Assembly (NCBI GenBank): GCA_964645535.1
Contig: CAZYCQ010000035.1
Span: 1-33,335, forward strand
Direction: 5' to 3'
Length of the DNA stretch: 33,335 nucleotides
DNA from: an uncultured archaeon
GTDB taxonomy: Archaea > Asgardarchaeota > Heimdallarchaeia > Heimdallarchaeales > Kariarchaeaceae
Position 1 is the first letter of the stretch; each line of letters begins with the position of its first letter. Below are positions 1 to 33,335 of the stretch, piece after piece. The notes below the pieces were generated by a model. That model saw only the letters and a list, made by a program, of their open reading frames with translations. It ran no database searches and was not told where the DNA came from. Both the position numbers and the translations under genes were made by a program.

Positions 1-350
1 ATAAGTGGAACCTTTTGATGGTTCAGTTCCAGATCTAATTTTTGCAACCAGTTGAATAGGTTTTGATAAGTCTCATACCTTGTGACATCAAATACAAGAA
101 TTGCCCCCTTTGCACCCTTATAATAATTTGAGGCGACATTGGAAAATTTCACCTGTCCTGCAATGTCCCAAATTTGAAGGATTATCTCGTATTCTTCATT
201 AATCTCGATTGGAACTCTAGCAAAATCAGCACCGATTGTCATGTCTTGATTGGGATCAAATTTGCCCTCAGTCAATCTTCTTTTCAATGAAGTTTTGCCG
301 ACAGCGCCATCTCCAAGAAGAACCAATTTGGCAATGAACTTTTTCTTCAG
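1..350 (-). CDS. Rab-like small GTPase (runs off the left edge; start codon uncertain, possibly CTG at 348-350)
   Basis: Not in the ORF track. Manual translation gives LKKKFIAKLVLLGDGAVGKTSL...MTIGADF...ILQIWDIAGQVKFSNVASNYYKGAKGAILVFDVT, containing the P-loop G1, G2, G3 (DIAGQ) and RabF1-F5-like motifs. Confidence 0.93.
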   Translation of the reverse strand, partial: MKKKFIAKLVLLGDGAVGKTSLKRRLTEGKFDPNQDMTIGADFARVPIEINEEYEIILQIWDIAGQVKFSNVASNYYKGAKGAILVFDVTRYETYQNLFNWLQKLDLELNHQKVPL

Positions 351-469
351 ATCGTATCTATTTCTAGCGAACTGCTAGTTAACTTCAGTGTTTCCATGTT
401 CTACAGAGTTTCCCAAATTAGTGTTGTTACAATCTTCAGTATAGTTTTCGAGAAACTTGGCCAACTGGA

Positions 470-555
470 GAAACCTTTATATGTGTCAAATTCTGACATA
501 TGTCAGGACAACAGAGACATGTGTCAATTATTGATAGGTCAATTGTCACGGAGGT
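470..555 (+). promoter_or_regulatory. copB promoter with TATA box, TGTCA/TGACA operator-like palindromes and ribosome-binding site
   Basis: TTTATAT at about 476-482; TGTCA-N5-TGACA at 484-498; perfect palindrome CTGACATATGTCAG at 493-506; TGTCA-N5-TGATA at 522-536; GGAGGT at 550-555, 6 nt before the ATG. Confidence 0.6.
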
Positions 556-561
556 TGCCTT

Positions 562-2640
562 ATGGAAGAGCACGACAAACACAAAAATCACACAACTATG
601 AACAAACCAGATCATTCAAACCATCAAAAAGGTCATGGAAGTCATAAGGCTCATCAATCAAACAGTCAGCATGAAGAGCATCATGGAGATCATAAAAACC
701 ATCATGAAATGATGATTGTTGATTTCCGCAAAAGATTCACTGTTTCGGCCATTCTATCCATACCTGTTCTCATTTTATCTCCTGCAGTACAGACATTGTT
801 CAGATATTCCCTTGAATTCCCATTCGCAGAATATTGGCAACTGATCCTATCTACTGTGATATACATCTACGGAGGAATTCCATTCTTCAAAGGAGCAAGA
901 GATGAATTAAAGAAAAAACTTCCAGGAATGATGACTTTGGTTGCCATAGCAATTACCACAGCATATTTCTATAGTGCAGCCGTTGTAATCGCCATTGAGG
1001 GAAAATTCTTTTTTTGGGAATTGGTTACCCTGATTGATGTGATGCTATTTGGTCATTGGATGGAGATGAAGTCTGTCCTTGGAGCATCCAAGGCATTGGA
1101 AAGTCTAGTCAAACTGCTTCCTTCAGAAGCCCACCTTATAAAGGAAGATGGATCCATTGTGGACATTCCAATATCGCAATTGAAGATTGGAGACAAGGTT
1201 CTCATTCGTCCAGGAGAAAAAGTTCCTGTTGATGGAATCATCGTTTCAGGATCATCCAATTTGAATGAGGCCATTATTACGGGAGAATCAAAACCAGTGT
1301 CGAAGAAACAGGGGGATGAAATCATTGCGGGTTCAGTCAATGGAGAAGGAGCCATTACAGCAGAGGTAAAAAGAACTGGAAAGGACACCTACCTTTCTCA
1401 AGTGATCGAATTGGTCAATGAAGCACAAAAAACGCGTTCCAAGACACAAGACTTGGCCAACAGGGCAGCATTTGTCCTCACCGTTGTTGCGGTCATTGGT
1501 GGGGTAATTACATTTGTGACATGGTTGGCCTTAGGAAAATCATTGGCATTTGCCCTTGAACGGATGGTCACAGTCATTGTTATTGCATGTCCCCATGCCC
1601 TTGGATTGGCAGTTCCACTGGTGGTTTCGATTTCTACAAGCATTTCAGCCAACAATGGACTTCTTATTAGGAATCGTTCTGCATTTGAAAGAGCAAGAAA
1701 TATCACAGCAATTATTTTTGATAAAACAGGAACCTTGACCAAAGGAGAATTTGGAGTCACCGATATTGTTAAAATATCGGAAACAGATGAAAATGAGATC
1801 CTTCAGCTAGCGGCGTCCCTAGAAATCAATTCAGAGCATCCAATTGCAACAGGAATTGTGAAGGCAGCCCAAGAAAAGAATATTGAACTATTGGATGTTG
1901 ATGACTTTGAAGCCATTCCAGGAAAAGGAATAAAGGGCAAGATAGACGGAAAGACAGTGATTGTTGCCAGTCCGAAATATGTACAGGAACTGAAATTGGG
2001 ATCTTGGCCAGAAGCAGTCGAGAATCTGCATGAGCAGGGAAAAACTACCGTTTTCCTGATCCAAGACAATAAGCTTGTGGCAGCCATTGCTCTTGCAGAT
2101 CTGATACGAGAGGAATCAAGAGATGCAATCGCTCGTCTGCACGAGATGGGCATCAAGACCTATATGCTTACAGGAGATAATGCAAAAGTGGCTCAATGGG
2201 TCAGTCAGGAATTGGGAATTGATGATTACTTTGCGGAGGTGCTCCCCCATCAAAAGGCGGAAAAGGTCAAGGAATTACAAGCAAAGGGTGAAATTGTTGC
2301 TATGACGGGAGATGGAGTCAATGATGCTCCGGCATTGGTACAGGCAGATCTTGGAATTGCCATTGGTGCGGGAACTGATGTGGCTATCGAATCTGCCGAC
2401 ATTATTCTTGTACGGAGTGACCCTAGGGATACAGTCGCCATCATTGAATTGGCAAGGAAGACATACAAAAAGATGCAAGAAAATTTGGTGTGGGCATCTG
2501 GCTACAACACTTTTGCACTTCCCCTTGCCGCAGGCGTTCTGTACAATTTCGGGGTAGTCCTTTCACCAGCAGTAGGTGGCATTCTTATGTCATTAAGTAC
2601 AGTCATTGTTGCAATTAATGCGAAAAGATTGCGAATGTGA
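562..2640 (+). CDS. copB: Copper-translocating P1B-type ATPase with His-rich N-terminus (CopB / P1B-3 type)
   Basis: His-rich N-terminus, TGES, CPH in the metal-binding helix, DKTGT, SEHP, GDGVNDAP, YN and MSLS motifs. Confidence 0.93.
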   Translation: MEEHDKHKNHTTMNKPDHSNHQKGHGSHKAHQSNSQHEEHHGDHKNHHEMMIVDFRKRFTVSAILSIPVLILSPAVQTLFRYSLEFPFAEYWQLILSTVIYIYGGIPFFKGARDELKKKLPGMMTLVAIAITTAYFYSAAVVIAIEGKFFFWELVTLIDVMLFGHWMEMKSVLGASKALESLVKLLPSEAHLIKEDGSIVDIPISQLKIGDKVLIRPGEKVPVDGIIVSGSSNLNEAIITGESKPVSKKQGDEIIAGSVNGEGAITAEVKRTGKDTYLSQVIELVNEAQKTRSKTQDLANRAAFVLTVVAVIGGVITFVTWLALGKSLAFALERMVTVIVIACPHALGLAVPLVVSISTSISANNGLLIRNRSAFERARNITAIIFDKTGTLTKGEFGVTDIVKISETDENEILQLAASLEINSEHPIATGIVKAAQEKNIELLDVDDFEAIPGKGIKGKIDGKTVIVASPKYVQELKLGSWPEAVENLHEQGKTTVFLIQDNKLVAAIALADLIREESRDAIARLHEMGIKTYMLTGDNAKVAQWVSQELGIDDYFAEVLPHQKAEKVKELQAKGEIVAMTGDGVNDAPALVQADLGIAIGAGTDVAIESADIILVRSDPRDTVAIIELARKTYKKMQENLVWASGYNTFALPLAAGVLYNFGVVLSPAVGGILMSLSTVIVAINAKRLRM

Positions 2641-2679
2641 TCCCGATAGATTTTTTTAGCATCTGACTAAAAAGAATCT

Positions 2680-3156
2680 ATGACCATTCAAATAGACATT
2701 GTGATATTTGGAAGGACGCTTTTTTCTGGAGTGGAATTGCTTGAGCGAAATGTGGCTCTTGTGGCCATGTATTTTGGTTTGATCCTTAAATGGGTCATCA
2801 GCAATATCAGCAATAAGGACAAAGACATGCCACTTCTGGATATCTTTTTCGGTAAGGGGTTCTCTGCCCTGTTTAAGGGAGATTTTGGATATATTACCGA
2901 TCCAATTAAGGCATTATTCAAACTTGAAGGATCACTATTCAGCCTATTGGTAGTAACTTTAGCAGCTGTTGCTTATCCTTTGATCGCCGTTCCAATAGCA
3001 GATTTGGAAACTTTCAGAGCCTTCATTTTCAAGGCACTGCTTACAGGATACTCCTCGGATCTTTTGGTGGCTCAGGCAAGAGATATTTTCAAAAAGGCAC
3101 ACGGCAATAGAAAAGCAATTCAGCTAATACTGAAGGAGGACAAGACAAATGGTTGA
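2680..3156 (+). CDS. Hypothetical membrane protein (about 3 TM, C-terminal GYSSD motif)
   Basis: 158-aa ORF with hydrophobic segments; overlaps the next ORF by 8 nt. Confidence 0.7.
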   Translation: MTIQIDIVIFGRTLFSGVELLERNVALVAMYFGLILKWVISNISNKDKDMPLLDIFFGKGFSALFKGDFGYITDPIKALFKLEGSLFSLLVVTLAAVAYPLIAVPIADLETFRAFIFKALLTGYSSDLLVAQARDIFKKAHGNRKAIQLILKEDKTNG

Positions 3157-3616
3157 GATCGACATCGGGTATGCATTACTTGTCGTAATTGCGAGCATTG
3201 GAGGATCCATCATTCAATTTTGGGTAGGAGTATACAAAGAGGAGATGGAATTGGCAGGAGGAGTCATCGATCTCCTTGCGAAAGAATTGAAGGAAATGCC
3301 AGAGGATCTGATAAAAGTAGGAACACAGAAGAGAGCGAAGATCTTGAGGAGCTACCTGAAATCCAAAAGGAAGAACCTGAGATCCAAATACCTAGATAAA
3401 TGGATGATCACTGTTTTTTTTGGGATTATTGCAGGAATACTCTACCTTTTGATCGGATCACTTGAACCAAATGCAGGGTATTTCATTGCAGCAGTTGTCA
3501 ATGGATATGCAGGAGAAAGTTTTGTAATGAAAGTTTTGACCCAGGAATCCGGGGATGTTTCATGGAGTAGAGCAGAGTTTGAACAATTCCAGAGGGAGTT
3601 CATGGAAAAGGACTAG
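3149..3616 (+). CDS. Hypothetical membrane protein (about 3 TM, IGG and GYAGE motifs)
   Basis: 155-aa ORF; GGAGG upstream; three hydrophobic helices around a charged loop. Confidence 0.75.
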   Translation: MVEIDIGYALLVVIASIGGSIIQFWVGVYKEEMELAGGVIDLLAKELKEMPEDLIKVGTQKRAKILRSYLKSKRKNLRSKYLDKWMITVFFGIIAGILYLLIGSLEPNAGYFIAAVVNGYAGESFVMKVLTQESGDVSWSRAEFEQFQREFMEKD

Positions 3617-3670
3617 GGAGAACATAGGATATCGGGCATATCATCTTTCAATACAAGAACTTTCTAAGGT

Positions 3671-4135
3671 TCACTCGTTAGAAATCTTGAGTTGGATAAT
3701 GTCCTTTATTTGATATGGAAGAACTACGAGGAGAGAAAGTATTGAGAAAACTGCAACAACAAAGGTTTTTCCCAGGCCGATCAGGACTATATCAAGAATC
3801 AAAGTGCAAGTCAGAAAGGTGGCATAAAAGGACTGTTTTGGCCATAGGGTTCCATTGATCAGGAAGTAATCCACCATGGCGTTCAATCTCATTGATCTGA
3901 CATTGTATTCAGGCTTCAAGGTATAAGTATTGTTGGGATTTTTCTTGACATAGCCTTCTTCAACCAGTTTTGTCAGATGATAACTGGCATGAGAAGCAGT
4001 TTTCAGACCAAGGCCATGGCGTACCTCAGTTGGTCCTACCTCCTTGCCAACTTTCAGGAGATAGACAAACACTTGAAGACGTAAACCGGTGAGGTCAGGG
4101 AACGAGCCGTTCCCTTTTTCATTTGCAGCACTCAT
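3671..4135 (-). CDS. Membrane-anchored winged-helix transcription regulator
   Basis: LTGLRLQVFVYLL...VGPTEVRHGLGLKTASHASYHLTKLVEEGYVKK wHTH pattern followed by two C-terminal TM helices. Confidence 0.8.
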   Translation of the reverse strand: MSAANEKGNGSFPDLTGLRLQVFVYLLKVGKEVGPTEVRHGLGLKTASHASYHLTKLVEEGYVKKNPNNTYTLKPEYNVRSMRLNAMVDYFLINGTLWPKQSFYATFLTCTLILDIVLIGLGKTFVVAVFSILSLLVVLPYQIKDIIQLKISNE

Positions 4136-4141
4136 TCTAAC

Positions 4142-4984
4142 TCATCCAGGAGGTGCGTCCGAGAAAAGCTCATGAATTTTTGTCACAAGGGTATCGAAGG
4201 CCGACACGGGTGAGAGATACAAGGGACTATAGGGATACCTAATTTGAGGAAGTGGAAAATCACCCCAAGGATAGGAAAACATGTAGGTGGAATTCCACAG
4301 ATAATCAGTATAAATGATAATTCCGTCCCCATCAAAATTTTGTGATAGATGAAATTCAATGCCGGATCCATTCTCATAAAAAATGTCAAGGAAATAGGCA
4401 ATATTTCCCCCACCAGAATTCCAATCCCATGAGGACCAATCCCATTCAACCTCTTCTGTTCGGTTCAGACTATCTGTAAGGAGACCATTAATCTGTTGGA
4501 TGTCTAGATCAGAATAATAGGCAGAATAATTGTAGATTCTAAGATCTTCTGGATACCCATTTGAAAAATTGGCAAACCATACATATGCAAACCAAGTAGT
4601 TGAATTGATTCGTATCAAATGGATATCCTTATTCCAGCCTCTTGCACTGGTATCATTCGATAGATCAGTGTAATTGAAGTTTACTCTCATATAGACTGCC
4701 TTTTCGTAATTCTGCCTTACCTGTTCAGCCAACAACGAAATCCGGCTTATTGGCTCGTCATTTGTTCCATTGGTGGACAGATCAGTATCATTGGTCAAAG
4801 GAGACTGATGGGAAGGGGTTCCTTGGTTGTCATCTCCAGTCGGAGTAGTGGTGACATAATAATCAATCACGAAGGCAGTAGCAATCAAGATGGAGACAAT
4901 TCCCAATGCAAGCAGAATGCCTCGAAGATACTGCATTCTTCGTGTCTTCAATATTTGGAGTTCAATTTGTCGCTCCATGACCAA
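4142..4984 (-). CDS. Single-pass membrane protein with a predicted extracellular, N-glycosylated domain
   Basis: N-terminal TM helix, T/D/S-rich linker, many N-x-S/T sequons; 6-bp gap to the wHTH gene. Confidence 0.75.
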   Translation of the reverse strand: MVMERQIELQILKTRRMQYLRGILLALGIVSILIATAFVIDYYVTTTPTGDDNQGTPSHQSPLTNDTDLSTNGTNDEPISRISLLAEQVRQNYEKAVYMRVNFNYTDLSNDTSARGWNKDIHLIRINSTTWFAYVWFANFSNGYPEDLRIYNYSAYYSDLDIQQINGLLTDSLNRTEEVEWDWSSWDWNSGGGNIAYFLDIFYENGSGIEFHLSQNFDGDGIIIYTDYLWNSTYMFSYPWGDFPLPQIRYPYSPLYLSPVSAFDTLVTKIHELFSDAPPG

Positions 4985-5108
4985 TGTTTTTTCGATTGCA
5001 TATTAATAATATAACTTTGAATGTCGTATTCAAAGGTTTGAAAGACATTTTCAGCAATTCAAAATTATTCACACAACCCATAGAGCAGGATGATTTTGGT
5101 TTCACCAA

Positions 5109-5474
5109 TCACCATTCAATTTCTGCTTGGAAATCACCAGTTTCAACAAGTTTGAACCCAGGAGGAACTACAGTTTTGTCATAGACAAAAAGGTTGATTG
5201 GTTGTCCGTTCAATTCAAGAATCTCCACATGATATCCAAAAGAGGTTTCAAACTCTGCAATTTGTTGGAACAGCTTTTCCGGAACTTCATAAACCTCAAG
5301 GAAAACTTCCGCATGACCTTGTTTGATTAACATGGGGTAACGGCCATTTGAATAGAGGGTAAATGGGATTTCAAATCTTCCTTCAAAGACAGGATCTCTA
5401 GGAGCAAGAAATGTCCCGTAATTGTGATGACCTCGTTTGAGGGTTCCATATACACCCATAAGGACTTTTTTCAT
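5109..5474 (-). CDS. Gamma-glutamylcyclotransferase (AIG2-like) family protein
   Basis: MKKVLMGVYGTLKRGHHNY motif, EVYEV, and FE in the catalytic region. Start moved to the ATG at 5474, with a TATA-like box about 25 nt upstream. Confidence 0.85.
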   Translation of the reverse strand: MKKVLMGVYGTLKRGHHNYGTFLAPRDPVFEGRFEIPFTLYSNGRYPMLIKQGHAEVFLEVYEVPEKLFQQIAEFETSFGYHVEILELNGQPINLFVYDKTVVPPGFKLVETGDFQAEIEW

Positions 5475-5505
5475 GATTAACTGGTACAAACTTCGAATAT
5501 AAGAA

Positions 5506-5533
5506 CCTGAGCTCATTTGTAAGTGAGCTCAGG
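5506..5533. promoter_or_regulatory. Perfect 10-bp inverted repeat next to the GGCT TATA box (operator-like or hairpin)
   Basis: CCTGAGCTCA-N8-TGAGCTCAGG, directly upstream of TTATAT on the minus strand (about 5497-5502). Confidence 0.5.
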
Positions 5534-5724
5534 ACGATTGCGGAGAATTGAACGAAAATAACGTTTCCGATCTCATTCTATTCGACACCAAGTTGCATTA
5601 AGCAAAATATGATCATTGGATTATACCCATTGCAAAATTTGTAATGGCTACGCCAAAAATGACGATATAGCTCAATGGGGTAAGTTCAAGAATATCTGCC
5701 ATGTTTTGACAATCCCCCGCCTAC

Positions 5725-7110
5725 CTATTTTACCTCGGTAGATTTCAAGTAGAATGGGACTGCATTTCCTTTTTGCGACACATATAATTTCAGAACCCAG
5801 ACCACTTGACCAAAGAGCAATAAAGTCCCAAGCAAATGAAGTATTCCACCATAGGCAACCACGTGAAAATCAGACAGATAGAAACCTATCGCAGCAATGA
5901 CACCACCCATTGCAGACAGAACAAATACAACAAACAACAGCTTTTCGTGAAGCATGGAATGAAGACTAGTCTCACCGCGTTTTCCGCTGAAAAGAATAGT
6001 ATAGACCTGGAATGCCGAAATTCTATGGTAAGCCCCCATCATTATGAAAGAAAGACCCAAAAGTAGAGAAGTATGGATGTGGAAGTCACGGATTGATAGA
6101 TCTGACATGAAACCAAAATCTTCCAATGCAGAAAGGGTTCCCAAAGTCGATCCGATTGCCAACCAAATGAATCCCCATAAGAAGAAAATTCCAGTAACTG
6201 GATACGACAAGTTCTTTCCACGATTTGTCGTTACAAGGCTTCGAACCATGAAGTAAACTACCAATATCCAGTTGATATACCATAGAGATCCCCCGATCAC
6301 AAGCAGAGGAAAGGATTCCATGATAATTCCGGAAATGAACAAAGTCGATGAGCTAAGGGAAAACCAAAAATGCTTGTCGATTCTTGGCCGATAGGATCGA
6401 TCAATGGCCCTGTTGAGGAACATAGGAAGAATCCTAGTCACTGCCCCTTGTAGCACTAAACTAATCCAACCAACTGCAAATATATGCATGACCTGCCATC
6501 TTGCAAGATTGTGAAATTCAAATTGAAGACCAGGCACAAACTGTGCATAGAGGAGTAAGCCCAATATGAAAAAGACCTGTCCGGCAAGATAGAATTGAAG
6601 AGGAAACTTAAAGAAACGGGATCGGGAATATTTTCCAAGCCAGAAAGTGTGCACAACTGTTGCAATGAGGAGAAAGCCGTAAGCCCAAGCAAGTAAATTG
6701 ATCCAACCACTCAAGATTGTCAGAAAAACAGAAAGATAAACGGAAATCAGGAAAATCCATCTGAAAACCTCAGGTTCAAACTTTCGGATTGCCAAAATAG
6801 CTCGGAAGAATTGCAGTTCGGCTCCAAGAATAAGAAAAGTGATCCATCCGAAAATAGCTAGATGAAAATGGATTGGATAGAACGAGGTGATAAGTCCCAG
6901 TCCGAAAAGAATACCATAGAGTTGAAGAGCTAGGAACGAAACAAAAGCAGAGAACATAGCCCATATTGCAACAGGTTCACCCTTGAACATCACGGTTTTT
7001 GGAACCAAGGAACTATTAAGGCTATAGACCATTATATGAACAGGTCGAAAAAATAATCGAAGAAAAGGAGAAAGAAGGAAGAGATCAACTGTTTTCTTGC
7101 TCAGGGACAC
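5725..7110 (-). CDS. Polytopic membrane protein with repeated His motifs (NnrS-like or heme-copper-oxidase-subunit-I-like); start uncertain
   Basis: About 12 TM helices; three repeats HFHLAIFGW, MHIFAVGW and FHIHTSLLLG, each followed by a ..G(A) helix motif. Confidence 0.6.
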   Translation of the reverse strand: MSLSKKTVDLFLLSPFLRLFFRPVHIMVYSLNSSLVPKTVMFKGEPVAIWAMFSAFVSFLALQLYGILFGLGLITSFYPIHFHLAIFGWITFLILGAELQFFRAILAIRKFEPEVFRWIFLISVYLSVFLTILSGWINLLAWAYGFLLIATVVHTFWLGKYSRSRFFKFPLQFYLAGQVFFILGLLLYAQFVPGLQFEFHNLARWQVMHIFAVGWISLVLQGAVTRILPMFLNRAIDRSYRPRIDKHFWFSLSSSTLFISGIIMESFPLLVIGGSLWYINWILVVYFMVRSLVTTNRGKNLSYPVTGIFFLWGFIWLAIGSTLGTLSALEDFGFMSDLSIRDFHIHTSLLLGLSFIMMGAYHRISAFQVYTILFSGKRGETSLHSMLHEKLLFVVFVLSAMGGVIAAIGFYLSDFHVVAYGGILHLLGTLLLFGQVVWVLKLYVSQKGNAVPFYLKSTEVK

Positions 7111-7209
7111 GGGTTCACGAAATGATTAGAAAAGTTTGGAGAGGGGAAACCATGAGTTTTTTGGGGAGAGGAATATGAAAAAACAAATCTCGCCAAAGAG
7201 GAGTGATGA

Positions 7210-8733
7210 TTAGCCAGCAAGAACCTTCCCGGTTATTTTCCCGATGGCCATGCTTAGGTCTCTCGCATTGTATTCAAGGTTATTGGTATCGTTGAGCAGG
7301 TTTTTGACAGGATCCGTATTGCCACCCAAGCTTTCAATCCATTGGATCCATGATTGGATAGCCTCAGTTTTCTTCAGGACTCGAAGGACATCCAATGAGA
7401 GAACATTAGTTGTCCCTTCCCAAATCGGAAAGACTTGGGCATCCCTCAAAAGCTTAGCGATTCCAGTATCTTCAAGGTATCCTGCGCCTCCCATGGCTTC
7501 AACCATTTCACTGATCATGGCTACTCCTTTCTTTGCTGTATAAAGTTTGGCTACGGGAGTAAGCAATCTTAGGATATCTGCCTCCTGCTTTGTTATGGTT
7601 CCGCAGTCCTGCTTACCTTGAAGCTCAACAACCTTGAAAGCCAAGTGGAAACATTCGCGGAGTTCTGTTTCTGCTTCTTGGAGGATTCGACCATGAAGAG
7701 GATGATCGATGAGTCTCTTACCAAAGGCCTTTCGTTTATGAGCGTAATCAAGAGCAAGGGCATATGCCCGCCTCATATAAGCCACTGTGGAGACAGCATT
7801 ATACATCCTGGTGATATTCAGCATGGTCGCGATCTGCTTCACACCGCGTTGACGTTCACCAATAAGGATAGCCGGAGTTCCATGTAGAGTCAGTTCTGCT
7901 GTTGGAAGAGCACGGGTTCCCAACTTATCTTTTAGTTTGTTGATCTGGAGCTGATTCGGTTTTCCATCCTCCCCGTAGATTTCCAGAAGGAAGAGACTAA
8001 GACGCTCATCCTTAATAAAGTTGCCATCCTTTTCTTCGACAATCCTTGCAAGGGTCATTGACATCTGCCCTGTAATGGCAGAGGTAAACCATTTCGGTCC
8101 GAACAATCGCCATGTCTTTCCATCATGTATCGCGATGGTTTCACTTGGTTGGACATCAGATCCTCCTGTTCTTTCGGTCATCCATTGCCCGGAAACTGCA
8201 AATCGTTCCGGGTCTCTTGTGGTAAGTTGGTCAAAGTACTTCTTGAGAGTCTCAGGTTCATAAGTTTCAATGATCTTGGCAGCTCCATCCGTCATGGCCA
8301 ATGGACAGGTATAGATGGCAGATGAAGGAGTATAAAGGTAAATTTTGGCAAACTGAAAGATTCTGGAGTATTCACCAAATTTTCTTTCATACCCGATGGC
8401 AACCAAGCCTTCTTCAGCTGCAATGTCTTTGAGAGCTTTCCAAGCCCAAGAAGTCTGTACATAATCAACACGATTTCCCCAAGCATCGAATTGAATAAGA
8501 ACCGGCTCATCTCGTTCCGCTTCTTCCGAAATATACAGCAAACGGTTTGCAGCATCCTCCCCAATCTTTTTCAGGTCATCCTCAATGGCATCAAGGACTT
8601 CCTTTGGAAGTGTTTGTTTCAGATATTCCTTTAGAATAGGATCGTCCTCATACTGATTGCCGAGATCGGGAGGATCCTGAAAGAATTGTCCGTGGGCATG
8701 TTTTTTTGCATATTCAAGCAAATTGTTCTTCAT
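7210..8733 (-). CDS. Acyl-CoA dehydrogenase, AidB-like subgroup
   Basis: [49 protein letters not shown] and IWEGTTNV motifs. Confidence 0.92.
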
Positions 8734-8806
8734 CAGGTCAATCTAGATCATAAGAAGAAAAATGATTTCTTTGCAGATTGGTGAGAAGGCAACTCTTCTT
8801 GCAAAA

Positions 8807-9784
8807 TTATAGGAAAGGTTGAGATGCTTCCTCCAATGCGTTCAACTGCTCTGTGGAAAGTTTGATACTCATAGCTTTTGCATTTTCTGTCGCCTGCCAC
8901 GGTTTTGTCGCGCCGGGAATTGCCACCACTATTTCTCCATGATATTGGAGTAGCCATCTAAGTGCCACTGCACCCATAGACGTTTGAAGCTCTTCTGAAA
9001 TATCTTTTGTGAGCTCAAGCAATTTTTTGCCTTTCTTAAGCTGTTTCTTAAGCCTTCTCCGACGAGCAAATGGTTTGGTGTTGATGATAGATGGATTTTC
9101 GAGTAGGTTGTTCGTGAAGAAACCCTGGCCTAGAGGAGAATAGGCAATGATTGTAATCCCACGTTCCTTGGCGATATCCATGACGCCATCCGTTTCTATT
9201 TTTCTATCGACAAGGCTGTAAGGCATTTGATTGCTGGCTAGATGAATGCCAAAAGTTTGTTCTAAATAATCATCGCCTTCCCTCATCTTTTTGGCACCGA
9301 AATTGCTGATGCCCACAGCCCCAATCTTCCCCTCTACAGCCAATGCGCCCATTTCCTTCAATTGGGCCTTGAAAGGCGAAATAGAGGCAGGCATATGAAT
9401 CTGGTGCAAGTCAATTGAATAAGGAGAAAGGTTTTCAACTCTCTGTGGAAATGTTGTTTTAATTGTTTTTGCCCTTCTGAGTACAGGTCTCCATTTGGTG
9501 GCGATGTGAACCTGTTCGTCTGCCACTCCATTGTTCTGCAATGCCTTGGCAAGAATACGTTCCGATCTGCCGTTTCCATAAATTTCAGCAGTATCAAACC
9601 AGTTGATACCTGATTCCAAGGAGGATTTGACAATTTCGTCTGCATGGGATTGATCCACCTCTTCCCAAAAGAAACGATGGAAGCTTTTCTTGCCTGAGAA
9701 TTGCCATGTTCCAAGACCAATTGAGGTTATTTTAATCCCGGATTTGCCTAGAGGTCGAAGTTCTCCAACCGGATAATCTTGCAT
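8807..9784 (-). CDS. Aldo/keto reductase
   Basis: IGLGTWQF, GINWFDTAEIYGNGRSE, IATK, IDLHQIH, GISNF, IIAYSPLGQG and AIPGAT motifs. Start reassigned to MQDYP at 9784. Confidence 0.92.
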   Translation of the reverse strand: MQDYPVGELRPLGKSGIKITSIGLGTWQFSGKKSFHRFFWEEVDQSHADEIVKSSLESGINWFDTAEIYGNGRSERILAKALQNNGVADEQVHIATKWRPVLRRAKTIKTTFPQRVENLSPYSIDLHQIHMPASISPFKAQLKEMGALAVEGKIGAVGISNFGAKKMREGDDYLEQTFGIHLASNQMPYSLVDRKIETDGVMDIAKERGITIIAYSPLGQGFFTNNLLENPSIINTKPFARRRRLKKQLKKGKKLLELTKDISEELQTSMGAVALRWLLQYHGEIVVAIPGATKPWQATENAKAMSIKLSTEQLNALEEASQPFL

Positions 9785-9895
9785 GTGCCAAATTGCAAAT
9801 TCAAGATAATAATGATTGCCCTTCAGGCATTTAAGAAATCTTTTCCTCATCTTCAGTTGCCAAAATTTTTTACAGCCGAAATCAGAGCTTCCCAT

Positions 9896-11245
9896 ATGAC
9901 ATGGGGAACCACACATCTTGGGATTTCCATCATCTTGCTCCGAATGTTTTCTCCAAAACGGGTCAAGGAAAGGTATGAATCCAATAGAATCTATTTTTTT
10001 CTTGCAAGCCTAGGGGCGGAATTTCCAGATATTGATCTGCTTATCGGAGGACATCGTACATGGTCCCATTCTCTATTTTTTCCATTGGGTTTTCTGTTAA
10101 TCCTGTTTTCCCTCCCTGATGACCAAATAGCCCAAAGAATAGAAAATTGGAGAGATAAAAGTTTCTATCTCAAATTATTCGGAATACTTTGGGTAACCCA
10201 TCTGATGTATGACACATCCTTTGGACCAATTGCCCTTTTTTATCCAGTGGATCAAAGACTTTATGATATTACGGGAGGGATTGTCATGGTACTTGACAGC
10301 ACAAGAGTGGGATTGGGCGGTATTTTCATTGATGTTCGCCCAATTGATCCAAACATAGGGAAAAACATTTTTTTCGTTAATTGGACGGCTGAAGAACGTG
10401 TCGCATATTTCGGGAGCACAAGAATCAAATTCAGGGTTCTTGATTTCATGGTTCATTCGACAATTTTTCTCTATTGGCTTATTACAGTCTTATTCCCTGC
10501 CATCAAAGATATTACAGAACGAAATGAGAAGATCAGAAATACTGTTCAGAAATTGAAGATACCTAAGGTCTCTTTATTTAGTGGTTTGCAGTTTTTTGGA
10601 AGAACAAAATATCAAGCCCTTATTTTGATCGCAATCGCTCTTGTAGCATTTATAGCAGGGCCATCATATGGAGAACAATGGTCATATGAGGATCAGGGGG
10701 ACGTATCCTTCATTGTTCTCTCCGATACCCTTAGATTGGTTGGATCTCTTGATTTCAGTTTCCCTGAAGATGCAGAAGCTACGTTTGTGGTTAGTTTTCC
10801 GCAATCCACAATCAATTATAGTGTCATATGGGGTATTTTGGACAGCACCATCCGTCAGAAGATAGAAAACTTCACCAGTTCGTTGATTGATGAGTTTGAA
10901 CAGGGAAATAGGACATATCCGGAACTTGTGAGCGATTACAAAAAAGAACTGAATGGGACAGTAGGACCAATTTGGTCAGTAAGTCCTGCTGGAAATGCGT
11001 ATACCTTTAAGGTAGAACCACTTGACGGTGTGGGACAACGTACTCTTTCAATTGGATTTGCATTGTTTGAGTGGAACTTAACAAAATACTTCATTCGATC
11101 TGCAACAGTAAATGTAACCTATAAGATTCCTCGTGGAACAGAATACCAGACAGGGTGGGTTGTCTTTAGCTTGGCGTTGATTGCGGCCGCAATAATTGTT
11201 TTGAGGAAATGGAAACAAGATAAAAATAGTTTGAAGGATCGTTGA
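9896..11245 (+). CDS. YdjM/DUF457-like membrane metal-dependent hydrolase with a C-terminal extracellular extension
   Basis: TH...FPDID...HRTWSHSL...THLMYD...ALFYP motif set. Start reassigned to MTWGTTH at 9896, divergent from the AKR gene. Confidence 0.78.
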   Translation: MTWGTTHLGISIILLRMFSPKRVKERYESNRIYFFLASLGAEFPDIDLLIGGHRTWSHSLFFPLGFLLILFSLPDDQIAQRIENWRDKSFYLKLFGILWVTHLMYDTSFGPIALFYPVDQRLYDITGGIVMVLDSTRVGLGGIFIDVRPIDPNIGKNIFFVNWTAEERVAYFGSTRIKFRVLDFMVHSTIFLYWLITVLFPAIKDITERNEKIRNTVQKLKIPKVSLFSGLQFFGRTKYQALILIAIALVAFIAGPSYGEQWSYEDQGDVSFIVLSDTLRLVGSLDFSFPEDAEATFVVSFPQSTINYSVIWGILDSTIRQKIENFTSSLIDEFEQGNRTYPELVSDYKKELNGTVGPIWSVSPAGNAYTFKVEPLDGVGQRTLSIGFALFEWNLTKYFIRSATVNVTYKIPRGTEYQTGWVVFSLALIAAAIIVLRKWKQDKNSLKDR

Positions 11246-11352
11246 ACATATTTTGAATTTTCAAGCCATGACGACAATAAATTTTCAATTAAAGCACAAC
11301 ATGAATTTTTACAATGGTTGACTTTATCAATACAAGTTGGAAAAACAGTAGC

Positions 11353-13758
11353 ATGCAAAAACAAAGAATACTTCCAGTAGCATTGCTGACCATAATGCTG
11401 CTCATTCCAACAAATTCACAGGTTCAGCTCATTATTCCTGAAGCACAGGAAATTGATAGGGCATTTTCTGTTGAATTGAACAATGCAACTTTCTTTAAAT
11501 CCACAGCCCTCATCAATGAACTGGGAAGTCAATTCAGGAATGATGAGGACATCGAACTCAGTTTCTTCGATACTGATACAAAACGGGCAGGTGCGCCACA
11601 AACAATAACAGGACCTAGCTCGGATACTTTGAGCAATCTCGGGTTCACCCCTGAAACGGTTGCCATGATTAGAAACCTGACAAGTACCGATGAGATGTTT
11701 TCAATCAGATTAAACTATAATACCTTCATTATTCAAAATGGAACTATCAGAAATACGGTTCTCAAGAGTAACCAAAATCATGTCTTCCAAGTCAATCTGA
11801 TGAAAGGTCAACCATATGCCTTTTCAATCAAGATTTCCGGAGATTCACCGACAGAGACGATTCAAGTGACGGTCATTGATCCGAATGGCCAATCCTATTC
11901 CGAAATTCTGACGCTTTCCACCTCTCTTTTGGACATTCGGACAGTGTTCCCCAGTGTTTCAGGAAACTATTCAATCATTATGCTACCATTGACAGGAAAC
12001 GTAATGGTTGAGCAATTGGACATCATTACTGGAATAACCCCAATACCATTCACAGGAGGATATACAGAAACCGTTAACGGGACTGCCTCTACACTTAAGG
12101 TCTATTCCTACAATTCATCATCCACATTGAGGTTGCTGGATGTCGGAAGCTTAACTTATATTCCAGGAGAATTGCAAAACTATGCCAGACCTGCGGATCT
12201 TCTAGGGGAAATAAGGGTTCGAGTGCTTTCCCCTTCGTTCGGATTCTTTGGTTCAACAGTTGGAACTTCGCTTTCGTTTATTTCTCAATCAACCATCTAC
12301 ATTTCGGTGGAAATTCTCCCACCCAATGAAGCGGATCCATTTATTAAAGCTGAAAAGAACAGACTGGGACTTCCTTCTGGGTTCTACGCAGAATACTCAT
12401 TTTGGGTAGATGAGAAAGACATTCCCACACTTCCAACAGGACCGGTTGCGATTGAATATCCAACTTCTACGACCAAAAACCTGTATACCTTTTCTTCCGC
12501 AACACCCTTCGTTCCTAGTTTAAATGGAACCGTGAACACCATACAGGCCTCATTCTACGAAATCAACACAATGGAGAGTTTTCTGATCTCAGAAGGGAAC
12601 ATCATTGAAAATCATCCCACATCACTGGATATTCTTCCGGCAGGTGATTATTTGATTGCAATTAGTGATACCTCAACCGGACCCAATGCATTTGAGATCA
12701 ATTTTCTCACACCGACAGACCTTCCTGCAGAAGGTACCATTTCCTTGACTTTTGACCTGTATGCTGGAAAATTGCTCAGGCTTCCCAACAATAAACTTCT
12801 GTTTGAAATCTTCAATGCGACATATTTAGATCATTTCAATCTTTCAGTGAATTTCAGATTTTCTTTGTTTAATTCTCTAGGGGACAGAGTGGAGAGCCAT
12901 ACGAAACTATTCGAGCAATATGCCAGCAGAACAGATCCTCTTTTTGCTTCTGATAACAATACAATCTTCGGACCAGCCTTAAATCAAGACATGAAATTCC
13001 ATACCGTAGGAACAAATTGGCTATTGATCACATATACTGGGAACACGGTCTGGAATTCATCCATTTCATTGCCAACCCCACTTTCGACGAACAATGAATC
13101 ATTCCAGGCGACGATAGAACTAAGCAGAACAGATTATTGGGAAACAAAAGAAGCGAAGGATCCATTATCATTCCACATTTCCGGAATTTTGAATACTGAT
13201 TTCTCAGATCCATTGAATGCTTCGGTTTCAGAAATTGTCTATCGAATGACCTATCCGCTAGTGGATGGAGGAAACTACCTTTCAATAAGAACAGAAAATC
13301 ATTCCTTTAGCGGTTTTATTCTTGCGGCAATGGACGATCAAATCATACAAATCAATCCGACAGCCACTACAATAAATGGAACAACCTTTTATTCCTTTGA
13401 TTTCTTTACACCGGGAGTAAGTGGCATTACCTATGGTTTCGTTCTGGTCTTCAATTATACTGCAACTCCACAAACAGATGACGGGGTGTTGCAGGTCAAT
13501 ATCGAACAAGCAGCCGCCAATTCAATTGATGTGGAATTTCCATCCATAATTCCAATTGAGTTCAAAGACCTAAGCCAAACAAATCCAGAAATTTCCATTG
13601 AGACCTCCATTTCCACGAGTAACACCTCTCCTGAAGGAAGTCAGGAACAGGGATTGAACACCACAGATTTATTGCTATATGGAGGAATCTCCCTTGCAGT
13701 TGTTGCATTAGGGGGAGTAATTTTTTATGTGGTTAGAAAACGTCGTTCTAAACTATAG
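11353..13758 (+). CDS. Large cell-surface glycoprotein (signal peptide, beta-rich domains, C-terminal TM anchor)
   Basis: Signal peptide MQKQRILPVALLTIMLL, many sequons, a PPC-like segment (VTVIDPNGQ...SGNYSIIM), an S/T linker, and a TM helix with RKRR tail. Confidence 0.8.
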   Translation: MQKQRILPVALLTIMLLIPTNSQVQLIIPEAQEIDRAFSVELNNATFFKSTALINELGSQFRNDEDIELSFFDTDTKRAGAPQTITGPSSDTLSNLGFTPETVAMIRNLTSTDEMFSIRLNYNTFIIQNGTIRNTVLKSNQNHVFQVNLMKGQPYAFSIKISGDSPTETIQVTVIDPNGQSYSEILTLSTSLLDIRTVFPSVSGNYSIIMLPLTGNVMVEQLDIITGITPIPFTGGYTETVNGTASTLKVYSYNSSSTLRLLDVGSLTYIPGELQNYARPADLLGEIRVRVLSPSFGFFGSTVGTSLSFISQSTIYISVEILPPNEADPFIKAEKNRLGLPSGFYAEYSFWVDEKDIPTLPTGPVAIEYPTSTTKNLYTFSSATPFVPSLNGTVNTIQASFYEINTMESFLISEGNIIENHPTSLDILPAGDYLIAISDTSTGPNAFEINFLTPTDLPAEGTISLTFDLYAGKLLRLPNNKLLFEIFNATYLDHFNLSVNFRFSLFNSLGDRVESHTKLFEQYASRTDPLFASDNNTIFGPALNQDMKFHTVGTNWLLITYTGNTVWNSSISLPTPLSTNNESFQATIELSRTDYWETKEAKDPLSFHISGILNTDFSDPLNASVSEIVYRMTYPLVDGGNYLSIRTENHSFSGFILAAMDDQIIQINPTATTINGTTFYSFDFFTPGVSGITYGFVLVFNYTATPQTDDGVLQVNIEQAAANSIDVEFPSIIPIEFKDLSQTNPEISIETSISTSNTSPEGSQEQGLNTTDLLLYGGISLAVVALGGVIFYVVRKRRSKL

Positions 13759-14754
13759 TCCATAGAATTTTCCCATCAAATAGTTGGATAGATTGGCACT
13801 GAACAGTCTCTGTGCAACAGAAATGGCAAGAACTTGAAACATAGACCCAACCTTATAGTGAGGTTTGAGCTTTTTCTTTCTGAGGAGTTTTTCCAATTTC
13901 CTCGATACAACAAGAGGGGGTGGAGCAAGAATAAGGTTTCTTACGATATGACGCCAAACCTCGATCTCTTTTTTCCTCAGGATATGCTTTTGCTCTTCAC
14001 TCAAATATTCGGGAAAATCCAAAAATTCCATGGAATCTTCCAGTGAACGGATATCAAGCATATCAACTTCCCTACCCAAGGTTTCTGTAACCGAGGCTGT
14101 GTTAAAGGATGTATTGATGTCTCCAGGATCAATGGAACAGACCTGAATTCCTAGCGGGTTGAGCTCCAATCGCAGGGATTCAGTGAGATTGTGCAAAGCA
14201 GCCTTTGAAGCAGAGTAATGAGCTTGGAATGGGATCCCAAAATAAGCAGCCAAGGAGGCAGTATTGATGATTTTTGGGCTATGACTCTTGAGGAGGAAAG
14301 GAAGGGAATTTCTGATTACTTGAAGTTGAGCAAGGACGTTGACCTCGAATTGCCTCCTTTCCTTGACCAGATCCATTTGGATTGCTGAACCAAAGAGGCC
14401 ATAGCCGGCATTGTTGATGAGGAAATCCAAGTGATCCCAATCACTTTCCAATTTCGAAAACAATTCGGTGATTGAGACAGGGTCAGTGATGTCACATTTC
14501 TCAAAAACAATCGCATCAATGAGTGAATCCAGGTCAGATAGCAATTCTTGAGGAACAAGCAATTTCCGACGTTCCACCCTCCCATCCCGTATCCTATATG
14601 AGGAATTATCCCTCAGGAATTGAGATTCCAAAATATCCGCATCCTTTGCCGACCTAGCGACACCAATTACATCATATCCTTTAGATTTAAGATAAATGGC
14701 ATGAGAAAGACCAAGACCAGAAGTTGCACCAGTGATCAATGTCGTTCTTTTCAT
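13753..14754 (-). CDS. Short-chain dehydrogenase/reductase (SDR)
   Basis: TGATSGLG, NNAGYG, YSASK and DPGD motifs. Confidence 0.92.
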   Translation of the reverse strand: MKRTTLITGATSGLGLSHAIYLKSKGYDVIGVARSAKDADILESQFLRDNSSYRIRDGRVERRKLLVPQELLSDLDSLIDAIVFEKCDITDPVSITELFSKLESDWDHLDFLINNAGYGLFGSAIQMDLVKERRQFEVNVLAQLQVIRNSLPFLLKSHSPKIINTASLAAYFGIPFQAHYSASKAALHNLTESLRLELNPLGIQVCSIDPGDINTSFNTASVTETLGREVDMLDIRSLEDSMEFLDFPEYLSEEQKHILRKKEIEVWRHIVRNLILAPPPLVVSRKLEKLLRKKKLKPHYKVGSMFQVLAISVAQRLFSANLSNYLMGKFYGL

Positions 14755-14795
14755 TGATTGTCAAAGATAAGGTTGACGTATAAATTTTGTAGGTG

Positions 14796-16088
14796 TCATA
14801 GTATGTGTTCGGGAACTTCCGATCTGTCTTTTGCAAGAATTGCATGAGAATTGTCCATTGTCAAGATAATACGAGATGCCCTTTCATAAAACAGATACGA
14901 CCATGCCCAGTTTAACAGAACCATAATCCGATTTCTGAATCCCACCAGTTTCATGAGGTGAAGGAATAACCAAGAGAGCCAAGCCACAAATCCCTTGAAT
15001 TTCAATCGTTTTGTTTTAACTATTGCTTTGTTCCGTCCCAAAATTGTCATGGATCCTTTATCCTTATACTTGAATAGTTTCAGTGGCTTTCCATACAAGG
15101 TTCTAAGGATATTTTCAGCGGCCAATTCACCCATCTGTATCGCAGCAGGGGCTACCTGAGGTATAAACTGATCCTTCAACGCGGCCAAATCACCAATTGC
15201 ATAGATGTTTTCAAATTCAAGTGTCCTCAATGTTTTGTTTACCAAGATTTGCTTTCTTTTGTTCAGCGGGAGATGCCAATCATTCAGGATTTCAGGACCT
15301 TGAATACCTGCAGCCCATACTACAGTCCGTGTCATGATTTTTTCTCCATTTGATAAGGTTACGGATGAGGAAGTAACTTCAGTGACACTTATACCCGTAT
15401 GCAGAACTATGCCTTTTCTTTGTAGCTCTTTCATGGCATAATCCCTTTGATCCTCGGGATATCCTTTGAGTACTTTCGGATTGGCTTCAATTAAATGAAC
15501 TTGAGGCACCCAAGGTCGCAGTTCCTTGAAATCCTTCTTGAGGGGCCCATCAATGAGTTCCTGCAAGGAGGTTGCAAATTCCACACCTGTTGGACCTCCT
15601 CCAACAATAACAAAATTGAGGAGAGGAAGCCTTCGAGCAGGGTCAAGTTCAAATGATGCTTTTTCAAACATGGAAAGGATATGATTCCTAAGTTTTAGCG
15701 CTTGAGGAATGGTTTTCAGGGGGAAGGCGTATTCCCTTGCGCCTGATACCCCAAAGAATGCGGTCTGGCTACCTAGAGCAACAATCAGAAAATCATAGGG
15801 GATTGATCCCTCATTGGTGATTACTAAATTTTCTTCAGGAATAACTTGAAGAACCTCTGCCTTGATGAAACCCACATTTTTGCTTTTCCTGAACATTTGT
15901 CTAACAGGATAGGCGATCTGCTCAATTTCAATTTCTGCGGCTGCAACTTGATAGAGAAGCGGAAGAAAGGTATGAAAGTTATTCCGATCGATTACCAAGA
16001 CATCAACAGGCTTGTTTCGGAGTTTTTTGGCAGCCCAAAGCCCACCAAATCCAGCACCCAATATTACAACCCTAGGTCTGTAGGACAT
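14796..16088 (-). CDS. ndh: Type II NADH:quinone oxidoreductase
   Basis: GAGFGG, FLPLLYQVA, VGGGPTGVE, WAAG, AIGD, APAAIQMG, YKDKGSM and the C-terminal amphipathic WLSWLFLHL. Confidence 0.9.
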   Translation of the reverse strand: MSYRPRVVILGAGFGGLWAAKKLRNKPVDVLVIDRNNFHTFLPLLYQVAAAEIEIEQIAYPVRQMFRKSKNVGFIKAEVLQVIPEENLVITNEGSIPYDFLIVALGSQTAFFGVSGAREYAFPLKTIPQALKLRNHILSMFEKASFELDPARRLPLLNFVIVGGGPTGVEFATSLQELIDGPLKKDFKELRPWVPQVHLIEANPKVLKGYPEDQRDYAMKELQRKGIVLHTGISVTEVTSSSVTLSNGEKIMTRTVVWAAGIQGPEILNDWHLPLNKRKQILVNKTLRTLEFENIYAIGDLAALKDQFIPQVAPAAIQMGELAAENILRTLYGKPLKLFKYKDKGSMTILGRNKAIVKTKRLKFKGFVAWLSWLFLHLMKLVGFRNRIMVLLNWAWSYLFYERASRIILTMDNSHAILAKDRSEVPEHIL

Positions 16089-16389
16089 CTTCGCTTAATA
16101 TATTGATGATGAAGGAAAAATACTTCTGGACAAGGAATATTTACTTTTTTTTGAGAAATTGCGTTCAGAATTCGAATTCTTCAATGAAAAAGAGTTCGAA
16201 AATCGATGTGGATTTGAATTGATCCAATTATGACACCAATGTGCATCATTTTTCAAAACATGAACCACATATCCAAAGAATACGAAATTCGGCGACCGAA
16301 AGTGGTGAAAAATGACGGATTTAGACACAAGTATTTAAATCTAGTGAGAACATAGGTTACTTACAATTAGATAGAATTGTAAATGAAAT

Positions 16390-17430
16390 TCACGATGTTT
16401 GAGGGGTCTGATGGGACTTCAGGAATTCTAGTAATTCATCGACCTTGTTTTCTTTCAAATAACCAACAATGAGATCATCGAGTTTCCAATCAGGTTCTTT
16501 CGGTTCCTGCAATTGCCACCATTCATAAGTGTGTTGTAAACCCTTTCTGTAATTGAATTCAAACTTGAATCCGAGCGCATTTTCTACTTTGCGCGAATCA
16601 AGACCATAAACCCCAGTCGGGGGATACGGATAAAAGAATAGGTGGGGCGGCCAATTCAGTTTCTTCAACTCAGACATCGGCAAGTAAAGGATTTCAGCCT
16701 CAATGCCAATTATTTCGCTCACAATTTTGGCGAAAATATTCCCTGTGAGCATTTTTCCAAAACTACCATTGAAAGCTTCTCCGACCACTTTTTCTGCAGG
16801 GGCATTCCCCAGTTGAATCATAAGTTCTGCCAAATCATCAACATGGATTAGGTCAAAGACGGCTTCCCCATTTCCAGGAAGAATCAATGGACGTCCTCTA
16901 GAAATTCTGTCAAAAAAGTAAGCTTCCCTATACATGTAATTGTCGGGCCCATAAACAAAAGTCGGGCGCACCATAGTAACGGGAAAACCGTCTGAATGTG
17001 CTTTCCAGAGCACTTTTTCTGCTCCACGTTTATTATTCATGTAGGGATGCTCGCCCTCAGCGATTGGACCAATTTCGTAATTTTCATCAATGGGAATGTG
17101 GTCGGGCAGTTTGTCGAGTTGGTAAACAGAAGCTGTGGAAACATGGACATGGCGACCGACATTTCCATTCAATAGGTTCACAACAATCTCGGCCTGCTTT
17201 TCAGTGATGCACGAAACATCATAGACGATATCGAATTTTTGCCCTTCAAGTGCTTCACGCATTTGATCTTCGGAATTTCGGTCAACTTTCTTTGCAACTG
17301 CTCCTTCGGGAAGGTATTGATCTTCAGGAACATTCCCTCGATTCAAGACAAGGACATCATGACCTTTCAGTTTTTGTAAAAGATGACGACCGATGAACCT
17401 TGAACCGCCCAATACAAGAATTTTGGTCAT
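16390..17430 (-). CDS. NAD-dependent epimerase/dehydratase (atypical SDR)
   Basis: LGGSRFIG, NRG, STASVY, YMNNK, RPTFVYGP and HVDDLA motifs. Confidence 0.88.
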   Translation of the reverse strand: MTKILVLGGSRFIGRHLLQKLKGHDVLVLNRGNVPEDQYLPEGAVAKKVDRNSEDQMREALEGQKFDIVYDVSCITEKQAEIVVNLLNGNVGRHVHVSTASVYQLDKLPDHIPIDENYEIGPIAEGEHPYMNNKRGAEKVLWKAHSDGFPVTMVRPTFVYGPDNYMYREAYFFDRISRGRPLILPGNGEAVFDLIHVDDLAELMIQLGNAPAEKVVGEAFNGSFGKMLTGNIFAKIVSEIIGIEAEILYLPMSELKKLNWPPHLFFYPYPPTGVYGLDSRKVENALGFKFEFNYRKGLQHTYEWWQLQEPKEPDWKLDDLIVGYLKENKVDELLEFLKSHQTPQTS

Positions 17431-17518
17431 GAAAAAACAAAAGGAGAACTAAGATTTAAACATTTAAGCTGGGACAATTGCACCATTTCAAAGAAATTTC
17501 ACCATTTGATAGAGAGAA

Positions 17519-18775
17519 TTAAAGAAATTCTACCTTTGCAGAATAGTAAATCAATTCAACCCTGTTTTCACCAACAAACAGGTTGGGTGGGATACGTGTA
17601 TCGAAATATTTCCGAAAAAGCGAAAGGTGACCAAGTGAAACTTTGGTTTTCTGAGATTTTCCTTGGCTTCCAAGATAGACGAGGCTTTCAAGCTTGTTGG
17701 AAAATTGGCGTGGACCAATTTCCATATAGTTTACTCCCCTTTTCTCAAATGAACGCAAATTGGAACTTTTCGAATTTCTCAGCACCTTAAGCAACCTGTC
17801 TTTTTGGAGAGGTTTAAGTCCGAGACCAAAGAATGCGGATCCCATTCGGAAAAGATGGAATAATCCCAAGTTATAAACCTTGGAAATCCGTTGCAAATCG
17901 GAGATTGCATGAAGATACGAATGATACCTGAGAATGGGAACAAACATTTTTGTTCCAACAACCCTATTACTCACTGACGCAGAATAGAAATGTTCCCCAG
18001 ACCTTAGCCTCAGTCGGTATCTGGGGAAAAGGTTTTTCTTAGATCTTAAACAAAATTTATTTTGTCGGTCATTGCCTCGCAAAAGGCTCCTGAGGCGGGC
18101 AAACTTTCCTAAACGGATGTCTACCCCATGTATATCTGCCATTACCTGTTCAAAAGGTTTTTGCCGGAGTGATGGCTCATCAATAATAGTACATGGAAGA
18201 CCTGTTTTTGAATTAATGGTATAAGGGACACGAATGATTCTTCGAGTGTCGACAGTCACGGGATGATCAAAGTGGAAGTTTTCCATTCTTTCGACCAACT
18301 CCCGACGTTTTTCTTCGGCCTGATCCTCAATACTTTCCCCATAATCATAAGTGAAGGGATCTTGATAGACAAGATGAAATCCCTTTGAGCCAGAGAATGC
18401 ACAATATTTGAGAACCCATTCTTGATCGCGACCGAATTGATAGATCTTTCTTGTCTCTTGGAATGCCAGCTTCAAATTTTCCTTTTCATCGATATCGAAA
18501 ACCAGATCCATTTTGAAAAACTGGCTTGAATCTTTGCCTCTGATACCCACCTTGGTTGGATTCCGGAAATAGGCTACAGAATAATAAACATCAATTGGCT
18601 TGACTCGCATAAGATAATTCCACAACTCTTTGGAACTTTTCATTCTATGGTGTACCTTCTTGAAAGAGCCATTGGAGAGCACAACCCTGAAATGCCTGAA
18701 TTTGAGGAAATCAATCGGGATTTCAGGGGATGGGGTGGAGTAATATTTCCCTATTGATTCTCTATTGTATCTCAA
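17519..18775 (-). CDS. Archaeo-eukaryotic primase (PriS-like) catalytic domain with an extra C-terminal domain
   Basis: PIDVYYSVAYF, motif I DLVFDID, motif II FSGSKGFH, motif III D..VTVDTRRIIRVPYTINSKTGL; TTG start. Confidence 0.85.
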   Translation of the reverse strand: MRYNRESIGKYYSTPSPEIPIDFLKFRHFRVVLSNGSFKKVHHRMKSSKELWNYLMRVKPIDVYYSVAYFRNPTKVGIRGKDSSQFFKMDLVFDIDEKENLKLAFQETRKIYQFGRDQEWVLKYCAFSGSKGFHLVYQDPFTYDYGESIEDQAEEKRRELVERMENFHFDHPVTVDTRRIIRVPYTINSKTGLPCTIIDEPSLRQKPFEQVMADIHGVDIRLGKFARLRSLLRGNDRQNKFCLRSKKNLFPRYRLRLRSGEHFYSASVSNRVVGTKMFVPILRYHSYLHAISDLQRISKVYNLGLFHLFRMGSAFFGLGLKPLQKDRLLKVLRNSKSSNLRSFEKRGVNYMEIGPRQFSNKLESLVYLGSQGKSQKTKVSLGHLSLFRKYFDTRIPPNLFVGENRVELIYYSAKVEFL

Positions 18776-18816
18776 CGAATGGGATCCCTCCGGGAATTAA
18801 TTAAAGATGAACAAAA

Positions 18817-19260
18817 TCAAGAGGCAGAATGTTCATTATTTGCCAATTGTTCTTCCAAAAAAAACGTCTTGAGAAATTTCGTTCGATGTTTTTTGATGAA
18901 TTTTTTCAAACCCTTTTCCATTCGGTCGTCAGAAAATCTTTTTTCATTAAGATTTGAAAATAATTCATTGATTATCTGTTCCTCGGGTTCATCAGCATCC
19001 AATGGAGGTAATAATTCATAGCGTTTAAGGGCCAGATAAAATTGGACGTATCTTATCCTTTTACTTGCAATTCGATATTTTTGAGATATGTTTGTTGAAC
19101 CACAAAGTTCACAGAACTCCGCCTTTTCTGGATTTTTATGCAGGCAATCACTGCATAAGTAGTCATCAACATGTCTATCTTGAAAATTCAGTAACAAAAG
19201 GATGAGCAAAATCACAACGAGGAACCAGAATATCATTGCAATGCTGATTTCCATAAACAT
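18817..19260 (-). CDS. Membrane-anchored zinc-ribbon protein (paralogue 1)
   Basis: N-terminal TM helix; CSDC...NP....FCELCGS; shares LLPPLD and TFFLEE with the neighbouring gene. Confidence 0.82.
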   Translation of the reverse strand: MFMEISIAMIFWFLVVILLILLLLNFQDRHVDDYLCSDCLHKNPEKAEFCELCGSTNISQKYRIASKRIRYVQFYLALKRYELLPPLDADEPEEQIINELFSNLNEKRFSDDRMEKGLKKFIKKHRTKFLKTFFLEEQLANNEHSAS

Positions 19261-19294
19261 GGTAAAAGATGGGAATTAAAAAATATTCTTGATT

Positions 19295-19735
19295 TTAGTT
19301 GTGTTCCTCTAAAAAAAAGGTTCTGAAATATGTTAATGCAAATTTGTCAATATAATCTCTTAATCCTTGTTCTAAATTAGTTCCCTTGAACCCTTGTTCT
19401 TCCATGTTTCTGAATAGTTCCTCGATAAGTTCCCCATCCGTCCTGTTTTCATCAAGGGGAGGGAGAAGATGATACTTTTTTAGGTTGGAATAAAACTGTA
19501 GGTAATGCATCCGAGCCTCTTGCACGACAAATTTTCGTTCCAGTTTTGAAGAACCACACAACTCGCAAAAGGATGAACTATCAGGATTTTTATGAAGACA
19601 AGAATCACATATCAAATCATATTTATTGTCAGAGAAATTTAATTTCTCATTAGTGGATAATGAAGTGATTATGTAAGGAATTAAAAAAAGTAAAATAAGT
19701 ACCACGAAAGAGGTTAAATAAAAGATGTCACTCAT
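19295..19735 (-). CDS. Membrane-anchored zinc-ribbon protein (paralogue 2)
   Basis: N-terminal TM helix; CDSC...NP....FCELCGS; LLPPLD and TFFLEE. Confidence 0.82.
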   Translation of the reverse strand: MSDIFYLTSFVVLILLFLIPYIITSLSTNEKLNFSDNKYDLICDSCLHKNPDSSSFCELCGSSKLERKFVVQEARMHYLQFYSNLKKYHLLPPLDENRTDGELIEELFRNMEEQGFKGTNLEQGLRDYIDKFALTYFRTFFLEEHN

Positions 19736-19820
19736 GACAATGGTTTAACCTGTAATTTTTTTAAGATATCGAGATTAGGTGGGAAGTGATATTAGAATTT
19801 TCAGATTTTTGTTTCGTTCT

Positions 19821-21155
19821 TTAAAGATCATTTACCAAGGACACTTGGGTTTTGGTTTGGGCATTGCTTAGATCCCCCAAGGCCTTAAACCCAGAATACC
19901 AAGTTTCATGCCCATGAATTTCATGGGCAACCTCTATATGAGAGATGCCAACGGAACCAAAATATCCCCATGTGGGATCAAATGGCAACCAGCCCTCTCC
20001 TGTAAGAACTTTTGCCCATTCATGGTAGGAAACGTTCTTTTCCCGAAGATCCACAACATATCCCAAAACCCCGAATGCTGGGATTCCCATACCTCTGAGG
20101 ATGGAAATAAATAAATCCGAGAATTCACTGCAATCTCCCCTTCTATCCTTTAGAACACGGCTGGCACACCATCGTTCTCCGTTTTCCATATATTGCACCT
20201 TTTGGTTGACAAACTCAAAAGCAAGTTTAAGAACTGCTTTCAGGTCATCCGAGGTTTTTCGTATTGAGGATGAAATTGTCTTGATACCTGGGTCAGAGAA
20301 ATCCAGAAGGTCAGTCTCCCTGATCAGGTCAGGATACTTCTTTCCGACTTGGACAACGGTTGAAAGTCTTCCGAACGTTTCAGGGACAGGCTTTCGAGGT
20401 TTTTGGATTACTTCATAGATAATACGGTACTTCCATGTATTGTCATCGACCTGATCCATGACTGCTGTTGCCTCAAGATTTTTGCTTGGATCCAGAACCA
20501 CATCACATTTTCCTGAAATAATTCTGGAATAGTGATTTTCAGTCTCTTTGGGAATGAAAAACTTGACTCTTACATTCTCAAGAGAATTAGGGGATCGCAG
20601 AGTGAATTCTTCCATGAGATGAAATTTTGGGGGATCACCCCATTCAAAACGGATGGTCTTCCCTTTTCTACTGTGTCCAATAAGGGACTTCCATCCTCTT
20701 GCAGGGGTAAGAATAAAGCTTTCTCCCTGTTTTTCCCATTTACCAATACCTGAGACAAAAAGAGGTCGTGTCTTAATGAAAATGATCTCATCTAGGTTTT
20801 CCTTCCCCCAATCCATCACGAATGTGTTTTTCCATCTCCCAAATCCCTCCTCTGGGGAAAAAAGGGCAGACAGGGTAAAGGCATATTTTTGACCAAAGGA
20901 AACGGGATGCCTCAAGGAGATCGTTATCGGGGTGTGGGGGGAGATGACTTTGGAAGGGGAGACAGATATCTCGCCATTTTTATCCCTTGCTTTTGCTCCT
21001 TCAATTCTGAATGGAAAGGAAAGTTGGATTGAAGTGACAATTGAATCAGGGGTTGCATTCCGGAATGCATAGTAGTACCTCAGCAACACTCCGTTTTCAG
21101 TGAAAGCAAGTGTGGTCGAGGTGACCTTTTCAATTGTCACATACCAACTACTCAA
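19821..21155 (-). CDS. Transglutaminase-like (Cys-His-Asp) domain protein
   Basis: RGDCSEFSDLFISILRGMGIPA, YHEWAKV and GWLPFDPTWG motifs. Confidence 0.88.
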   Translation of the reverse strand: MSSWYVTIEKVTSTTLAFTENGVLLRYYYAFRNATPDSIVTSIQLSFPFRIEGAKARDKNGEISVSPSKVISPHTPITISLRHPVSFGQKYAFTLSALFSPEEGFGRWKNTFVMDWGKENLDEIIFIKTRPLFVSGIGKWEKQGESFILTPARGWKSLIGHSRKGKTIRFEWGDPPKFHLMEEFTLRSPNSLENVRVKFFIPKETENHYSRIISGKCDVVLDPSKNLEATAVMDQVDDNTWKYRIIYEVIQKPRKPVPETFGRLSTVVQVGKKYPDLIRETDLLDFSDPGIKTISSSIRKTSDDLKAVLKLAFEFVNQKVQYMENGERWCASRVLKDRRGDCSEFSDLFISILRGMGIPAFGVLGYVVDLREKNVSYHEWAKVLTGEGWLPFDPTWGYFGSVGISHIEVAHEIHGHETWYSGFKALGDLSNAQTKTQVSLVNDL

Positions 21156-21171
21156 TTGGGGATATTTGTAC

Positions 21172-21470
21172 CTATCTTATCCGTTGATACAAGGTTTGGT
21201 AAATTTTGAGGACGTCAGTTCCCCATGATGGCAATTCGATCTGAAGCTTCTCTTCAATGATTCCGCCATTGATAAGAAAAAACATTGAACGAAGATACCA
21301 ATTGCTTCAGTGGTGCTGAAATTGGAGATAACTAGATTGCCAAAACTAACCACCCCTGTTGTCCTTGCAATATTGGTAGTTTACATCGTTTCAAGAGAGC
21401 TTTCATTGTTTGTGATCACTTGGTCAGCAGGGATGTAAAGAATCGGCCGAGTTCGCAAACTTTGAACCTA
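21172..21470 (-). pseudogene. Gene remnant weakly resembling the C-terminal half of an ABC ATPase
   Basis: Broken reading SLRTRPILYIPADQ...*...LVISNFSTTEAIG, then a frameshift to FFLINGGIIEEK...; similarity judged by eye only. Confidence 0.3.
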
Positions 21471-21831
21471 CTGAAATATATACAATTGAGCTAGTCATGA
21501 CTTCACGACCCAAGGTAGTCTATGTTACTCCTGAAATGTTCATCAAGATATATTCGCCAATAGAGCTTCCCAAAGGTTGAAGGAAATAAAGCGGTCAGTA
21601 TGCTCCATGAAACAAACTTCAATGCGTTGAAGAGTATCATTGGATATAAGTGCTTTCCATAAAACCAGTTAACGAAGGCACCCTTTATGAAATACAAGAG
21701 CAGATTTTTCTTGATAAAGATCATGGATGAATGATCCCTTTTGCGATCCGATTCGGATAGAATTGGGTGATAAATATGAAATGGTTGTAAACAGAGAAAA
21801 GACAATATGTTGCCCGTTCTATGAACTCAAT

Positions 21832-22237
21832 TCCCTGAATCCGGATGGTATGCAGATCAAGACTCATCCACTAATTTTTTTCCAGTTCTAAAACCTGTTT
21901 GCCATTGATTTGAGTCAAAACCATCTTGTCAGTCGGGATGATAGGTTGTCCCACAGAAACAAAAAGCTGAAGAAAGCTTACCTTGCCGGTAACAACCTTC
22001 AAAGCCTCCTTGAAAGGATATTTCGAAATTCACTCAACCTCTAGCCATTGGATTTGGGTGAAAACTGCATTGAAAGATTGCAGACAGACTTTTTCCTGTG
22101 ATTGGGGAAGCTATGACCCCCATACTGAAAAACATTTGTTTAACTTGCCAAACAGTCTCTAAGAACTGAAAAATTTGGGTTACATCGAACTGAACGGGAA
22201 CAAGTTCACAGAACCGTTGAAATCTGGTTCTCATTGA
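21832..22237 (+). pseudogene. Leucine-rich-repeat protein pseudogene (may begin near the ATG at 21497)
   Basis: Consecutive 24-aa LRR-register units with in-frame stops: NLFAIDLSQNHL, KLKKAYLAGNNLQSL, NL*PLDLGENCIERL, then after a frameshift LPNSL*ELKNLGYIELNGNKF. Confidence 0.8.
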
Positions 22238-22342
22238 TGAACTCAGTGTCCAGAATTTTCTTGGAAGAAAAATGGACACATTAATTGGGGAATAAAATTA
22301 AGTTGACTGAATCGTACGCGATTTTCCTTGTCAATGGAAGTT

Positions 22343-23112
22343 TCAAGGATAAATTTGCGGCTTGAGCTCAATTCTTCTCCTTTTCGAATGCACATCAACC
22401 AATCTCTTGAGATCCCAATCCGTTTCTGGAATTCCTTGCATGATGACCTGCAATTCTTCAGGACTAAATGGATTTCCAGACAGGTCTCGCATCATATCCT
22501 TATTTAGATTCCTTACTGTGGCTTTATAATCGAGAAAGTCGTTGGAAATGGTCATGGCGAAAACTAGGAACCATCCAGTTTGGATCATAAACAATGTGAT
22601 GATTAGGCCGCTGGGAAAATTCGAAAAAATAAGTAGCAATGGATCGATTATAATTGGTGCAGAGGGAAAACTGACAGCTAGTATTCGAATGTACCTCGGA
22701 AATTCAAAAAACAGCCCTTCTTTTTTCAATTGCTGGTGGATATTGGACAGTTCTTCAAGGAATCTGGGATCAAAATATATGTAATAAAGTTTGTAGGGTT
22801 GGTTTTCTTTGATTACCTGCAAAAAAAAAATCCCTCATAGGGAGTCAATTGTTCCAAATCTTTCCTGTGTCTGATCAACCCTTCTTCAATAACAATTGCC
22901 CCCTTTTTGTACAAAGAAAACAGAACGCATAACAAAAATCTTTTTTTGCCTCCATACAGATATCCCCAAACCTCAAATTCATGTGGTGGAATATTCTGGA
23001 CTTTCTTGCCCATAGCAATTCCCTTGGTCAGTGCAACCAGCAGAAAGGGAGTAAAGGAGGAAAGTAGAGCAAGCAACAACAGAATCATGTCTAGGCACCA
23101 CTGACCTACCAT
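22343..23112 (-). pseudogene. Membrane protein (TIGR04222/DUF2207-like N-terminus) split by a frameshift at a T10 run; candidate immunity gene of cassette 2
   Basis: ORFs 22813-23112 (FEVWGYLYGGKKRFLLCVLFSLYKKGAI...LTPYE) and 22343-22822 meet at the A10 tract 22821-22830; one extra base fuses them. Confidence 0.65.
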
Positions 23113-23115
23113 TAT

Positions 23116-24042
23116 TTAAAAGACTTCCCACGGCATGCTTGCTATGCCATCTGGATCCTCCAAATCCGAACTCAAACCAAGGATAAACCGCAATGCACCC
23201 ATAAGCCCTGAAAATATAATTGCACCTTTTACGATCCAGTATGCAACAGTACTAGCAGCGGCTAATTCTGCACTTGCTGCCAAAGTCGCTCAAAATGAAA
23301 GTTTTAAGGCAGCGGATGCAATGAGAGCAACAAAAATTGGAAGAAAGCCCCAAAGTGAGCCTACAAATGCACCCAAGCTTACTCCATTTGTAATTAAACC
23401 TACAAAATTGGCAATAGGATCCACTAACGATAAAATAAAACTGGCAACTGTAGCTTTAATCGCATCCTTAATGAGACCATAGGCGCTAATACCCAAACTT
23501 GCAACAAGAAGAACAAAATTTAATACATTCCAAAATGGCTCTTTCCCTTTGAAGTTGGGATGTGAACCTATCAGTAACATTGGACTTACGACATTCTCAA
23601 TCAGATTCTGCAGACGCGTGAGCAATTTGTTCGCCACTACTGTAATTTGCTTAGAGTTTTTTAAAAGGCTGAGTGAAATTATGTTTGATCCAAGAATTGC
23701 ATCCACTTCTTCTCTAAAGGAAGCAACATTTTTTGCATTTCCGTCAACCAATTCCGTAATTTTTGAAGATTTACAGCCCAAGATGTAATGGCTGTTTGAC
23801 TTGGAAATGCGGATCATGTCCGCCAACACATCCCAAGAGACTGTTTTTCCGCGGTATTGAATCCCTTTCTCAGAGCTGTGTCCCACATAGATGACCGAGC
23901 CCTTGAAGGACACAATCATGTCGTATGCAGAGAAATCTACCACTCTTGCGCGGGGAAAGTTCGACTTCAGCTCCGCAATGGCGGCCATTTCCTCAAAGGA
24001 ACTTCCGAACTGCACCACAAGGGGTGATAAAGTAAAAGTCAT
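23116..24042 (-). pseudogene. Cassette-2 effector: clan CD-like protease domain plus hydrophobic C-terminus; no signal peptide; internal TGA at 23290-23292
   Basis: VIYVGHSS and HYILGCKS motifs. The frame continues 57 codons past the TGA (ATLAASAELAAAS...SSDLEDPDG...WEVF, TAA at 23116-23118), and this tail resembles the paralogue's C-terminus. Confidence 0.75.
23765..24027. repeat. Direct repeat copy 1 (263 bp, encodes the protease domain)
   Basis: Ungapped match to 25978-26240 (offset 2213); 23900-23987 is identical to 26113-26200 over 88 bp. Confidence 0.95.
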
Positions 24043-24064
24043 AAGGAACCATAGGTCATATATG

Positions 24065-25198
24065 CTACTCTAGAGCAAGAAACTGATCTGACGCACTCCA
24101 TGCAAACTCTGTCTTGTTGGTGACAAAATACACCTTCTCGGCATAGTTACAAAGCCTGTCCATATCCCCTTTCAGTTCCCATTGGAAACGGGAATGGTCG
24201 AAGACCACAAGATGGTCTGGATGCAACTGCCGGATAAGCTCCAATTCAATTGCCTCAAGCGTCCACAGGTCGACTTCTTTGACCTTTTGCTTTTGGCGGT
24301 TCGGAAACTTCCGGCAGACTTCTCCTATAATGGCCTTTTGGTTCGAACCACGGGGAATCAACAGCTCCAAATTTTGTTTCAGGGTGAATTCGGGATAGAA
24401 CCGGGCCTTTGCAAACACGAAATAAGTATGTCCCTTCCATAGTTCCTGCAACGAAATCAATTGGGCTTCTCTCCCCGGTTCTGAGTCCGGTGCATTCCGT
24501 GCCAACTCATCCAGATATTTGAGTGTCGAGACAGGAAATTCGGTTTTCCGATCCTTGAGCCTTCGAATAAGCAGAAGGTAGAGACAAGAAAGAATGGCTA
24601 TGCTTGAAAGAAGCTGTATGAGGAAATTGGAAAATGGAACAACCCAAGGAAGAACGATATCTGGGATCATAACAATCATAACAAAAAGAACAGTACTTAT
24701 GGTTGTCATAAATGATGCCCCTTCTATAGCTTTCTTCCTCTTGTCATTCGGAGCCGCAACAAACCTTACAAAAACATGAACATGTATCAGGGTATAAATT
24801 TCAACATACAGCAGAAGGCGAAGAAGAAACAACGAGGAAATAAGACTGAAATCTGGAAAAGCACCCATGGAGATCAATGGAATAAACCCGTAGAGAAAAA
24901 AGAGAAGAATTCCCATGATCTGTACCTTTTTGTAAATTGTTAGAAAATCAACGGTTCCTAAACAGAATGTGTGTATATGAAAATCATAAAGAAAATATAC
25001 TAGTTGGAAAGAAGCAAGAATTGGAATCACGGTGGCAACATAGTATGTATCATATCCATACGACATATATGTTGTTACTACCATCGTTGACAGAAAAAAA
25101 TATGAAAACAATGGATGATAAAACTTTTTTAGGGATTCACTAAATAGAATACTAAAATTGGTGAAAGCAACAAATAAGATCCAAATTGAAATGATCAT
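24065..25198 (-). CDS. Multi-pass membrane protein fused to a degenerate ABC-ATPase-like C-terminal domain; candidate immunity gene of cassette 1
   Basis: About 7 hydrophobic helices, then FYPEFTLKQNLELL...LHPDHLVVFDH...KVYFVTNK...ASDQFLAL. Confidence 0.7.
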   Translation of the reverse strand: MIISIWILFVAFTNFSILFSESLKKFYHPLFSYFFLSTMVVTTYMSYGYDTYYVATVIPILASFQLVYFLYDFHIHTFCLGTVDFLTIYKKVQIMGILLFFLYGFIPLISMGAFPDFSLISSLFLLRLLLYVEIYTLIHVHVFVRFVAAPNDKRKKAIEGASFMTTISTVLFVMIVMIPDIVLPWVVPFSNFLIQLLSSIAILSCLYLLLIRRLKDRKTEFPVSTLKYLDELARNAPDSEPGREAQLISLQELWKGHTYFVFAKARFYPEFTLKQNLELLIPRGSNQKAIIGEVCRKFPNRQKQKVKEVDLWTLEAIELELIRQLHPDHLVVFDHSRFQWELKGDMDRLCNYAEKVYFVTNKTEFAWSASDQFLALE

Positions 25199-25232
25199 AC
25201 CAACACACTCATTACAAAAAATATATGCATTT

Positions 25233-26348
25233 CTAGCAAAAGATTAAATGGAAGAAATTGAATGGATCACAGGTTACCCCATTTCCGTCGCCACCACCTA
25301 AACTTAAATCTTCGAAAAGGTAAAATGTATCATCATCGTCATGCAAATCATGTATATAGCCCTCTGCCCATAAAGCAAATGAAACAGTATCAGCGATAAG
25401 AGTGAGGTAAGTGGTAGTTTGAGCAGAGGAATATGAGAGAGCCGCCATTGCGGCCACAGATGACAGAAAAATTGCAGCTTGAATGGTAGGCATTACGCTT
25501 ACTGCAATTGAAGGACCATTATTTTCAAGAAAGTATACTGCTAATTCTGTAAATTTCCATGAAACTTCTATCCATTCATAATTCAAAATAAGCAAGTGCA
25601 AGACATGTGCAATAGCTGCAACAGTGGTTAAGAAACCATATCCCATCCACGTTTTTATTCCCAATCTTACACTACGACCAATCGTATGAAGAATAGGATC
25701 AAGCAATGCCAATGACATGAAAACAGCATAAATACTATGCCATAGCTTTTCATTAGAGCCAAAATTGTCGAGGGGCATGAAAATGCGGGGATTCGAAAAA
25801 ATGTGTTCTGCCCTTTCTTCAATCTTTTTCATCCATTGTTGAACGTTGATGCTTTGGAAGCTTGGAGTGCGGATGAAAACAAGATAGGATACCAAAGTTG
25901 CCCCCATAATTGCGTCCACAACTGTTTGAAATGCAAACACTTGTTTTCCTGAAGCTTCTGTCAGTTTTATGACTTTGGAAGATTCACAACCCAGCATGTA
26001 GTGGCTGTTGGACTTGGAAATGCGGATTATGTCCACCAACACATCCCAAGAGATTGTCTTCCCATTGTACTGGACTCCCTCATCGGAACTGTGTCCCACA
26101 TAGATGACCGGACCCTTGAAGGACACAATCATGTCGTATGCAGAGAAATCTACCACTCTTGCGCGGGGAAAGTTCGACTTCAGCTCCGCAATGGCGGCCA
26201 ATTCCTCCACGGAATCTCCAAACTGCACCACAAGGGGTGAGACGGCAGTGTTCGAAACCTCGAAGGTGTCTTCGAGCACGGGGGCAACCCCGGACATCAC
26301 TAGGATACCTATGAAGAACAAACTGGTAACATGCTTTGTTGAAAGCAT
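25233..26348 (-). CDS. Cassette-1 effector: signal peptide, clan CD (caspase/CHAT-like) protease domain and hydrophobic multi-helix C-terminus
   Basis: Start reassigned to MLSTKHVTSLFFIGILVMSGVA (signal-like). His in VIYVGHSS (26091-26093) and Cys in HYMLGCES (25986-25988), 35 residues apart. Tail ends with DLHDDDD. Confidence 0.75.
   Translation of the reverse strand: MLSTKHVTSLFFIGILVMSGVAPVLEDTFEVSNTAVSPLVVQFGDSVEELAAIAELKSNFPRARVVDFSAYDMIVSFKGPVIYVGHSSDEGVQYNGKTISWDVLVDIIRISKSNSHYMLGCESSKVIKLTEASGKQVFAFQTVVDAIMGATLVSYLVFIRTPSFQSINVQQWMKKIEERAEHIFSNPRIFMPLDNFGSNEKLWHSIYAVFMSLALLDPILHTIGRSVRLGIKTWMGYGFLTTVAAIAHVLHLLILNYEWIEVSWKFTELAVYFLENNGPSIAVSVMPTIQAAIFLSSVAAMAALSYSSAQTTTYLTLIADTVSFALWAEGYIHDLHDDDDTFYLFEDLSLGGGDGNGVTCDPFNFFHLIFC
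25978..26240. repeat. Direct repeat copy 2 (263 bp)
   Basis: Matches 23765-24027. Confidence 0.95.
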
Positions 26349-26478
26349 GAGCTGTGCAGAAAATTTAAAAAAAAAACATTTCGGTCGTGATGCAAAAAAG
26401 TGGGAAAAGAATTTAAACATGCATCGATATTCGAATTCAAGAGGATTGCAATATATTTGAGAATGTGGTTGTTTCGGG

Positions 26479-27144
26479 TTAAAAATTATGCCATGAATCA
26501 AAAATCACATCTTGAAAAAGGCTCACCTTCCACGAGATCAAGCGCAAGTGACAGTGAACTGCATCCATCACCCGTGTAATAGACAACCAAAAGGTAGGTG
26601 ATTTTTTTTGCCTAGCTTCGTATTGCCAAAAATCATCAGGAAAAAACAGGAATATGCGGGAATCGCCGTATGTCATGTTTTCAACCCTAAATTTAAGTCC
26701 AAGAGGAAAGTCAAATATGACGTGATCATCACCCCCATACAATATTGGAATAATTGAAATGGTGTTCAATTCCAAGTTCAATTTCGTCATCAGTCATATT
26801 TTCGTCGCCTGATACAAAATGTAGAAAAGCTTCCCCATCACCTTGGACATCGTCATGTTGGGTACTGGCTGTGCACCCAATGATCACCGAGACCCTTGTA
26901 ATTCAGTGAACCAAAGGCCGGCACCCATATCTTATACCTCTCCCCAGAAAATATGAAGGTATCTCAATAGTCATGAGAAATATATGGCGTAAAGGATGAA
27001 TGCTCCATTAAATGTATATGGAGAACCCTGAATCCACACCTTGTAAACCATGTTTCGGGTCAATTCCAGAGTCAAAAGTTCAACCCTCTCTACGTCAAAA
27101 CCCATGGATCTCAACATTTTGTGTATTGAAGGAGCCGAGTTCAA
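26479..27144 (-). pseudogene. Fragmented gene, possibly an APH/choline-kinase-like phosphotransferase remnant
   Basis: TTG start with GGGGAG upstream: LRSMGFDVERVELLTLELTRNMVYKVWIQG, stop at 26971-26973; later fragments MGKLFYILYQAT and TYGD. Confidence 0.3.
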
Positions 27145-27283
27145 GCGACTCCCCTTTTGAATGAAAAATTATAAAGACATTTCATCACCAGTGATTTTTT
27201 GGTTTTTCCGGCCATTTTGTTCGGTCAATCTTTTCTTTCCATTCAAGGGAAATATTCAACAATAGGAGTCAGATATTGAGATA

Positions 27284-28003
27284 ATGGTATCTTATCAACA
27301 GGGGAAAATTATCAATCGGGAAATATTCGGGAATCTTCTTGTTCTGACCATTGAACCGGAAAAAGAGTTTGAGTGGGAGCCAGGACAATTCATTGTTACA
27401 CAAAATGAAATTAACGGAAACATTGAAACAGCAGACTATACAATTGTTTCATCACCAAAGATAACTGAAAGATTTCAGATAATAGTGGAAGTTTATACTG
27501 AATCTGTTGTAGGGGCTTGGTTAAAGGACTTAGGTATTGGACAAAAGATCAGGTTCAAGGGTCCAAAAGGAAGGACAGTGATGCAGTCAAATGATCAATC
27601 AATTGTAATAGTTTATCGTGAAATCGGAGGGGTGATTGCCTTGGCATTTCTCAGACAGCTAAATGAAGAAGGGTTCAAACATCAGGTCACCACAATTGGT
27701 TTCAACAATGAGGGATTTGTTGACTTGGTTGAAATGTATAGGGACGAATTTAGCAATCTTAGTCTGGATACCCGTATTTTTGTGCTGGATCAAACGACTG
27801 ACGAGGGGAAGTTTCCAAGATCGCAATTGAAAGGTATCTTTGAACCATACAAGGAACGAGAGTTTTATATTGCGGGAATGTCCGAATTTGTCAAAAATTT
27901 AAGGTCTCGGCTCATTTCTTGGGGAGTTCCCAAAGAGAAAATTCACCGAGAATTCTTTGGGTGGAAGAGAAACCATCCAAAAAGGAGAGGGTCTTTGGTT
28001 TAA
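27284..28003 (+). CDS. Ferredoxin-NADP-reductase-like (FAD/NAD-binding fold) protein with degenerate motifs
   Basis: FEWEPGQF, xDYTIVSSP, GPKG, FYIAG...FV and IHREFF give the FNR layout. Confidence 0.75.
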   Translation: MVSYQQGKIINREIFGNLLVLTIEPEKEFEWEPGQFIVTQNEINGNIETADYTIVSSPKITERFQIIVEVYTESVVGAWLKDLGIGQKIRFKGPKGRTVMQSNDQSIVIVYREIGGVIALAFLRQLNEEGFKHQVTTIGFNNEGFVDLVEMYRDEFSNLSLDTRIFVLDQTTDEGKFPRSQLKGIFEPYKEREFYIAGMSEFVKNLRSRLISWGVPKEKIHREFFGWKRNHPKRRGSLV

Positions 28004-28070
28004 CCTACAGGTTTAAGGTTTAACTTGGAACCATTATATTGCTTAATATACATTTTTTCCGGAACAAGTA

Positions 28071-29039
28071 TTGATGAACCCAGTATTGGTAGCACAAGAT
28101 GTGTGGAAAGCCTACAAGAAGAAATATGCTTTGCAAGGAGCATCTTTAGAGCTTAATCGCGGAGAAATTTTAGGATTGTTGGGTCCGAATGGTGCCGGAA
28201 AAACAACCCTCATCAAAATAATGGCGACCCTCCTCACAAAAGATTCGGGAACAGTGGAAATTCTCGGATATGACTTGGACAAGCATCCTAATGAGATTAG
28301 GCATGTACTGGGTTATGTGGGACAGGACACGGAACGTTCTGCATACGCAAGACTTACAGCAAGAGAGAATCTTCAGTTTTTCGGATCCCTTAGGGGGCTA
28401 GATAGAAAAACGATCAATGAAAAGATCGATGAACTGGTCGAAAAATTCAGGTTTGAAGAGGAGATTCTTAATAAACAATTCATGCACCTTTCCGGGGGTC
28501 AAAAGCAGGCAGTCGTAATTATGCGTGCCTTGTTGCATGATCCACCCATCCTTTTCCTTGATGAACCGACCAAAGGACTGGATCCGTTTGCCGCTGCCAA
28601 TATTCGGAGATTCCTTCGAGAGTATGTGAAAGGTAAAGGCAAATCCTTGCTTCTGACATCACATATCCTTCCCGAGGTTGATGAACTTGCAGACAGATGT
28701 ACCCTTATCAGCAAAGGGAAAACCCCAGTGACTGGAACACCAACTGAACTAAAGGCAGCAGTTGGAGCCACCAACTTCATCGACATCCAAGCAACATATC
28801 TATCTGAATCCTTAGTTGATGAGGTTTTAGCACTCCCTTCTGTCATATCCTACACAACCTACAATAATGGGGAACTGTGGCATCGTTTTGGCCTTAAGGA
28901 TCTATTTAGTGGAACTCAGGATCTTTTGGCATTCATGAGACAATATGGGATTGAAGGTGGCTTCAAGCATCATGAGGTTTCCTTGGAAGATGCCTTCATC
29001 CATTTCATAGGGGAGTTCAAAGACGAGGTGGAAGCGTGA
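28071..29039 (+). CDS. ABC transporter ATP-binding protein (ABC-2/multidrug exporter type)
   Basis: GPNGAGKTT, LSGGQKQ, LFLDEPT, TSH and C-terminal SLEDAF. Confidence 0.95.
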   Translation: MMNPVLVAQDVWKAYKKKYALQGASLELNRGEILGLLGPNGAGKTTLIKIMATLLTKDSGTVEILGYDLDKHPNEIRHVLGYVGQDTERSAYARLTARENLQFFGSLRGLDRKTINEKIDELVEKFRFEEEILNKQFMHLSGGQKQAVVIMRALLHDPPILFLDEPTKGLDPFAAANIRRFLREYVKGKGKSLLLTSHILPEVDELADRCTLISKGKTPVTGTPTELKAAVGATNFIDIQATYLSESLVDEVLALPSVISYTTYNNGELWHRFGLKDLFSGTQDLLAFMRQYGIEGGFKHHEVSLEDAFIHFIGEFKDEVEA

Positions 29040-29893
29040 CAGCTACAGTAACCGTTGCAAGCCAAGCAATACGAACCTTGTCCAAGCCAGTATCTTTCTT
29101 TCATGTGGTAAAAGCGTCATTCTTGAAAGAATTCCAGATAACCTTAAGATACAGGGCGAATCTCATTGCAAATCAGATTCAATCACTCATGTTCATAGGC
29201 ATGTTTGCCTTGATGGCCACAGCTTTTGCATTTAATACAGAAACCCCACTTTCATTCGAACAGACGATAGTATTTTTCCTGTCAGGCCTCATCATCGTGT
29301 TTTTTGATGGGGTCGCATTGTGGAAACCCATCAATAGCGTAAACAGGGACCTTTACAATGGAACTCTGGAGTACCTGTTTTTCAACCCCCATTCCCGGGT
29401 GGCCTACTTTATTGGGAATATACTGACCTCTGCAACCTTTGCGTCGATTTTCATGGTTCCCTTAATGGTTGCTCTTGTATGGCTTTCTGGACTCAATTTT
29501 GTTTCATTTCTCTATGTGCTGGCAGCAATTATTTTGACGGTTAGCGTATTGGTTGCTTTTGGCGTCATGATAAGTTTGATGGCCATCATGTATAAGCAGA
29601 CAAGTAATCTGGCAGGAATACTAAATACACTTTTTACCTTCCTCAGTGGCTTTCTGTTTCCCATATCAATTCTTCCCGAGCCAATATTGGGAATTAGCCT
29701 ACTCCTTCCCTACACGTATGGTATCGATCTCATACGACACTATACCCTAGGTTCGGCATGGGAAACTTTCTTGCCATTGAACATGACTTGGGGACTCCTT
29801 GGCGGCTTTGCCGTAATCTATTGGATCATTGCGCTCTTCTTGTTAAAGAGGGTGGAAATTTTTGCCAAACAACAAGGGTTACATCTGATTTGA
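29036..29893 (+). CDS. ABC-2 type permease
   Basis: Six TM helices; GTLEYL and SGFLFPISILP...LPYTYGIDLIR; GTGA overlap with the ATPase gene. Confidence 0.9.
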   Translation: MTATVTVASQAIRTLSKPVSFFHVVKASFLKEFQITLRYRANLIANQIQSLMFIGMFALMATAFAFNTETPLSFEQTIVFFLSGLIIVFFDGVALWKPINSVNRDLYNGTLEYLFFNPHSRVAYFIGNILTSATFASIFMVPLMVALVWLSGLNFVSFLYVLAAIILTVSVLVAFGVMISLMAIMYKQTSNLAGILNTLFTFLSGFLFPISILPEPILGISLLLPYTYGIDLIRHYTLGSAWETFLPLNMTWGLLGGFAVIYWIIALFLLKRVEIFAKQQGLHLI

Positions 29894-29894
29894 G

Positions 29895-30728
29895 GTGGTA
29901 TCAATGTACATGAAAGTTTCTCCCACACGCGTTTTCTTTGCCACAATCCTCAAAGAGTTAAGAATATCCTTCAGATATCGGGCGAATTTGATCGGAGCAT
30001 TCTATCAAACCATGCTTATGGTGTTTGCCTTCTATATTTTTGGAAATGCCATTTCCTTTCGAACCTTAGATATGGTTCAAGGAACTGCACGTGCAAGTAG
30101 CGTTTTCCTCTTCTTTATTTCAGGAATACTTCTGGTCATCATGATTGACATAGCTCTTTGGATGCCCTTGAATTCTGTAAACAATGATCTCTATAACGGA
30201 ACCCTGGAATATCTCTATTCTACACCCTTTTCACGTTTCAGCTATTTTTCAGGAACCATTGTCGCCTCTGCATTCCTCAGAATGATCTTTCTTGCCCCTG
30301 TCATGGTAGGCATCGTGTTTTTCGGAGAACTGACGAATGAGATTTGGGCACTTCTCTTGGTTGTTCTTGTCACCACGGTTTCATTAATCGGTGTCGGGAT
30401 AATCATTGCATTAAGCGCAATACTCTGGAAGGAAACATCAGGAATTGTTCAGATCCTTGGAATGTTATTCCAATTTATTGCGGGAGCATTCATTCCCGTC
30501 CAATCATTCCCAATTTGGTTGAAGTGGATTGCATTTCTTTTTCCACAGACATTTGCCTTTGATCTGAGCAGGCATTACACATTTAGAGGAAATTGGCCCA
30601 CCCTTCTCCCTGTTTTTTGGGAATGGACAATCCTAGTTCTTTCGATCCCATTTTATTTCTTCCTTTCATTGAAGCTTCTTCAACGAGTGGAAAAGCATGC
30701 AAGGAACCAAGGGCTGCACCTCATCTAG
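29895..30728 (+). CDS. ABC-2 type permease (paralogue of the preceding gene)
   Basis: GTLEYL and AGAFIPVQSFP...FPQTFAFDLSR; same QGLHLI C-terminus. Confidence 0.9.
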   Translation: MVSMYMKVSPTRVFFATILKELRISFRYRANLIGAFYQTMLMVFAFYIFGNAISFRTLDMVQGTARASSVFLFFISGILLVIMIDIALWMPLNSVNNDLYNGTLEYLYSTPFSRFSYFSGTIVASAFLRMIFLAPVMVGIVFFGELTNEIWALLLVVLVTTVSLIGVGIIIALSAILWKETSGIVQILGMLFQFIAGAFIPVQSFPIWLKWIAFLFPQTFAFDLSRHYTFRGNWPTLLPVFWEWTILVLSIPFYFFLSLKLLQRVEKHARNQGLHLI

Positions 30729-31470
30729 TTAACCAGTTTTTGAACCAAGAGGGCATGACATATCCCAAATATGCCACAATTGCCGAAATTGCAACCACAA
30801 TCCATGCTAGATAGTAAAAGATGGTGTAACCTCCTCCTGTTATGACACCTGTAATTAGGTCAAGGGCAAAGAAGACAAAAGTAAGAATGACCCCAAGTCC
30901 AAAAAGACCGATGAGCCTCAAGCCAATCCTGCCAAGTCGATCAGAGGTCTTCTTTGAGACCTGAAAGGAAGATTTGATGAGAAGACCGTATGTGATTGTG
31001 GAGATAATCACGTGATAAAGGATGATTGGAGCAATTTGGGCATAAACCCCGTAATTGAAAGATATATGATTGATGAGCATGCCTATGGTCATTCCATTGA
31101 GAATCGAGAAGAAGGTCAGCCGTCGATTAATCGTGGTATCTTTTGAAAAAAGAGAGTTATAGAAACCAATGGCAAAGATATTGGCAATAGCAGTCAACAT
31201 GTAAGAAATGACAATCGTGAAATCGGTGAATGATTGGGTTCTTCGAGGAATTGAACCGAAATAGTCAAGTGCCTTTCCAGAAGCCAAAAGGAAAACAGGC
31301 AATGAGGTGAAGAAAAGATTCAGATAGAGATAGGCCAAAGCCTTATTTCTTCGTTCAAGATATTTTTGAAATACGCGTACTGTCACATAAAATGTGATTA
31401 TTGCAACCGTGAACTCAGTAAGGACTGCCATCAGTGGAATGTCATCCCTTGTCTCAAACAATCCATTCAT
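30721..31470 (-). CDS. 7TM membrane protein (paralogue 2)
   Basis: Start reassigned to MNGLFETRDDIP (ATGA overlap with the upstream gene's stop); seven hydrophobic helices; KYLERR and LGYVMPSWFK. Confidence 0.8.
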   Translation of the reverse strand: MNGLFETRDDIPLMAVLTEFTVAIITFYVTVRVFQKYLERRNKALAYLYLNLFFTSLPVFLLASGKALDYFGSIPRRTQSFTDFTIVISYMLTAIANIFAIGFYNSLFSKDTTINRRLTFFSILNGMTIGMLINHISFNYGVYAQIAPIILYHVIISTITYGLLIKSSFQVSKKTSDRLGRIGLRLIGLFGLGVILTFVFFALDLITGVITGGGYTIFYYLAWIVVAISAIVAYLGYVMPSWFKNWLTR

Positions 31471-32219
31471 GAAGACCGACCTCCCTCGATACGCCGTTTC
31501 AACCATTCCGGCATCAGATATCCAAGTGATCCAAAAATGGTTCCGATAGCTGCAGAGATCCACGCAAGATAATATTCTAGGTTGAATGTTGTTCCAGCCG
31601 TTATGATTTTGAAATTATCCAACCCGAAAAAAATGAAGACCAGATTGAGGAAAACGCCAAACAGACCAATAAACCTGAAACCCCACCTTGCAACATCGTC
31701 TTTTGTCCTATTCGATGTTTTGAAGGATTGGTAAGCCAATAATGAATTGACAAAGAACGAAAGAAGAACGTGGTAGACCACAATAGGAAAAATCCTTGAA
31801 TACACTCCAAATTCGAAAGAGTTAACGTCCATAATCCAGCCCACAGTAATTCCATTCAAGGTGGCAAAGACAATCATTCGCCATTCCTTGTTGGACAAAT
31901 ATACAAATTCAACGAAGTTATAAAGAAAGGCATTTGCAATTGCCGAAAAGGCATAGGCAAGATTTATGGCAAATCCAGAATAGCTGATGACGGATTGCGG
32001 GACATCATTGAAAAAATCCAGGTATTTGCCGGCCGCACTGACCAATATCCCCAACCCGTAGAACAAAATAGCCCCGCTCAAATAAAATGCGGCAGGACGA
32101 CGTCGTTCCAAATATTTTCGGATTATAACAACAGTCAATACGATAAGCTCTATCGCCACTATGGTCTCCAAATAAAGGGAATAAATAGGGATATCATTTC
32201 GGACTATGTTTTCAAGCAT
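31467..32219 (-). CDS. 7TM membrane protein (paralogue 1)
   Basis: Seven hydrophobic helices; KYLERR, GKYLDF, YYLAW and LGYLMPEWLK. Confidence 0.8.
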   Translation of the reverse strand: MLENIVRNDIPIYSLYLETIVAIELIVLTVVIIRKYLERRRPAAFYLSGAILFYGLGILVSAAGKYLDFFNDVPQSVISYSGFAINLAYAFSAIANAFLYNFVEFVYLSNKEWRMIVFATLNGITVGWIMDVNSFEFGVYSRIFPIVVYHVLLSFFVNSLLAYQSFKTSNRTKDDVARWGFRFIGLFGVFLNLVFIFFGLDNFKIITAGTTFNLEYYLAWISAAIGTIFGSLGYLMPEWLKRRIEGGRSS

Positions 32220-32223
32220 TGAA

Positions 32224-32682
32224 TCACCAGAGGCTTTCCTTGATTCGCCTTACTGCCTCTTCATCTTCTTTGCTTTTAACTTCATTAATTATAGAGATGA
32301 TTTTCTGCTCAAGTTTTTCGTACTCCGATTCAGGGATGAGTGAGATTTCACCTTTTGCCTTATTAAGGAAAAAGAAGATTTCGGTTTCAATTTTGCTGAA
32401 CAGTGTCTCAATTACGGCTTCCTCAGTGGAATCATTCATGTCGGTTATCACTGCAATGGAAAATTCCTTGTTCCTATAAAGATGGATGGTCTTAAGTTCA
32501 GTGTTGAATTTTCGAAGTTTCCCCGCCTTGATTTCTTCCATAAAGCTCATTATTGCAGAAAGAATGCCACTGAAAAGATAAGTATCATCCTTGGATGTGG
32601 AGGTTGCTTTCCGATGTAAGGGATCAGTCACACTGAGAATCGGGATACCATTGTTGTTGAGAACATAAATTGCAGCCACCAC
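32224..32682 (-). CDS. Longin/roadblock-fold protein (Asgard type)
   Basis: IYVLNNNGIPILS...LFSGILSAIMSFMEEI..GKLRKF...IAVITD pattern. Confidence 0.75.
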   Translation of the reverse strand: MVAAIYVLNNNGIPILSVTDPLHRKATSTSKDDTYLFSGILSAIMSFMEEIKAGKLRKFNTELKTIHLYRNKEFSIAVITDMNDSTEEAVIETLFSKIETEIFFFLNKAKGEISLIPESEYEKLEQKIISIINEVKSKEDEEAVRRIKESLW

Positions 32683-32899
32683 AAAAAATTACCAAGAGTT
32701 GGTAGATAAAAACATTTGTGGTGAAGAACCACCACGTTTGAAACGGAAAAAATTTTCAGGGAATTTTTGATCAGATCTCTCCGTCCAAAACATCATTAGA
32801 GAACCTTCTGATGAAACAACAAATTCAAAGCCAAGAAGACTATTTGCATATACATATCTTTCTCAACTTCCCGAAATTCCATTTTCCAAAGGACATGTT

Positions 32900-33042
32900 T
32901 TTTTGCGGGGAATTTCTGTTGGATTTGTGGGTCACCCCACCGTTTCGACGGAGGTATTTAAGCAAGGTGTGTCGCGTGTGGTAAATGAAACTCGGAAATT
33001 TATTTTCCCTTTTCAGCCACCCAGGATGCAGATTCCACCACG
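32900..33042 (+). promoter_or_regulatory. CRISPR leader
   Basis: Apparently non-coding stretch before the first intact repeat; CCGT-TTCG-ACGG palindrome followed by the TATA-like GTATTTAAG (about 32940-32962). Confidence 0.55.
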
Positions 33043-33303
33043 GTTACAATAGAGGTTTCTAGCTGGTCTAGATTGAAAGAATCTTGGCCGCCAAGAATGT
33101 CGACTCTGTAATCTCCCAGTTACAATAGAGGTTTCTAGCTGGTCTAGATTGAAAGTTTCAGAAGACGGAAAACTAACCCTAAAAACACACGGTGTTACAA
33201 TAGAGGTTTCTAGCTGGTCTAGATTGAAAGTTTGACGTGTCTAAACTGAAAGCCGTTGTACCGGCTGTTTCAATAGAGGTTTCTAGCTGGTCTAGATTGA
33301 GCA
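33043..33303 (+). CRISPR. CRISPR array: four 37-bp repeats (GTTACAATAGAGGTTTCTAGCTGGTCTAGATTGAAAG) and three spacers of 39, 38 and 36 bp
   Basis: Repeats at 33043-33079, 33119-33155, 33194-33230 and a degenerate copy at 33267-33303; CTAG/CTAG stem followed by ATTGAAAG. Confidence 0.97.
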
Positions 33304-33335
33304 TGAATCAACGTGACTGATGTGGTCTATTTGAC

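Follow-up and report, generated by a model that had tools for sequence, protein, structure and literature searches.

A co-oriented array of four genes from an Asgard archaeon is best read as encoding polymorphic toxins that are exported by Sec and act on membranes, each paired with its own immunity protein in the membrane, a reading given a probability of about 0.6. The array lies in a window of 33,335 nucleotides, the whole stretch of DNA analysed, and consists of two cassettes, of which effector 1/partner 1 is intact and effector 2/partner 2 (cassette 2) is broken. The effectors combine a predicted minimal clan CD protease domain with a variable hydrophobic tail, and across the family the downstream gene tracks the tail, not the protease.

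Organization of the array

The genes are arranged in the order effector 1, partner 1, effector 2, partner 2 with gaps of 34, 22 and 3 nt, in keeping with the tight packing noticed in the first-pass annotation. The features of the locus are listed below.

25233..26348, minus strand: effector 1, intact open reading frame of 371 aa
26271..26348, minus strand: Sec-type signal peptide of effector 1, about aa 1-26, by sequence comparison with paralogues
25860..26240, minus strand: minimal caspase/CHAT/CPD-like domain, aa 37-163, by His/Cys conservation, structure model, and Foldseek and VIA-align matches
26093-26091, minus strand: His86 of effector 1, invariant among homologues
25988-25986, minus strand: Cys121 of effector 1, invariant among homologues
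25770..25778, minus strand: Met-Pro-Leu193 junction, predicted self-cleavage site with Leu193 as P1 (Leu in 60/74 ungapped rows)
25236..25769, minus strand: effector 1 variable tail (aa 194-371), assigned to the helical class by tail-profile match
24065..25198, minus strand: partner 1, intact open reading frame of 377 aa with six predicted membrane helices
23116..24042, minus strand: effector 2, displaced orphan retaining His55/Cys90, with homology from 24027 and a TGA at 23292-23290
22343..23112, minus strand: partner 2, frameshifted at a T10 run at 22830-22821
26349..26460, minus strand: conserved 5' leader and putative promoter, by DNA alignment of 9 family copies and blastn matches reaching upstream of the ATG
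21289..22300, no strand assigned: decayed fragments of an LRR-like gene and a piece of a CLC-like gene, named by eye

Effector 1 comprises, in order, the signal peptide, the clan CD domain, a helical linker, the Pro-Leu junction and a four-helix tail. A hydrophobic N-terminal stretch is present in 59 of 65 full-length homologues; because effector 1 carries Glu at the -1 position, where most paralogues carry Ala, its signal peptide may stay uncleaved as an anchor. The 5' leader of family copies includes a T-run about 30 nt ahead of the ATG.

Both effectors contain the VIYVGHSS and LGC(E/K)SS motifs first picked out by eye, with exactly 35 residues from His to Cys. The domain repeat is evident in the DNA (300 nt at 80%, and 88% over 267 nt, far beyond chance), and the amino-acid identity of the shared domain is 68%, lower than the "near-identical" of the first-pass annotation. 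The strongly diverged tails of the two effectors are indeed only about 16% identical, yet they are homologous, both matching one helical-tail profile built without either of them (43.0 and 34.8 bits, against 8.5 for the top score among 200 shuffles). The effector 1 tail bears Glu200, Asp334-x-x-Asp337 and a 30-aa extension, has a GC content of 0.387 versus 0.484 in the constant part, and found no close relative among 400 genomes. A Pfam search with the four window proteins gave no match above cut-off.

Partner 1 is a candidate immunity protein and, as supposed, unrelated to partner 2. Its C-terminal half (aa 223-377) takes an ABC ATPase-like shape in a low-confidence Atlas model (TM about 0.5 by target); the Walker A, signature motif and catalytic Glu of ABC ATPases are missing from the sequence, and Pfam gave no match. 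The search for a close homologue found solely a 29-aa remnant in G001, fused to the family domain. Since neither partner 1 nor the effector 1 tail has a close relative, their pairing rests on family-level evidence and this remnant. A functional tie to the nearby ABC-2 operon (28071-30728) found no support: the operon lies on the opposite strand, two genes off, with a blastp match to partner 1 at E 0.25, and no recurrence at family loci was noticed among those inspected without a systematic count.

Similarity in effector 2 starts at 24027, five codons past its ATG, and no signal peptide precedes it, so the proposed start near the repeat boundary holds. The frame taken as open from 24042 to 23116 is, however, interrupted by the TGA, which replaces a Trp codon and ends the protein at 250 aa. 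The sister genome G001 has an intact orthologue with Trp at this site. An independent assembly, which probably derives from the same sample, has the TGA unchanged in a 1075-nt contig. Because the codon reads TGG in G001, TGA in the window and TAG in G003, recoding of the stop was rejected. The effector 2 tail is 89% identical to the intact G001 copy, with a dN/dS of 0.14. Partner 2, likely starting at 23088, is split by its T10 run, which is T8 in G001; the frameshift could be an assembly slip, no independent-assembly contig spanning the run. Partner 2 matches TIGR04222 at E 9.3e-09 with 35.3 bits, under the curated 43-bit cut-off, and is only a distant relative of the TIGR04222/DUF2207_C membrane proteins. 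In three genomes, the partner 2 type is paired with the tail type of effector 2.

Carrying a premature TGA and a frameshift and lacking a signal peptide, cassette 2 is not the intact spare that had been proposed. Its dS between G000 and G001 is 0.36-0.71, against saturation in four housekeeping genes, an indication that it was transferred recently and has been under purifying selection. The decayed fragments match G001:C128 (82.8% across 2442 nt, 78% across 262 nt) and appear to have come along with cassette 2 from a G001-like donor.

The protease domain and its junction

Fold and dyad together place the modelled domain in clan CD, as the first-pass annotation had predicted; the fold alone is not decisive because flavodoxin-like folds reach Z 8-9.4. 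In the model (pLDDT 92.7), four strands and three helices make up the core, and a small beta insert follows the His. His86 and Cys121, invariant in 87 homologues, come after strands 46-49 and 80-84 of the model, at the C-terminal ends of two adjacent core strands as in the clan CD definition of PMC4357240. Model residues 110 and 157 each form a lone beta-bridge and probably pair with one another.

The top Foldseek matches are the MARTX and TcdA/B CPDs of MEROPS C80 (PDB 3eeb, 3gcd, 8yjc), at E 1.6e-04. Hydrophobic residues flanking the dyad coincide with the Leu pocket of MARTX CPD (PMC4357240), and the conserved junction Leu follows the domain at a fixed distance. The Pro-Leu junction would fit a Leu-specific self-cleavage site with a predicted Leu at P1. 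Unlike C80, the Asgard domain spans about 125 aa rather than about 200, its His-Cys spacing is 35 rather than 49, and the predicted site lies on the C-terminal side of the domain, C80 making its first cut on the N-terminal side. Identity between the two is 16-19%. The beta-flap with its InsP6 pocket is also absent from the model as judged by secondary structure, a short loop and a helix, not a hairpin, following the fifth strand.

The best VIA-align match is SAVED-CHAT 8tl0 (Z 11.2, rmsd 4.1, 149 aligned), and legumain (C13) reaches Z 8.8. GHG and LxC motifs are shared with these proteases. CHAT proteases such as SAVED-CHAT and Csx29 are cytoplasmic, sensor-activated and cut other proteins, in contrast to the Asgard domain, which is predicted to be exported and matched the CHAT Pfam PF12770 in 0 of 87 members. 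Members of the domain alignment gave no match to the Peptidase_C80 profile at E 0.1, three of the 87 matched Peptidase_C25 weakly (best E 0.004), and the domain profile had no significant match among PDB sequences (8yja at E 1.4).

Tails, partners and their exchange

The family is represented in 109 of the phylum's 301 sampled genomes, with at most 12 homologues per genome; the window's own genome has nine domain copies with differing tails. Among 62 full domains 35 tail types were distinguished, and twelve shallow domains in one genus carry 9. Two thirds of the tails belong to one four-helix family with a near-invariant Glu and DxxD, a conserved scaffold with variable surfaces. At least two helices of transmembrane strength are present in 52/58 tails, most having 2-4, and 46/58 tails are net acidic. 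Fold searches with the four-helix model (pLDDT 82.7) yielded no convincing counterpart (E 7.2 at best in Foldseek; Z 7.8 at best in VIA, against generic bundles; Atlas TM <=0.41), which is not proof of a new fold. One tail outside the helical class matches glycine-zipper families. Stops fall inside 7 of the 36 listed tail matches, one or two perhaps being natural ends.

Partners were related in 16 of 17 pairs with related tails versus 1 of 66 in which the domains are close but the tails unrelated; a third pair class gave 17/26. Partial Mantel correlations were 0.223 (p 0.001) for partner against tail and 0.022 (p 0.26) for partner against domain, p-values that overstate the case because the genomes are related. 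Four tests of tail/domain incongruence gave a single rejection at 0.05, a result that weighs against the toxin reading. The tail variety and the partner-tail coupling agree with the variable tails and co-varying downstream genes anticipated from the window. The partners, of 90-377 aa and often large, fall into many unrelated families. None matched a known immunity family above cut-off; one of 44 matches TIGR01218 at E 0.002, possibly through composition. Complex prediction for a cognate tail/partner pair of G239 (score 0.04, mark 0.32) was used neither for nor against the pairing.

Orphan modules, likewise anticipated, were found in the window and elsewhere. An array in G003 holds one full gene and at least four orphans, each with its own membrane gene and cut at profile positions 56-74, past the His; further orphan cassettes lie in G001:C137 and in G003 near 768 kb. 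Some cassettes of the family are devoid of both a signal peptide and the His. G003 and G239 also contain spare partner paralogues that have no full effector beside them.

Function and relation to known systems

On the toxin reading, the signal peptide would direct the chain to Sec, placing the protease domain outside and the hydrophobic tail in or at the membrane. The His-Cys domain, identified computationally, would cut its own chain after the junction Leu and free a tail of about 150 aa, which may perturb the membranes of non-kin, most likely through an ion leak involving the conserved Glu and DxxD. The next gene, whose genetic coupling to the tail is observed, would supply a membrane protein dedicated to that tail and able to neutralize it. 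Recombination in the constant 5' region swaps tail and partner and leaves displaced orphans, as seen in the genomes; in the window, effector 1/partner 1 would have taken over the signal peptide and promoter, with cassette 2 displaced at 24027 and later decayed.

Several observations weigh against a toxin. The acidic tails differ from typical cationic bacteriocins, the majority of tails are allelic versions of a single family, not a range of unrelated toxin folds, and the large partners, some with extra domains, would suit receptors too. The route to the target is not evident, because helices of transmembrane strength would hold the tails in the producer's membrane. Since most tails are both acidic and hydrophobic enough to stop there, the freely secreted archaeocin of the first-pass annotation is doubtful, and delivery by contact, protrusions or vesicles would be expected instead of a soluble peptide.

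The same co-variation and swapping are predicted if the tail, once self-cleaved, acts as a ligand in the membrane and is bound by the partner as cognate receptor, the two serving kin recognition, adhesion or fusion control without killing. The single scaffold with its near-invariant residues and variable surfaces accords with this, as do the probable retention of tails in the membrane, the cytoplasmic-type ABC-like domain of partner 1 and, in some members (P0015, P0040), a Hint-like domain after the tail, detected by weak Pfam matches (E 0.008 and 0.005). A Hint-like domain in this position recalls Hedgehog-type processing. Nevertheless, the many partner families share no common output domain, and spare partners and frequent tail loss are easier to understand as protection from a harmful product, leaving the ligand a possible but unlikely role. 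A membrane-anchored protease that cuts the partner or surface proteins in trans, the tail being only its anchor or scaffold, is improbable: the intact dyad, the transmembrane-strength helices, the possibly uncleaved signal anchor of effector 1 and related domains in long surface proteins would suit it, but the partner does not follow the protease, orphans keep tail and partner while dropping His and signal peptide, and the Leu junction is conserved at its fixed distance.

Mobility raises the prospect of a selfish addiction cassette, in which loss of the partner leaves the tail to damage the membrane of its own producer, so that the pair spreads and persists without acting on neighbours. Two-gene insertions are scattered among housekeeping genes or transposases (on metagenome contigs), transfer between species was apparently recent, disarmed copies are many, and the tail is likely kept in the producer's membrane. 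Addiction modules, however, are not known to come typically with spare partners or with arrays of orphan tips that carry a recombination arm. These features are typical of competition loci (PMC3482391) and make addiction a rather improbable account. That the pair is functionless, neutral debris of repeated duplication is highly improbable: cassette 2 and most G001 copies are broken (some breaks perhaps errors of a low-coverage assembly), but purifying selection on domain, tail and partner (dN/dS 0.10-0.23), the invariant dyad and the presence in 109/301 genomes largely refute it.

The toxin reading has close bacterial parallels. A signal peptide, an internal caspase-like releasing peptidase and a C-terminal toxin form a described architecture (Zhang et al. 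2012, PMC3482391), and the Asgard family shares with these Sec-exported polymorphic toxins the caspase-like domain right before a variable C-terminal domain, the adjacent cognate gene, orphan cassettes and tandem spare partners. It differs in being archaeal and phylum-wide, such systems having been described as generally absent from most archaeal lineages (PMC3482391), in a precursor of about 350 aa overall without stalk or repeats, in tails that are membrane helices of unnamed families rather than known enzymes, in partners outside the known immunity families at cut-off, and in cassettes often dispersed as single pairs.

Staphylococcus TspA/TsaI (10.1101/443630) offers a working precedent for a helical toxin of membranes that comes with membrane immunity and tandem paralogues: the polymorphic helical C-terminus of TspA depolarizes membranes, is toxic from outside and is neutralized by the polytopic membrane protein encoded next to it. 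In contrast to the Asgard family, it uses type VII export and has no releasing protease, and no homology to it was seen beyond the possibly compositional TIGR01218 match. Among archaeal exported antagonists, Halocin C8 and the sulfolobicins (10.64898/2026.07.27.741052; PMC10117752), C8 is likewise cut from a precursor, and the sulfolobicins likewise have a two-gene operon, with a vesicle-associated product. Unlike the Asgard family, C8 uses Tat export, carries immunity within the same chain and is cleaved by an unknown mechanism, and sulfolobicin killing requires both genes. No Pfam match joins the Asgard family to either.

A literature search found no paper describing the family, the survey of Makarova et al. 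2019 lying outside the comparison, and a 2026 Asgard review mentions neither toxins, antagonism nor caspases (PMC12993045). About a third of the sampled genomes thus carry an Asgard family apparently laid out like bacterial toxin/antidote systems, with an unusually small clan CD domain, predicted to be exported, and tails and partners of unnamed families. The family bears on how Asgard archaea compete with or recognize their neighbours, and its short genes and natural cognate and non-cognate pairs would make cleavage, toxicity and specificity testable in laboratory hosts without culturing Asgards.

Constant clan CD domain and predicted self-cleavage

A domain search against 1.84 billion representatives retrieved 119 proteins, and the only invariant positions among 87 aligned sequences were His86 and Cys121 (effector 1 numbering), in the contexts IxVGHG and LxCxS, respectively. 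The domain model was confident (pLDDT 92.7). Foldseek ranked the MARTX cysteine protease domain (CPD) top (E 1.6e-04) and SAVED-CHAT second, and VIA-align gave SAVED-CHAT as the best match (Z 11.2, rmsd 4.1, 149 aligned) and legumain at Z 8.8 amid flavodoxin-like folds scoring similarly. CHAT and C14 clusters were also among the Atlas neighbours of the domain. The predicted fold and the invariant dyad fit the published definition of clan CD (PMC4357240), which upholds the assignment in the first-pass annotation. None of the named family profiles matched the domain in the 87 aligned members, and it belongs to neither C80 nor PF12770. The literature search, whose scope excluded the main archaeal survey, found no description of the family. 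Distant copies of the domain lie near the N-terminus of 900–1300-aa proteins (L025:7734-10457, P0034, P0061 and P0112), which may mean that large surface proteins use it too. In P0030 (contig G001:C347 of the sister genome), an internal deletion fuses the first 73 residues straight to a tail and the catalytic residues are gone.

The junction lies about 30 residues past the domain core; 60 of the 74 ungapped rows have Leu there, and a Gly/Pro linker often follows. The residue before the His is Gly and that before the Cys is hydrophobic or small, as in the Leu pocket of the MARTX CPD. Asp145 and Pro192 each form a lone beta-bridge in the effector 1 domain model; if these are mutually paired, as we infer, Leu193 would be placed in P1 register.

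Variable tails and their membrane partners

Among 88 tails, 58, those of effectors 1 and 2 included, form a single family of ~150 residues whose N-terminal Glu and C-terminal DxxD are almost invariant, and the intact effector 2 orthologue is modelled with a tail of four long helices. At least two helices of transmembrane strength (on our own rough scale) occur in 52 of these 58, and 46 are net acidic. The other 30 are heterogeneous and frequently show a central hydrophobic hairpin flanked by aromatic-rich segments; one matched glycine-zipper families. Ig, fn3 or C-terminal Hint-like domains occur in a few members. The Hint-like domain of P0015 (L130:2275-3810), P0040 and P0095 follows the tail, opposite to the usual pre-toxin Hint order; P0015 sits amid transposases and has a 306-aa partner.

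The gene after the effector almost always encodes a membrane protein of 90–377 aa (52 loci), drawn from many unrelated families. Partners resembled each other where their tails did (Mantel 0.23, p 0.001) but not where their domains did (0.06, p 0.052), p-values overstated by kinship among genomes, and partial Mantel tests concurred that the partner tracks the tail, not the domain. Where domains were close, related tails came with related partners in 16 of 17 pairs and unrelated tails in 1 of 66, a comparison inside close kin, which bears out the proposal of variable C-termini with co-varying downstream genes; distant domains with related tails had related partners in 17 of 26 pairs. Partner 2 is distantly related to TIGR04222. 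In partner 1, six helices make up an AT-rich half; the other half is richer in GC, has a predicted ABC-ATPase shape and lacks the catalytic ABC-ATPase motifs.

Locus structure, exchange and decay

Intact genes of cassette 1 in the window
26348-25233, minus strand, effector 1, reading frame open
25198-24065, minus strand, partner 1, reading frame open

The proposed four-gene array lies wholly on the minus strand as claimed, but its second cassette is damaged in the window: a TGA at 23292-23290 ends the effector 2 frame and a T10 run splits partner 2. An independent assembly repeated this TGA and bridged the partner 1/effector 2 junction (two runs), its coverage leaving out the partner 2 T run. 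In the sister genome G001, cassette 2 is intact: its signal peptide is present, Trp stands in place of the stop and the run is T8. In another genome, G003, an orphan with the effector 2 tail type carries TAG at the same codon and has a partner 2 homologue behind it. The effector domains, described earlier as near-identical, share 68% identity. Same-genus genomes are Ca. Heimdallarchaeota MAGs, and the window DNA was found in hot-spring metagenomes of one study. Elsewhere, the window's own genome has isolated pieces: part of a partner 2 homologue at G000:C54:6658-6870 and part of a helical tail at G000:C38:734-931.

Among 301 genomes from the phylum, 109 have at least one domain profile match, with a maximum of 12 per genome and nine in the window's own. 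In the domain tree, 9 tail types are spread over 12 shallow copies of one genus and certain types reappear on distant domains; AU tests rejected grouping by tail in only one of four cases, so this incongruence is moderate evidence. The 23 kb G003 array contains a single full gene and no fewer than four orphans beginning C-terminal to the catalytic His. Every orphan is accompanied by its own membrane gene, and spare partner copies are also present. Orphan modules, named in the first-pass annotation as a mark of such loci, do occur. Tandem partner paralogues occur in a further genome, G239, too. Another membrane partner, of 280 aa, is represented in the G003 array by three paralogues (L021:6691-7539, L021:18097-18939 and L022:13504-14352), at least one without a recognised tail gene in front.

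Cassette 2, together with the decayed DNA that follows it, shares 83% identity with G001. Its dS of 0.36–0.71, against saturation in four housekeeping genes, and its dN/dS of 0.10–0.23 point to recent movement and purifying selection on the unit. Within the window its homology begins with the first mature-domain codon (24027), as expected from a constant-region crossover by which a new tail/partner pair would gain promoter and signal peptide. A deletion remnant in G001 fuses a family domain to the final 29 residues of partner 1, indicating that the cassette 1 pair was once present there as well. At L025:2511-2620, the predicted promoter of the family and its first signal-peptide codons stand in front of an unrelated gene for a 466-aa secreted protein, subtilisin-like by eye.

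Elsewhere in the window, an ABC ATPase and two ABC-2 permeases (28071-30728) are encoded in the other orientation, two genes away from effector 1; the analysis gave no support for a link to the cassettes. One operon (30721-32682) encodes a 152-aa longin-like protein and a pair of paralogous membrane proteins with multiple helices, none with a Pfam match at E 0.001. A CRISPR-like array at the contig end (33043-33306) has four 37-nt repeat copies, the final one degenerate, and three unique spacers, with no cas gene recognised nearby. A 418-aa protein (17519-18775) weakly matches the primase small subunit (E 0.005) and has a long additional C-terminus. Two tandem paralogous 147-aa proteins (18817-19735), each combining an N-terminal membrane helix with a zinc ribbon, adjoin a transglutaminase-like gene (19821-21155).

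Candidate toxin/immunity function

Computation shows a clan CD fold with its dyad, tail polymorphism, tail-specific partners, orphans, transfer and decay, and on all three genomic criteria this candidate fits a polymorphic toxin system. We consider it somewhat probable (about 0.6) that the cassettes are a toxin/immunity system, in which the precursor would be exported by Sec, cleave itself after Leu193 and release a tail that damages membranes, the partner neutralising it. The cassettes may work like the polymorphic toxins of Zhang et al. 2012 (PMC3482391), which are Sec-exported and carry a releasing peptidase of caspase-like type, and TspA/TsaI (10.1101/443630) offers a possible analogy in tail and partner.

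Allele-specific recognition by the tail/partner pair is an unlikely reading of the same coupling. An anchored protease acting in trans is more doubtful still, and an addiction cassette equally so; neutral debris is scarcely credible. Delivery is the weak point of the toxin/immunity reading: the tails are likely membrane-retained and would have to be passed on through contact, protrusions or vesicles. Sulfolobicins are associated with vesicles, and a cultured Asgard produces vesicles and tubes (PMC10117752).
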